Shown here: piece after piece, positions 1 through 64,000 of the stretch
Layout: each line of letters starts with the position of its first letter
Position numbering within the stretch: position 1 is the stretch's first letter
NCBI GenBank assembly: GCA_016191465.1
Contig: JACPOP010000008.1
Location: 113,129-177,128 of the forward strand
Reading direction: 5' to 3'
Source: Chloroflexota bacterium
Lineage (GTDB): Bacteria > Chloroflexota > UBA6077 > CF-72
Length of the DNA stretch: 64,000 nt
Made by a program: the position numbers and the translations under genes
Notes under the pieces: generated by a model
Seen by the model: the letters and a program-made list of their open reading frames with translations, nothing else
Database searches by the model: none
What the model was told of the DNA's origin: nothing

Positions 1-516
1 TCCGATGAGCTTTCCGACGGCAGCCGCGCCGCCGAACGGCCCGATGACCCCAGGCGAATGCCAGCCGCGCGAACGAAAGGCGGGGTAATTCGTCCCGAGG
101 CCCACGCGCGTGGTGGTTTCCAGCCCGGCGATGATCGCCAGCAGCAGCGCGCGCCCGCTCACGTCGAGGCGCTCGGCTGTTGCCAATGCAGGCGGCACAA
201 CTTCGGGACTCACGTGGCAGAGGGTCGGTCGGTGAACGTCACACACGGTCACCGCGGTCATGAGATAGCCGTTCACAAGCGTGGCGCCGGCCGCCGACAG
301 GCCAGATCCGCCAATAACCGTGGATTCCTCCGAGGCGCCGATCGTGCGAGCCAACGCGGTTACCTGAGCAGTCTCGTCCCCATGGTGTCCCGCGATGGCG
401 CTCCCGACTGAATCGAGCAGGATGTCCTTCGCGCGCTCGCGCACGCGACTGGGCACATCTTCGAGACGAAGGCCGGCAACGAACGCCGCAAGGTCACTGG
501 TGGGAGTGGCGCTCAT
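1..516 (-). CDS. MmgE/PrpD family protein (5' part; runs off the window)
   Basis: Not in the ORF track because it is truncated. Manual translation from ATG at 516: MSATPTSDLAAFVAGLRLEDVPSRVRERAKDILLDSVGSAIAG...GWHSPGVIGPFGGAAAVGKLIG, typical of PrpD. GGAGG RBS upstream. Confidence 0.85.
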   Translation of the reverse strand, partial: MSATPTSDLAAFVAGLRLEDVPSRVRERAKDILLDSVGSAIAGHHGDETAQVTALARTIGASEESTVIGGSGLSAAGATLVNGYLMTAVTVCDVHRPTLCHVSPEVVPPALATAERLDVSGRALLLAIIAGLETTTRVGLGTNYPAFRSRGWHSPGVIGPFGGAAAVGKLIG

Positions 517-699
517 CTCTTCCGAGCCTCCTGGGAGTGTGGGCTCTGCCTCCGGGGGTGAACCACCGGGTGCGACAGTCTCACGGAATGATATCCGCGG
601 CACGCACTTTGGGCGAGGGTGGAGGGTGAGCCGGACCCCACGCTCCGGCGCGGATTCCCGTCGCTCGGGAAGCGCGGTGTGCGATGATCCGGGACTGTT

Positions 700-1158
700 A
701 TGGGACGCATTGACGAACGCTTGAAGGAGCTCGGGATCGCGCTGCCGGCTCCGCGGACTCCGATGGCCAATTACGTGCCCGCGGTACGCGTGGGCAACCT
801 GGTGTACACCGCGGGCCAGGTCTCGGCGGCGGCAGGACGCGAATTCAAGGGGAAGCTTGGCCAGGACCTGGATGTCGAGGCGGGTCGTCAGGCTGCCCGA
901 ATGTGCGCCATCAACTGCCTGGGGGCGCTGCTCAGTCAGGTGGATTCGCTCGACCGCGTGAAACGCATCGTGCGCGTTGGCGCCTTCGTGCAGAGCGCCG
1001 CTGGCTTCGATCAGCAGCCGGCGGTCGCCAATGGCGCGAGCGATCTCCTCGTGGAGGTGTTTGGCGAGGCTGGCAAGCATGCCCGCGCGGCGGTGGGCGT
1101 GAACGAGCTCCCGCTGGGTTTCGCCGTCGAGATTGATCTCATCGCGGAAGTCGAATAG
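700..1158 (+). CDS. RidA/YjgF/UK114 family protein
   Basis: [50 protein letters not shown] motifs. Confidence 0.92.
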
Positions 1159-1261
1159 GTCGGGCGAAGTGCCCGAACGGCCGATTGAGATTGACGCTTG
1201 CGAGGCAGCGTCCCTATCCTTCGGCCCACGCACCACGTAGAAGGAGGCGACACGACAGGCT

Positions 1262-1612
1262 ATGCCCGGTCTAGGTCCCTGGGAACTGATCATCATCTTG
1301 CTCATCGTCGTCGTCATCTTCGGCGCGGGCAGGCTCTCGGAAATTGGCGGCGCCCTCGGTCGAGGGATCCGCGAATTCCGCTCCGCCACGAAGGACGAAG
1401 AAGAGAAAGCTGCGGCCGCGGCGGCAGCAGGCGGCTCGACCACGGTTACCACCACGGTGTCGCCGGCGTCGGCGGCCAGCACCGCTCCCACCGCCGCGCC
1501 GACCACGGTGCCTTCCGCGGGCGACCACCGCTGCGCCTCCTGCGGGACGGTCAATCCGCCCAGCCAGGTATTTTGCGGCCAGTGCGGCTCGAAGCTCACC
1601 ATCGCGGCCTGA
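1262..1612 (+). CDS. tatA: TatA/E twin-arginine translocase subunit with C-terminal zinc ribbon
   Basis: [36 protein letters not shown] is the TatA TM plus amphipathic helix; C-terminal CASC...CGQCG; AAGGAGG RBS. Confidence 0.9.
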
Positions 1613-1731
1613 ACGGCTAGGCGAGAGCGCCACCCGATTCTGGTGCGCCACCCGATCGCGGACAACCGCGCCGGCGTAGCGCGTCAGGCGCCTCTCGACC
1701 GAACCCGACGGCCGCCGGTGTACACCACGCT

Positions 1732-2355
1732 GTGCCCGCCGCGGACCGGGCGCTCCTGATCTTCGCCGGCGGGCGCGCCACACGGCTCGGCGGGGTCAAC
1801 AAGGGCCTCCTCCGGGTGGGCGGCCAAACCATTCTCGAAAGAATCCTCGACGCGCTGGGGCCGCTTGCCGCCGAGCGGGTGGCGCTGGGGCCGGCGGACG
1901 CCCTCTCGGGCCTCCGAGGTGTGCGCTCCGTGCCAGACCTCGAGCCGTTCGCCGGTGTGCTCCCGGCGCTGGCCCACGGGCTGGCCTCCACTACCGCCGA
2001 CGTGTGCCTGGCCGTCGCCTTCGACATGCCATTCGCCTCTCGGGCCGTGTTCGAGCGACTACTGCAGGTGCAGCACGAGCGGGCTGCCGACGTCGTCATC
2101 CCGCGGACCGCGGGCTTCCTGGAGCCCATGCACGCCGTCTACCGGCGCGCGCCCGTGGAGGCGGCCATCAACGCGGCGCTGGCACGTGGGGAGCGGCGGA
2201 TGGTGGCGTACTTCGAGAGCGTCCGCGTCGAAGAAGTGGACGCCGCGAGCCTGACCGACCTGGATCCGCCGGGGCGGGCGTTCTTCAACGTGAACACCCC
2301 CGAAGACCTGGCGTCCGCCCGGCAGGCCGCTGGTGACGACCTGCCGGGGAGATAG
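1732..2355 (+). CDS. mobA: Molybdenum cofactor guanylyltransferase
   Basis: AGGRATRLGGVNKGLL, DMPF, EPMHAVY, FFNVNTPEDL. Confidence 0.9.
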   Translation: MPAADRALLIFAGGRATRLGGVNKGLLRVGGQTILERILDALGPLAAERVALGPADALSGLRGVRSVPDLEPFAGVLPALAHGLASTTADVCLAVAFDMPFASRAVFERLLQVQHERAADVVIPRTAGFLEPMHAVYRRAPVEAAINAALARGERRMVAYFESVRVEEVDAASLTDLDPPGRAFFNVNTPEDLASARQAAGDDLPGR

Positions 2356-2386
2356 GAAGCTGCTGCGGGGGGGTGGTGGCAGAGCG

Positions 2387-3043
2387 CTAGCTGCCGGTAC
2401 CTGAGGCTGGATCCGCGGGAGCGGCAGTTGAAGCGGCATCGGCGGCACTCTCGCCGCCCGCGGGCTCCTCTTCGGTGATCGGTGCGTTGACGACGGCGAT
2501 CACCGTATCGGGCGGGTCCAGGAAGAGCACGCCGCTGGGTGGAGTGAGGTGCGATACGTGGATGCTGCTGCCGAGCTCCACCAGGCCCGTCAGGTCAACC
2601 TCGACCGACTCAGGGAGATTTCCGGCGAGCGCCTCGATCTTCAGCTCCGTCATCGGGTGCAGCAGCACGCCACCGAGTGACCGCACCGCGGGCGCCTCGC
2701 CGGTGAACCGAACCGGCACCGTGGACGAAACCCGCTCGGTCATCGAGACAGCCTGGAAGTCGACGTGGGTGAGCTTGCCCGTGCGGGAATCACGCGTGAA
2801 CGACTTGACCAGCGCTGGCTGAGCGGCGCCTTCCACGAGGAGCGAGACGAGGTGCGTTCGGCCACCCTCGGCGAACAGGTGCTCCAGCGCGCGCAAAGGC
2901 GCCTGAATGGCGCGGGATGCGCCATGGCCAAAGATGTTCGCGGGAACGATGCCTTCGCGCCGCAACCGGGCCACATGCTTGCCCGTCACCGTGCGCGTTT
3001 GCGCTGCAAGCTCGATCTGCTTCTTCGTCGTACCCGTGTCCAT
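2387..3043 (-). CDS. rplY: 50S ribosomal protein L25/Ctc
   Basis: RTVTGKHVARLRREGIVPANIFG, HVDFQAV, plus Ctc C-terminal domain. Confidence 0.95.
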   Translation of the reverse strand: MDTGTTKKQIELAAQTRTVTGKHVARLRREGIVPANIFGHGASRAIQAPLRALEHLFAEGGRTHLVSLLVEGAAQPALVKSFTRDSRTGKLTHVDFQAVSMTERVSSTVPVRFTGEAPAVRSLGGVLLHPMTELKIEALAGNLPESVEVDLTGLVELGSSIHVSHLTPPSGVLFLDPPDTVIAVVNAPITEEEPAGGESAADAASTAAPADPASGTGS

Positions 3044-3176
3044 CGACCTGATCCTCCTGGGGTGCGCAAGGCAGATCCTCGCCGCGACCCATGCCGCATC
3101 AACGGCATCTCAATCTGCTGGGCAGTATACGAACGCACTTCCCTCGTCCCAGTCTTCCTCATAGCATCCGCTGGTT

Positions 3177-3461
3177 ATGTCGCCCGAGGTCGCCGCGCTC
3201 CTCTCGGTGGTCCCGCCGTGGCTGCTGCTCGCACTGCTCATCGGCGTCGTCAACGCGGCGGCCTGCTTTCTCGTGCTCGGCCGCCGTACGCCAAACCTGG
3301 CCTGGTATGCGCTGATTGGTGCGTTGGCGGCCGGAGTGGGCCAGGTCATCGGCCAGGCCCTCCACGTGCCCGAGCCGGTACGTATCGGCGAGCTGAACCT
3401 TCTGGCCGCCTCCGCCAGCACCTGGGGCGTGCTGGCAGTAGCGCGGACGGCGGGACTGTAG
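3177..3461 (+). CDS. Small integral membrane protein, unknown function
   Basis: 94 aa, about 3 hydrophobic segments, fills the gap between rplY and the FHA genes. Confidence 0.7.
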   Translation: MSPEVAALLSVVPPWLLLALLIGVVNAAACFLVLGRRTPNLAWYALIGALAAGVGQVIGQALHVPEPVRIGELNLLAASASTWGVLAVARTAGL

Positions 3462-3539
3462 GAGCCCGATTCGCCGCCTCGCGGCAGGCGCGGCGCCCAC
3501 GTGCGCGCGGCGACAACCGCGCGTGCCTATCATGAATAC

Positions 3540-4301
3540 ATGCTGTCTCGCTTCGAGCACCTGCTCGAAGAGGCTATCGAAGGTGGCGCCCGGCGCCTCT
3601 TCCCCGCCAGGCTCCAACCTATCCAGCTTGCCAAGGCCGCAGCCCGGGCCTTGGAGGAGAGCGTCGTCATCTCCACCAGGGGCGCGGTGGGTGCAAACGT
3701 CTTCACGCTGCGCCTCGCGCCAGCCGACCTGGATCGCCTCGCCCCGTACCGCGGGTCGCTTGGCGAAGAGGTAGCGCGGTACATCGAGTCGTACGCCGAA
3801 GACCGAGGGTTCCTCCTGGCCGGCCCGTTGGAGGTGAATTTCTTCTCGGACGAGCGGGTGCAGATGGGTCGCGTGAGGGCCCAGGCAGAGGTCCTGCGCG
3901 ATGCGGAGCCGGCACCCCCGGAGCCCGCACCCCGCGCGCGCTCGGAGCCGCTACCACGGGTGGTCCGGCCCAGGGGAGCGCCGTCCCTCCAGGCGCGTCC
4001 TGCTCCAACGGCGTGGCTCCTGGACCCGGAGAACCGCCCCATCGAGCTCGATCCAGAGGACGGGCCGCTGCGCGTCGGCCGCTCCCCGGATAACGACGTC
4101 GTGCTCGGGGATAGCACGGTCTCGCGCTACCACGCCCAGGTGTGGCCACGGTCCGGCGGCTGGTCCGTACAGGACCTCGGCAGCACAAATGGGACGGCCG
4201 TCGCGGACCAGCCCATCGGCAGCGATGCGCGTGTGCTCGCGGATGGCGACAGCGTGCGATTTGGCGGCATCCACCTGCGCTACGTTGAACGGCTCGGCTG
4301 A
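3540..4301 (+). CDS. FhaA-like protein (DUF3662 + FHA domain)
   Basis: N-terminal LSRFEHLLEEAIEG...RLQPIQLAK; C-terminal FHA motifs GRSPDND, VSRYHA, DLGSTNGT. Confidence 0.9.
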   Translation: MLSRFEHLLEEAIEGGARRLFPARLQPIQLAKAAARALEESVVISTRGAVGANVFTLRLAPADLDRLAPYRGSLGEEVARYIESYAEDRGFLLAGPLEVNFFSDERVQMGRVRAQAEVLRDAEPAPPEPAPRARSEPLPRVVRPRGAPSLQARPAPTAWLLDPENRPIELDPEDGPLRVGRSPDNDVVLGDSTVSRYHAQVWPRSGGWSVQDLGSTNGTAVADQPIGSDARVLADGDSVRFGGIHLRYVERLG

Positions 4302-4795
4302 TGGAACCGCTCGATGTGGCCGTCCTGGCGCTCCGGTTTGGCATGGTGCTGTTGCTGTACGCGTTCATCCTCGGCGTGCTGCGCGCCGCGCGGACCAGCC
4401 TTCGCGCTGCCGAAGTTGAGCCCGTCCGAACGGCCGCCCGCGCCGTCGCCTCTGAGTCGCCGTCACAGCGTTCGACCGGGCCCGGGGTGCTGATCTTGAG
4501 GGTCGTTGAGCCGGGGGGCTCTGGGCTTCAGCCTGGCGAAACGTTTCAGCTCCACGGAGAGGCAATTGTCGGCCGCGCCGCAACCGCCGACGTGCAGGTG
4601 CCAGATTCGACTGTCTCGAATCGCCATGCTCGCTTTCAGCCGCGTTCGGACGGATGGACCTTTCAAGATCTGGGCAGCACCAACGGCAGCCAGGTAGACG
4701 GCGCCACGGCATCCGGCCCTGTTAACCTGCGGCCAGGGGCGCAGGTGGCACTTGGCCGGGTGGTGCTCGTGGTTGACTCGCATGACAAGGCGTAG
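4301..4795 (+). CDS. FhaB/FipA-like membrane-anchored FHA protein
   Basis: N-terminal TM; FHA motifs VGR, VSNRHA, DLGSTNGS; TGATG overlap with the upstream gene. Confidence 0.9.
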   Translation: MEPLDVAVLALRFGMVLLLYAFILGVLRAARTSLRAAEVEPVRTAARAVASESPSQRSTGPGVLILRVVEPGGSGLQPGETFQLHGEAIVGRAATADVQVPDSTVSNRHARFQPRSDGWTFQDLGSTNGSQVDGATASGPVNLRPGAQVALGRVVLVVDSHDKA

Positions 4796-4854
4796 CCCGG
4801 GCACGTACGCTGCACCCTGGGCGCCGACCCATTCAGGAGGCTTCAGAACACGCT

Positions 4855-5310
4855 ATGGCTATGCAAGACCGACCGTCTGACGATCTCGCCACCACGATCA
4901 CCGACGCCGTTGAAGAAGTGCTGGTGACGATCATCGAGACCATTCGCGAGCGTCCGGCTGTTGTGGCCGCGTTGCTCGCCGGCATCCTTGGCACCACGAT
5001 CGGCCTTGCGCTGGCGGGACGCGGACGCAAGCAGCCGCCCGTGGAGCGTGCTCGCAAGGCGGGTATGGGCCTGCTCGGGGGCATGGCCGATGCCGTCGAC
5101 TTCGAGGAGCGGTCGCGGCGCGTCTCCAAGCGTCTGGGCCGCTCCACGGAGCGCGTGGACAAGAAGAGCGGCGGCCTGCTTTCGCGCGTCATGGACCTGC
5201 GATCGGCCGCGGACCTGGTTCCGCTGGCAATGCAACTGATGGAGAACCCGATTGTGCGAACGTACCTTCAGAACACCGTCGCCAAGCAGGTCCAGAAGCG
5301 GTTCAAGTAG
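4855..5310 (+). CDS. Hypothetical single-TM protein
   Basis: AGGAGG RBS, one TM (AVVAALLAGILGTTIGLALAG), basic helical C-terminus. Confidence 0.75.
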   Translation: MAMQDRPSDDLATTITDAVEEVLVTIIETIRERPAVVAALLAGILGTTIGLALAGRGRKQPPVERARKAGMGLLGGMADAVDFEERSRRVSKRLGRSTERVDKKSGGLLSRVMDLRSAADLVPLAMQLMENPIVRTYLQNTVAKQVQKRFK

Positions 5311-5379
5311 CGTCCCTCGCCGCCGGAACGAACATTCGTTCTACCCCAAGCTGGCGCCGGGTACACTGCCGGCGTCGCC

Positions 5380-8184
5380 GTGTCATTGCCGCAGGTTCTG
5401 CTCGCCCCGGGAGCCCCCTCCGCGATTGGCCGCGTCCGCGGCGTTGCGCTGGCCTGGGCTCCCGGGGGCGCGCCGCGCGGCAAGCGTCACCGGTTTTCGG
5501 CACTCGTCTTTCAGGGCGAACGGGTCGACGAGCGGATTGACGGCACGGCCGGGGATGCCGCCTCGCTCCAGCGCCTGCGGCAGGTGACGCAGGCGCTTCC
5601 CGTCGTCGCGGCCGGCGAGCGCGAGGCGCGCGGTATTCTGGGCCCCACGCATCCCGGTCCAGTGTGGGACGTGCTGCAGCTTGCGGCGGCCGTTCGGCCC
5701 GATCTCCCAGGGGGAAGCCCCGAGCGGCTGGGGGCAGCCGTCGGCATCGGCATCGAGGAGCGGACGCCCGAAGGCGTTCTGACGCTCGTCCACCAGGTCT
5801 TCCTGCGACTGGTCGAGACGATCGCCGGGACCGACGCCGGCAGCCTGGCGCACGTCTTGCGGCTGGTGGCGCCGCTGGATTGGCCGCTCGGGTCGCTCTT
5901 TGCCGAGATCGAACGCCATCGCGTTCGCGCCGCGCTCGAAGGCGCTCCCCAGGACGCCGACGGCGCCGACTTCGCCAGTTGGATCGCCCGCGCCACGCCC
6001 GTCCAGGCTCCGCCACGGCAGCACGGGGGCGCGGGTGCACGAACGCGGGGGATCGAGCTCGCCGAGGCGCTCGGTCCATTCCAGGCCGGAGGGCCGCTGG
6101 CCCTGGCCATGCCGGGCTACGAGGCACGCGCGGAGCAGGTCCAGATGGTCACGTCTGTGGTGGAGTGCCTCAATCAGGGCGGACCTCTCCTGGTGGAGGC
6201 CGGCACGGGCACGGGCAAGAGTCTCGCCTACCTTGTTCCAGCAGCGCTCGCGGCGGCGCGGAACCGCTGGCGCGTGGTGGTCTCCACCGCCACCATCAAT
6301 CTCCAGGACCAGTTGCACCAGAAGGACCTCCCAATCCTGCGAGCCGCCCTTGGGGCCGCGCGTGCGCCGCGCGCGGCGGTGCTCAAGGGGCGCAACAACT
6401 ACCTGTGCATCCGACGCTGGCTGGCGCTCCTTCAGACCCCCGAGCTGGAGGCCGAGGAGCGAGCTCTCCTGGTCAAGACGCTCTTCTGGCTCCCCGGCAC
6501 GGCGACGGGCGATCGAGCGGAGCTACAGCTCACGCCCGGGGAAGAAATGGCCTGGAGCCGCCTCGCGGCCATTCCGGAAGCGTGTACTCCCGCCCGGTGT
6601 GCGTTTCATCGCTCGGGGGTGTGTTTTCTGGCGAGGGCCCGCAGGACTGCCGAGACGAGCCAGGTGGTCATTGCCAATCATGCACTGGTGCTCAGTGACC
6701 TGGTATCCGCGTCGCGCGTGCTGCCGGACTACGACGTGCTGGTGGTGGACGAGGCGCATCAGTTGGAGGATGAGGCCACGGCGCAGCTCGGCTGGCGGCT
6801 CGGCGAGCGCGAGCTGCTGAACCGGTTGGAACGACTCGCCGGGAGCGGCAGCGGTGGGCGCGGATCGACGGGGGCACTCCACGAAGGGCTCGGGCTGCTG
6901 CGTCGCGCGGGCGCTGACCACGCGGCGAGGGCCGCCGAGCTTGCCGGCGACGTCGCGCGCGCGGAGCGGATCTGCCGGGAGATCGGGGTGGCCATCCGCG
7001 GCACCTATGCGGCGCTGGCCGAGATCCTCCGCGGCGACGCACCGGCTTCGGACGACTCGGCGACGACGCTGCGGATCACGGGAGCCGTCCGCGCGGGCAG
7101 CCACTGGACCGACGTCGAAGCGGCCTGGGATGCCGGGGCGCGGAAGCTCCCCGAGGTGCTGCGCGTCGCCCGTGACGTGAACGGCCGCCTGGAGGAGATC
7201 CCGCCGGGCGCTCGGAGGGACGACCTTCGCGAGCTGCTCTCCGAGCTTGCCGGCCATACCGACTTCTGGGGTGAAACCACCGCACGCCTCTCGGAGGCGC
7301 TTCACACCCCGGATCGGGGGACGGTGTACTGGCTTTCAGGAGCGCGACGATCCACGCCCTATGTCAACGCGGCGCCGCTGGACGTGTCTGAGACCCTTTC
7401 CAGCCAGCTCTTCGCGCCCAGGGAAGCGACGGTCCTGGTCTCGGCCACCCTCACGGTCGACGGGTCCTTTGCCTACGTGAAGGAGCGGCTGGGCCTGCGG
7501 GACGCCGCCGATGCCGACGTGGGCTCGCCGTTCGACTTCAAGCGTTCGGCGCTGCTGTACGTGCCGTACGACATCCCCGAGCCGAATCAGCCCGGGTACC
7601 AGGAGGCGCTCGAAACCGCCACCTTCGAGGCGATCGTCGCCGCGCGCGGCAGGACGCTGGCCCTGTTCACCAGTCGAGCCCAGCTTCAACAGACCTACGA
7701 CGCCCTGCGCGAGCGCCTGGCTGCCGCGGACATCGCGCTCCTCGGACAGGGAATCGACGAATCGTCCCGGACCCGGTTGTTGGACCGCTTCCGCCACGGT
7801 GACCGTGTTGCGCTCTTCGGCACATCGTCCTTCTGGGAAGGCATCGACGTGGTCGGTGAGGCGCTGAGCTGCGTGGTGCTCGCTCGCCTACCGTTCTCGG
7901 TCCCTTCTGATCCGATCTACGCGGCCCGAGCTGAGCAGTTCGAGGACCCGTTCAGCTCGTACGCTGTGCCGCAGGCCGTGCTGCGCTTCAAGCAGGGCTT
8001 CGGACGCCTCATCCGCTCCAAGACCGACCGTGGGGCCGTGGTGCTGCTAGACCGGCGCATTGCCACGCGCAAGTACGGCAGCGTCTTCCTGCGCTCGCTC
8101 CCGGGCTGCACCGCCAAGCAGGGTCCGCTGAGCCGTACGGCACCGCTCATCCGTGATTGGCTGGAAGGCCCCGCGAAGAGTTGA
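5380..8184 (+). CDS. dinG: DinG family ATP-dependent helicase
   Basis: EAGTGTGKS (Walker A), DEAH, four-Cys Fe-S motif (YLC...EAC...RC...VC), FWEGIDV, KQGFGRLIR. Confidence 0.93.
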   Translation: MSLPQVLLAPGAPSAIGRVRGVALAWAPGGAPRGKRHRFSALVFQGERVDERIDGTAGDAASLQRLRQVTQALPVVAAGEREARGILGPTHPGPVWDVLQLAAAVRPDLPGGSPERLGAAVGIGIEERTPEGVLTLVHQVFLRLVETIAGTDAGSLAHVLRLVAPLDWPLGSLFAEIERHRVRAALEGAPQDADGADFASWIARATPVQAPPRQHGGAGARTRGIELAEALGPFQAGGPLALAMPGYEARAEQVQMVTSVVECLNQGGPLLVEAGTGTGKSLAYLVPAALAAARNRWRVVVSTATINLQDQLHQKDLPILRAALGAARAPRAAVLKGRNNYLCIRRWLALLQTPELEAEERALLVKTLFWLPGTATGDRAELQLTPGEEMAWSRLAAIPEACTPARCAFHRSGVCFLARARRTAETSQVVIANHALVLSDLVSASRVLPDYDVLVVDEAHQLEDEATAQLGWRLGERELLNRLERLAGSGSGGRGSTGALHEGLGLLRRAGADHAARAAELAGDVARAERICREIGVAIRGTYAALAEILRGDAPASDDSATTLRITGAVRAGSHWTDVEAAWDAGARKLPEVLRVARDVNGRLEEIPPGARRDDLRELLSELAGHTDFWGETTARLSEALHTPDRGTVYWLSGARRSTPYVNAAPLDVSETLSSQLFAPREATVLVSATLTVDGSFAYVKERLGLRDAADADVGSPFDFKRSALLYVPYDIPEPNQPGYQEALETATFEAIVAARGRTLALFTSRAQLQQTYDALRERLAAADIALLGQGIDESSRTRLLDRFRHGDRVALFGTSSFWEGIDVVGEALSCVVLARLPFSVPSDPIYAARAEQFEDPFSSYAVPQAVLRFKQGFGRLIRSKTDRGAVVLLDRRIATRKYGSVFLRSLPGCTAKQGPLSRTAPLIRDWLEGPAKS

Positions 8185-8248
8185 GCGGGGACGCTGTGTC
8201 GGCGGGGTGCGGCCGTGGTGCGCCTGGAGATCCGCAGCGCGATCCGGG

Positions 8249-9547
8249 TCACGATCCGATGCGATCGAGGATGAGTGAGGGGCGCGGCACGTGGTGGGGG
8301 CTAACCCGCATGCCGCTCAAGAGCGCGGCTTGTGCCTCCGCCAGGCGCTGCTCGTCGTTCACGTGCAGGACGGCCAAAGGCTCCCCGGCGCCGACGGAGT
8401 CACCCACCTTCGCCAGCAGTTCCACGCCGACGGCCAGGTCCACGGAGTCTCCCTTCCGCTCGCGGCCGGCACCGAGGAGCGTCGCGGCGCGGGCCACGCT
8501 CAGCGCGTCTAATCGGGCGAGATAGCCATCGCTCGGGGCCGGGACAGGCACCTGGCGGGCGGCTCGTGGTAATGCTTCGCGGTCCTCGAAGGCCCTCGGG
8601 TCCCCACCCTGCGCCTCCACCAGGCGGCGAAAAGCGGCAAGGCCTGCACCCGTGTTCAACGCTGTCTTCACGTCCTCTCGCCCCTGGAGACCGTCGGTCG
8701 CAAGCGCGACGATCAACGAAGCAAGCTCCACCGCGAATGGCTGCAAGTCGTCTGGCCCGTGGCCCTCGAGCGTGTCAAGCGCCTCGCGCACTTCCAGGGC
8801 ATTGCCCACCGTGCGGCCGAGCGGCTGGCTCATGTCGCTGACCACGGCCGCCATAATGCGGCCCGCCGCTCGGCCGATGGCCACCATGATTTCCGCCAAC
8901 GCCCGCGCTTCCGCCGGGCTTTTCATGAAGGCCCCCGCACCAGCCTTCACGTCGAGCACGATGACGTGCGCGCCCGACGCGAGCTTCTTGGACATGATGC
9001 TGCTGGCAATCAGCGGGAGGCTTGGGACGGTGCCCGTGACGTCGCGGAGCGCGTACAGCTTGCCGTCGGCTGGAGCGAGGTCCGCGGATTGCCCGGTGAT
9101 CACCAGCCCCACGTCCCTTAGCTGGCGGACGAAGCGACGAGCATCGATGTCCATCTGCATGCCCGGGAAGCATTCCAGCTTGTCGACGGTCCCACCGGTG
9201 AACCCCAGGCCCCGCCCGCTCATCTTTCCGACAGGGACACCGCACGCGGCCACCAGCGGCATCACCACCAGCGAGGTCTTGTCGCCCACCCCGCCCGTGG
9301 AGTGTTTGTCGGCAACGGGCCGTCCCACCGACGCCAGGTCAAGCCGCTGGCCAGAGGCAGCCATGACGCGGGTCAGGTCGGCCGCTTCCACCGGTGTCAT
9401 GCCGCGCCAGACCACCGCCATCAGCCAGGCCGCGACCTGGTAATCCGGCACCTCACCGCGGGTAAAGCCCAGCACGAGCTGCTCGATCTCGGAGCGAGTG
9501 TGCTCGCCGCCCTCCCGCTTCTTCTCGATCAGGTCGACGATCCGCAT
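8249..9547 (-). CDS. pdp: Pyrimidine-nucleoside (thymidine) phosphorylase
   Basis: DKHSTGGVGDKTS, KMSGRGLGFTGGTVDKLE, SIMSKKLA. Confidence 0.95.
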   Translation of the reverse strand: MRIVDLIEKKREGGEHTRSEIEQLVLGFTRGEVPDYQVAAWLMAVVWRGMTPVEAADLTRVMAASGQRLDLASVGRPVADKHSTGGVGDKTSLVVMPLVAACGVPVGKMSGRGLGFTGGTVDKLECFPGMQMDIDARRFVRQLRDVGLVITGQSADLAPADGKLYALRDVTGTVPSLPLIASSIMSKKLASGAHVIVLDVKAGAGAFMKSPAEARALAEIMVAIGRAAGRIMAAVVSDMSQPLGRTVGNALEVREALDTLEGHGPDDLQPFAVELASLIVALATDGLQGREDVKTALNTGAGLAAFRRLVEAQGGDPRAFEDREALPRAARQVPVPAPSDGYLARLDALSVARAATLLGAGRERKGDSVDLAVGVELLAKVGDSVGAGEPLAVLHVNDEQRLAEAQAALLSGMRVSPHHVPRPSLILDRIGS

Positions 9548-9579
9548 CGGCGGAGCGTAGCACCGCCGCCGGGGCTTCG

Positions 9580-10809
9580 TTACCCGAGGTCCAGCGGCAC
9601 GTCCTGCAACAGGCTCGTCGCGGAGACGGGCGAGCTCCCGCGGAAGTAGACGCGCGGGACGCGGGCGCCCAGGCGCACCAGGAGCTCGTGGGGAATGATC
9701 CCAGCGCTCTCGCTGAACGTATCCAGGTCAATCGTGGCGTCGCCCTGCTGTCCCAGCACCACCACCTCGTCGCCGACCTGCACCTCCGGCAGGTGCGTCA
9801 CGTCGGCCATGGCCATGTCCATCGACACCGTGCCCACCAGCGGCGCTCGGCGGCCCCGGATGAGCACCTGGCCGCGATTGGAGCACGCGCGAGGCAGCCC
9901 ATCCGCGTAGCCGCACGAGACCAGCGCGGTTCGCATGGGGCGATCGACCTTGAATGTCCGACCGTAGCCAATGCTGGCACCCACCGGCGGCGTGAGGAGC
10001 CGTGCAACCCGCGACTTCAGCGCCACCGCCCGCCAAAGGCCGCTGTTATGTGGGACGTGCTCAGTGGCGTACGAGCCGGAGAGAGCCAGCCCTGCCCGTA
10101 CCGTGTCGAAGCCCACATCGTCCATGCGCAGCGCGCCGGCCGAATTTGCCACGTGCTTGACACCCAGCTCGTACCCCTCGGTTTCCAATTGGGCTACCAC
10201 GGAGCGGTAGTACGCCACCTGCTGGCGGGAGAACCACAGATCGCGCTCGTCGGCCGAGGCGAAGTGGGTGTAGAACCCGGCGAGGCGTAGGCTTGGGATC
10301 GTCGCCAGTCGACGCACGAGGTCGGCCGCGTCCGCCGGCGCCGCGCCGTAGCGGTTCATGCCGCTATCCACCTTCACTTGCACGTCCGACACCGATCCCT
10401 GCATCTCCGCGGCGCGCGCAAGCGCAGTGAGCCCGATCTCGTCGGCAACGGTCGCTTGCAGGCCGTGGCGGACAACCAGCGGCGCCTCGGCTGGGTGGAT
10501 GCCGCCCATCACCAGGATCGGCGCATCCAGGCCGGTCTGGCGCATCTGGATTCCCTCGGCCACCCGCGCTACCGCTACCCCTCGCGCGCCAGCCTCCATG
10601 GCCGCGCGTGCCACGGCGGTGGCTCCCAGCCCATACGCCTGGGCCTTGACCACCGCGGTGACGCCCAGCCTGGGGCGCGCCGCGCGCGCCAGCACCCTGA
10701 CGTTCTCGGCGACGGCGTCGAGGTCCACTTCGATCCAGCAGGGCCACGGAGCGCGCCCGGCGGCGATCCGCGCGGTGCCCTCGTCGGAGAGCGGGAGGTC
10801 GGCGATCAT
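9580..10809 (-). CDS. alr: Alanine racemase
   Basis: AVVKAQAYGLG (PLP lysine), KVDSGMNRYG, IGYG, GYADG, VSMD. Confidence 0.95.
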   Translation of the reverse strand: MIADLPLSDEGTARIAAGRAPWPCWIEVDLDAVAENVRVLARAARPRLGVTAVVKAQAYGLGATAVARAAMEAGARGVAVARVAEGIQMRQTGLDAPILVMGGIHPAEAPLVVRHGLQATVADEIGLTALARAAEMQGSVSDVQVKVDSGMNRYGAAPADAADLVRRLATIPSLRLAGFYTHFASADERDLWFSRQQVAYYRSVVAQLETEGYELGVKHVANSAGALRMDDVGFDTVRAGLALSGSYATEHVPHNSGLWRAVALKSRVARLLTPPVGASIGYGRTFKVDRPMRTALVSCGYADGLPRACSNRGQVLIRGRRAPLVGTVSMDMAMADVTHLPEVQVGDEVVVLGQQGDATIDLDTFSESAGIIPHELLVRLGARVPRVYFRGSSPVSATSLLQDVPLDLG

Positions 10810-10934
10810 GCGGCAGTCTGCCGGGGCAGGCCGTGTGCCATCGGCCGAGTATAGGACCGGCAGGTTCTGTCACCCTGGGGTGCAGATCGGCCGCGATCCA
10901 GCCCTCACTATTTGCTTTACTTGTTGCCACTTGT

Positions 10935-12413
10935 ATGGGTCAGCCAGAGCAATCCAGGGACGTGGGCGGGCAGATGCCGCCCAAGGACACGCGCGACGGC
11001 GAAGCGTTCTCGCGGTGGTACGTGGCGGCCATCCGCCGCTCGGAGATTGCAGATTACTTCGAGCCCGTCGGCGGCACCATGGTGATCCGTCCGTACGGCT
11101 TCGGCATCTGGGAGAACATGCAGGCCGGCCTGGACCGGCGCTTTAAGGCGACGGGCCACCGAAACGCCTACTTCCCGCTGTTTGTCCCGGAGAGCTTCCT
11201 GCGCAAAGAGGCCAAGCACGTCGAGGGGTTCGCACCGGAAGTAGCGTGGGTCACACACGCAGGCGGGGAGAAGCTGGAAGAGCGCCTGGCGATCCGTCCT
11301 ACCAGTGAAACCATTATTGGCCACTTCTACGCGAAGTGGGTGCAATCGTGGCGCGACCTGCCCGTCCTGATCAACCAGTGGGCCAACGTGGTCCGCTGGG
11401 AGAAGCGCACCGTGTTTTTCCTGCGCACCACCGAGTTCCTGTGGCAAGAGGGCCACACGGCACATCGCACCTACGATGAGGCGCAGGAAGAGACCATGAA
11501 GATGCTCGACGTGTACGCCGAGTTCGCGGAGACGGAGCTGGCGCTGCCCGTCATCAAGGGGCCGAAGACCGAGCGCGAGAAGTTCCCGGGCGCGTTGATG
11601 ACGTACAGCATCGAGGCGCTGATGCCCGACGGGAAGGCGCTCCAGAGCGGCACCAGCCACAACCTGGGCCAGAACTTCGCGCGTGCGTTCGACATCGACT
11701 TCCTGGACCAGGACGGAGAGCGGCGCCACGCCTGGACCACCTCGTGGGGCATGAGCACGCGGATCATGGGCGGCATGCTCATGGCCCACGGTGACGATCA
11801 GGGATTGATCCTGCCACCGCGCATCGCACCCATCCAGGTGATCATCGTGCCCATTCCCGCGAAGAGCGAAGAAGACCAGACGCGTGTCGAAACCGCCGTG
11901 GCAGCGCTGCTGCGCGAGCTGGACGGCGGTGGCGTGAGGGCTGAAGCCGACCGTTCGGACAAGCGTCCGGGCTGGAAATTCAACGAGTGGGAGATGAAGG
12001 GCGTTCCCCTGCGCATCGAGGTGGGGCCGCGCGACCTGGCGAACGACCAGGTAACGCTCGTCCGCCGGGAATCGCGCGCGAAGGAGCAGGTGTCGCTTGA
12101 CGGAGCACCGCGCCGCGCCGCCGACCTGCTCGTAGAGATCCAGGCCGCGCTCCTTGAGCGCGCGCGAACGTTCCGCGAGGCCCACACGGCGACAGTGGAC
12201 GATTACGAGGGCTTCCAAGCCAGCATGGCCGAGCGGCGTGGGTTCCTGCGCGCCTACTGGTGCGGCTCTGCCGAGTGCGAGGCCCGCATCAAGGATGCGA
12301 CCAGGGCGACGATTCGAGTGATACCGGCAGACGCCGAAGCCGACGGTCCGGGAGCATGCGTCTACGATGGTGCCCCGGCGGAGCGTCGCGTCCTATTCGC
12401 CCAGGCGTACTGA
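10935..12413 (+). CDS. proS: Proline--tRNA ligase (archaeal/eukaryotic type)
   Basis: IRPTSET, QWANVVRWE, EFLWQEGHT, GTSHNLGQNF, C-terminal AQAY; start uncertain (10935 or 10974). Confidence 0.95.
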   Translation: MGQPEQSRDVGGQMPPKDTRDGEAFSRWYVAAIRRSEIADYFEPVGGTMVIRPYGFGIWENMQAGLDRRFKATGHRNAYFPLFVPESFLRKEAKHVEGFAPEVAWVTHAGGEKLEERLAIRPTSETIIGHFYAKWVQSWRDLPVLINQWANVVRWEKRTVFFLRTTEFLWQEGHTAHRTYDEAQEETMKMLDVYAEFAETELALPVIKGPKTEREKFPGALMTYSIEALMPDGKALQSGTSHNLGQNFARAFDIDFLDQDGERRHAWTTSWGMSTRIMGGMLMAHGDDQGLILPPRIAPIQVIIVPIPAKSEEDQTRVETAVAALLRELDGGGVRAEADRSDKRPGWKFNEWEMKGVPLRIEVGPRDLANDQVTLVRRESRAKEQVSLDGAPRRAADLLVEIQAALLERARTFREAHTATVDDYEGFQASMAERRGFLRAYWCGSAECEARIKDATRATIRVIPADAEADGPGACVYDGAPAERRVLFAQAY

Positions 12414-12424
12414 AGGGCACCGGT

Positions 12425-13363
12425 ATGGCACCCCGGTCCGCAGACGAACAGCAGAACTTTGACGCCGCGCTGGCGGCGATCGCCCGCGAGGAACCACTCA
12501 CCGAGGAACACCAGGACGCGCTCTCGCTCTCGCTTGCGGATGATGGCGACGTGGAGGCGTTCCGCGACGTGTGGAGCAAGCTGTCCGCGCCCGCCCGCGC
12601 CCGCGCGATCCGCTCGTTACGGAACGCCGCGGAGGCGCGCCTGCGGCTGGACTACAGTGCGCTGAACCTGCTGGCGCTCGCCGACGCCGACCCGCAGGTG
12701 CGCATCGCCGGCATTGAGGCGGCCCTGGAGGACCGAGGTCCGGCGCTCTTCCAACGGCTGCTGCAGATGGTGCAGACAGACCCGGTCGGCGCGGTGCGGC
12801 GAGCGGCCGCTGAAGACCTGGCGCGCTTCGCGCTGTTCGCCGAGCTCGAGGACCTGGATCAGCCTGATGTTGCAGCTCTGCGCACCACGCTCTTCCAGGC
12901 AGTGCGCAATCAGCAGGAGGAGCCCGGTGTCCGCCAGGCCGCGCTGGGTGCGCTCGGCTACTTCTCCGATGAGGCCGTTGCCGAGGAGCTGGCCGCCGGC
13001 TTCGGCGAGCGTGACCTGCGTGTCGGAGCCGTGCGTGGCATGGGGCGCTCGGCCGACCCGCGCTGGACGGATCGTCTGCTGCCGGTCCTGGGCAGCGAGG
13101 ACCCCGACCTGCGCGCCGAAGCGGCGAAGGCCCTGGGCGAAATCGAGGAGGAGCGCGCCGTGGGCCCGCTCGCAGAGCTCGTCGACGACCCGGACGAGGA
13201 CGTGAGGGTCGCGGCAGTCCATGCGCTAGCCGTCATCGGCGGCGAAGAGGCGCGTGAAGCGCTCCTGTACCTGCTGGAGGACCCAAACCAGAAGGTCCGC
13301 GACGCCGCCGAACATGGCATCTCGAACCTGGAGACCGACGAGGACGACGGCCTCGACACCTGA
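12425..13363 (+). CDS. HEAT-repeat protein
   Basis: Recurrent D-P-x-V-R-x-A-A-x-x-L helices; ATG 12 nt after proS stop. Confidence 0.88.
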   Translation: MAPRSADEQQNFDAALAAIAREEPLTEEHQDALSLSLADDGDVEAFRDVWSKLSAPARARAIRSLRNAAEARLRLDYSALNLLALADADPQVRIAGIEAALEDRGPALFQRLLQMVQTDPVGAVRRAAAEDLARFALFAELEDLDQPDVAALRTTLFQAVRNQQEEPGVRQAALGALGYFSDEAVAEELAAGFGERDLRVGAVRGMGRSADPRWTDRLLPVLGSEDPDLRAEAAKALGEIEEERAVGPLAELVDDPDEDVRVAAVHALAVIGGEEAREALLYLLEDPNQKVRDAAEHGISNLETDEDDGLDT

Positions 13364-13526
13364 GCAAGCGCGGATCGCCTGCTCCATTCGCGTGAGCGGC
13401 CTGACGTTCCGTGTACAGCAGGCGACGGCAGCCGGCAGGGTGCGTCCCTCCGAGGAAGCAACACATGTCGTCTATGAGGGCTGTTGCCCCTCTGGACGGT
13501 GACGGCCGGTCTATAACCTGGAAGCC

Positions 13527-14231
13527 GTGGACCTCCCCAATGCCTCACTACGGGTGGTGCTTAACTTTGTGGCTGGCAATGTCGGCGCCGCCGTAGCTGA
13601 GTCTCGGCGGCTGGTCAAGCTGCTCCGGAGATCGCTGGACGGGTTTGGTTCTGCGGAACCAGCCCCGACACAAGTTCGCACTTCAGATCCTGAGAGTCCG
13701 GAAAACTGGATCGGCCTCGACTACATTCATGACCAAGTCGTCGCCCAAATGGAGGAGCAATCGAAACTCTGGGAGAACGCAGATGGCCGACTGCGGCTGA
13801 TCCTCGGGGTCATCGGCATCGTCTTCGCTGCGGTCTTGGGGCTGCTGCCTCGGGGCACCATCACCGTGATGACGGCTGCCGGGCCCATCACGGAGCCGCA
13901 GTACGTCCCGTTCTGGACCGGTTCTGCCGCCATTGCTGCAATCGGCTGCTTCGCTACTGCCGGCGTGATTGCGACTGTGGCCTACTGGCCGCGCGATTTC
14001 AACTGGCCGCCCGCGCCTGACTCGCTTCGGAAATACCTCACCACTGATCCCCGCGAAATCAAGCTGACGGTGCTCGACGAGATGTTGACAGCCTATGACC
14101 AGAACAGGGTATGGCTGGGGCGGAAGTTTGTCGCGTTCCGATGGGCATTTTCATTGACGGCGATAGCCACGGCCCTCTTGGGGGTGGCCGTTATCATGCA
14201 GATACTGGTTTCCACGAGAGCACCGGGGTAG
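13527..14231 (+). CDS. Three-TM hypothetical protein with Pycsar-effector (PycTM/DUF5706)-like topology
   Basis: Helix-ADGR-TM1, TM2 ending WPR, N..K-TM3; codon usage less GC-skewed than flanks; family assignment is by pattern only. Confidence 0.6.
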   Translation: MDLPNASLRVVLNFVAGNVGAAVAESRRLVKLLRRSLDGFGSAEPAPTQVRTSDPESPENWIGLDYIHDQVVAQMEEQSKLWENADGRLRLILGVIGIVFAAVLGLLPRGTITVMTAAGPITEPQYVPFWTGSAAIAAIGCFATAGVIATVAYWPRDFNWPPAPDSLRKYLTTDPREIKLTVLDEMLTAYDQNRVWLGRKFVAFRWAFSLTAIATALLGVAVIMQILVSTRAPG

Positions 14232-14242
14232 GAGCGCAAACC

Positions 14243-14434
14243 ATGGCCACATCCACCAAGCAAGTTCCCGCCAAACGCCGCGACCCAGACATGGCGAACT
14301 TCATCTACAAGGGTGAGACTGGGCCCCAGAGCCCCAACAAGACAGGGAAGCGAGATCGAGACACACGAACGGGAGGTCGCGCCACAATGCCCTCGTCCTC
14401 GCACACCGATCGAGCAAGGTTTGATGGCCGATAA
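14243..14434 (+). CDS. 63-aa micropeptide
   Basis: AGGAG RBS at the upstream stop; shares an RxDxxMANxxxK[GS] motif with the next ORF. Confidence 0.5.
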   Translation: MATSTKQVPAKRRDPDMANFIYKGETGPQSPNKTGKRDRDTRTGGRATMPSSSHTDRARFDGR

Positions 14435-14573
14435 AGCCTCACCAGAAACTCCGAAGCCTCAGGCCTCGGTATCGACGCCGGTTAGCCGGCCCGTGCCTCA
14501 GCCTCGCGAGGACGCCACAATGGCAAATGTGTCCAAGAAGAGTCAGGACGACAAAATCCTTCGGAGGCGCTAG
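14424..14573 (+). CDS. 49-aa Pro-rich micropeptide
   Basis: Overlaps the previous ORF end; PQPREDATMANVSKKS motif. Confidence 0.55.
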   Translation: MADKASPETPKPQASVSTPVSRPVPQPREDATMANVSKKSQDDKILRRR

Positions 14574-14796
14574 CCACAACGGGCTCGGCAGTAGAGAATT
14601 TCTGTTCGCAGCGTCGGGAGGGACTGCATCGCCATCCGACCAGCCATTGGCGATGCGCCCCTGTCAGCGTTCCGGATGCAGGGGGCTGCGCGGTCGAGGG
14701 GTGAGTGAATCATTGACAGACCGGCCTGTTGCAGAGTTGGCTGCCCGGTACCGCACTCCCGCTTGCCCGGCGACGCGAACCGGTTGAGCCAGCCCT

Positions 14797-15873
14797 CTAG
14801 ATCGCCGGCATCCCAGCCCCCACGGGGCTCGTTTGCGCACGCTGCAGGATCTCGTCCCAGAAGTGGCAGGCGACCTGGTGCTTGCTCTCGACCTCGATCA
14901 GCGGCGGCTCCTTCTCGCGGCAGAGGTCCTGGGCGAAGGGGCAGCGCGGATGGAAGCGGCAGCCGGTTGGCGGGTTCACGGGGCTCGGGACGTCGCCGGT
15001 CAGGATGATCCGCTGGCGCTTGCGCTCGATGGTCGGGTCCGGGATCGGGACCGCCGAAAGCAGCGCTTTCGTGTACGGGTGAAGCGGCCGCTCGTAGAGC
15101 ACCGCCTGGTCCGCTACCTCCACGATCTTGCCGACGTACATGACCGCGACCCGGTCCGAGATGTGGCGGACCACGCTCAGATCGTGGGCGATGAACAGGT
15201 AGGTCAGGTTGAACTGGGCCTGCAAGTCTTCGAGCAGGTTGATGACCTGGGCCTGGATGGAGACGTCGAGCGCCGAAATGGGCTCGTCGCAGACGATGAA
15301 TGCGGGCTCCACTGCCAGCGCACGGGCGATGCCGATGCGCTGCCGCTGGCCGCCGGAGAACTCGTGGGGGTAGCGGTTGGCGAAGTACGGGTTGAGCCCG
15401 ACCACACGCAGCAGCTCCTGCACGCGCTCCTGCTTGGCCTTGCCGCGGGCGAGGTTGTGGATCTCCAGGGGCTCGCCAATGATGCTGCCCACCGTCATCC
15501 GCGGGTTCAGGCTCGCGTACGGGTCCTGAAAGATCATCTGCATCTCACGACGCATCCGCCGCAAGTCGCCGCCGCCGAGCTTGGTGAGCTCCTTGCCCAT
15601 GAAGTTGACGCTGCCGCCGCTAGGCTTGTAGAGCTGCAAGATGGCGCGGCCGGTGGTGCTCTTGCCGCACCCGGATTCACCAACCAGGCCCAGTGTCTCG
15701 CCCTTCTTCACGGTGAACGAGATATCGTCCACCGCACGCACCCAGCCGACCTGCCGCTGCAGGATCAGCCCCTTGGTGATCGGAAAGTACATCTTCAGGT
15801 TCTCGACCCGAAGCAGATCCTGCTCGGCAGCTCCGTTGGCGGGCGCCTGGCTGGGAGAAATGGCAGTCGCCAT
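14797..15873 (-). CDS. oppF: Oligopeptide/dipeptide ABC ATP-binding protein (OppF/AppF)
   Basis: [26 protein letters not shown]-terminal GCRFHPRC. Confidence 0.93.
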
Positions 15874-15896
15874 GGTTGATCGTCTTCCTCCTGGAC

Positions 15897-16949
15897 CTAG
15901 ACGCCCTGCGCGACGGGCGATTCTGCATGCGGCTCGCGGCCGCCTGTTACGTCAACCCAGCACGCGATGCGATGGCCAGGCACAACCGGCTCCAGGCTGG
16001 GATTCTCCGGTACGCACCGCTCCACGGAGTACGGGCAGCGCGGCTGGAACGGACAACCGGGTGGCGCGTCCACCAGGTCCGGCGGCAGGCCCTCGATGGG
16101 AATGAGTTTTTCGCCCTTGACCTGGTCCAGGCGCGGGATGGACCGCAGCAGGCCCAGCGTGTACGGGTGGCGGGGGTTGTGGAAGAGCTCGTCCACTGTC
16201 CCCGTCTCGACCACGTAGCCCGCGTACATCACGTTGATGCGGTCGGCGATGCCCGCCACCACGCCGAGGTCGTGGGTGATCATGATGAGCGCCATCCCGA
16301 GCTCCTCGCGGAGGCGCTTGAGCAGGTCCAGGATCTGCGCCTGGATGGTCACGTCCAGCGCGGTCGTCGGCTCGTCGGCGATCAGCAGCTTTGGCTCGCA
16401 CGACAGGGCCATGGCAATCATCACGCGCTGCCGCATGCCGCCGGAGAACTGGTGCGGATAGTCGTCGATACGGCTCTTGGCGGAGGGAATGCCCACCAGC
16501 TCCAGCAGCTCGACGGTTCGCTTGCGTGCGTCGCCGCGACTCATGTGCTTATGCAGCTCGAGCGCCTCGCTAATCTGGCGCCCGATCGTGAGCACCGGGT
16601 TGAGCGATGTCATGGGGTCCTGGAAGATCATGGCGATGTCGTTGCCACGGATCTTCCGCATGTCGTCCTCTTTGATTTTCAGAAGGTCCCGCCCCTCGAA
16701 CAGGACGCTGCCACTGGTGATCCTGCCTGGCGGCGTCGGGATCAGGCGCATGAGAGACAGCGCGCTGACGCTCTTGCCACAGCCGGACTCGCCAACAAGC
16801 CCGAGCGCTTCACCCTCGTTGAGCGTGAACGACACGCCGTTCACGGCCTTCACGACGCCGTCCTGCGTGAAGAACTGCGTTCGGAGGTCCGTGACTTCCA
16901 GTAATGGGCGCTTCACCCCAGCGCCAATAGTCATCGATTCCGTGGCCAC
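15897..16949 (-). CDS. oppD: Oligopeptide/dipeptide ABC ATP-binding protein (OppD/AppD)
   Basis: [32 protein letters not shown]. Confidence 0.93.
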
Positions 16950-17042
16950 GGTCCTGTTTCTCTCTCCTCGCTCAGCAACCCGTCCAGCCGTCAGGCCGGC
17001 CGGGCGGGAACATCGCCGCCCCCGCGGGCCGGCTGAGTGTAC

Positions 17043-18557
17043 TCATTCTTCGCTTCCCGCGGCGCCCCAGCGCAGGATCGGCTTCCGCGCCGCCGTCACC
17101 TCATCCAGCCGGCCGACAGGCTGGAGGTGCGGTGCCGCGCGAAGCAGCTCCGGATCGTCGGCTGCCTCTTCGGCAATCCGACGCATGACGCGAACAAACC
17201 GGTCGAGCGTTGCCTTCGATTCTGTCTCGGTTGGCTCGATCATCAGCGCTTCTTCCACATTGAGCGGAAAGTAGATCGTCGGCGGGTGGATGCCGTAGTC
17301 AATCAGGCGCTTCGCCACGTCCAGCGTGCGAACGCCGTGCTGCTCGCGCAAGCGCCTGCCCGAGATTACCAGCTCGTGCATACACGTGCGATCGTAGGCG
17401 AGGTCGTACAGGTCGGCGAGGCACGCGCGCAGGTAGTTGGCATTGAGCACGGCCGTCTGACTCACCTGGCGCAAGCCATCCTCGCCATGCATGCGAATGT
17501 AGGTGTAGGCGCGCGCCAGGATACCGAAGTGTCCCTGAAAGCCCTTGAGCCTGCCAATGCTCTTCGGGCGATGGTGTACCAGCGCAAATGAGCCGTCGTC
17601 GCCTTGAACAACCAGGGGAGTGGGCAAGTACGGCTCGAGGAGCTCGCTCACCACAACCGGCCCAGCGCCTGGGCCGCCAGCGCCGTGCGGCGTCGAGAAC
17701 GTCTTGTGGACGTTGATGTGCAGGCAGTCAAAGCCCATCTCCGCCGGCTTGACCACGCCCAGGATCGCATTCAGGTTCGCGCCATCCCCGTAGACGAGCC
17801 CGCCCGCGGCGTGAACGATGCTCGTCACCTCTTGGAGATGGCGCTCGAACAGGCCGAGCGTGTTCGGGTTCGTCAGCATCATGCCGGCTACGGTGTCGTC
17901 GCACTCGGCGCGCAGCCGGTCCAGGTCTACCTCGCCGTGCGCGTCGGTGGGAATGGCCACGGTGTAGTAGCCGCACATGGCCGCCGTCGCCGGGTTCGTG
18001 CCGTGGGCGGAATCGGGCACCAGCACTTTCTTGCGGCGCGCATCCCCCCGATCCACGTGGTAGGCCCGGATCATCAACATCCCCGCCAGCTCGCCCTGGG
18101 CTCCAGCAGCAGGCTGCAGGGTGGCGGATTCGAAGCCGGTGATCTCCGTCAGCGCCTGCTGAAGGCGGTACAGCAGCTCGAGCGCGCCCTGCACAGTTTC
18201 GTCCGGCTGGAGCGGGTGCACGTGCGCGATGCCGGGCAGCCGGGCGACGTCTTCGTTCACCCGTGGGTTGTATTTCATCGTGCACGAGCCCAGCGGGTAG
18301 AAGACGCTATCGATGCACACATTGCGCTGCGCCAGGTGGGTGTAGTGGCGGACGACGTCCAGCTCGCCGATCTCGGGGAGTGGCAGGTCCTCACGCAACA
18401 GGACCGCGTCGAGCGAATCCGCCTCAGGCACGTCAAGCGTGGGCAGGCGGTAGCCGGGCGCGCCGGCGTGCGACAGCTCGGAAAGCAGCGGTTCCGGCTG
18501 GGGACCCGCCGTCACAACCGTGCGGGCGCTTTCCAGATCCGGCATCGCGGCGATCAC
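17043..18557 (-). CDS. gcvPB: Glycine dehydrogenase subunit 2
   Basis: [39 protein letters not shown]. Confidence 0.96.
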
Positions 18558-19909
18558 GCGCCCACCTCGGCGAGCGCCTGTACCAGCGCGTCAATCTCCT
18601 CGCGGTTGTTCATCTCGGTAAACGCCAGCAGGAGTCCGTCCGGGTACGCGCCGTCCAGAGACCGAGCCGGAACTCCACCGAGGATCTGACGCTCCACGAG
18701 GTGGTGCCGGGCCGCTTCGCCGCCGACCGGCCCAAGGATGAGAAGCTCGTTGTAAAAGGGTGCCGGCGTTGCCACGCGGAACGCAGTTCGCGCCGCGATC
18801 TCGGCCGCGGCATACGCGGCGTATGCCCGAGACTGCCGGGCAACCTCCCGCAGCCCCTCCGGACCAAGGAGCGACAGGTACGCGCTGACTCCGATGGCCA
18901 GCAGCGTCTGGGAGGTGCAGATGTTGGAGGTGGCCTTCTCGCGGCGGATGTGCTGCTCGCGGGCCTGAAGCGTCAGCACCCAGCCGCGCCGGCCGTCGTG
19001 GTCTGTGGTCTGGCCGGCGATGCGGCCGGGCAACTGCCGCAGATGCCGGCTCTTACAGGCCATCAGCCCGGCCCAAGGACCGCCAAACTGGAGCGGTAGC
19101 CCCAGCGGCTGCCCTTCCGCCACGGCGATGTCCGCCCCCCAGGCGCCCGGCGTCCGCAGGAGTGCGTAGCAAGTGGGGTCCGCGGTGGCAACCACCAGCA
19201 GCGCGCCGGCTTCGCGCGCTGCCGCGGCAACGGGAGCAAGGTCATGCACACGCCCGAACGCGTCCGGCTGCATGACTACGACGCACGCCGTGCGTGCGTC
19301 GACCAGCCCCGCAACCTGGTCGGCGACCAAGGCGCCTGATGCGCCCAGGGCCACCTCAGACGTGGCGACCTCCACGCCGCGCGCCGCCACGTAGCTCTGG
19401 ATGACCTCTCGCCACTGCGGGTTCAGCGCTCCAGACAGGACGACCCGTTCGCGGCGGGTGATCCGCTGCGCCATGAGCACGGCCTCGCCCGCGGCCGAAG
19501 CGCCGTCGTAGACGCTCGCGTTCGCCGCCTCCATGCCGAGCAGGTCGCACACCAGCGATTGAAACTCAAACATCGCCTGGAGGGTGCCCTGGCTCACTTC
19601 GGGCTGATATGGCGTGTACGCGGTAGCGAGCTGCGGCATCCCCATCACGTGGCTCACCACCGACGGGCTGGCGTGGTTGTACGCGCCCGCGCCAAGGAAG
19701 CACGGCCAGTCGCGGACCGTGACGTTCCGCGCCGCAAGGCGCCCGACGTGGCGCTGGACCTCCACTTCGGAGAGCGCCGGTGGCAGGTCCAGGCGGGGGA
19801 ACCGCGCATCCGCGGGGACGTCGGCGAACAGGTCTTCGATCGATCCCACGCCGATCGTCTGGAGCATGGCCTCACGGTCCAGGTCCGTGAGCTGGGTGAA
19901 CGTAGGCAT
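18554..19909 (-). CDS. gcvPA: Glycine dehydrogenase subunit 1
   Basis: [32 protein letters not shown]. Confidence 0.96.
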
Positions 19910-19968
19910 TCGCCGGGAGTCTCGTCTATTGATGCTCTCGGCGAAAAGTGACGGTTGCGGCGCGGGGC

Positions 19969-20367
19969 CTACTCACCTATCTGGTCGGCGTACTGCTCTG
20001 CCGAAAGCAGCCCCTCGGAGGGAGTACCCTCGGCCTTTACGCGGATCATCCAGCCGCCCTGGTACGGGTCGTCGTTGACGATCTGCGGCTCGTCAACCAG
20101 CGCCGCGTTGACCTCAAGCACTTCCCCGGAAACCGGTGCGTACAGATCTGATGCTGTTTTCACGGATTCCACGACGCCGAACGGTTGGCCTGCCTCGATC
20201 CGGTCCCCTACCTTTGGCAGCTCCACGTACACAATGTCGCCGAGCTGCTCCTGGGCGAAGCTGGTGATGCCGACGAGGAACGTGTCGTCAGCATCTTCCT
20301 GCTTGATCCACTCGTGTTCGGCGGTGTAACGACGGTCAGTCGGGGTGGTGTGGGCGTCCTGGTCCAT
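19969..20367 (-). CDS. gcvH: Glycine cleavage H protein
   Basis: YTAEHEW, GITSFAQEQLGDIVYV, VESVKTAS (lipoyl Lys); true start is ATG 20367, not the ORF-track start. Confidence 0.95.
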   Translation of the reverse strand: MDQDAHTTPTDRRYTAEHEWIKQEDADDTFLVGITSFAQEQLGDIVYVELPKVGDRIEAGQPFGVVESVKTASDLYAPVSGEVLEVNAALVDEPQIVNDDPYQGGWMIRVKAEGTPSEGLLSAEQYADQIGE

Positions 20368-20396
20368 GCTTCGTTCGTCTCCGCTTGGGATGGCGC

Positions 20397-21566
20397 TCAC
20401 CGAGCCGGCGCCGGAATGCGAGCGCGCGGTCTGGCTCGATTGGGCACGAAGGGTAACGCGCTCACCCGGGCTGGCACCCGACGCCCGCGAACCTGCACCG
20501 CGACCTCGGTCCCGTCGCCATCGTCGGACGCTGGGAGGTATCCAAGCGCAATGCTGCGCCGGAGTGTAGGCGAGAACGTGCCGCTCGTAACGCGGCCGAT
20601 CTCGGTGCCGTTCGTGGCCACGAGCGGATACTCGGGACGGGGCACGCCACCCTCGCCCACCAGCAGGCCGACCAGCGTTCGGGTGGGCCCTTGCACCTTG
20701 ATTGACCGGAGCGCCTCTCGGCCGACGAATGCTGCCTTGTTGAGGCTCACCACCCAGCCGAGTCGTGCTTCGAAGGGATTGGTGGAGCGGTCGATCTCGT
20801 GCCCGTACAGCGACATGCCCGCCTCCGTGCGCAGGGTGTCGCGGGCGCCCAGACCGCACGCCCGCGGCTGCACCGGTGAATCCAGCAGCGCCTCCCACAG
20901 GGTCTCGGAGTGCTCCGCGCGCACCATCAGCTCGAACCCGTCCTCGCCGGTGTAGCCGGTGCGGGCGAGCAGCGTCGGGTAGCCTGCCACGGTGGTCTGC
21001 AGGAAGCCGTACCCTGGGAGGGCGTCCAGGTCAGCGCCGCTGGCCAGCGGCGCCAGCGCCTCCTGAGCCCGCGGGCCCTGGACGCCGATGAGCGCGGTCT
21101 CCTGCGTCTGATCGTCTAGCGCGACGCTGAACCCCTTCTCCTGGGCCTGGTCCCGGAACCACTGGACGTCAACCTCGCGGTTGGAGGCGTTGAACACGAA
21201 CAGCAGCTCACCGGGGCCAAGCACGTACGCGATCACGTCGTCGACGATGCCACCATCGGGCGCGCACAGCAGCGCATAGGCGGCTCCGCCCGGCGGCACC
21301 CGCGCCAGGTCGCGTGTGGCGCACCACTGTGACAGCGCCAGGGCGTCCGGGCCGCGGACGTACACCCGGCCCATGTGGGAGAGGTCGAATAGGCCGCACC
21401 CCTCGCGTACGGCCGTGTGCTCCGCGAGAATGCCCGTTGGGTACTGGACGGGCATCTCCCAGCCCGCGAAGTCGACCAGCCGAGCCCCCAGCCGGCGGTG
21501 GGCAGCGGTCAGCGGTGTCTGCAAGAGCGCGCGCTCAGCGGGTTGTCGGCTCGGCTCAGAAGTCAC
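20397..21566 (-). CDS. gcvT: Glycine cleavage T protein (aminomethyltransferase)
   Basis: FAGWEMPVQY, DLSHMG, RTGYTGEDGFE, GLGARDTLRTEAG. Confidence 0.96.
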   Translation of the reverse strand: MTSEPSRQPAERALLQTPLTAAHRRLGARLVDFAGWEMPVQYPTGILAEHTAVREGCGLFDLSHMGRVYVRGPDALALSQWCATRDLARVPPGGAAYALLCAPDGGIVDDVIAYVLGPGELLFVFNASNREVDVQWFRDQAQEKGFSVALDDQTQETALIGVQGPRAQEALAPLASGADLDALPGYGFLQTTVAGYPTLLARTGYTGEDGFELMVRAEHSETLWEALLDSPVQPRACGLGARDTLRTEAGMSLYGHEIDRSTNPFEARLGWVVSLNKAAFVGREALRSIKVQGPTRTLVGLLVGEGGVPRPEYPLVATNGTEIGRVTSGTFSPTLRRSIALGYLPASDDGDGTEVAVQVRGRRVPARVSALPFVPNRARPRARIPAPAR

Positions 21567-21669
21567 GGCACCAGTATCTCACCCGCGCGGCGGTTCCGGT
21601 AGCGGCTCCGCGGATGAGCGGCGGCGGCGGACGGAAGCTTCGCCCCCGGAAGTCGGCGTTGGCGTTCAT

Positions 21670-21700
21670 GCGACGGGCGGGCCGGTGGCCCGCCCGTCGC
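21670..21700 (-). terminator. GC-rich hairpin downstream of the ferredoxin gene
   Basis: gcgacgggcgggcc-ggt-ggcccgcccgtcgc, 14-bp stem; no clear U tract. Confidence 0.5.
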
Positions 21701-21725
21701 TATACGTCCAGGCTGGGCCGCCAGG

Positions 21726-21962
21726 TTAGAGTCCGGACATCTCCTTGTTTTTGGCGGTGTAGCTCTGCCACTCTGCGGGCACCGCGCTCTCGTGAAAGAT
21801 CGCATTCACGGGGCACTCTGGCTCGCACGCCCCGCACTCGATGCACTCGTCGGGATTGATGTAGTACATGTCTGGTGCCTCGTAGATGCACGAGACGGGG
21901 CACACGTCCACGCAGCTCGCGTTCTTGGTGCCAATGCATGGCTCGGTGATGACGTACGTCAC
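21726..21962 (-). CDS. 7Fe (3Fe-4S/4Fe-4S) ferredoxin, FdxA type
   Basis: [26 protein letters not shown]...[12 protein letters not shown]. Confidence 0.93.
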
Positions 21963-22057
21963 GTGGGACAGGGCCTCCGATGCATGAGTAGAGCTATCGT
22001 GAGCAAGCCCACGACTTCAGATCTCAGTAACCCTACCCGTCTGCTCCCCCGCGACGC

Positions 22058-22073
22058 TGTGACCTAGGTCACA
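22058..22073. promoter_or_regulatory. CRP/FNR-family binding site (TGTGA-N6-TCACA)
   Basis: TGTGAcctaggTCACA is a perfect consensus and perfect 16-bp palindrome; minus-strand TAGGGT -10 at 22035-22030. Confidence 0.75.
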
Positions 22074-22815
22074 CCTCGTGGGTCCAGGCGATCCGCTCCA
22101 ACAGCAAGCGATCCTGCACGTGGACCCGCCCCCGCTCGAGGCGAATCGCACCATCCAGCGAGAGCGTCTTGAGGGCCCGGCCCACAACTTCGCGGCGCGA
22201 GCCGGCCATAGCGGCTAGGAGCTCCTGCGTGAGCCAGGGCGCGCGTGGATTGTCGTCTGCTGCCTGCCCACCCAGGAGGATCTTTGCCACGCGGCTGGTG
22301 ACGTCGCGAAACGCCAGGTCCTCCACCAGCGCCAGCGCCTCACGCAGACGGCGGGCGAAGTCACGTGTGACGGCTAGCGCCACGGCGGAACGCTGCGCGA
22401 CGATCTGCAGCAGGTCGCGCCGACGCAGCAGGTACAGCGTGCAATCCTCGATCGCCTGGGCACTGGCCGGGTTCGGTCCCTCGTCGACAGCGGCAACCTC
22501 GTTGAACATCTCGCCCGGCCGCACCAGGCGGAGGACCTGTTCTCGGCCGCGGGGCGACGTCTTGTACAGCTTCACCCGTCCCGACTGCAGGACGTAGAGC
22601 ACCGACGAGGCGGCGCCCTCCAGGAGCACGACCTGCCCCGCCGGATACGAGACCTGGCGCATGGCGGCGCCGAGCGCCGCCATGTCATCGTCGGCGAGGT
22701 CGCCAAAAAAGGGCGACCGCATGGCCCGCAGATCTGATGCCGCGACCGGGCGTGGCTTCTCGCGCGCCGCTCGCCGGTCGGTCGGGCGAGTGAGCAGCGA
22801 GGAAGGTGCAGCCAC
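22069..22815 (-). CDS. Crp/Fnr family transcriptional regulator
   Basis: cNMP-binding barrel (LYVLQSGRVKL, PGEMFNE) plus HTH LTQELLAAMAGSRREVVGRAL; start uncertain (GTG 22815 or ATG 22722). Confidence 0.9.
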   Translation of the reverse strand: MAAPSSLLTRPTDRRAAREKPRPVAASDLRAMRSPFFGDLADDDMAALGAAMRQVSYPAGQVVLLEGAASSVLYVLQSGRVKLYKTSPRGREQVLRLVRPGEMFNEVAAVDEGPNPASAQAIEDCTLYLLRRRDLLQIVAQRSAVALAVTRDFARRLREALALVEDLAFRDVTSRVAKILLGGQAADDNPRAPWLTQELLAAMAGSRREVVGRALKTLSLDGAIRLERGRVHVQDRLLLERIAWTHEV

Positions 22816-23061
22816 GTCTGTCCTGGTCGGAAGGGTCAGAGTATAGGTAGGCCGGCCGGCCTGCGAGCGCGGCCACACCGAACGGGAGTACCGTGACGCA
22901 CGAATCTTGCGTATTGACAAAGGCGCCAGTGAGGTCCAGAGAATGGCCGGAGCCGAGGACCTGCTGCGCACTGGCTCCGCCACCAGAGCCTGGTGGCCGT
23001 TCCGAGATCATCCACACTGGCAGCACAGGTAGGGAACGCCTGTCCAGGGAAGGGCACTGAT

Positions 23062-24813
23062 ATGTCGGTAGATGAAAAGACCGCGGCTGCTACTGGGAAC
23101 GCGGCCGAGGGCGCCTCCCCCGCGGACCGTCCCTGGCTGAAGTTCTACGAGCCCGGCGTCCCACACGACGTCGAGATCCCCAACCAGACGCTGCCGGAGC
23201 TCCTCGCGGATGCCGCGAAGCGCTGGCCGGAGCGCGTCGCCGTCGGTTTCCAGGGCGCGTCGCTCACCTATGCGGAGATCGACGCGCTCGCGTGGCGCTT
23301 CGCGCATGTTCTGCTCCGCCTGGGTGTCTCTCCTGGCGATCGGGTCGCGCTCCTGCTCCCGAACTCACCGCAGTTCGTCTTCGCCTATTACGGCGTGATG
23401 CGCGCGGGCGCGATCGTGGTGCCCACCAGTCCCTTGTATGTGCAGCGCGAGATCGAGCACCAGCTCGCAGACGCCGGGGTGAAGGTGGCCCTGGTGCTTT
23501 CGGCCCTCTACCCCCGTGTGGCGGAGGCGCGCCGCAACCTGCCGGACCTCGAGCACGTGATCGTGACCAACATCAAGGAGTACTTCCCTCCGCTCATTAA
23601 GGTGTTGTTCACGGTGGCCAAAGAGCGCAAGGACGGGCACAACCAGACGCTGCCAAAGGACGGGCGGACCCACTGGCTACAACCCCTCCTGCAGGCCGGA
23701 TCTTCGGCGCCCCTCCCTGCCCGCGGCACCCCCCACGATCTCGCGGTGTTGCAGTACACGGGTGGGACCACCGGCCTCGCCAAAGCCGCCATGCTCAGCC
23801 ACCGCAACCTGCTCGCGAACGCCGCGCAGGCGCGGGCATGGTTTACGAACGTCACCCGGCCGGACGGCCGCGATACCATCCTGGCCGCGATTCCCCTGTT
23901 CCACATTTACGCCATGACCTCGGTGATGAACCTGGCGGTCCTGGGTGGTGCACGCATGCTGCTCCACCCGAAGTTCGATCTCAAGGCTGTCCTGAAGGCG
24001 CTGCACTCGGAACGACCAGATCTGTTTCCCGGAGTGCCGACGATGTACATGGCGATCAACAATGCGCCGGGGCTGGCACGCTACAACATCACTTCACTGA
24101 AGGCGTGCATCAGCGGAGCCGCGCCGCTACCGCGTGACGTTCAGACGCGGTTTGAAGCACTGACGGGCGCAAAGCTGGTCGAGGGCTACGGCCTGAGCGA
24201 GGCGAGTCCCGTCACCCACTGCACCCCGCTCACGGGACTACGAAAGGTGGGCAGCATTGGTGTGCCATTCCCCGGAACGGACGCCGCGGTCTTCGACCAG
24301 GAGACGGGAACCCGCCGTCTGGGCATCGGAGAGGTCGGCGAGCTCGCGGTCCGCGGTCCGCAGGTGATGCACGGCTACTGGAATCGGCCCGAAGAAACAG
24401 CCGAGGTGCTGCGCGACGGTTGGCTGTTCACCGGCGACCTGGTCACGGTCGATGCGGATGGCTACTTCAGCATTGTCGACCGGAAGAAAGACGTGATCCT
24501 CTCCGGCGGAGTGAACGTCTACCCACGTGACGTGGAAGAGCCCCTGTATAGGCACCCGGCGGTGCAGGAGGCTGTCGCGGTTGGGCTCCCCGACGAGTAC
24601 TGGGGCGAAGCGGTCAAGGTATACATAGTCCTGAAGCCTGGCCACACGGCCACTGTCGAGGAGATCCAGCGCTATTGCCACGCGCAGATGGCCAGCTACA
24701 AGGTGCCGAAGTACGTGGAGTTCCGCGATTCGCTGCCCAAGTCCCTGGTCGGCAAGTTCCTTCGGCGGATGCTCCTCGAAGAAGAAGCGGCCCGCACGCA
24801 TACGGGCTCGTAG
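23062..24813 (+). CDS. Long-chain-fatty-acid--CoA ligase
   Basis: YTGGTTGLAK, EGYGLSE, GD...DRKKD, GKFLRR. Confidence 0.93.
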   Translation: MSVDEKTAAATGNAAEGASPADRPWLKFYEPGVPHDVEIPNQTLPELLADAAKRWPERVAVGFQGASLTYAEIDALAWRFAHVLLRLGVSPGDRVALLLPNSPQFVFAYYGVMRAGAIVVPTSPLYVQREIEHQLADAGVKVALVLSALYPRVAEARRNLPDLEHVIVTNIKEYFPPLIKVLFTVAKERKDGHNQTLPKDGRTHWLQPLLQAGSSAPLPARGTPHDLAVLQYTGGTTGLAKAAMLSHRNLLANAAQARAWFTNVTRPDGRDTILAAIPLFHIYAMTSVMNLAVLGGARMLLHPKFDLKAVLKALHSERPDLFPGVPTMYMAINNAPGLARYNITSLKACISGAAPLPRDVQTRFEALTGAKLVEGYGLSEASPVTHCTPLTGLRKVGSIGVPFPGTDAAVFDQETGTRRLGIGEVGELAVRGPQVMHGYWNRPEETAEVLRDGWLFTGDLVTVDADGYFSIVDRKKDVILSGGVNVYPRDVEEPLYRHPAVQEAVAVGLPDEYWGEAVKVYIVLKPGHTATVEEIQRYCHAQMASYKVPKYVEFRDSLPKSLVGKFLRRMLLEEEAARTHTGS

Positions 24814-24898
24814 TCCGTCACGGCAGGTATGCGGGGTTGACTGCTCCTCGGCAATCCTGCGTTGATAGTGCACGAGCCGACCTCAAGGTGGGCACGGC

Positions 24899-26203
24899 GT
24901 GAAGCGCCGCCGGCCACCTCGCGCCGCGCCCATCGGGGAGCCCCAGGACGTCCAGTTTGAGGCCGCTGCGTTCGGGGGCGACGCGGTCGGGCATCTAGCG
25001 GATGGGCGCGTGGTCTTTGCGCCGCGCCTCCTTCCCGGCGAGCACGCCTCGGTCAGGGTTGTCGACGACCGGAAGGACTTTGCTCGCGCCGAGCTCGCGC
25101 AGCTTCACGTTGCTGCCGCGGGACGCACCGAGCCCCCCTGTCCGTACTTCACCGGCGGCTGTGGCGGCTGCTCCTGGCAGCACGCGGACTACCCGCTCCA
25201 GTTGCAGATCAAGCGCGACGTCGTGGTCGAGCAGCTTCGCCGCATTGGCCGTTTCGCCGAGGCGGACAACCTGGTCCGCCCGCCCATCGGGATGGTCGAT
25301 CCGTGGCATTACCGCAACCAGGCGCGCTTTACGGTTGGTCGCCGGTTCGGCGAGCTGTGCTTCACCCTGAAATCTACGCACCGCCTGCTGCGCATTGACC
25401 ACTGCTGGATTGTCCACCCCGCCATCAATGCCACGTTGGAGGTGCTGCAAGGCAAGCTTGCCGGCGTTGAGCGGCACATCCACCAGGTGGGAATCAGGGT
25501 CGGCGCCAATACCGGGCAGGTGATCGTGGATCCGGCACTGCCGGAGGTGCCCGAGGTGGAGAGCGGTCAGACTTACCTGGAGGAGGAGCTCCTGGGTACC
25601 CGCTTTCGCCTGCACCCATCGTCGTTCTTCCAGGTCAACACGCGGCGCGAGCAACGCCCGCTCCCAGACGAGCTCCCACGCGCGCTGCTGCCAATCCCCG
25701 AGGATGGTCTGAGCATGGCCGAGCTTCTTGCCCTGGTGGTGCTCGACCGAGTTGATCCGCGGCGCGACCACCTGGTGGTGGATGCGTACTCTGGCGTGGG
25801 CACGTTCGCGCTTCTGATGGCGCCGCTCGTACGGGAGGTGGCAGGTATTGAGGAGGCTCGGACGGCGGTGCAGGATGCGCAGCACAACGGCGGGCATATG
25901 CCGAACGTGCGATTCGTTGCAGGTAAGACGGAGGACGTGCTCGGCACCCTCGCTTTCTCTCGCCGGCCAGACGCGGTAGTGCTCGATCCGGCGCGGGTTG
26001 GCTGCCATCCAGCGGTGCTGGACACCCTGCTCGGAGAAGCGCTCCGCCCGCCGAAACTCGTCTACGTGTCTTGCGACCCGGCTACCTTGGCGCGCGATCT
26101 TCGGATCCTCGTCGACGGTGGGTACGTGCTCCAGGATGTCCAGCCACTGGACATGTTCCCGCAGACCCACCACATTGAGTGTGTGGCGACGTTAACCCTG
26201 TAA
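24899..26203 (+). CDS. RlmD/TrmA family RNA (uracil-C5)-methyltransferase
   Basis: TRAM domain, CPYF..CGGC Fe-S motif, FFQVN, LDPAR, YVSCDPATLARD, DMFPQTHHIE. Confidence 0.9.
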   Translation: MKRRRPPRAAPIGEPQDVQFEAAAFGGDAVGHLADGRVVFAPRLLPGEHASVRVVDDRKDFARAELAQLHVAAAGRTEPPCPYFTGGCGGCSWQHADYPLQLQIKRDVVVEQLRRIGRFAEADNLVRPPIGMVDPWHYRNQARFTVGRRFGELCFTLKSTHRLLRIDHCWIVHPAINATLEVLQGKLAGVERHIHQVGIRVGANTGQVIVDPALPEVPEVESGQTYLEEELLGTRFRLHPSSFFQVNTRREQRPLPDELPRALLPIPEDGLSMAELLALVVLDRVDPRRDHLVVDAYSGVGTFALLMAPLVREVAGIEEARTAVQDAQHNGGHMPNVRFVAGKTEDVLGTLAFSRRPDAVVLDPARVGCHPAVLDTLLGEALRPPKLVYVSCDPATLARDLRILVDGGYVLQDVQPLDMFPQTHHIECVATLTL

Positions 26204-26208
26204 GAGTA

Positions 26209-26336
26209 ACCAGGACCCCTGAAAGCAGCGCCGCCCCGCAGCGTGAGACCCCTGGGTGCGCGGGCGTCCCGCCCGCTTCGTCGCCCGCGTGGGACGGGCC
26301 AGAGGCCCGCGCACCCAGACGACGTGGCGAACACGC
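26209..26336. repeat. About 130-bp interspersed REP-like repeat, copy 1
   Basis: Contains CTGGGTGCGCGGGCGTCCCGCCCGC...GCCCGCGCACCCAG; its reverse complement aligns along its length with 50446-50575. Confidence 0.8.
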
Positions 26337-26641
26337 TTGCCTGAACCAAATCCTCACGGCCACCCCTGGAAGAATCTAACCCTATGTAACGCGCGCGGGT
26401 CTGGGTACCGAGCCACTGCGGGAGGATTCAACCCCTCGCCCTGTTCGGCGAGCAACGAAGCTGCCCTCCAAGAATTTCAGTACATTCGTACGGGTTGTCC
26501 GGTGATCGCCTGGTATTGGTGTTCGACCGCCGGGACGTGTACTCTCCGCCCGTCGGTTGACCCCCAAAGGCGCGTGCATCAATTGAATGGCATCCACGCG
26601 CTTCGGGGTGCTCAGCGTTCATCAGTAAGGGAGTGCACCAC

Positions 26642-27007
26642 ATGCACCAAAGATTCGTTCAGCGCCTCCTCGCCTTCGCACTGGTCGGCCTCCTCAGCAT
26701 CGGGGCCGCCGTGCCCGCGTTTGCCCAGGATCAGCGCGACTTTCAGATTCTGAACAACAGCTCTGGTCCCATTGTCAACGCGTGGATTGCGCCGAGCGAT
26801 GCCGCGGATTGGGGCCCCCAGGTCCTCAGCGCGCCGATCGAGCCGGGCGAAACACGCGGCATCGTGTTCCTGTACCCCGCTCCTGGCGTCTGCAGCTACG
26901 ACATCCATTTGACCTATGCGGACGAGCGGCCGGACCAGTTGAACGGCCTCGATATCTGCGCTGTCAACGTGATTACGGTCAACGACAACTCCATCGGCTT
27001 CGAGTAG
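26642..27007 (+). CDS. Small secreted beta-rich protein
   Basis: Sec signal ending AFA-Q; DFQILNNS...W.AP...WG..VL...C.YD...C motif; AAGGGAG RBS. Confidence 0.8.
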   Translation: MHQRFVQRLLAFALVGLLSIGAAVPAFAQDQRDFQILNNSSGPIVNAWIAPSDAADWGPQVLSAPIEPGETRGIVFLYPAPGVCSYDIHLTYADERPDQLNGLDICAVNVITVNDNSIGFE

Positions 27008-27021
27008 GCGGTCGGCCCAAC

Positions 27022-27065
27022 CCACGGAACAAGGGCGCCGCAGGTGCGGCGCCCTTGTTCCGTGG
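27022..27065. terminator. 21-bp perfect-stem hairpin
   Basis: ccacggaacaagggcgccgca-gg-tgcggcgcccttgttccgtgg, immediately after the stop codon, between convergent units. Confidence 0.65.
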
Positions 27066-27074
27066 CGCCCGCCA

Positions 27075-27300
27075 GGGCAGGCCGCAGCCCCGGCGATTCC
27101 TGATCGACGGCGTCCTCGACGCCATCGATCATCCAGCCGTTTTGGGGGATCATTGCTTCGGGCGGCGTCTGAAAGTTCGGCGCCCTTTCGACGAGGCTGT
27201 GCAGCGCGGGCTCGATCGCGTCGCGGTTCCAGCCGCGGATGAAGCGCCACGGCGTCGGGGCGCGAGAATCACGACGATGCCACGAGAAGTGGGCCACCAC
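27075..27300 (-). pseudogene. Probable truncated DUF1990-type gene fragment
   Basis: Translation LHSLVERAPNFQTPPEAMIPQNGWMIDGVEDAVDQESPG resembles the N-terminus of DUF1990-like proteins, then the similarity stops; recalled resemblance only. Confidence 0.4.
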
Positions 27301-27379
27301 CCCGGCGTCTCTGAGAGACGCCGGGCCGCTGTCGAGACGACCTCACCGCGCGACGCGGCTGACGGGCCCAGCGTCGGAA

Positions 27380-29593
27380 TCATGGCCCCGCGCCACCCAC
27401 ACCGATCGTCGGCAGCGGGAGCGGCCTGACATCCGCTGCCTCTTCGGGGACGGGAACACAGCGCTCACGCACCGTGCCGATCACCTCGCCGCCGGCTCGT
27501 CGAGCAGCGCGTTGGAGAAACGTCCGCCAGATCCTGCCCTGGAGGAATGACCCGCCGCAGTGGTACAGGACAAGGTTCCGCCACCCGTTGGCCCGGGTCC
27601 GAGTACAGACCCTGAGGAACACGCACTCCCCGGCCGCGTCCCGCGCCGCGATGGTGACCCGCCCAGCCTCGGGGTGGCTGCCCAGGGTCCGCAGCGTGAA
27701 GTCGCACTCGGACACGTGAACCACCTCAGATTCGGATGTCCCGGCACCCGGCATGACCACCTGGAGCCGGTCGCCGACGCCGAGGATGCCGGGGCCACCA
27801 GCGCGCGAGAAGCGGGCGAACGGCGCCGAGACGAGCGTGGGAAGCTGCTGCCGAACGACCTGCATCAGGCCGTCTGCACCGGTACCGTGGACGAGGACCC
27901 ACGCGTCGTACTGCATCAGTGGTCCGACCCCGTCCGCCGCCGTGAGCAGCCTGGTAGACGCCTCTGGCGCACGGAGACGGGCCGACACCTCGCCAGCGTG
28001 GCGCACGGCCCGGACGTTCCGCCGGAGAGACCCGGCGCGGTGGTCCAGCAGCAAGACTCTCGCGGCGTTCGAGCCGGCCGCGCCGTGCACGCCGCCGCCG
28101 GGGTGGCTCGAGGCGCCGCCCAGGTACAGCCCTTTGAGCGGCGCTCGATGTTGGAACCAGCCCGCGACGGGACGGAAAAGCAGTTGCTGGTCCAGGGTGT
28201 GGCTGCCTGAGCCAATGTCGCCGTCGACCAGGTTGGAGTTGGCGGCGAACAGGTCATCCGGTGTCTGGGCGTGAGTTGCCAGGACAAGGTCGCGGAGCCC
28301 GGGCGCGAACCGTTCCAACGTGTTCAACACGCGTTCGCCAAAGGGGTCCCTCAACCCCGACCAGGCGCCCGGCGCGAGCTTCTCGGCGGCATCGCCCTGC
28401 ACGCGGGCCGGAACGTGGGTCATGAGCCACAAGGTGTGCTGCCCGGCTGGCGCGCGCGACGGATCGGCCAGCGTGTGCAGCCCGGCCACCAGCAGCGGAT
28501 GCTCGGGCAGCACGCCCCGACGGGCCGCGGCCACGCCGCGCGTGAGCTCGTCGAGGCTGTCACCTAGGTGCAGCAAGAGCGTGTCCTGGAGGCCTTCGCC
28601 CTGGAACTGGGGCAGGCCGGAGAGTGCCACATCCATCTGGAACACGCCCGTGCCCCAACGGTAGCGCTGGACCTGGCGCAAGAAGTGTGGGGAAAGGTGT
28701 CCGCCCTCCACGAGGTCCAGGAACAGTGATTGCGGCTCCACCGTGGACAGGACGCCGCCAGGGGCAGCGTACTCGCCATCGCCCGTTCGCACCGCAACCA
28801 CCCGGCCGTCCCGCACCACCAGCCGCTGAACCCGCTGCCCCGTGAGGATGGTGCCGCCCAGCGACTCGACGTAGGCCGCCAGGGCATTGGAGAGGGCCTG
28901 AGCGCCGCCGCGGGGAATGGGCATCCCATGCTCCTGGGCAAGCGCGCACAGCAGCAACCCGAATCCACCGCTCACCGCGTCCTCCGGCGCCAGGTCCGCG
29001 TGCAGAACGCTGCCCGCGAGCCAGACGCGCGCCTCCTCGCCCTCAAAGAATCGCTCGCCCAGCGCGCGTGCCGAACCGGCCGTGATCTGCGCGAATTCAA
29101 GGAGCCGACGCGGCTCGCGCAGAAGGGGCGCAACTCGCAGCAGCGGTGCAGGGTAACCCAAGGGGTTGAAGAGCCCCGAGCAGAATGCCGAGCCGCCCCA
29201 CTGCCACCAGCGGCACAGCTCGCGCCACCCCGCACCGTCGCCGGGATGCGCCCTGTCGAACGACAGCGCTGATCCCTCCAGCGTGGATTGCACGGCGACG
29301 CCCCGGCCGCCGGGCGTGCCGCCACCGTACGGGCGGTGCCAGGTACACCATTCCAGGCCGAAGCGCTCGAGCGGAAGCTGGCCAATGGGTCCCACCGGGG
29401 CGAGCGGGTAAAAGGCCGAGAATGGGTCGTGCTTGAACCCCGGCAGCGTGTGCTCGCGCGTGCGTACCGCGCCCCCCACGTCGTCCCCAGCGTCCAGCAC
29501 CAGGACGCGCAGCCCGTCCCGCGCCAGCGTCGCGGCGGCGGTGAGGCCATTGGGGCCGGCGCCAATCACCACGACATCCGGATCGTGTGCCAT
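27380..29593 (-). CDS. Phytoene-dehydrogenase-like FAD oxidoreductase with C-terminal DUF1990-like domain
   Basis: VVIGAGPNGL (Rossmann), SAFYPL, GASSHPGGGVHG; about 200 extra aa with DGVGPL...TLGSHPEAG. Confidence 0.85.
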   Translation of the reverse strand: MAHDPDVVVIGAGPNGLTAAATLARDGLRVLVLDAGDDVGGAVRTREHTLPGFKHDPFSAFYPLAPVGPIGQLPLERFGLEWCTWHRPYGGGTPGGRGVAVQSTLEGSALSFDRAHPGDGAGWRELCRWWQWGGSAFCSGLFNPLGYPAPLLRVAPLLREPRRLLEFAQITAGSARALGERFFEGEEARVWLAGSVLHADLAPEDAVSGGFGLLLCALAQEHGMPIPRGGAQALSNALAAYVESLGGTILTGQRVQRLVVRDGRVVAVRTGDGEYAAPGGVLSTVEPQSLFLDLVEGGHLSPHFLRQVQRYRWGTGVFQMDVALSGLPQFQGEGLQDTLLLHLGDSLDELTRGVAAARRGVLPEHPLLVAGLHTLADPSRAPAGQHTLWLMTHVPARVQGDAAEKLAPGAWSGLRDPFGERVLNTLERFAPGLRDLVLATHAQTPDDLFAANSNLVDGDIGSGSHTLDQQLLFRPVAGWFQHRAPLKGLYLGGASSHPGGGVHGAAGSNAARVLLLDHRAGSLRRNVRAVRHAGEVSARLRAPEASTRLLTAADGVGPLMQYDAWVLVHGTGADGLMQVVRQQLPTLVSAPFARFSRAGGPGILGVGDRLQVVMPGAGTSESEVVHVSECDFTLRTLGSHPEAGRVTIAARDAAGECVFLRVCTRTRANGWRNLVLYHCGGSFLQGRIWRTFLQRAARRAGGEVIGTVRERCVPVPEEAADVRPLPLPTIGVGGAGP

Positions 29594-29687
29594 CGCGTAC
29601 TGGCAGGCAAGCGGTATGCCATCCGAAGGAGCGCGGCGGAACGGAAGCACCCTGGAACCGCTCGTGCCTGTGCCGGACAATTCACAC

Positions 29688-30332
29688 GTGCTCAACCGAC
29701 TGGTGCTCGCCTCCGCATCCCCCCGCCGCCAATTGCTCGTGGGACTCCTGTCCCATCCCTATCGCGTGGCTCCGCAAGACGTCGACGAGGCGGCGTTCGT
29801 CCTGGAGGACCCGGTTCTCACGGCGCTCAACATCGCACGGGCAAAGGCCCGCTCCGCCAGGCCGGCGCTCGACGAGAGCGAGATCGCCCTGACCGCCGAC
29901 ACGATCGTCGTGTCAGACGGCCAAGCGTTGGGGAAGCCGCGGTCGCCAGAGGAGGCGCGAAACATGTTGCGCGCACTCCGCGCGCGGCCTCACGTCGTGG
30001 CCACAGGTGTCTCGCTGACGGCGAGGAACGGCGAAGAATGGAACGCCATCGTGACCACGCGCGTGTTCATGCGCCACGTTGCCGATGTGGCGATTGACGC
30101 TTATGTCGCTCGCGGCGAGCCCTTCGACAAAGCTGGCGGGTACGCCATCCAGGATGAAGCATTCAACCCCGTGGAACGGGTCGAAGGCTGCTACCTCAAT
30201 GTCGTCGGGCTGCCGCTGTGCGCGGTCTCACGCGGCCTGGAGACGCTTGGAGCGGGACCAGCCGGCAGTGAGGAGCGGCTTCTGCCGCCCTGCCACTTCT
30301 GCCGAAGCGCGCCTTTCGAGATTCCGGGCTGA
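29688..30332 (+). CDS. maf: Maf family nucleoside triphosphate pyrophosphatase
   Basis: LVLASASPRRQLL, ADTIV, KP, DKAGGYAIQ, NVVGLP. Confidence 0.93.
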   Translation: MLNRLVLASASPRRQLLVGLLSHPYRVAPQDVDEAAFVLEDPVLTALNIARAKARSARPALDESEIALTADTIVVSDGQALGKPRSPEEARNMLRALRARPHVVATGVSLTARNGEEWNAIVTTRVFMRHVADVAIDAYVARGEPFDKAGGYAIQDEAFNPVERVEGCYLNVVGLPLCAVSRGLETLGAGPAGSEERLLPPCHFCRSAPFEIPG

Positions 30333-30344
30333 GCCGACCGATCG

Positions 30345-30980
30345 CTATTTCTTCTGGGTGGGAGGATCCTCGCGCAGGGTGGCACGCCAAAGGGCTCCAG
30401 CGCCTCGTCGCGCCGCCACGCCCGCGCCGGCCATGAAGATCGAGAGCACCGCGGCCCAGAGCAGGTTCTTCAGCACGTCGGTTCGCTTCCCTTCCTTACC
30501 TTTTGGGATGTCAAGGCGGGCCTCCTTGACCCGCAGGTACTCGTCGCCCTCGCGCTCGACCTTGAGGAGCACGCCCTCTTTTCGAGCTTTCTCCACCCGC
30601 TTGCGAGAGTCTCGCACCCGGGTCTCCACCTCGCCGCGCACGCTCCGCGCCCGCGTGGCAACCTCGTCGCCAAGGTCGCCCACTCGCCGCTTCAGTCTGT
30701 TCTGCGGTTTGCGGCTCTCGCGCCAGCGGTCGATACCCTCGTAGATCGAATAACCCACGGCGGCCACGGCCACCGTGCCTGCCACCGTCAGCAGTCCGGC
30801 GTACTGCTCCGCCTTCTGCGCCACGCTTTCGCCGGCCCGCCCGGTGGAGACACGCGCCTCCGCCCCCGCGATCCCGCGGAACCCTCCGCGCACGCGACTC
30901 TCCAGCTCCGCGATGGCGGAGCTCATGTCGGCGCGGAGCGCGCCTATTTCGCGCTGGGTGTCCGAAGCTGTCGAACCCAT
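30345..30980 (-). CDS. Hypothetical membrane protein (DUF3618-like N-terminus)
   Basis: TQREIGALRADMSSAIAELE helix, two TM segments; overlaps the holin-like gene. Confidence 0.7.
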   Translation of the reverse strand: MGSTASDTQREIGALRADMSSAIAELESRVRGGFRGIAGAEARVSTGRAGESVAQKAEQYAGLLTVAGTVAVAAVGYSIYEGIDRWRESRKPQNRLKRRVGDLGDEVATRARSVRGEVETRVRDSRKRVEKARKEGVLLKVEREGDEYLRVKEARLDIPKGKEGKRTDVLKNLLWAAVLSIFMAGAGVAARRGAGALWRATLREDPPTQKK

Positions 30981-31483
30981 TCGAGGTCCTCCTTCAAGGT
31001 CGTCCGCGTTCGGGCCAGGGGTCTGATGGACTTGCCGCGGCGCACCGTGCGCATGATGGTGCGGTACGAAATCCAGCCCAGCACCGCGACAATGATCAGC
31101 CCGATGAGCCAGCCCAGGCTGGCACCCAGCCAGCCCAGGCCGGCCAGGCCCAGCAGCTTCTCGCCCAGCCAGTTAAAGAACCAGATGACGGCGGTGAACA
31201 GCCAGATCGTCGCCAGAAGGCCCGCGGCGAGCGCCAGGCCCGCGGCAATCGCACCGGTCTTGGCGGTGGCGACCACCTCGCCAAGGTCATCCTTGACTTC
31301 CTGCTTGGCGAGCTCGATCTGCTTGTCGATAAGCTCGGAGCCATCGTTGACGAGACGGCCAATCAGCTCCGCAAGCGTCGCGCTCGCCACGGGACCGTCG
31401 TGGGCTCCATCATCGCCGTTCCGTCCTATCGTGGCGACCGCGCCATTCTGTGGTTCGTGTGCGTGTGTGTCGTTCACTCCCAC
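30944..31483 (-). CDS. Phage-holin-family (DUF1469/YqjE-like) membrane protein
   Basis: LAELIGRLVNDGSELIDKQIELAKQEV, 2 TMs, RTRTTLKED; GGAGGTG RBS. Confidence 0.8.
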   Translation of the reverse strand: MGVNDTHAHEPQNGAVATIGRNGDDGAHDGPVASATLAELIGRLVNDGSELIDKQIELAKQEVKDDLGEVVATAKTGAIAAGLALAAGLLATIWLFTAVIWFFNWLGEKLLGLAGLGWLGASLGWLIGLIIVAVLGWISYRTIMRTVRRGKSIRPLARTRTTLKEDLEWVRQLRTPSAK

Positions 31484-31667
31484 GGGGAGCGCACCTCCGT
31501 TGGCAGGTGTTCGTGAGCAGCAATCAAGCCCGGTGGCACGACAGCCCGCGTACTCGATGCACGCGGTGTGCCAGTTTCACCCCTAAAGGTCCGGCGCGGC
31601 CAGTCCGCTGGGCTGGCCGCCCGACCAGGACTGATACGCCGTTGGAGGTGCCCAACAGGTCGTCGAG

Positions 31668-32465
31668 CTAAGCGGGCTGTGCGACGACGATCAGCCGGTC
31701 CGAGAACTCGCGGCGGATCGGGTCAAAAGTTCCCCCGCAGGTAATCAGGGTCAGCCGCCGATCGGGCGTCTGCTCCATCACCGAGACGTCGTCGGGCGAC
31801 ACCAGACGGATCTCTGTGACCACAAAGCGGCGCTCCGCGCCCCGCGCATCCTCGACGATCACCTCCTCGCCCAGGTCCACCTGGTACAGGAAGCGGAAGA
31901 CGTTGCCTTCGCTGAGTGTCACAACGTGACCGGCGATGACCGCGTTCCCGCGTCCGCCCACGAGGGCCGTGAGGTCGCCGTAGTGCGCGGCGACGAATGG
32001 CAGCGTCTCCCACTCGGGTTGCCCGAGCGCGTTGAGCTTGATACCGGCCTGCTGGACGTCCGTGACGAGTTTGATACTCGGAATGCGCAGCTTCACCGCG
32101 TAGCCGGGGGGTGGAGTGGCCGCGGCCTCGATCCGGTCCGCGCGATCGGCCGGGACGGGCAGCGCGCGGACCGGCAAGTCCGCGGGCGCCGGTTGCACGG
32201 GAACGGACGCCGCGATGACCGAAGACCCGCTGTCCGCGCCGTTCGCTTCATCGATGGAGCGGGCGATCGCCGGCAGTGGTGGAGCCGGCTCGGCCAAAGC
32301 CGCCCGCGCTCCCGGCGCGGCCCGCGCGAGCGCCACAGGCGGTGGCACGCTGATCCGGCTGCCCGGCGCCCAGCCAACCTGCCACAGGGCGGCATAGCCG
32401 AGCAGCAACAGGCCTGCCCCCATGAGCAGCGTGCCGAGCGATCCGCCGGCAGCCATGCGTCGCAT
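31668..32465 (-). CDS. Sortase
   Basis: N-terminal TM; VIAGHV, LTLITC, DRLIV (His-Cys-Arg triad). Confidence 0.9.
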   Translation of the reverse strand: MRRMAAGGSLGTLLMGAGLLLLGYAALWQVGWAPGSRISVPPPVALARAAPGARAALAEPAPPLPAIARSIDEANGADSGSSVIAASVPVQPAPADLPVRALPVPADRADRIEAAATPPPGYAVKLRIPSIKLVTDVQQAGIKLNALGQPEWETLPFVAAHYGDLTALVGGRGNAVIAGHVVTLSEGNVFRFLYQVDLGEEVIVEDARGAERRFVVTEIRLVSPDDVSVMEQTPDRRLTLITCGGTFDPIRREFSDRLIVVAQPA

Positions 32466-32474
32466 CAGGGCAGC

Positions 32475-33056
32475 TTACCCGCTTCCCTCGGCTCCGTTCC
32501 GGCCGCTGCCCGCGGGTGAGCTGCGGTAGCCGGCGCGGTGCGCGAACCGTTCCCGCAGCGCTGCCGCGACGGGCTCTGGAACGGTGCCGTCCATAATCAA
32601 CCCGTCGAAGCGAGCCGCATCCCGGACGAAGGTGCTCGAGAGATACACATGCTCCGCTCGTGCTACGAGCAGCACCGTCGGAATGGATGGCGCCAGCTTC
32701 GCGTTCATCAGGCTCAGGGCGATCTCATAGTCCGCGTCCGTCACGGGCCGCATGGCCCTGACCAGCGCGCAGGCGCCAATCTTCTCCGCGTAGGGGGCCA
32801 CCAGGCCATCGTACGCTTCGACACGCACGGAGCCCTTGAGGCGGTCGGGAATGGACGAATCGAGCAATGCAACCCGCTCCTCCGTCGTGAACATGGACGA
32901 CGACTTCGCGGCATTGACTGCCACCACCACGACGAGCCGGTCGAACAGACCCAGGGCCCGCTCGATCAGCTCGAGGTGCGCAAGCGTGGGGGGATCGAAC
33001 ACGCCCGCGTAGACGGCGGTGCGCGAGTCCCTTGCCTTCGGAGCGGTATCGGTCAT
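32475..33056 (-). CDS. coaD: Phosphopantetheine adenylyltransferase
   Basis: AVYAGVFDPPTLAH, LVRAMR, YLSST. Confidence 0.9.
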   Translation of the reverse strand: MTDTAPKARDSRTAVYAGVFDPPTLAHLELIERALGLFDRLVVVVAVNAAKSSSMFTTEERVALLDSSIPDRLKGSVRVEAYDGLVAPYAEKIGACALVRAMRPVTDADYEIALSLMNAKLAPSIPTVLLVARAEHVYLSSTFVRDAARFDGLIMDGTVPEPVAAALRERFAHRAGYRSSPAGSGRNGAEGSG

Positions 33057-33206
33057 GGGCGAGACGGGTGTCCTCCAGGCGCCACCTGCGGGAAGGGCGG
33101 GAGCGTAAGCCCCAGTACCCTTGCCCCGCGATGCACGTTTTACCGAACTCTTACGCGAGTAACAGCAGCCGTTGTCTCAACTCACCCCTATATTGAGGCG
33201 CAGATC

Positions 33207-34160
33207 ATGATTCGCGTCGAGCATTTGACCAAACATTACGGCCCCCGAGTAGCCGTTGCCGATGTCACCTTCCACGTTGAGAAGGGCGAGATCCTCGGCT
33301 TCCTCGGCCCGAATGGGGCCGGCAAGACCACCACCATGCGCATGCTGACCGGCTACTTGCCGCCCACGAGCGGACGCGCCGAGGTCAATGGGTTCGACGT
33401 GGTGCACCAATCACTGAAAGCGCGCGGCAGCATCGGCTACCTCCCGGAAGCGGTGCCCATGCACCCGGAGATGTCCGTGCGTTCGTACCTCGACTACCTG
33501 GGCAAGCTCACGGGTGTGCGGAATCGTCGTGCCGCCGTGAACCTGGCGATGGAGAAAGCTCGGATCGAGCATCGAGCCAAGGACCAGATCGGCAAACTGT
33601 CCAAGGGCCTGCGGCAGCGCGTCGGGATTGCCCAGGCGCTCCTCGGGGACCCGCCGGTGCTCATCATGGACGAGCCCACCAGCGGCCTCGATCCGAAGCA
33701 GATCATTGACACGCGAAACCTGATCAAATCCCTTCAAAGCGACCACACGGTGGTGTTGAGCACCCATATCCTCCCCGAGGTGGCCGCAACCTGTTCGCGC
33801 GTGGTCATCATCGCCAACGGGCGCGTGGTGGCCGAGGACACGCCAGAGAACCTGGACCGCCGCCTGAAGGGAGCCGAGAGCCTGCTGGTCGCCGTCCGCG
33901 GCAAGCCGGAGAACGTCGTCGCTGCTCTCCGCCGCGTGCCGAAGGTCCTGAAAGTTGAGCCGTCCGGCGAGCGCACCCGCGGGCAGACGGCGGACGTGCA
34001 CGCCTTCAGCGTGGAATGCGCGGTGCATGCCGATGTGCGGGAATCGATAGCGCAGGCGGTCGTCCAGGGGGGCTGGGGCCTGCTGGAGATGCGGCAAGCA
34101 CAAATGAACCTCGAAGAAATCTTCCTCCAGCTCACGCGAGAGGGGGGCAGCCCGTCGTGA
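33207..34160 (+). CDS. ABC transporter ATP-binding protein (GldA-like)
   Basis: GPNGAGKTT, LSKGLRQR, DEPTSGLD; true start ATG 33207. Confidence 0.92.
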   Translation: MIRVEHLTKHYGPRVAVADVTFHVEKGEILGFLGPNGAGKTTTMRMLTGYLPPTSGRAEVNGFDVVHQSLKARGSIGYLPEAVPMHPEMSVRSYLDYLGKLTGVRNRRAAVNLAMEKARIEHRAKDQIGKLSKGLRQRVGIAQALLGDPPVLIMDEPTSGLDPKQIIDTRNLIKSLQSDHTVVLSTHILPEVAATCSRVVIIANGRVVAEDTPENLDRRLKGAESLLVAVRGKPENVVAALRRVPKVLKVEPSGERTRGQTADVHAFSVECAVHADVRESIAQAVVQGGWGLLEMRQAQMNLEEIFLQLTREGGSPS

Positions 34161-34867
34161 AAAACGCGTATGTCGTTGCCGAGCGGGAACTGAAGAGCTT
34201 CTTCATCTCCCCACTCGCATACGTCGTGATCGCCCTGTTCCTGGCCATGTCAGGATTGCTCTTCGGTCTCATCGTCCAGCAATCGCGCGAGGCCAGCCTT
34301 CGGGGCCTGTTCTCGAACGTCAGCGTGCTGTTCCTCTTCATCGTGCCAGCCATCACGATGCGCCTGCTCGCCGAGGAGCAGCGCTCGGGCACCATTGAAG
34401 TCCTGCTGACCCACCCGGTCCAGGAATGGGAGATCGTCCTCGGCAAATATCTGGCGAGTCTCGGGCTGCTGCTCGCCATCCTGGTCCTGACACTCGTGTT
34501 CCCAGCGTTCCTGTATGCCTGGGGCAACCCGGACACGGGCCCAATCGTCTCGGGCTACGTTGGGGTGTTCCTCCAGGCGGCCGCGTTCATGGCGGTCGGC
34601 CTGTGGGCCAGCAGCATGACCCAGAACCAAATCATCGCGGCGGTTGTCACCTTCGGGTTGCTGCTCATCCTGTGGCTCAGCGACAGCCTGGGCCAGGTCG
34701 TCGGCGGAACCGTGGGCGCGATTCTCAGCTACCTCTCGGTCCTCAACCACTTCAGCGACTTCCCGCGGGGAGTCATCAACCTCAAGGACGTGGTCTTCTA
34801 CCTGTCCATCGTGGCTGGCGGCCTCGTCCTCAGCACGCTGATGATCCAGGCTCGGAGGCTTCGCTAG
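34157..34867 (+). CDS. ABC-2 permease (GldF-like)
   Basis: RELKSFFISPLAY, AEEQRSGTIEVLLT, 6 TMs; GTGA overlap. Confidence 0.9.
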   Translation: MKNAYVVAERELKSFFISPLAYVVIALFLAMSGLLFGLIVQQSREASLRGLFSNVSVLFLFIVPAITMRLLAEEQRSGTIEVLLTHPVQEWEIVLGKYLASLGLLLAILVLTLVFPAFLYAWGNPDTGPIVSGYVGVFLQAAAFMAVGLWASSMTQNQIIAAVVTFGLLLILWLSDSLGQVVGGTVGAILSYLSVLNHFSDFPRGVINLKDVVFYLSIVAGGLVLSTLMIQARRLR

Positions 34868-34875
34868 ACCGAATC

Positions 34876-36459
34876 ATGGCACTCAACACCACTTCTACGA
34901 AGCAGGGCGGGTTCTCGCTCGGGGCGCTCCGCGCTCCGGTTGCCGCCCTCGGCGTACTGCTCATCCTCGCGGGCCTTGGCTGGTGGCTCGTCAACGGCGC
35001 TTTCGACCTGCCGCCGCGCCTCCTCGTCGCTGGCGGCATCCTGCTGGTTGGCGTCGTCATTGCCCTCGAGCCGGGGGACGTGTGGAGCGCGGTGACAGGT
35101 CGAAGCGGCCTCTACACCTCCAACACGCTCGTGATCGCCATTGCCGCGGTGGGCATCCTCGGACTCGCCAACGTCATCGGCTCGCGCTACTCGCCGCGGT
35201 GGGATCTGACGGCTTCCAAGCAGTTCACGATCTCCGATCAGAGCGTCAGAGTCGCGGAGTCGCTGCCTGGGCCGGTGAAGGTGACCGCGTTTTTGAGCGG
35301 CTCGGATTCGCGCCGCGCCGACTTTGAAGCCCTGTTGGGCGAATATGCCCGGCGCGCCAACGGCAAGCTGACCTGGGAGTTCATCGATCCCGAGCTCCGC
35401 CCGGGCGAAGCCATCGCCGCGGGCATCCGCAACGTGGGCGACGTCGTCTACCAGCTCGGCGACAAGAAGCAGAACAGCAGCGCCACGCAGGAGCGCGACG
35501 TCACCACGGCGCTCATCAAGCTGACGCGGCCCGAGAAGAAGCTGTACTTCACCACCGGCCACGGCGAACGGAAGATCAGTGGCCAGGATCCCCCTGATTA
35601 CGGGCAGCTCCAGCTCGCGCTCCAGCGGGACAACTTCACCACGGCCGATCTGAGCCTGGCCACCACGCGCGCCGTGCCGGATGACGCGGCGGCGGTGGTC
35701 ATCGCTGGCCCCACCGGGCCATTCCAGCCGGACGAGCTGGATGCGCTGAGGGTGTACCTGGATGGCGGCGGCAAGCTGATGCTGTTCCAGGACCCCAACA
35801 CGCAGGCAAACTTCACGGACCTGCTGCGGAAGTGGGAGGTGAGCTTCCCCAACCAGTTCGTCGTTGACCCAGGCTTGAACGCGGGCGATCCACTTGTGCC
35901 AGCAGTCGTCAGTTACGGCACCAGCCCGATCACCCAGGGCCTGAGAACTGGGGCGTTCTTCCCAGGCGCCGGCGCCATTACCTACGCCCGCGAGAACACC
36001 GCGGTCACACCCATTGCGCAGACCACGGACCGGAGCTGGATCGAGACCGACACGCAGTCGGTGACGGTGCAACGGCGGCCGGTGTTACAGGACAACGACG
36101 TCAAGGGACCCGTGGCGCTGGCAGTGGCGATCGAGCAAGCCGTCCCGGGCTCGGGTGCCAGCTCGACGACCACCGGTTCGGCGCGTCAGACGCGGCTCTT
36201 CCTAGTTGGGACGGCGAACTTCGTCGCCAACCAATTCCAGCAGGTGCAGTTCTCGTCGGACAATGTGGACCTGTTCATCAATGCCGCGAATTGGATGGCG
36301 GACCAGACGGACATCTCGGGCATTCGCCCCACGGCCACGGATACGCGCAACATGTTCATGACCAACACGCAGCAGAACCTGCTGCTGTACGGCAGCGCGC
36401 TGTTCCTGCCACTGGTGGTGGTCGTCGCTGGCGTCGCCATGTGGTGGACGCGCCGATGA
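34876..36459 (+). CDS. GldG family ABC auxiliary membrane protein
   Basis: WDLTASKQFTIS, YFTTGHGE, NAANWM, C-terminal TM + WWTRR. Confidence 0.88.
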   Translation: MALNTTSTKQGGFSLGALRAPVAALGVLLILAGLGWWLVNGAFDLPPRLLVAGGILLVGVVIALEPGDVWSAVTGRSGLYTSNTLVIAIAAVGILGLANVIGSRYSPRWDLTASKQFTISDQSVRVAESLPGPVKVTAFLSGSDSRRADFEALLGEYARRANGKLTWEFIDPELRPGEAIAAGIRNVGDVVYQLGDKKQNSSATQERDVTTALIKLTRPEKKLYFTTGHGERKISGQDPPDYGQLQLALQRDNFTTADLSLATTRAVPDDAAAVVIAGPTGPFQPDELDALRVYLDGGGKLMLFQDPNTQANFTDLLRKWEVSFPNQFVVDPGLNAGDPLVPAVVSYGTSPITQGLRTGAFFPGAGAITYARENTAVTPIAQTTDRSWIETDTQSVTVQRRPVLQDNDVKGPVALAVAIEQAVPGSGASSTTTGSARQTRLFLVGTANFVANQFQQVQFSSDNVDLFINAANWMADQTDISGIRPTATDTRNMFMTNTQQNLLLYGSALFLPLVVVVAGVAMWWTRR

Positions 36460-37070
36460 ACGCCCGCGCGGCGCTCGCGTTCGTCGTGGTCCTGGCCGTC
36501 CTGTTCGGCGTTGTGCTGGGCCTGGACCAGTTCAAGGTAGGCCAGGCCACCCCCACGCCCACGGCCAACCAGGACGAGTCGGTGGCGCTCTTCCAGTTCG
36601 ATGACCGCAAGGCCACGACCGTGACGGTCCGTTCGGCGGACAAGACCTCGAGCTTCGAGAAAAGCGGTGACACGTGGAAGATCACCGGCAGCGAGGATCC
36701 CGCCAACGCCCTCTCCGTGTCGAGCCTGCTCATTCGGATGAGCCAGATGAAGGGCACGCGGAAGATCGACGCGCCTGACCTGACGCAGTTTGGGCTCGCC
36801 GAGCCGAAGGGCGAAGTGACGGTCGTGCTGGATGATGGCAGCACGAATCGGCTCCTGCTCGGGGATAAGACCCCCGTGAGCACGGGGTACTACGCCAAGA
36901 ACGCGGATGCACCCGGTGTAACGGTGATCCCAACGCAGTTTGGAGCCGACGTGGAGCGGCTGGCGAACGACCCGAAGGAGCCCGCCACGCCAACGCCGAG
37001 ACCGACGCCGACCGAGTCGCTACCGGCGAGCGGGACGCCTGGGCCCGCTGCCGGCACGCCCACACCGTAA
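36456..37070 (+). CDS. DUF4340-domain protein
   Basis: N-terminal TM, FGLAEP...LLGDKTP..GYY; usual fourth gene of GldAFG-like operons. Confidence 0.8.
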   Translation: MNARAALAFVVVLAVLFGVVLGLDQFKVGQATPTPTANQDESVALFQFDDRKATTVTVRSADKTSSFEKSGDTWKITGSEDPANALSVSSLLIRMSQMKGTRKIDAPDLTQFGLAEPKGEVTVVLDDGSTNRLLLGDKTPVSTGYYAKNADAPGVTVIPTQFGADVERLANDPKEPATPTPRPTPTESLPASGTPGPAAGTPTP

Positions 37071-37319
37071 ACGCCGAGTCGCACCCTCGTGGGCGGCAGG
37101 GGCACGATTCTGTGACCCATGGTCCTGCGTCTGCCGTGGCCTCTGGTGGCATGCCAGGTGCAACGCGGCCAGCGCCGCCACGTGTGGGTAGCACAACCGC
37201 GTCTCACCCGCCGTCACACTCGGAAGAGATCCGTGGTTTCCTCTACAATGCACGTGCGGGTTGCCAACGGGGGCAGCTCGCTGCCGGCGGCAGATCACTC
37301 ACAACGACGTGAGGGAGCA

Positions 37320-37733
37320 ATGCAGCAAACATTTACGGCTCTGGATGAACAGGGTGTGGCCTATGCGGCTGAGCTTGACCCGGCTCTGCTGGCATTCGTC
37401 AAGTGCCACGTGACCTCGGTGGTCGCGTGGGTAGCCCTCCGCTATGTAGCTGAGCGCGAAGGGCGCTGGGTCGGCGCCGAGGACGTTGCGCGGGTGGCTC
37501 AACGGCCCAGAGTTGAAGTGGACCGCGTCATGCACGCGCTCTCGCAAGATGGCGTGGTGGACGAGATCCACGACGGCAACGCCGAGGACGCCAGGTACCG
37601 GCTACCACACGACGAGCCGACCACCATCGTCCTTCAGCGGCTTGTCCAGGCGACGATGCGGAGCCCCGCGTTGCGCTCCGTGATCGCTGCCAGCGTCGCA
37701 CGAGGCGGGCGGGTGCTCAAGCCCGTTGCCTGA
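37320..37733 (+). CDS. Hypothetical winged-helix protein
   Basis: GAGGGAG RBS; AEDVARVAQRPRVEVDRVMHALSQDGVV HTH-like segment; TACAAT upstream. Confidence 0.65.
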   Translation: MQQTFTALDEQGVAYAAELDPALLAFVKCHVTSVVAWVALRYVAEREGRWVGAEDVARVAQRPRVEVDRVMHALSQDGVVDEIHDGNAEDARYRLPHDEPTTIVLQRLVQATMRSPALRSVIAASVARGGRVLKPVA

Positions 37734-37794
37734 GGGTCGGTACCGGGGACTCCTTCGCTCGATCTGAACGTCTCTGCGCTGGCACCAGGCGCCC

Positions 37795-38829
37795 TCAATC
37801 GACCGCGGCGCCGATCTCCAGCACCGATCGTTGGGCGCCTGGAACCGGGCGCTCAAGCGCCGCGTTGGCGAGGGCGATCTGTGCGTTCCTCTGCAGCCGC
37901 GGGCGCTTCGTGCGGCGCACCGGTGAATCGCGGAACTGCTCGCGGAAGGTGTCGTCGTCCAGGCCGAGCAGGTCCGATAGCAGCGGACGGGTGCCGACCT
38001 CGGGGCGCGGCTCGAACTCCGGCCAGCCCCGAGGCCGGCCGCGGGTCGAGCGGTTGTAGGGGCACACGTCCTGGCACACGTCGCAGCCGAAGATCCAGTC
38101 GCCCATGCGCGGCTGGAGCGTGTCATCGATGGGCCCTTTGTGCTCGATCGTCAGGTACGCGATGCACCGTTCGGCGGCGAGGTGGTACGGCGTCGCCAGC
38201 GCGTCTGTGGGACACGCCTCCACGCACAGACGACAGGTGCCGCAGTCCTTCGCCACCGGCTGGTCGAATTGCAGGTCCACGTCGGCAAGGAGCGCCCCGA
38301 GAAAGACGAAGGAGCCGATGGGCGTGAGGAGGTTAGTGTTCTTGCCGCGGAAGCCCAGTCCAGCCCGTACGGCTGCATCGCGCTCCACCAGCGGGCCGCT
38401 GTCGACGAAGACCCGCGTATGGGCCTCACGCCCTTCGGCGGCCCCGGCGGCACGCAGAAACGCGGCAAGCTCGACGAGCCGCGCCTTCATGGCCTCGTGG
38501 TAATCCACGCCCCACGCGTAGCGGGCAATGCGCCCACGGGGCAGTGCTCCGGAGGACGGGATCGTGGTGTCGGGCTCCACGGTGCGGTAGGAGGCGCCGA
38601 CCACGACGAGCGCCCGCGCGCCGGGCAGGAGCTCGTCGGGCCGGCACGAGAGCCGTGCTCGCGCCTCGGTCATCCAGGCCATTTCCGCCTGGTGCCCTTC
38701 GCGGAGCCACCGCACCAACTGCTGCTCCGCCTCCTTAAACGGCTCGGGGCTGGTCACGCCCACCAGATGGAAGCCAAGCCGCGTGGCCTCTGCCTTGAAG
38801 TCGCGCGTTCGAGTTGCGAGATCGGTCAC
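37795..38829 (-). CDS. queG: tRNA epoxyqueuosine(34) reductase
   Basis: ARYAWGVDYH, VDSGPLVER, CGTCRLCVEACP, FGCDVCQDVCPYN. Confidence 0.95.
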   Translation of the reverse strand: MTDLATRTRDFKAEATRLGFHLVGVTSPEPFKEAEQQLVRWLREGHQAEMAWMTEARARLSCRPDELLPGARALVVVGASYRTVEPDTTIPSSGALPRGRIARYAWGVDYHEAMKARLVELAAFLRAAGAAEGREAHTRVFVDSGPLVERDAAVRAGLGFRGKNTNLLTPIGSFVFLGALLADVDLQFDQPVAKDCGTCRLCVEACPTDALATPYHLAAERCIAYLTIEHKGPIDDTLQPRMGDWIFGCDVCQDVCPYNRSTRGRPRGWPEFEPRPEVGTRPLLSDLLGLDDDTFREQFRDSPVRRTKRPRLQRNAQIALANAALERPVPGAQRSVLEIGAAVD

Positions 38830-39501
38830 GGCCGCGGGTCGATCACGGCCCGTCAGTGCGCTGGGTTGCGGAATGACTCGTCCATGTCGCGACTCGGTGG
38901 ACGAGCTCAGGTGGTCGACTTCCAGATGACGTCACGCTGGTCTGGGAAAGGTCTCATGCGGGCTGCGTTATTACGACTCTCAGGGTCCTGGTCCACCTGG
39001 GGCAGACGAAGGCGGCTTTCCTCAGGAACACTCTACCGGTGTCCATAGCAGGTGTGCGGTGCCAGTCCACCCGCGCCATACACGTACTTCCGCCCGCTGT
39101 CCTGGTACAGCACCCCATCGGGTCCGTACAGGCTGGTGCTGGTCATGCCACCCACGGTGCTGTTCGCGCGAATGCCGCCGCTACGACTGCCGGAACGAGC
39201 GGTCAAGGTGCCGGGCCTGTCCGAACGCGGTCCGTAGTGCCGAGTCAGGGCGCTAGGACCGCTCGGGTCTCGCCGCCGCAGGAACCGCGAGCAGCCCACG
39301 CACTTGCGCCGGCCCCAGGGTGCCACCGCATCGCTGCCACCGGTCCGAATCCAACACCCGCTACGTCTCGGTCGGGAGTCTTTCCACCGAGAAGCTGCCG
39401 GCCCTGGCCGAAGCGCTCCGAGTGGTCCTGGCCCTCCCGCGCTTCGAGGGATCCCTCTGAGCCCCCGCACGCCGTCTGGGATTAAGAATGTTTGCCGCGC
39501 G

Positions 39502-41472
39502 TTACTTCGCAACCCGCGGCGCCGAGGCGCTGGCGCTGACGAAGTAGGTGGCACAGGCGCGGTCGATGAGGTCCGCGCTGCCCAGGTCAGGGACGACCTG
39601 TTTGTACTTCGCGATCGCGATCATCTGGTCCAGGATGTCGCGGGGCTGGCACATGCGCAGGGGGCGGTCGAACGGCTGCCACCAGGTATCCAGCATGTAC
39701 TCCAGGCCGGCCTCGTTGAACGGCACGTTCCGCACCCGACACATGATCTGCATGATCTGGGTGAAGTGCTCCTTGGAGGGATCCTTCACGTCGATTTTGA
39801 ACTTGATGCGGCGCAGGAACGCGTCGTCCACCAGGTCCTTCGGGTCGAGATTGGTGGAAAACGCGATCAACTGGTCGAACGGAATCTGGATCTTCTTGCC
39901 CGTGACCAGCGTCAGGTAATCAACCTTCTTCTCCAGCGGCACGATCCACCGGTTTAGCAGGTCCTGCGGGCGCATCGCCTGGCGGCCGAAGTCGTCGATG
40001 AGGAACATGCCGCCATTGGCCTTCATCTGCAACGGGGCTTCGTAGAACTTCCCGATCTCGCTCCACAGCAGGTCCAGGGTGGCCATCGTCAGCTCGCCGC
40101 CGGCGACGACCGTCGGCCGCTTGATGCGCACCCAGCGGGCATCCTGGCCCTGGGCGGCTCGGCCCATCGGCTCGTGGACCAGGTAATCAAGCAGCTTGAC
40201 GACATAGCCGTCCACCTCGACGGCGAAGGGGATGTAGATCGAATCGCCCATCAGGTTGGTAATGCGCTCGGCGATGGACGTCTTGCCGTTGCCGGGATAG
40301 CCAAATAGGAACATGGCCGAGGCCGAGTTCACCGCGGGCCCCACCTGGTCCAGGATCTCCGGGTGGATCACCAGGTCAGAGAAGGCCTGCTGAATGCTCT
40401 CCTCGGTGACCACAACGTGCTTGATGGTCTGCGCCTTGACTCCAGCGATGTACTTGTCCAGGGGCACCGGCAGCGGGCCGCGGTACTGGGTCTTTTCCAG
40501 TGCTTCCAGGGCGCGGATGCTGCCTTTTGACGTGAGGCCGTACAGGTAGCCCTGGTCGCCGATACCCTTTTGCTTAAGGACCTCAATGAACTGGTCCTTG
40601 CGCAGCGCTTCCAGTTGGCCGCTGATGACCGTCAGGAACGGCAGCCCCACCTCTTCGGTGATCTGGCCACCGGTCAGTTGCTGGGCGAAGTACAGCGTGC
40701 GGAGGATGTGGTCCTGCACGAATGGCGCGGTCAGGCCCGTCTCTTCGAGGCTGTCCGGCGATGACGGGAAGAACAGAATGGCAGACGATGGCGGTGGCGG
40801 CGCGATCTCAGACACCGCCGGCATGGACACCGAGAGCGGGACGGCAACCGGTGGTGCAGGTGCGGGCATCAGCGGGGGCGCGATGGGGGGGACGTACTGG
40901 ATGGGTGGCGCCATCGGCGGAATGGGTGCTGGTGCCACGGCGAGTGGGGGCAGCGGGAGCGGCGCTACGGCCTGCGGGGGGAGCAGCGGCGCCGGTGCTG
41001 CCGGGGGAGCCAGCGGCTGCGGAGCCTGGAACGCCGCGGGCAGCGGTGGGGGCGGCACCGGGGCGGGCGCAGGGAGGAAGCTGACGGCCGCCAGCTCGGG
41101 TTGCCAGGCGGGTGGTGGCGGCGTGGGCGGTGCCATGATGGCTGGAGCGGCAATGCCAAATGGATCCGCGGCGGGGGCGACAAAGGCAACGGGCAGCGGT
41201 TCGGGCGCGGGCTGGTAGACCGGTCCCGGCGCAGGGAGCTCGGCGATGGCGACCGCGGCCGGCTCGGCGTGGAGTGGTGGCTCCGCCTCAATCCCGGCCG
41301 CCGGTGGGGGTTCCGGCGCGACGCCCGTCAGCAACGCGGCGGGCGGCTCCAGGACGGCCGCGGGCTGCGGCTCAGGCTCGGGTCGCGGCGCGGCCACCGG
41401 GGACCGTCCCAGGATTTGGCTTAACCGGGCGTCGTACTGGTCTTTATCCTTCTTATTGTCGAACAGGCCCAT
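39502..41472 (-). CDS. AAA+ ATPase with long Pro-rich N-terminus
   Basis: GYPGNGKTS, LIDDFGRQ, FSTNLDP, AFLRRI; about 210-aa Pro/Ala-rich N-terminus. Confidence 0.85.
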   Translation of the reverse strand: MGLFDNKKDKDQYDARLSQILGRSPVAAPRPEPEPQPAAVLEPPAALLTGVAPEPPPAAGIEAEPPLHAEPAAVAIAELPAPGPVYQPAPEPLPVAFVAPAADPFGIAAPAIMAPPTPPPPAWQPELAAVSFLPAPAPVPPPPLPAAFQAPQPLAPPAAPAPLLPPQAVAPLPLPPLAVAPAPIPPMAPPIQYVPPIAPPLMPAPAPPVAVPLSVSMPAVSEIAPPPPSSAILFFPSSPDSLEETGLTAPFVQDHILRTLYFAQQLTGGQITEEVGLPFLTVISGQLEALRKDQFIEVLKQKGIGDQGYLYGLTSKGSIRALEALEKTQYRGPLPVPLDKYIAGVKAQTIKHVVVTEESIQQAFSDLVIHPEILDQVGPAVNSASAMFLFGYPGNGKTSIAERITNLMGDSIYIPFAVEVDGYVVKLLDYLVHEPMGRAAQGQDARWVRIKRPTVVAGGELTMATLDLLWSEIGKFYEAPLQMKANGGMFLIDDFGRQAMRPQDLLNRWIVPLEKKVDYLTLVTGKKIQIPFDQLIAFSTNLDPKDLVDDAFLRRIKFKIDVKDPSKEHFTQIMQIMCRVRNVPFNEAGLEYMLDTWWQPFDRPLRMCQPRDILDQMIAIAKYKQVVPDLGSADLIDRACATYFVSASASAPRVAK

Positions 41473-41559
41473 AGCGTGCCACGCCCCTTCTGGAAGTGGA
41501 CGGGTTGTACTTCATCCGGCCCGAGCGGGCCTAATGGTATAACGCCCGACAGGCAGGTC

Positions 41560-42450
41560 ATGTCGCCGCTCGCCCGAACCATGTCCGATTTTACGGGGAT
41601 CCCGCCGGTCAGCCGAGATGTCGAGATCGTTCTGGAGGACGACCTCGCACCGGTTGGCCCCACGCCAACGCTGGACGACCTGGGCGCTGAATCGCGCGAT
41701 CGCATCGTGCGCTTCATCATTGCCAACACACTGGGCGGCGGGGTGGCGCCCACGGCGGTGATCGCGTTGTATGCGGACCTCGCGGGCGATCCGCCGGCTA
41801 TCCGCTACGCGGACCAGCGTTTCATGCTGCGCCAGATCCCGCCGGACTGGCGCGAGGTCGAGGAGCACGTGGTGGACCTCGACGAGACGGCCCGCGGGCG
41901 AGGCATGGACCTCGGCTCGGCCTGGCGCCGGGCAACCGCGGTTGCCGTTGGCTCTGAAGACCCGCTCGAGCACCTGGCGCGGCTCGCCGGCGCGCACCGC
42001 ACCGGATCACGCTCTGGCCGCTCCATCTTCGACGACCCCGAGGACCTCGACGGGCTGGACGACGACATGGACGCGACGCTCCATGCGCGACTTGAGGCGC
42101 GCCAGCCGGACCTCGTGGACCTCGACGATCTCGCCCAGGGCCGAATCCGCCGCTACGCGATCGAGGAGCAGCTCGAGCATGGGCTGCCGCCGTACGAGCT
42201 CATCGAGCTGTACCGCGGGTTTGACGAGAGCGGCGACGAACGCGCTCGGCAGTACCTGGACCGGGTGTTCGTGGAGCACGAGGCTCCTTACGACTGGGAT
42301 GAGCTCCAGAAGGAAGCACGCCGGGTCATGGCCGCCGCACAGAGCCGAGGCCGCGACGCCGGAAGGCTGTTCGCGACGATTGTCGGAACCTCACCGGGGA
42401 CCGACGCACTGGTCGCGCTCCACGTGGTGATGGAGCGGTTGCAGCTCTGA
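41560..42450 (+). CDS. Hypothetical protein with two tandem homologous ~105-aa helical domains
   Basis: Internal repeat visible in translation; TATAAC -10 upstream; divergent from the ATPase. Confidence 0.75.
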   Translation: MSPLARTMSDFTGIPPVSRDVEIVLEDDLAPVGPTPTLDDLGAESRDRIVRFIIANTLGGGVAPTAVIALYADLAGDPPAIRYADQRFMLRQIPPDWREVEEHVVDLDETARGRGMDLGSAWRRATAVAVGSEDPLEHLARLAGAHRTGSRSGRSIFDDPEDLDGLDDDMDATLHARLEARQPDLVDLDDLAQGRIRRYAIEEQLEHGLPPYELIELYRGFDESGDERARQYLDRVFVEHEAPYDWDELQKEARRVMAAAQSRGRDAGRLFATIVGTSPGTDALVALHVVMERLQL

Positions 42451-42673
42451 GCCCGGCCGTCGATGGACGGGAAGCTGGCGTGTTCACCATCTCTTGATCA
42501 CACCCCGTTGGCCACGGGCTCGTGGGCCGATTGCCTAGCATTGGGCTATTCCACCGGAGCGCAGGGAGTCGGAGGGGGCGCGCCGCGCCCCCTCCGGGAA
42601 AGAACACTTCCCCCTTTCCGCGCACGGGAGGGGGCGAGGGGGGTGTGCCCGGGAACGCCGCACAGCGTGCTCG

Positions 42674-43228
42674 CTAGTGGTGATAGCCGTTGGTGCGGAC
42701 GCACCCGTGGGGCTGCTCGAGGGACTGGACCGGCTCGCCGCAGAGGGGACAGCGTGGACGGCCGGCAGCCACCACGTCAGCGACGTTACGGCTGAGCGTT
42801 CGGAGCTGCTCTCGGGTAGCGCGGCAGGAGAATGTCGGCGGCTGGGTCGGCTCGGCCACCGTCTCCTCCGTGAGGCCCGCGGCGTCATAGACCAGCAGGA
42901 CGTAGCGCGGACCCGTCTCGAGCTCCGACTCGTCCTGGCCCAGGGCTAGGCGGCCGATCCGGAAGTCCAACGTGGGGCGCTGGGGGAAGCTCTCTTCCGC
43001 AGGCTGATTCGGCGGATCACCTGCCGAGACAAGCCGTCCCTGGAGCTCAGCCAGGATCTGTTCCACGGCCAGGCCAAGGGCTTGAAGCTGTTCCTTTTCC
43101 AGGACGAGGGCCGCGGACCGGCCGTCGCTTGCCTCGATCAGGAGGCGAAAGGTCCGTTCGCCGGGCCGACCCTGCGCCTGCGCCTGCAGGCGGGTCACGG
43201 GTCCAAAGGTGTGCTGCGCGTTAAACAC
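42674..43228 (-). CDS. DUF3090 family protein
   Basis: GRPGERTFRL, LEKEQL, VVAAGRPRCPLCG...HGCVRTNG. Confidence 0.88.
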   Translation of the reverse strand: MFNAQHTFGPVTRLQAQAQGRPGERTFRLLIEASDGRSAALVLEKEQLQALGLAVEQILAELQGRLVSAGDPPNQPAEESFPQRPTLDFRIGRLALGQDESELETGPRYVLLVYDAAGLTEETVAEPTQPPTFSCRATREQLRTLSRNVADVVAAGRPRCPLCGEPVQSLEQPHGCVRTNGYHH

Positions 43229-43348
43229 GGTCCACCCAAGGATACGTGAATCCGTGGTTCGCTTCGGACGCAGCGGGCGCCGCGGGCGCCGCTCCGCTGA
43301 GCGCGGCGCGGCGGGTGGCACTCATCGACCACCGCGCCAACGGGCTGG

Positions 43349-44635
43349 TTACGCGAGCCGGCGCTGGTACAGCCGCCGAACCGTCGCCAGACCATCGACG
43401 AGCGCATCGACCTCGTCGGCGGTGTTGTACACGTAGAAGCTGGCGCGCGAAGTGGCCGCAACGTCTAATGAGCGATGCAGGAGCTGGCAGCAGTGGTGGC
43501 CGACGCGGATGGCGATGCCGGCCTCGTCGAGAACAGTCCCTGCATCGTGCGGATGCACGCCTTCCATGTTAAAGGCCACTACACCGGTGCGGGCTTCAGG
43601 ATTTCGGGGTCCATAGACCGTGATGTCGGGCACCGTTGCGAGGCGCTCCAGTGCGTAGGCGGTGAGCTCGACCTCGTGCCGGCGCACGTTCTCCATGCCC
43701 AGTGCGTCCAGGTAATCGCAGGCGGCGGCGAGGCCGATCGCATCGGCGATGTTCGGCGTGCCGGCGTCGAACTTGTCGGGAAGGTCCGCCCAGGTGGAGC
43801 GGTCCTCGTACACCTCGCGGATCATCCCACCCCCGCCCAGGAACGGCGGCATCGCTTCCAGGAGGTTACGCCGGCCCCACAGCACCCCGATGCCGGTCGG
43901 CCCCAGCATCTTGTGGCCAGAGAACGCGTAGAAGTCCACGCCCAGGTCGGCAATCCGGACCGGGAGGTGCGGCGTGCTCTGCGCCCCATCGGCCACCACC
44001 AGCGCCCCGCGGGCATGGGCAAGCTCTGCGATCTCTGCGAGGGGCAGGATCGTGCCCAGAACATTCGAGGCATGGGCGACCGCCACGACCCGCGTGCGGT
44101 CGGTCAGCAGCGCCCGAAACGCGTCCATATCCAGGGTGCCATCGACGCGGGTCGGAACCACGCGAATACGTGCGCCCCGTTCCGCTGCCACCCGCTGCCA
44201 CGGCACCAGGCTGGAATGGTGCTCCAACACGGTGCTGATAATCTCGTCGCCCGCGCGCAGGTTCTCGCGGCCCCAGGCAATTGCCACCAGGTTCAGCGCT
44301 TCGGTCGTGTTGCGGGTGAAGACCACTTCCAGGGGGTCTGTCACGCCGATGAACCGACCGGCGCGTTCGCGCGCGGCCTCGTACTGGTCCGTGGCTTCCA
44401 TGCTGAGGGTGTGAACGCCGCGGTGCACGTTGGCGTTGCCGGTCTCGTAGAAATCCACGATTGCCTGGATCACCTGGCGCGGCTTCTGGGCGGTGGAGGC
44501 GTTATCCAGGTAAATCAGCGGTTTGCCATGGATCTCGCGGCCCAGAATGGGGAAATCAGCGCGGATCCGCGCAACATCGAGCGCGTCTCGAGTGGGGCGG
44601 GAATTGCGCGGTTGCGTGGTCATCGTCGAGGACAT
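43349..44635 (-). CDS. sufS: SufS-family cysteine desulfurase
   Basis: YLDNASTAQKP, SGHKMLGPTG, RVGHHC, RASFYVYN. Confidence 0.95.
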   Translation of the reverse strand: MSSTMTTQPRNSRPTRDALDVARIRADFPILGREIHGKPLIYLDNASTAQKPRQVIQAIVDFYETGNANVHRGVHTLSMEATDQYEAARERAGRFIGVTDPLEVVFTRNTTEALNLVAIAWGRENLRAGDEIISTVLEHHSSLVPWQRVAAERGARIRVVPTRVDGTLDMDAFRALLTDRTRVVAVAHASNVLGTILPLAEIAELAHARGALVVADGAQSTPHLPVRIADLGVDFYAFSGHKMLGPTGIGVLWGRRNLLEAMPPFLGGGGMIREVYEDRSTWADLPDKFDAGTPNIADAIGLAAACDYLDALGMENVRRHEVELTAYALERLATVPDITVYGPRNPEARTGVVAFNMEGVHPHDAGTVLDEAGIAIRVGHHCCQLLHRSLDVAATSRASFYVYNTADEVDALVDGLATVRRLYQRRLA

Positions 44636-44694
44636 GGCGGCTCCTGGCGAGGAAATCCTACCAAATTAGTCGGATTTCACGCCGCGACTAGCTG

Positions 44695-45177
44695 TCAGGG
44701 GTCCTCGCTCACCCTGCGGTCCACCCCGCGGCCAGCCATCGGCAGCAGATACCAGAGCCAGGCAATCAGAATGACGACTGCGCTGGCAACGCCAAGCGCC
44801 ACCGTGTCACCGAATAGCACGTCCGTGATCAAGTAGACCACCGCGATGATGGTCAGAGCCAGGAAGGCGACTCCGGCAAGGGCCTGCTGATTCGCCAGCC
44901 GCAGCATCCGCTCCTTGTCGAACTGGCGCCAACGTAAACGGTGATACGACGCGAGCGCCATCAACAGCACCGTGGAAACCGTCGAGAAGACGAATGCAAG
45001 GAAATAGACGGACCGTTCGATAGATCGAATCTGCGAAAAGCCCGTGTTGAAGGGCACGATCAACAGGAATGCGAACAGCACCTGAACGCCCGGCAGGACG
45101 AGGCGCAGCTCCTGAATGAGCTCGGCCAGCTCACGGTCGAGCCGCTCTCCCTTCTCGGCGTCAGACGGGCTTGTCAC
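44695..45177 (-). CDS. DUF6328 family membrane protein
   Basis: ELIQELRLVLPGVQVLFAFLL motif, 4 TMs. Confidence 0.85.
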   Translation of the reverse strand: MTSPSDAEKGERLDRELAELIQELRLVLPGVQVLFAFLLIVPFNTGFSQIRSIERSVYFLAFVFSTVSTVLLMALASYHRLRWRQFDKERMLRLANQQALAGVAFLALTIIAVVYLITDVLFGDTVALGVASAVVILIAWLWYLLPMAGRGVDRRVSEDP

Positions 45178-45384
45178 GAATCACGTGTGCCGTACTGCAC
45201 GTTCAATAGCTCGGGCTGTCCTCATCGTCCGCATCACGTCCCACCACCTTCATGAACACTCTCGTGGCCGTGCTCGTCCAGCGCCGCAGGTTTCGCACCA
45301 CGGGCTCGGCGGAAGTCAGTTTGCAAGATCAACGCCCGTACGTAGGGTCGGCGCAAACGAGCCGACGGACATCTGGCTCAACTT

Positions 45385-46440
45385 CTACCCGAGCGCGTTC
45401 GGGAGGAAAAAGAAGACCACGCCGGCCATGGCGTACAACGCAAGGAGCTGTACCCCTTCAAGCCAGTTTGACTCGCCGTCGATATTGATGTACGCGAACA
45501 CGGCCGTCGCAAGTACCAGGATGGCTAACTCGAGCGGGGCGAACACCAGGTTCATCGGTTTGCCCATGGCCAGGCTCAGGAACACCAGTACCGGCGCCAC
45601 CAGGACCGCGATTTGCGTGCTGGAGCCCGAGGCGATGGCGAGGCTGAGATCCATTCGGTTTCGCCAGGCGAACTGCACCGCGGCGAAGTGCTCGGCGACG
45701 TTCCCGACGATCGGCACGATGATCACGCCCACGAAGAACTCGCTCCACCCCAGTTGGCGGGTCACAGGCTCCACGGCGCCAACGAGCATCTCGCTGACCA
45801 CGGCGGTCCCGGCGGTCGCCGCCGCCAGGACCAACAGCGATTTCCGCCGCGTCCAGGAAGCCTCATTGGCGGCGCCCTCCTGCTCCAGCACGTCCGTGTT
45901 CGTGATCGTGTACGCCAGGTACGCAAGGTACGTCACCAGCAACAGCCCAGCCACGATCAGACTTATGTTCTCGACGACCGGAAGGTCGTTGTCGACAAAC
46001 GCAAACGTGGCGGGAAGGATGAGCCCAGCGATCGCCAGGATCATCATGACCGAGTTGTGGCTGGTCTCTCGGGGGTCATACCGCTGGACACCATTGCGTA
46101 CGCCTCCCGCCAGCAGCGCCATGCCTAGTACCAGCAGGGTGTTGCCAATGATGGAGCCTGTGATCGACGCCTTCACCAGCGTGAGCAAACCCCGCTGAAT
46201 GGCGAACACAGTGATGATGAGCTCTGCCGCGTTGCCAAAGGTGGCATTGAGAAGGCCGCCGAACCGGGGCCCCAGGTGGTACGCAAGCTCTTCCGTGGCC
46301 AGACCGATGAGACCTGCGAGCGGAATGAGGCTGATGGCCGAAGCCCCAAAGATCACCAGTGGCGCCCAACCCATGGCCCGGGCGGCTAATGCGAGTGGCG
46401 CGAACGCCAGTAAGACCCAGTACCAGCGGGGCACGAGCAC
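45385..46440 (-). CDS. Ca2+/H+ antiporter (Cax/ChaA)
   Basis: GLLNATFGNAAELI and GNVAEH alpha-repeats, GSSTQIA, SNWLEG. Confidence 0.93.
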   Translation of the reverse strand: MLVPRWYWVLLAFAPLALAARAMGWAPLVIFGASAISLIPLAGLIGLATEELAYHLGPRFGGLLNATFGNAAELIITVFAIQRGLLTLVKASITGSIIGNTLLVLGMALLAGGVRNGVQRYDPRETSHNSVMMILAIAGLILPATFAFVDNDLPVVENISLIVAGLLLVTYLAYLAYTITNTDVLEQEGAANEASWTRRKSLLVLAAATAGTAVVSEMLVGAVEPVTRQLGWSEFFVGVIIVPIVGNVAEHFAAVQFAWRNRMDLSLAIASGSSTQIAVLVAPVLVFLSLAMGKPMNLVFAPLELAILVLATAVFAYINIDGESNWLEGVQLLALYAMAGVVFFFLPNALG

Positions 46441-46692
46441 TCCTTCTCCCAGCGGCTACGACGGGACTTTGGCAAAGGGTGATCACGGACACCCTCCGCG
46501 TGTCCCCGCCGAGCCGGCACTCGCACGCGGGAGCGCGAACGAGCCGGCCGCCGCCACTTCCCATCCAGGATAGCGCGCCCGGGAGCGGGTGCCGAGCCGG
46601 CCGGCGCACCCACGGAGGGACGAAGGAGGCATCTGCCCTTCAGTCGGCGGAAGGATGCCTCACGTGGGCTAACTTCCCTAAGATCGCTGGCG

Positions 46693-47856
46693 ATGCAGAG
46701 AGCGAGTGCGCTCGGGCCGCTCGGCATTCTCGGCGGCGGCCAGTTGGGCCGCATGACGGCCGAGGCGGCGAGCCGTCTGGGCGTGGACGTCGTGGTCGCG
46801 GAGCGCTTCCAGCGTTCCCCGGCCGCGCGGATTGCCGCTCATGAGGTGGTCTTTCCCGGCGCCACCTGGGACGACGACGACGCGATTGAACGCTTCGCCG
46901 ACCTCGCGCCCGTGGTGACGCTGGAGAATGAGTTCGTGGACGCGGGCGTGCTGCGCAAGATCGAAGCGCGGGGGAGCCGTGTATGGCCGGGCCCGACATC
47001 CGTTGGTACGGTCCAGGACAAGCTGCGTCAGAAGCACGCGCTGGCCCAGGCGGGCCTTCCCGTTCCGCCGTTCCGGCGTGTGGAGGAGCCTGGCGACCTC
47101 CTGCACCTGGCTGGTGAGCTCGGTTGGCCGCTCATGCTGAAGGCGCGCCGCGACGGGTACGACGGCTCCGGCAATGTCCTGGTGGCGAACGACGCCGGTT
47201 CGGTGGAGGCGTGCCGGAAGCTGGGGTGGCCGGAGCGCACCCTGTACGTGGAGCGCCAGGTGCGCTTCCTGCGCGAGCTCGCGGTGATCGTGGTCCGCGG
47301 CCGAGATGGCCAGAGCGTGGTGTACCCGGTGGTGGAGACGCGCCAGGACCCGCTGCTCCACGTGTGCCGCATGGTGCTGGCACCGGCACCCGTGGACCCG
47401 GTGATCGCCCGCGAAGCCGCGCGGGTGGCGAAGGCGGCCATCGAGGCCATGGATGGAGTGGGAGCCTGGGGCGTCGAGCTGTTCCTGCTGGAGGATGGCT
47501 CTCTTTCGGTGAACGAGCTCGCGCCCCGGCCGCACAACTCCGGGCACTACAGCATCGAGGGCTGCGTCACGTCGCAATTCGAGAACCACGTCCGCGCCGT
47601 GCTGGGTCTGCCACTGGGCGAGCCAACGCTGGTTGCACCGGCAGTGGGCATGGTGAACCTGCTCGGCCAGGGAGCGCCGTGTGTGAGCACCGGTGGCCTG
47701 GAGCGCGCGTTGCGAATTCCGGGCGCGCACGTGCACCTGTACGGCAAACACGAGAGCCGCCCCGGGCGCAAGATGGGCCACGTGACGGCCACGGGCCAGA
47801 GCCTGGAGGACGCGATGGATCGTGCCCAACGGGCAGCGAACGCCCTACCGATCTGA
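46693..47856 (+). CDS. purK: N5-carboxyaminoimidazole ribonucleotide synthase
   Basis: GGGQLGRM, GYDGSG, NELAPRPHNSGH, HLYGK...RKMGHVT. Confidence 0.95.
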   Translation: MQRASALGPLGILGGGQLGRMTAEAASRLGVDVVVAERFQRSPAARIAAHEVVFPGATWDDDDAIERFADLAPVVTLENEFVDAGVLRKIEARGSRVWPGPTSVGTVQDKLRQKHALAQAGLPVPPFRRVEEPGDLLHLAGELGWPLMLKARRDGYDGSGNVLVANDAGSVEACRKLGWPERTLYVERQVRFLRELAVIVVRGRDGQSVVYPVVETRQDPLLHVCRMVLAPAPVDPVIAREAARVAKAAIEAMDGVGAWGVELFLLEDGSLSVNELAPRPHNSGHYSIEGCVTSQFENHVRAVLGLPLGEPTLVAPAVGMVNLLGQGAPCVSTGGLERALRIPGAHVHLYGKHESRPGRKMGHVTATGQSLEDAMDRAQRAANALPI

Positions 47857-48020
47857 TGGCGCACTCCGCAGTCTGCGGTCAGGGTGCGCTCTGGTTCGCT
47901 GGGCAAATCTGCCCCACATCGCCGGGTGCGCATGGCCGGGCTGCATCACCCGCGGCGGATAGCTCCGCGGCTTGGCGTCCCGCGTGCGCAAGAACAGCAC
48001 ACGCGGGAGACGGACGGGCG
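47856..48020 (+). pseudogene. Possible decayed purE remnant
   Basis: TGATG coupling after purK; SAPHRRVRMAG aligns with Pur[12 protein letters not shown]; short and weak. Confidence 0.4.
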
Positions 48021-48027
48021 TCGAGCT

Positions 48028-49014
48028 TTACGCGGCGGTCGGCTCGGCTTCGATCCCTGGATGCTTTCGAGGAACGATAATCAACTGAACCCCGGAGGAG
48101 TGTGCATAGCGCCCGGCCTCGTCATTCACCCAGCGGCCCGCTACCACCGGCACAACCGGCTGGCCGAGCTTTTCCAGAAGGTGTGATCGTTCGAGAACAC
48201 GGCGGACATCGCCCACACCAATCCCGGCCGAAACCTCCGTCACGAAGTACGCTTCTGCACCGTCGGGGCGTCGCGGGCCGCGTGCGACCACGTCGGCCAG
48301 CATCACGCTCTCGCGCTCCGGCTCGGTCAGGTGGCCGGCCTCGACGGCATCGTCGAGCAAGTCGGCCAGCACCGAGGGTTCTAGGACCCTGATCCTCCGC
48401 GCGAGGCGTCCGAGATAGGACGGAGCCCGGCGGGCAAACCGAAGCTCCATCAACTCACCATCCATCTCGCCAATCCGCCCCACCTGAGCCTGAAGCTGGG
48501 CGGTCAGTGATTCGACAGCACGGGTGAGCGCGTCCATCCGGACCGTGAGCGCGTCCACTCGTGCCGTGAGCGCGTCCATCCGGACCGTGAGCGCGTCCAC
48601 CCGTGCGGTGAGCGCCTCGACCTGGGCCGTGAGCGCGTCCATTCGGACCGTGAGCGCCTCGACCTGGGCGGTGAGCGCGTCCACTCGTGCGGTGAGGGCG
48701 TCCACCCGTGCGGTGAGCGCCTCGACCTGGACCGTGAGCGCGTCCACTCGTGCGGTGAGGGCGTCCATTCTGACCGTGAGCAGTTGGACTTGGGCGGTGA
48801 GCGCGTCCATTCGTGCGGTGAGCAGTTGGACCTGCCTGGCGAGCACGGCGAGCTGCTCATCAGTGTGCCGCTGCGCCTCGGCCAGGCTGCGCACGAGCTC
48901 CGGCAGAGCGAGCAGCTCCTCCGGGAGGACGTGCTGCCGAAGCTGCGCCCGCCACTCCGGATGCTCCTCCAGAAGACGAAGCAGGTCCTTGAAATCACCG
49001 ACGGTGAACGTCAC
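48028..49014 (-). CDS. Coiled-coil heptad-repeat protein with C-terminal PD-(D/E)xK-like domain
   Basis: FKDLLRLLEEHPEWRAQLR N-terminus; 17 heptads; ADVVARG...VTEVS...DVRR C-terminus. Confidence 0.8.
   Translation of the reverse strand: MTFTVGDFKDLLRLLEEHPEWRAQLRQHVLPEELLALPELVRSLAEAQRHTDEQLAVLARQVQLLTARMDALTAQVQLLTVRMDALTARVDALTVQVEALTARVDALTARVDALTAQVEALTVRMDALTAQVEALTARVDALTVRMDALTARVDALTVRMDALTRAVESLTAQLQAQVGRIGEMDGELMELRFARRAPSYLGRLARRIRVLEPSVLADLLDDAVEAGHLTEPERESVMLADVVARGPRRPDGAEAYFVTEVSAGIGVGDVRRVLERSHLLEKLGQPVVPVVAGRWVNDEAGRYAHSSGVQLIIVPRKHPGIEAEPTAA
48487..48843 (-). repeat. 17 x 21-bp in-frame tandem repeat
   Basis: Units encode LT[AV][RQ][VM][DE]A; 357 bp = 17 x 21. Confidence 0.95.
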
Positions 49015-49269
49015 ACCGGGAGTATCGCCGTTCACACCCCTCACGAGCACGTGACCAGAAGCACGTGCAGGTTTGGCGGTCAATTCGCCTGCGACAGTCG
49101 AGCACGGAGCTTGCGCGGCATACGTCTGGGTACCTGGCGCACCAGTGGCACGGCGGTGCCGACGCACGTACCGTAGAGGTCGCGCGGGTCATCCGGGCGC
49201 CGCGCTTCGAAGAAGACGAGGTACAGGCCGACGAGCGTCTGGATCAAAACGACCCCGAAGGCGGTGCGC

Positions 49270-49814
49270 AGCGCGCCGCGACAGGTACGATGGCTGCGAC
49301 AATGTTGTGTTGGCGAACGACGCAGGTTCGGTGGAGGCGTGTCGACAGTTCGGCTGGCCTGAGCGCACGCCGTACGTGGAGCGGCGTGCGCTCTCGCTGC
49401 GTGGCTCGCAGTGAGGGTGGTCCGCGGCCGAGATGGCCAGAGCGTCGCGCATCCCGTCGTGGAAACGCGCCCGGCCCTGGCACTCCCCGAAAGCCGCCTG
49501 GTGGTGGAACCAGCGCCGGTGGACGCCCCGTGACTGCCTGCGGAGCCGCGCGCGGCGATGGCGGCTTTCGGTGCGCTGGACGGAACGGAAGCCTGGGGCG
49601 TCGAGCTGCTCTTGCTGGAAGATGGCTCCATGGCAGGGAACGACCTGACGCCCGGGCTGTACAACTCGAGCCGCTACAGAATCGAAGGCTGCACCGGTGT
49701 GGCAAGCACCAGAGCCGCTCGGGCCGCAAAATGGGATACGTGACGGCAGTGGGCTCCCGACTGGGCGACGCGCTGAGCCGCGCCCCGCGCGTTGCGAGCG
49801 CGCTCCTCGTGTAA
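49270..49814 (+). pseudogene. purK: Decayed purK duplicate
   Basis: gcgccgcgacaggtacgatggctgcgacaatg...ttggcgaacgacgcaggttcggtggaggcgtg matches 47144 onward; WGVELLLLEDGS and RKMGYVT motifs in shifted frames; TAATG overlap with purE. Confidence 0.9.
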
Positions 49815-50356
49815 TGCCCGCGGGTGAGCGCGAGAACCCCGCGCAGCCGATCCCGGTCGTTGGCATCGCCATGGGCAGCACGTCCGACCTGCCGACGCTC
49901 CAACCGGCGATCGCGATCCTCGACCAGTTCCGCGTGCCTTTCGAGGTGCGGGTGCTCTCGGCCCACCGCACCCCGGACCGCATGGCGGACTACGCGCGCA
50001 CCGCCTACGAGCGGGGCCTGCGGGTGCTCATTGCTGGAGCTGGCGGGGCGGCGCACCTGCCGGGGATGCTGGCGGCGCACACGCCGATCCCGGTGATTGG
50101 CGTGCCGGTGGCGACGGCATCGGCAACGCTGGGCGGCCTGGATGCGTTGCTATCCATCGTGCAGATGCCGCGGGGGGTGCCGGTGGCAACCGTGGCGATC
50201 GGCGGCGGCGCGAACGCGGGCCTGCTGGCCGTCCAGATCCTGGCAACGGCCCACCCCGCGCTCATGGAGCGGCTGGCAGTCTACAAGCGCGAGCTCTGGG
50301 AAGCCGCCGTCCAGCAAGACGAGGCGCTGCAATCGGACTCCGACGCGCGGGCGTGA
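49814..50356 (+). CDS. purE: N5-CAIR mutase
   Basis: [37 protein letters not shown]. Confidence 0.96.
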
Positions 50357-50445
50357 TGCTGCCGCGGCAGTCTCCCTCATCCTCCCATCGCGCGGCCGTG
50401 GGCTAGGCACGTGCGCCGCCCGTACCGCGGATCGTGTTCCCCGTC

Positions 50446-50575
50446 GCGTGTTCTCCGCGTGGGCTGGATGTGCGGGCCTGTGGCCCGCCCCACGGCGACG
50501 CGGGAAGCGAGCCGGGACGCCCGCGCACCCAGGCGCATCGCGCTTCGGGGAGGCACCGCGTTCAGGTGGACCTGG
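50446..50575. repeat. About 130-bp interspersed REP-like repeat, copy 2 (inverted relative to copy 1)
   Basis: GGGACGCCCGCGCACCCAGG core and flanks align with the reverse complement of 26209-26336. Confidence 0.8.
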
Positions 50576-50618
50576 CTCAGCTCAGGCTCGGCGCCGGTCC
50601 GCGGGTCCGCGTTGCGAG

Positions 50619-50996
50619 CTATCCGGCCACCGCGACGCTGGTTGAGATGGCACGCAAGGTCAAGCCAAACATGAACAGACAGCCCAGCCCGTAGGCCAGG
50701 GCTGCCCGGTCCCAGCGGCCGGCCAGGTATTGCCGCACCAGCGGAAGCGTGATGATGACCGACGCGCCATACAGGTAGTGGATATCCTCGGGTCGTCTCG
50801 GGCCGAAGAGCACCAGGAACACGCCGACCGCCGCCTGTACGACCGCGAGCCCGAACGCGATGTAGAGCGCGCCTCGATACGAGGAATCCACGGGGCGCTT
50901 CATAAGGCCCAGGACCACGCCCCATACTCCCACCAGTCCAAAGTACAGCCGCATCGCATTCGCGAGCAGCGCGTGTGCCTCAACCATCACCGCCAT
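50619..50996 (-). CDS. Four-TM hypothetical membrane protein
   Basis: 4 hydrophobic helices, IHYLYG motif. Confidence 0.75.
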   Translation of the reverse strand: MAVMVEAHALLANAMRLYFGLVGVWGVVLGLMKRPVDSSYRGALYIAFGLAVVQAAVGVFLVLFGPRRPEDIHYLYGASVIITLPLVRQYLAGRWDRAALAYGLGCLFMFGLTLRAISTSVAVAG

Positions 50997-51012
50997 CCTA
51001 GCGGAGCGCGCA

Positions 51013-51435
51013 TCAATCTGTGTCGTCAGCGGGAAGGAGTCGAAAGGGAAGGCCGCGGGTGGACGTGACAGCGCGGAAGTGCCGCTGGTCGAGCGTCAGT
51101 ACGCTCTGACAGCTGTATCGGTCCGCCAGCACGATGATGGACGCGTCAGCAATGCCAAGCTGCAAGTCAGCGTACTGACGGATGATGCCGGCGGCTGCCG
51201 CGACATCGGCAGCATCAAACGGGGCGAGCTCGTAGGCGCCGCGGCGCAAGTCATCAAGGAGTTTCAACTCTTCCGTCTGGCCAGCGTGGGTCGATACGAG
51301 GTAGTCAAGCTCGGCCAGAACAAAAGGGGACAGGATTCGCCGTTGCGGATGGAGCAATGTCCTGGCCGCCGCCGCATGATGCGCCTGGCGTGGGTCGACG
51401 GCGGCCAGGATGCCGCTCGTGTCAACGAGGATCAC
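51013..51435 (-). CDS. vapC: VapC PIN-domain toxin
   Basis: ILVDTSG, LAELDYL, GIADASI, TLDQRHF. Confidence 0.93.
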   Translation of the reverse strand: MILVDTSGILAAVDPRQAHHAAAARTLLHPQRRILSPFVLAELDYLVSTHAGQTEELKLLDDLRRGAYELAPFDAADVAAAAGIIRQYADLQLGIADASIIVLADRYSCQSVLTLDQRHFRAVTSTRGLPFRLLPADDTD

Positions 51436-51653
51436 GGCCGGCCGAAGCCGGCCAGGTGCGCATCGGCGTGCTCTGCGAACAATGGGTCGTCGCTGACGAA
51501 GATCCCAATGGTGGGGCGCGGCGGAGTCTGATGAGCGATCGCCAGGCGAACGCCTTCACGGATCAAGTCGGCTTCACTGCATCCCCTTTCGCTGGCGGCC
51601 CGTTCGAGTTCGGCCTTGAGGGCATGAGGCAGGTACACCGTTGTCTTCACCAT
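51432..51653 (-). CDS. vapB: VapB ribbon-helix-helix antitoxin
   Basis: KTTVYLP...SEADLIREGV; GTGA overlap with vapC. Confidence 0.9.
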   Translation of the reverse strand: MVKTTVYLPHALKAELERAASERGCSEADLIREGVRLAIAHQTPPRPTIGIFVSDDPLFAEHADAHLAGFGRP

Positions 51654-51850
51654 CGCCTTACATCATGCCATATGTGGGAGACCCAGGACTCCCCGTGGGT
51701 GTGCGGCGTAGTGTTGCGCGTGCTGCGATTGAGGTCGCGGTGCCTCTCGGACGCACCGTGACAGGTGGTGCATGCGGAACATTTTGGGCGGCTAGGCAAA
51801 GGTACGCCGCACACCCCTCCCCGGCACCCTCCAGCGTCGCGGGCGTTCGC

Positions 51851-52201
51851 TCAGAAGAGCGTGGTCTGCTCCAGGTCCTCGGCGGGGATGGTCATCAGGT
51901 TGATCCGTTCCTCTTCGGGCGCGGGCTCAGGGGCCGCTCCCTCGTCCTCGCCCGCGGGCTTGCGCTGGCGCGGCTCGTACGGGCCGATCTCGTTCGGGTA
52001 CAGCAGAGCGCCGTTTGGGTCCAGGGCCAGGCCCTTGTTCGCCGCCCACCGGGGCCACTCGACGCAGGTCTTCGCATGCTCCCGGCGCCAGTCGATCAGC
52101 CGTCCGCCGAGTGCGTGCTCGCTCGAGGCGGTGAAGCCGACCGCCCCGCACAGGCGGCAGTGGGCCGAGATCTCGGTGAAGGGATAGCGCAAGCGGCTCA
52201 C
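51851..52201 (-). CDS. Hypothetical protein with CxxC...HxxxC putative Zn site and acidic tail
   Basis: CRLCG...EHAKTC; start uncertain because it abuts the heptamer repeat. Confidence 0.65.
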   Translation of the reverse strand: MSRLRYPFTEISAHCRLCGAVGFTASSEHALGGRLIDWRREHAKTCVEWPRWAANKGLALDPNGALLYPNEIGPYEPRQRKPAGEDEGAAPEPAPEEERINLMTIPAEDLEQTTLF

Positions 52202-52408
52202 GGACGGAGTTCCAAGTTTCAAGTTTCAAGTTGCGAGTTTCAAGTTGCGAGTTTGGAGTTTGGAGCTTTCGGTTCGTGGCGTCCAGTCACGGGCAGTCCG
52301 CGATCCGGCAATCCGCACTCTCGCCGTCCTGGTCCTGCCAACGCGAAGACACCCACACCTTGGAACTTGGAAATCGCAACTTGAAACTTGGAACTTGAAG
52401 CTCCGTCC
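52202..52408. repeat. MITE-like element: inverted arrays of 7-bp repeats
   Basis: Left (CAAGTTT/CGAGTTT)n, right (AACTTG[GA])n; ends GGACGGAG / CTCCGTCC are complementary. Confidence 0.75.
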
Positions 52409-52547
52409 ACCTCTAACGCTTCTCTAACGCCCGCTCCAACGCTCCTCTTACAGCCCATTGACGACCCTCTCAGTCGGCTCGTGCAGCGCGGATGATCGAT
52501 TGGCTCGATCGCGCGGCACCACCACGTTTGAAGGAGGACCAGCCTCT

Positions 52548-52850
52548 ATGGCTACAACGCTCAAGCCCCTGGGAGATCGCGTCGTCGTGAAGCCCAAGGC
52601 CAAAGAAGACATCACCAAGAGTGGCATCGTGCTGCCGGATACGGCCAGCGAGAAGCCGCAAGAAGGCACCGTCCTGGCGGTCGGCCCCGGCCGCATCATG
52701 GACAACGGGAAGCGCGTGGACCTCGAGGTCAAGACCGGCGACACGGTGCTCTTCGCCAAGTATGCCGGCACGGAAGTCAAGATCGACGGCGACGAGCTGC
52801 TGGTGGTGCGCGAGAGCGACCTGCTGGCGATCGTCGGCAACGGCAAGTAG
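52548..52850 (+). CDS. groES: Co-chaperonin GroES
   Basis: [25 protein letters not shown]; AAGGAGG RBS. Confidence 0.97.
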
Positions 52851-52892
52851 CGCGCACCGCGCTCGCAAATCTCGGAGGAAGCACTAACTCAC

Positions 52893-54518
52893 ATGGCTGC
52901 TAAAGAACTGGTATTTGACGTCGACGCACGTCGCCAGCTGAAGCTGGGTATTGACGCGCTGGCGAACGCCGTCAAGGTAACCCTCGGCCCCCGCGGCCGG
53001 AACGTCGCCATCGACAAGAAGTGGGGCGCCCCGACCGTTACGCACGACGGCGTGACCGTGGCGAAAGAGATCGAGCTCGAGAACCACTTCCAGAACATGG
53101 GCGCGCAGATGCTCAAGCAGGCCGCGACCAAGACCAATGACGTTGCCGGCGACGGCACCACCACGTCCACGGTTCTTGCCCAGGCAATCGTGACCGAGGG
53201 TCTGCGGAACCTCGCGGCGGGCGCCAACCCGATGCTGATGAAGCGCGGCATTGACGCGGCAACTGCCGCCGTGGCCGAGGAGATCAAGCGCATCGCCACG
53301 CCCGTGAACGGCCAGCAGGACATTGAGCACATCGCCACCGTCTCCGGTGGCGACGAGGAAATCGGCCAGTTGCTCGCCCAGGCGATGGAGAAGGTCGGCA
53401 AGGACGGCGTTATCACGGTCGAAGAGGGCAAGGGCCTGAAGCTAGAGGTGGAATACACCGATGGCATGCAGTTCGACCGCGGCTACATCTCGGCCTACTT
53501 CATCACCGACTCGAACCGCATGGAAGCCGCCATCGACGAGCCGTACCTGCTCATCACGGACAAGAAGATCAGCGCCATTTCGGACATCGTGCCGTTGCTG
53601 GAGAAGCTGGTCCAGACGGGCCGTAAGGAGCTGGTGATTATCGCCGAGGACATCGACGGCGAGGCGCTGTCGACCCTGGTGGTGAACAAGCTGCGCGGCA
53701 TTCTGAACGTGCTCGCCGTCAAGGCCCCTGGCTTCGGCGACCGGCGCAAGGAGATGCTCCGCGACATCGCCACCCTGACCGGCGGCACGGTCATCTCGGA
53801 AGAAGTCGGGAAGAAACTTGACCAGACCGGTTTGACCGACCTGGGCCGCGCCCGCCGGGTCGTGTGCACCAAGGACGACACGACGATCGTGGATGGCGCG
53901 GGCGAAGCGTCCGACATTCAGGGCCGTATCAAGCAGATCAAGGCGCAGATCGAGGAAACCACCTCGGACTACGACCGTGAGAAGCTGCAGGAGCGGCTGG
54001 CGAAGCTGTCTGGCGGCGTTGCCGTCTTCAAGGTTGGCGCGGCCACCGAGGTCGAGCTGAAAGAGAAGAAGGCGCGCGTCGAGGACGCGCTGCACGCCAC
54101 GCGCGCGGCCGTCGAAGAGGGCGTGGTGCCGGGCGGTGGAACTGCCCTGCTGCGCGCGGCATCCGTGCTGGACAACCTGAAGCTCGAAGGCGACCAGAAG
54201 CTGGGCGTTGCCATGCTGCGGCGCGCACTCGAAGAGCCGGTTCGCCAGCTCGTCCGCAACGCGGGCCTTGAGGGCAGCGTGGTGGTCGAGGAGCTGCGTC
54301 GGAGCAAGGACAAGAAGAACTGGGGCTTCGACGTTGTGGCCGAGAAGTACGTGGATCTCCTGGCGGCGGGCATCATTGATCCCGCCAAGGTCACCCGCAC
54401 GGCGCTGGAGAATGCTGCCAGCGTGGCAGGGATGATCATCACCACGGAGGCCTTGATCTCGGACGCCCCTGAGAAAAAGGCTCCCTCCGCGGCTCCGAGC
54501 CCGGACATGTACGACTAA
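52893..54518 (+). CDS. groEL: Chaperonin GroEL
   Basis: [36 protein letters not shown]. Confidence 0.98.
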
Positions 54519-54549
54519 AAGTTCACGGTCCGAGATTCGTCTCGAACGC

Positions 54550-54590
54550 ACGAAGGGCGGGCTCTTGCGAGCCCGCCCTTCGTTGTTTTT
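54550..54590 (+). terminator. Rho-independent terminator of groESL
   Basis: acgaagggcgggctc-ttgc-gagcccgcccttcgt followed by tgttttt. Confidence 0.88.
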
Positions 54591-54629
54591 GCTAATGGGC
54601 GCGCTGCGTATGGGGGTACCGGATCTCGC

Positions 54630-55613
54630 CTATGGGGCTGGTGTTGCAGCAGGGCTCCCGCTAGGGGCCAGCGTGGTGCTCGGTTCCGCCAAGGGAGTTG
54701 CACGAGGGGCGGGCGTGACGCTGGGGCTGGCCGCCACGGTGGCGGTGGGCGTGGTCGTCACCGTGACGGTGGGAGCCGTTGCCGCGGGGGCAGGAGCTCG
54801 GCCATCCTTCTCGCGGTTGTCGTCCCGCCGCTCGTCCCAGCTTTCCTGTGCATACTGGAGGAGCTCCTGGAACTGGCCCATGACGCGGTTCAGCCGCGCT
54901 TCGGCTTCCTTCGGGTCGATCTCATTGACATCTTTAATGCGCTCAAAGGTATCGAGCTCTTTGTTCATCTCGCGCACCAGGCCGCGGACGTTCTCGGGCG
55001 GGTTGGCGTCGTCGTCCACAGGGATCACGTACTGGATCGCACGCGCAACGGTCACACAGCGGGTGCAGTTGGTGTTCAGCGCCACCGCCCGGTTCTGGGG
55101 GACGATGCGCGAAGCGCCGCGTCGATAGACGACGATCTGCGCGGCCACGGCGATCGACTGGCAGTCGGTGCAGCTACTCTCCGCCTCGGCGACGTTTTGA
55201 CTGGTGACCTCCTCGCCTCGAACCGCGGTGAAATCCACATTTCCGCGCGCCCGGAAGCGGCCGTCCTGCTTATTCGAAACCTGGACCACGTTGTTCCCCT
55301 TGCCGCTCGGGACGCGCGCAATGTCAAACTGCTGGGCAACTGGCGTAGCGGCGCCCGCTCCAGCAGCGGGGCTCGGGCCGGCCGCGCCGGGACCAGCCGC
55401 CGGACCTGGTGAAGGCGACGCTCCAACCCCGGGCGGATTCCCCGCCACGGGCGAGCCGACTGGCGACGCCGAGGCCGGTCTGTTCCCTGGGCCCGCGGCC
55501 GTGGGTGTGGACGTGGCACCAGGCGCCGGCGTGCAGGCGCCGAGTACAAGGGCCACCCCCGCGAACAGCCCTGCTGCCAGGATGGCGCGCGGTACACGGG
55601 CAAAGGTGAACAT
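54630..55613 (-). CDS. Lipoprotein with two CxxC-containing beta-hairpin-like repeats
   Basis: Lipobox LGAC (Cys27), P/G/A linker, repeats CTDC and CTRC, helical domain, PT tail; GGAGG RBS. Confidence 0.85.
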   Translation of the reverse strand: MFTFARVPRAILAAGLFAGVALVLGACTPAPGATSTPTAAGPGNRPASASPVGSPVAGNPPGVGASPSPGPAAGPGAAGPSPAAGAGAATPVAQQFDIARVPSGKGNNVVQVSNKQDGRFRARGNVDFTAVRGEEVTSQNVAEAESSCTDCQSIAVAAQIVVYRRGASRIVPQNRAVALNTNCTRCVTVARAIQYVIPVDDDANPPENVRGLVREMNKELDTFERIKDVNEIDPKEAEARLNRVMGQFQELLQYAQESWDERRDDNREKDGRAPAPAATAPTVTVTTTPTATVAASPSVTPAPRATPLAEPSTTLAPSGSPAATPAP

Positions 55614-55633
55614 GGCATTCCTCCAGTGTTCGC

Positions 55634-57709
55634 TTACCGAACAGGGGTCGGTGATGGTGATGGTGATGGTGATGGACGGGGCGTCCGGGTGGGACCGGCC
55701 GTAGCGGTAGCCGTCGGGGGCGGCGTCCCTGCCGTAGGCGTCGCGGTCAACGCGGGAGAGGTGGCAGGCACCGGCCCGGACGGCTGATCTGTCGGACCGG
55801 CGGTCGCGTCCGTAGCGGGTGGGCTGGTCGGTGCCGGAGCCGGAGCCCGAGCGGGCGCACTCGCCAGCGTTGGCCGCGGTGTTGGCGGCGCGGTGGGCGC
55901 GACCACGGGTGCTGGTGCCGGTGCCGGTGCCGGTGCGCCGCCGACGGTGGCGGTTGGCCCACCGCTGCCCGGCGTCGGCGTCGCCGGCGGTGGAGTCGGC
56001 GTGCTGGTGCCGGTCCCGTTGCTTGTACCGGCCGTCTCCGCGGCGACGGCCACCGGGGCGGCCGTCGCGATCCCGGGCGGCTCCGCGGTCGGAGATGTGC
56101 GTTCCGCGCCCGGGTTCGCCTGAGGCGTCGCTGTCGAGACCGGCGGGAGCGGATCACGGCCCGGCGCAACGCCAAACACCTCGCCCACGGTGCCGCGTTC
56201 CTCCGGCTGGAGTGGAACGTACTTGCGGTTCGCATTGACCGTCCCCTGACCCGCGCCCGACGGCGGGTTCTGTGCTGCCCGAGGGTCCGGCGCCCAGGCG
56301 TAGGCGAGCCCGCCCAGCACCACGGCAAGCCCCGCCCCGGCCACCACGCGACGTCCGGTGGATGGCTGGCTCCAGTGCCAGAGGCCCACGAGGATGCGTT
56401 TCCCGAAGCGATACAGCGACAGCAGGATCGCCAGGCTGGGCAATGCCAGACCCAGCAATTGGCCCAGACCGAGCACCGCCTCGCCGACGTTCCCAGAAGC
56501 CAGCCCGCGCGTCAGACTGGCCCCCTGCTGGCTGCCGGAGTCCCACGCGGTCGCCAGGACGCGCGGCGCGCCCCGCAGCATGGTCAGGATGCCCAGGGCC
56601 AGCAGCGGCACGGTGACGAGCGCGTACAGGCTGAAGACCGCTTTGCCCCACCACTTCAGCTCGGGGAGCGCCGGCGCCGGCGCTTCATCTTTGCCAGGCC
56701 GGAGCCGCTTCGCCACAGCGGCGATGCGTGAAAAGAAATCCGGCACGCCAGTCAGGTCCGCCAGGATCCAGTAGCCATCCAGGCGCACGAACGGCATCAA
56801 TTGGCGGATCACGTCCAGGTTCAGCAGGCCCACCACCAGCAGGAGAGGCTCCCAGCGGGTAGCGGCGTACACGCCCATCGCGGCGAGCGCAACCAGCAGG
56901 TGGAAATAGATGCCGCCGAGATCGGTCCGCACCCGGGCCCAGCGCCCCAGACGGTAATTGTCGGAGACGTCGGTGAAGAATGCCGGGTAGACGATGTAGA
57001 AGCCGACGCCCATGGAGCGGGCCCGGCCGCCGCCATAGCGCAGCCCGGCCGCGTGGCCGAGCTCGTGGAAGCCCGCCGCCAGCGCGGTGACGGCAATCAT
57101 CGCCAGCAGCACGCCCGGCACGTACAGCGCCTCGCGCAGGCTGGAAGCAACCCCGTGGATAGCGTACAGCCACACTTCCCCAGCCATGGCCGCGAGGGTG
57201 GCTACCACCAGGACTGGTGGCCAGAACAGGATCTTGACGATGCGGATCAACGGGTCAAGAGTCTTTCCGTCGATGAGCCGGGTCCGCATCTGGATCTGCA
57301 GCATCGAGCGGCTTCCACCCGCTCCGCCGAGCACGCGGCCCTGCGCATCCGGCACCAGGCCGCGTTGCAGAAGCTGCGTCAGGACCAACTGGCGGACGTT
57401 GTCGTCCGTGACGGAACGGCCGGTAGCTTCCGAGACGGACTCGGCAATCGCGGCGTAGTCGCGCTGGCCATCCATTGCCCCGGCAATGCGATACAGCAGC
57501 TCGGTGACCTGGATGTACCCCTCGCCGTTCCGATCCAGCAGCCACGGCGGGTCGACAAAGGCGCTTTCGCGCATTTGCCCGGCCAGGCGAACGCCCTCGG
57601 CAATGCGAGGGCGTTCCGGCAGCGCGGCGGGTATGGAAGCCGTTGGGGCGGCGCCGAACGGCGCCGCCCCAACGGCGGCTGAGCGCGTGGCCCGGGGCCT
57701 AACTGCCAC
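55634..57709 (-). CDS. M50 (site-2) zinc metalloprotease with N-terminal putative PqqD/RRE-like domain and C-terminal Pro/Thr tail
   Basis: FHELGH (HExxH) in a TM, QLMPFVRLDG third-ligand motif; N-terminal YIQVTELLYRIAGAMDGQRDYAAIA..VS...L.QRGL winged helix; start uncertain (GTG 57709 overlapping the upstream stop). Confidence 0.88.
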   Translation of the reverse strand: MAVRPRATRSAAVGAAPFGAAPTASIPAALPERPRIAEGVRLAGQMRESAFVDPPWLLDRNGEGYIQVTELLYRIAGAMDGQRDYAAIAESVSEATGRSVTDDNVRQLVLTQLLQRGLVPDAQGRVLGGAGGSRSMLQIQMRTRLIDGKTLDPLIRIVKILFWPPVLVVATLAAMAGEVWLYAIHGVASSLREALYVPGVLLAMIAVTALAAGFHELGHAAGLRYGGGRARSMGVGFYIVYPAFFTDVSDNYRLGRWARVRTDLGGIYFHLLVALAAMGVYAATRWEPLLLVVGLLNLDVIRQLMPFVRLDGYWILADLTGVPDFFSRIAAVAKRLRPGKDEAPAPALPELKWWGKAVFSLYALVTVPLLALGILTMLRGAPRVLATAWDSGSQQGASLTRGLASGNVGEAVLGLGQLLGLALPSLAILLSLYRFGKRILVGLWHWSQPSTGRRVVAGAGLAVVLGGLAYAWAPDPRAAQNPPSGAGQGTVNANRKYVPLQPEERGTVGEVFGVAPGRDPLPPVSTATPQANPGAERTSPTAEPPGIATAAPVAVAAETAGTSNGTGTSTPTPPPATPTPGSGGPTATVGGAPAPAPAPAPVVAPTAPPTPRPTLASAPARAPAPAPTSPPATDATAGPTDQPSGPVPATSPALTATPTAGTPPPTATATAGPTRTPRPSPSPSPSPTPVR

Positions 57710-58034
57710 CCTGAGCGATGGTCGATGCCTGGTCCGAGGTCGCGGTCGCCGTGCCGTTGAGCGTCTGCTCGATGAGCGACGTCTGCGGGGCCGTGGCAAT
57801 AGACGTGGAGCCAACCGACAGCACGTTGGCGCTCACCGCCGCGTCAATCGGGGCGGCGACGTTGGCGTTGGCTGCCACGGCGGCATTGACCGGTGCGGCT
57901 AAGTCCAGCGCCAGGTTCAGGTCGGCATTGACGTCCAGGAGCGACATGGCTTCACGATCGGGAAGATCGGATGCCTGTTCGGCCTCAAGCTCTTGCGGGC
58001 TCATGCCCCGTTGCTGGGGTTCAGGATTCGACAT
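57699..58034 (-). CDS. LPDREAMS-leader precursor protein 3 (111 aa)
   Basis: AAGGAG RBS; paralog of 58520-58882. Confidence 0.88.
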   Translation of the reverse strand: MSNPEPQQRGMSPQELEAEQASDLPDREAMSLLDVNADLNLALDLAAPVNAAVAANANVAAPIDAAVSANVLSVGSTSIATAPQTSLIEQTLNGTATATSDQASTIAQGGS

Positions 58035-58094
58035 CGAAAAGTGGCTCCTTACTGGGATAGGCGAGTAGGCGGTTGGACCGTGCCACGGGCACGG

Positions 58095-58385
58095 TCAGGG
58101 GGTGTTCGTCGAGGACTGATCCACAATCACTACCTGGCTGGCGGTGGCATCGGCAACGGAATAGTTCGTGTTGACGTTTGATGCCAGGGCCTCGTTGATC
58201 GGCATGGCGAAGTTGGCGATGGGGAACGCCAGGCCGACGTCGATCATTGACATTGCCTCGCGGTCCGGCAGGTCCGTGGTCTGCTCCGCCCCGATCTCCT
58301 CGGGGCTAAGGCCCACGTGCTCGGACGGGGGGGCCGATTCCGGCTCGCGCTCGCGCTCCGGCTGCTGTTCGTCTGTCTCCCGCAT
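58095..58385 (-). CDS. LPDREAMS-leader precursor protein 2 (96 aa)
   Basis: GGAGGTG RBS; LSPEEIGAEQTTDLPDREAMS. Confidence 0.88.
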   Translation of the reverse strand: MRETDEQQPEREREPESAPPSEHVGLSPEEIGAEQTTDLPDREAMSMIDVGLAFPIANFAMPINEALASNVNTNYSVADATASQVVIVDQSSTNTP

Positions 58386-58519
58386 GGGACACCTCCTGGT
58401 TCGAGCTCAGGCAGGAGCATGGGACTCATGTGGGCCACGTGCTGCTACCTGAACGTCGCTGAGAGGGGCGGCACGTCCGTCCGCCCCGCTGTTCCGGCTG
58501 TCGCGTCCGGGTTCGTTCG

Positions 58520-64000: not shown

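What the first reader, a model, noticed from the sequence alone, without database searches (positions are those of the whole stretch)
55021..55208. The lipoprotein carries two CxxC-substituted copies of the precursor core repeat
Seen: gap-free alignment of lipoprotein PQNRAVALNTNCTRCVTVARAIQYVI, precursor 2 PINEALASNVNTNYSVADATASQVVI and precursor 1 PIDASVSANVLSVGSVSAAAAPQQSG. The shared pattern is P-x-[ND]-x-[AS]-[VL]-[AS]-x-N-x-x-[CST]-x-x-[CS]-x3-A-x-A-x-Q. The first lipoprotein copy is SQNVAEAESSCTDCQSIAVAAQIVV. The precursor S/T-x-x-S turn is replaced by CxxC. Inference: a membrane-tethered, disulfide-locked (or metal-locked) template of the same hairpin, i.e. a nucleator/anchor analogous in role to CsgB or FapB.
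Basis: partly seen in the sequence, partly recalled or inferred. Interest (0 to 1): 0.85.

Follow-up and report, generated by a model that had tools for sequence, protein, structure and literature searches.

The report
Tethered CxxC mimic of peptide cores
A membrane-anchored protein next to three small leader-bearing peptide genes and their membrane protease carries two cysteine-stapled copies of the same short hairpin motif as the peptides, in an uncharacterised three-part gene set found in soil and groundwater Chloroflexota and Actinomycetota.

Summary
The lipoprotein (54630-55613, minus strand) has two CxxC hairpin repeats at 55128-55202 and 55023-55100. The repeats are homologous to each other (hhalign P 2.9e-14).

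Repeat 2 matches the core of type-A precursors, such as window precursor 2, in one gap-free register:
- profile-profile P is 8.4e-5 to 1e-5;
- the score is 26.8, against a maximum of 18.0 in 172 column shuffles;
- precursor 2 is the only other ORF among 35,212 in the genome hit by the CxxC-domain HMM (E 0.0069).

The match to precursor 1 (type B) is weak and not significant alone.

The module of precursors, a daptide-like intramembrane HExxH peptidase and the CxxC domain is conserved. The CxxC domain and the precursors occur in the same 9 of 301 Chloroflexota genomes, and together in 21 of 21 CxxC-positive Actinomycetota genomes. In at least 11 loci the domain is fused to the extracytoplasmic C-terminus of the peptidase.

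No Pfam or NCBIfam family and no paper was found. The nucleator/anchor role is plausible but untested.

The parts
54630..55613 (-). CxxC lipoprotein, 327 aa. Layout: signal peptide with lipobox, Pro/Gly/Ala-rich linker, about 100-aa beta-hairpin domain, helical stretch, Pro/Thr-rich tail.
   Evidence: ORF. 49 homologues, none with a Pfam domain. No Pfam or NCBIfam family at its cut-off. 1845 cluster representatives at E<=1e-3.
55533..55613 (-). Signal peptide ending in the lipobox-like VLGAC (aa 1-27).
   Evidence: Read from the translation. The Cys at this place is conserved in most full-length homologues of alignment A1. The lipobox rule itself is recalled, not computed.
55209..55304 (-). 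N-terminal Cys-less hairpin-like element (N.V...N..DG, aa 104-135). It may be a degenerate third copy.
   Evidence: N108/N114 are nearly invariant or invariant. N is present in 159 and 188 of 190 sequences. hhalign of this element vs repeat 2: P 1.6e-4 over 11 columns.
55128..55202 (-). CxxC repeat 1 (aa 138-162): .N.A.A...C..C...A.A.Q
   Evidence: N 190, A 188, A 186, C 190, C 190 of 190. Copy 1 vs copy 2: P 2.9e-14.
55011..55100 (-). CxxC repeat 2 (aa 172-201): P.N.A.A.N..C..C.T.A.A.Q....VDD. This is the copy that matches the type-A precursor core.
   Evidence: hhalign vs type-A precursors: P 8.4e-5 and 1e-5. Shuffle controls.
54840..55001 (-). Helical stretch after the hairpin domain (aa 205-258).
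   Evidence: Conserved across 32 sequences in A2. In the PDB sequence search it matches only designed helical bundles, E>=0.0011. That it is helical is an inference.
55634..57814 (-). Intramembrane HExxH peptidase, related to the daptide peptidase MpaP. It has a cytoplasmic N-terminal domain, about 7 membrane helices and a 218-aa extracytoplasmic Pro/Thr-rich tail. The true start is probably downstream of 57814, because the ORF overlaps precursor 3.
   Evidence: NF041824: E 2.6e-38, 132 bits (cut-off 300), aa 88-414. NF058609: E 1e-9. Peptidase_M50: E 0.11. Hydropathy and positive-inside count.
57053..57067 (-). HELGH zinc-binding motif (aa 250-254 of the 726-aa ORF).
   Evidence: HExxH at 250. 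Translation.
57699..58034 (-). Precursor 3 (111 aa), type B: leader DLPDREAMS, then Ala/Asn/Asp-rich strands.
   Evidence: Type-B HMM: E 6.7e-27.
58095..58385 (-). Precursor 2 (96 aa), type-A-like.
   Evidence: Type-A HMM: E 8.9e-13. First row of alignment A3.
58125..58202 (-). Core hairpin of precursor 2 (aa 62-87) that aligns gap-free with CxxC repeat 2.
   Evidence: The CxxC-domain HMM hits this ORF with E 0.0069 among 35,212 ORFs.
58520..58933 (-).
   Evidence: Type-B HMM: E 5e-27. The match to the lipoprotein is not significant alone.

Best explanation
The region is the last gene of a conserved three-part module on the minus strand. Part one is one to five small genes with an acidic leader ([ED]LP[DE]R[ED]AMS). 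Their cores are Ala/Asn/Ser/Gln-rich, free of Cys and free of Lys/Arg, and built of alternating-pattern strands. Part two is an MpaP-like intramembrane HExxH peptidase with a cytoplasmic N-terminal domain. Part three is an extracytoplasmic, membrane-tethered domain.

The core of that domain is two, perhaps three, copies of the same strand-turn-strand motif as the precursor core: P.N.A.A.N..[S/C]..[S/C]...A.A.Q. The two turn Ser/Thr positions are replaced by an almost invariant CxxC.

Shown: the motif identity, the internal duplication, the strict co-occurrence, the fusion to the peptidase C-terminus, and the outside-facing tether.

Inferred: the peptidase removes the leader. The released cores then meet, at the outer face of the membrane, a pre-folded, cysteine-stapled copy of their own hairpin. 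I favour a disulfide, given the location outside the cell. The cores dock on it by edge-to-edge or stacked beta pairing through the shared Asn/Gln and Ala positions. The domain would therefore act as the tethered docking or nucleating end of an assembly of the processed peptides. This is analogous in role to CsgB, FapB or the long chaplins.

I rate the shared-motif statement at about 0.85. I rate the docking/anchor mechanism at about 0.4. The single figure below is for the whole statement.
For: Motif:
- Invariant columns of 190 CxxC-domain representatives and of 23 type-A precursors coincide in residue and spacing.
- hhalign P is 8.4e-5 and 1e-5 for repeat 2 alone.
- The observed score is 26.8. 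Shuffle maxima are 18.0 (n=100) and 17.7 (n=72, parity-preserving).
- The CxxC-domain HMM searched against all 35,212 six-frame ORFs of the genome finds only the lipoprotein and precursor 2 at E<=1 (E 0.0069).
- An HMM from 189 other representatives again ranks precursor 2 first after self (E 0.04).
- In genome G415 the precursor HMM hits the CxxC gene itself (E 0.0064).

Linkage:
- The same 9 of 301 genomes of the window's phylum hold both the domain and the precursors.
- In 301 Actinomycetota genomes, 21 hold the domain and all 21 have a precursor-HMM hit at E<=0.01. For 20 of them the hit lies outside the CxxC gene. Three further genomes have precursor hits only.
- The peptidase plus CxxC families are the only gene families shared by all long loci (15 of 15 and 14 of 15).

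Fusion:
- HExGH and the double CxxC lie in one open frame in L005, L006 and L041 and in L043-L050.

Location:
- The topology count puts the peptidase C-terminus outside.
- 152 of 157 stand-alone homologues have an N-terminal hydrophobic segment, 51 of them with a lipobox-like Cys.

General knowledge (recalled): nucleators and anchors of bacterial fibres are usually paralogues of the subunit (CsgB/CsgA, FapB/FapC, long/short chaplins). Immunity proteins and chaperones usually are not.

Peptidase family: the daptide paper describes an RRE domain fused N-terminally to an intramembrane site-2 protease that removes the leader (PMC10028931, passages read).
Against: - No structure or complex model could be made. 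Binding is not shown.
- The Atlas's own model of the protein is only moderate (pTM 0.56, pLDDT 0.60).
- Sequence-to-profile E-values are borderline: 0.0069 and 0.04 one way. The other way E is 0.98, tied with two unrelated ORFs.
- Type-B cores, which include two of the three window precursors, match weakly: P 0.12, 0.035 and 0.0077. They score 1-8 bits against the domain HMM.
- There is no cognate co-variation. At 19 variable positions the cognate pairs score -7.43 and the non-cognate pairs -5.68, permutation p 0.88, 14 loci.
- L003 (genome G606) keeps the CxxC gene at the syntenic place with no peptidase and no precursor hit in the genome. That genome's completeness is not given.
- L007 and L023 carry same-leader precursors with proline-rich cores unlike the hairpin.
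- No export route for the cores is encoded in the conserved module.
- Variable positions of the CxxC repeats carry Arg/Tyr/Lys/Trp, unlike the precursors (listing).
Confidence: 0.45

Rival explanations
1. The domain binds the processed cores through the shared hairpin, but in order to hold them back. It would be a self-protection (immunity-like) protein, an anti-aggregation cap or an export chaperone at the membrane surface, not the seed of a polymer.
For: - The gene order of peptides, processing peptidase and lipoprotein resembles bacteriocin loci with lipoprotein immunity (general knowledge, recalled).
- An orphan CxxC gene survives without precursors or peptidase in L003/G606, as orphan immunity genes do.
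- The helical stretch and charged or aromatic residues on the repeats could block one sheet edge.
- The same motif evidence applies as for the best explanation.
Against: - The cores are acidic or neutral, without Lys/Arg or aromatic amphipathic character. This is unlike most membrane-active bacteriocins (general knowledge).
- Immunity proteins and chaperones are not usually paralogues of their client.
- Frequent fusion to the peptidase ties the domain to production rather than to defence against neighbours.
- The orphan case is one lineage in a genome of unknown completeness.
Confidence: 0.22
2. The shared motif reflects common descent or the same small fold only. The CxxC ectodomain then serves the peptidase in another way, for example as a redox- or metal-sensing regulator, or as a zinc-ribbon-like structural module with two CxxC knuckles. 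It would not contact the cores.
For: - Two CxxC motifs sit at the tips of two consecutive hairpins, 31 residues apart. This is the layout of zinc ribbons and rubredoxin knuckles (recalled).
- All four Cys are present in 190 of 191 stored homologues.
- No cognate co-variation was found.
- The similarity is confined to a scaffold of about ten positions.
Against: - The shared positions are Asn, Gln and Ala at the same spacing. These are more than a generic hairpin needs.
- Co-occurrence with these precursors is near-perfect in two phyla.
- Two natural variants keep only one CxxC (P0136; the L009 paralogue). This fits a four-Cys metal site poorly.
- No zinc-ribbon Pfam model matched.
- The location is extracytoplasmic, where structural zinc ribbons are uncommon (general knowledge).
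Confidence: 0.2
3. The resemblance is a chance product of Ala/Asn-rich, period-2 composition.
For: - Both partners are rich in Ala, Asn, Val and Ser with alternating patterns.
- Precursors 1 and 3 do not exceed shuffles (159 of 500 and 50 of 500 reach the observed score).
- The reverse HMM search gives E 0.98.
Against: - None of 100 column shuffles and none of 72 parity-preserving shuffles reaches the observed profile score.
- The reversed profile scores 16.4 against 26.8.
- For precursor 2, 0 of 500 shuffles reach the observed score.
- Precursor 2 is the top non-self hit genome-wide in two HMM searches.
- The invariant columns coincide in two independently aligned families.
Confidence: 0.03

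Closest known systems
Curli CsgB/CsgA and Pseudomonas FapB/FapC (nucleator-subunit pairs of functional amyloids)
   Same: A cell-bound protein carries copies of the same strand-turn-strand repeat as the secreted subunits. The conserved positions are Asn/Gln and small residues, and several subunit paralogues sit in one operon. This is a resemblance in logic. The motif sharing was tested here.
   Different: - No sequence relation: no Curlin or other Pfam hit.
- The hosts are monoderm-type phyla, and no CsgG/E/F-like or Fap secretion genes are conserved nearby.
- The subunits carry a RiPP-like leader instead of a Sec signal and go with an intramembrane peptidase.
- The tethered copy is cysteine-stapled and is a lipoprotein or a peptidase fusion.
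- Amyloid formation is untested.
Streptomyces chaplins (long ChpA-C with two chaplin domains anchored to the wall, short ChpD-H)
   Same: The anchored form has two copies of the domain that the short secreted forms have once. The hosts include Actinomycetota.
   Different: - No chaplin Pfam hit.
- The anchor is a lipobox or a peptidase fusion, not a sortase signal.
- Here the anchored copies carry the Cys and the free peptides carry none.
Daptide clusters: MpaP, an RRE domain fused to an intramembrane site-2 protease that removes the leader (PMC10028931, passages read)
   Same: The window peptidase matches the daptide HExxH model over its N-terminal domain and membrane core (E 2.6e-38). Several short leader-bearing precursors lie directly upstream.
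   Different: - The score of 132 bits is far below the 300-bit cut-off.
- No other gene family is conserved around the module, so no MpaB/C/D/M-like set was seen.
- The precursors do not end in Thr.
- The leader motif is LPDREAMS, not ELExMEAP.
- Daptide clusters are not described with a substrate-like ectodomain in the passages I read.
YydH/LiaK epipeptide maturation metalloproteases
   Same: Weak family match to the membrane HExxH core (NF058609, E 1e-9, aa 237-357). JGI names some CxxC homologues 'putative peptide zinc metalloprotease protein'.
   Different: The match is below its cut-off (38.5 vs 225 bits). No radical-SAM epimerase is conserved nearby.
Zinc ribbon / rubredoxin-type double CxxC knuckles
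   Same: Two CxxC motifs sit at the turns of two successive hairpins.
   Different: No zinc-ribbon model matched. The location is extracytoplasmic. Single-CxxC variants exist. The metal content is unknown.

Membership tests
Curli-type amyloid system (CsgA/CsgB) | Curlin repeat recognisable by the Pfam model | tested here: not met
   No Curlin hit for the lipoprotein or the three precursors at E<=1.
Curli-type amyloid system (CsgA/CsgB) | The nucleator shares the subunit's repeat | tested here: met
   Met as an analogy only. The CxxC repeat vs the type-A core gives hhalign P 8.4e-5 and 1e-5, with shuffle controls.
Curli-type amyloid system (CsgA/CsgB) | Dedicated CsgG/E/F secretion genes | tested here: not met
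   Only the peptidase and CxxC families are shared across the 15 long loci.
Curli-type amyloid system (CsgA/CsgB) | Cross-beta fibres, dye binding, seeding | not testable with these tools
   Needs purified protein.
Daptide biosynthetic cluster | MpaP-type RRE-intramembrane peptidase at the NCBIfam equivalog cut-off | tested here: not met
   NF041824: 132.1 bits against a cut-off of 300, though E is 2.6e-38. It is a relative, not an equivalog.
Daptide biosynthetic cluster | Invariant C-terminal Thr in precursors (PMC10028931, passage) | tested here: not met
   The window precursors end in Ser, Pro and Ser. Type-A precursors end in varied residues.
Daptide biosynthetic cluster | Accessory DUF-RRE protein, oxidative decarboxylase, aminotransferase and methyltransferase genes | tested here: not met
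   No further gene family is conserved around the module in the 15 long loci. The individual enzymes were not sought by their own HMMs.
Chaplins | Chaplin domain by Pfam; sortase signal on the long forms | tested here: not met
   No chaplin hit. The anchor is a lipobox or a fusion.
Zinc ribbon | Two CxxC knuckles on two hairpins | tested here: inconclusive
   The spacing C148-C151 ... C183-C186 fits. No zinc-ribbon Pfam model matched. The fold was not modelled (closed).
Zinc ribbon | Bound zinc | not testable with these tools
   Needs metal analysis of the protein.
Lipoprotein immunity proteins of peptide bacteriocins (LanI-like) | Sequence relation to a known immunity family | tested here: not met
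   No Pfam or NCBIfam hit. The nearest Atlas clusters are unnamed.
Lipoprotein immunity proteins of peptide bacteriocins (LanI-like) | Protects the producer from its own peptide | not testable with these tools
   Needs a growth assay.

The most novel reading that the evidence does not exclude
This would be a previously undescribed way of building an extracellular beta-polymer in monoderm soil and groundwater bacteria. The subunits carry a RiPP-type leader instead of a Sec signal and are processed by an RRE-type intramembrane peptidase. They then polymerise on a disulfide-stapled double-hairpin paralogue of themselves that is tethered to, or fused with, that same peptidase. One membrane machine would thus process, release and nucleate the fibre.
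Probability: 0.3. Interest if true: 0.85.

Novelty: new variant of a known kind. Interest (0 to 1): 0.72.

Why it matters
The module is widespread. The CxxC domain has 1845 cluster representatives at 50% identity. It occurs in about 3% of sampled Chloroflexota genomes and 7% of sampled Actinomycetota genomes. It is unannotated: RefSeq calls both Phycicoccus genes 'hypothetical protein', and there is no Pfam or NCBIfam family.

An accessory domain that copies its substrate's core motif, with the turn residues swapped for cysteines, is an unusual and testable design. If the domain templates assembly, it links RiPP-style leader-dependent processing with fibre nucleation. It would also give a new handle for finding surface polymers in little-studied phyla. 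If instead it caps or sequesters the peptides, it is a new kind of self-protection by mimicry.

Either way, the pair of a stapled hairpin and a free hairpin is a compact model for studying templated beta-sheet growth. A cultured carrier, Phycicoccus sp. Soil748, exists.

Tried and rejected
- Structure prediction of the CxxC domain was switched off.
- Complex prediction of the domain with precursor 2 was unavailable.
- Earlier scan notes were closed.
- As a result, no fold search was possible.

Searches that gave nothing useful:
- The PDB sequence search with profile A2 gave only designed helical bundles on the helical tail, E>=0.0011. It says nothing about the hairpin part.
- The Atlas look-alikes of the domain are unnamed actinobacterial clusters.
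- The Atlas look-alikes of precursor 3 carry the automatic name 'peptidoglycan-binding protein family' with no Pfam (score 0.95). This is a lead that I could not verify.
- Pfam on the peptidase N-terminal part (window 57200-57580) gave nothing at E<=5. The RRE assignment therefore rests on the NF041824 match and on the daptide paper only.
- Sequencing runs: no RNA holder is listed. One DNA holder may be the source sample.

Tests with negative or limited results:
- The cognate co-variation test was negative.
- The hhalign self-comparison of the whole domain with -alt did not report repeat 1 vs repeat 2. The sub-alignments did.

Literature:
- Six sequence motifs of the precursors, searched 'anywhere': 0 papers.
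- 'RRE-Finder/HExxH/membrane/precursor peptides/Actinobacteria' and 'functional amyloid/lipoprotein/nucleator/Actinobacteria/Chloroflexi': nothing on this module appeared in the listings.
- 'daptide/intramembrane metalloprotease': listing only, apart from PMC10028931, of which I read passages.
- Supplements were not opened. The supplementary cluster lists of the daptide and RRE papers might include relatives of this peptidase.
Full report
WHAT IS THERE.
On the minus strand of the window lie five genes in a row:
- precursor 1 (58520-58933);
- precursor 2 (58095-58385);
- precursor 3 (57699-58034);
- a 726-aa membrane protein with HELGH (55634-57814; the start is probably later, since the ORF overlaps precursor 3);
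- 21 bases further, a 327-aa protein (54630-55613) that starts with a signal peptide ending in a lipobox-like VLGAC.

groES and groEL converge from the other side (52458-54518). The window has 67.4% G+C. It is part of a 2.15-Mb, 34-contig genome that is 77.9% complete.

The two segments named in the finding are at aa 138-162 (window 55128-55202) and aa 172-197 (55023-55100) of the last protein.

ANNOTATION.
- Neither the lipoprotein nor the precursors match any Pfam or NCBIfam family.
- The membrane protein matches the daptide intramembrane metalloprotease model NF041824 over aa 88-414 (E 2.6e-38, 132 bits). This is far below the 300-bit equivalog cut-off.
- It matches the YydH/LiaK model weakly.
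- In the daptide paper this peptidase is an RRE domain fused N-terminally to an intramembrane site-2 protease, and it removes the leader (PMC10028931, passages read).
- A hydropathy and charge count gives a cytoplasmic N-terminal domain of about 185 aa, seven membrane helices with HExxH just after helix 2, and a 218-aa Pro/Thr-rich C-terminal tail on the outside.

THE CxxC DOMAIN IS A REAL, LARGE, UNNAMED FAMILY.
- The first search found 49 homologues, all without Pfam domains.
- A profile search of 1.84 billion cluster representatives found 1845 at E<=1e-3, 1499 at E<=1e-10 and 674 at E<=1e-30.
- Of the 191 proteins stored from these searches, 190 have both CxxC motifs.
- In 190 aligned domains, copy 1 reads P.N(190).A(188).A(186)..SC(190)TDC(190)QT.A(183).A(176).Q(183).
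- Copy 2 reads P(186).N(190).A(188).A(187).N(190)..C(190)..C(190).T(185).A(189).A(190).Q(190).
- The two copies are homologous: hhalign probability 98.2%, P 2.9e-14, with one gap.
- An N-terminal Cys-less element (N.V.A.N..DG) resembles the first strand of copy 2 (P 1.6e-4 over 11 columns).
- Of 157 stand-alone homologues with a usable N-terminus, 152 have an N-terminal hydrophobic segment, 51 of them with a lipobox-like Cys. The C-terminal tails are 75% Pro/Thr/Ser/Ala/Gly.

THE PRECURSORS.
Loci fetched with the domain (14 from genomes, 28 from metagenomes) show small ORFs with a conserved acidic leader ending in LP[DE]R[ED]AMS, followed by two kinds of core.
- Type A is short: after the leader comes one hairpin, P.N.A.A.N..SD.S.A.A.A.Q....I.Q.
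- Type B is longer, with extra Asp/Ala/Asn strands before the hairpin and Gln-capped strands after it.
- Window precursor 2 is type-A-like. Precursors 1 and 3 are type B.
- In 23 type-A precursors the invariant core columns are A,N,A,P,N,A,A,N,A,A,A,Q,Q.
- Types A and B are related: hhalign P 3.7e-14, leader included.
- None has Cys or Lys/Arg in the core.

IS THE RESEMBLANCE MORE THAN CHANCE? Yes for repeat 2 against type A.

(i) Single sequences. The best ungapped segment between the lipoprotein domain and precursor 2 scores 52, against a shuffle mean of 27.2 and a maximum of 49 (0 of 500 shuffles reach it). Precursors 1 and 3 do not exceed shuffles (159 and 50 of 500 reach their scores).

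(ii) Profiles.
- My own alignments gave P 2.5e-4, 1.1e-4 and 6.8e-5.
- Repeat 2 alone gave P 1e-5.

(iii) Controls. With an observed score of 26.8:
- 100 full column shuffles of the precursor profile gave mean 10.5, sd 2.4, max 18.0;
- 72 shuffles that keep odd and even columns apart gave mean 11.1, sd 2.3, max 17.7;
- the reversed profile gave 16.4.

(iv) Genome-wide.
- The domain HMM searched against all 35,212 six-frame ORFs of the genome reports only two sequences at E<=1: the lipoprotein (1.2e-55) and precursor 2 (E 0.0069, 17.0 bits), aligned over the same 41 residues.
- An HMM from 189 other representatives, with the window protein left out, again puts precursor 2 first after self (E 0.04; the next, unrelated, is 0.11).
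- The reverse search is weaker. A type-A HMM built without window sequences ranks the lipoprotein ORF sixth overall (E 0.98), level with two unrelated ORFs, though in the right register.
- In another genome (G415) the precursor HMM hits the CxxC gene itself at E 0.0064.

(v) Weak parts.
- Copy 1 matches precursors directly only over 7 columns (P 0.0058).
- Type-B cores match repeat 2 at P 0.12, 0.035 and 0.0077, depending on the alignment.
- They score 1-8 bits against the domain HMM.

LINKAGE.
- In 301 genomes sampled from the window's phylum, 9 hold the domain. The same 9 hold precursors, mostly 2-3 kb apart on one strand.
- In 301 Actinomycetota genomes, 21 hold the domain and 24 have a precursor-HMM hit at E<=0.01.
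- All 21 are among the 24. One of them is G415, where the hit is the CxxC gene at a contig edge. Another is G600, a weak hit with a stop inside. Three genomes (G429, G496 weak, G511) have hits without the domain.
- All ten further genomes reached through loci were checked. Nine have precursors. G606 (L003) has none.
- Among 15 sources of at least 8.5 kb, the only gene families shared widely are the CxxC domain (15 of 15) and the peptidase (14 of 15, L003 being the exception). No transporter or modifying enzyme is conserved.
- In L005, L006 (Phycicoccus sp. Soil748) and L041, and in eight further Actinomycetota genomes (L043-L050), HExGH and the double CxxC lie in one open frame of 767-969 aa. 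There the domain is the C-terminal, outside-facing end of the peptidase.
- These fused forms go with long, two-module type-B precursors.
- The window looks like the split version. The peptidase keeps a long outside tail, and the next gene supplies the domain with its own lipid anchor.

HOW IT MOST LIKELY WORKS.
Shown:
- a membrane-tethered, outside-facing domain made of hairpins that share residue identity and spacing with the precursor core at about ten positions (Pro, Asn, Ala, Ala, Asn, Ala, Ala, Gln), with the two turn Ser/Thr replaced by Cys;
- strict genomic coupling to the precursors and to the leader peptidase, up to fusion.

Inferred:
- The peptidase binds the leader through its N-terminal domain and cuts it off.
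- The cores reach the outer face.
- There the stapled hairpins offer a pre-formed copy of the core fold, on which free cores dock through Asn/Gln ladders and the Ala face.

The paralogy of anchor and subunit is the hallmark of known fibre nucleators (CsgB, FapB, long chaplins; recalled). The core composition (Ala/Asn/Gln/Ser/Thr/Asp, no Cys, no basic residues) fits a structural polymer better than a membrane-active toxin.

I prefer disulfides to a metal for two reasons. The domain is outside the cell, and single-CxxC variants exist (P0136; an L009 paralogue with the first CxxC replaced). This is weak evidence.

WHAT SPEAKS AGAINST, OR REMAINS OPEN.
- No model of the fold or the complex could be made.
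- There is no cognate co-variation at the 19 variable positions in 14 loci (p 0.88).
- Two of the three window precursors are type B, with only a weak match.
- One lineage keeps the CxxC gene alone at the syntenic site.
- L007 and L023 have same-leader precursors with proline-rich cores.
- The way the cores cross the membrane is unknown.

The rivals fit most of the same data. One is a cap, chaperone or immunity role. The other is a non-binding regulatory or zinc-ribbon-like ectodomain. I give them about 0.2 each. Pure chance gets about 0.03.

COMPARISON AND NOVELTY.
The peptidase is a relative, not an equivalog, of the daptide MpaP. The cluster fails the other daptide features (C-terminal Thr, modifying enzymes, leader motif). 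There is no sequence relation to curli, Fap or chaplins.

I found no paper on the module (listings only, except PMC10028931). RefSeq calls the Phycicoccus genes hypothetical. I file it as a new variant of a known kind: a leader-peptide plus RRE-type intramembrane-peptidase cluster that has no modifying enzymes but has an added substrate-mimicking, cysteine-stapled ectodomain.

VERDICT.
It is carried by repeat 2 against type-A cores.
- Interest is 0.72.

Noticed in passing
L007:10097-10673 (-) and L023:1988-2314 (-): Small ORFs with the same LP.RE/DAMS leader but proline-rich cores that have no hairpin motif. They sit beside normal type-A precursors, so one leader/peptidase system may serve unrelated cores.
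   Followed up: no
L001:4496-5132 and the like in L002, L015-L019, L023, L024: In the Limnocylindria-like loci, the leaders of type-A precursors carry a single CxxC (C[TSA][SD]CG) about 30 residues before the LPERDAMS motif. It is absent from the window's precursors.
   Followed up: partly
L003:6644-7714 (genome G606); near-identical L025, L026, L027: A CxxC-domain gene stands alone at the syntenic site, with no peptidase next to it. No precursor hit was found in the 2.8-Mb genome. It may be an orphan copy.
   Followed up: partly
L009:4535-5332: A second CxxC-domain paralogue in an Acidimicrobiia contig. Its first CxxC is replaced by a Cys-less turn while the second is kept.
   Followed up: partly
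L043-L050 (e.g. L043:3951-4769): With fused peptidase-CxxC genes, the 'precursor' is a 220-300-aa, very acidic protein. It has two type-B modules joined by a Gly/Thr/Asp-rich linker, and its leader variant is LPDKEV[IV]S.
   Followed up: partly
window 57699-58034 (precursor 3): The nearest ESM Atlas clusters (score 0.95) are automatically named 'peptidoglycan-binding protein family' without any Pfam family. The basis of the name is unknown.
   Followed up: no
window 48028-49167 (-): A 379-aa ORF with a long run of near-identical repeats (..ALTARVDALT[AV]QVE..). By eye it looks like a coiled-coil protein.
   Followed up: no
window 59310-59831 (-): A 173-aa protein with two treble-clef zinc-finger domains (Pfam zf_Tbcl E 4.4e-18, zf_Tbcl_2 E 2.1e-20) and a Gly-rich linker. 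It lies just upstream of the precursor genes and is not conserved with the module.
   Followed up: partly
window 51013-51653 (-): Two small overlapping ORFs (140 aa and 73 aa) that by eye look like a PIN-domain toxin with a ribbon-helix-helix antitoxin. This was not checked with any tool.
   Followed up: no
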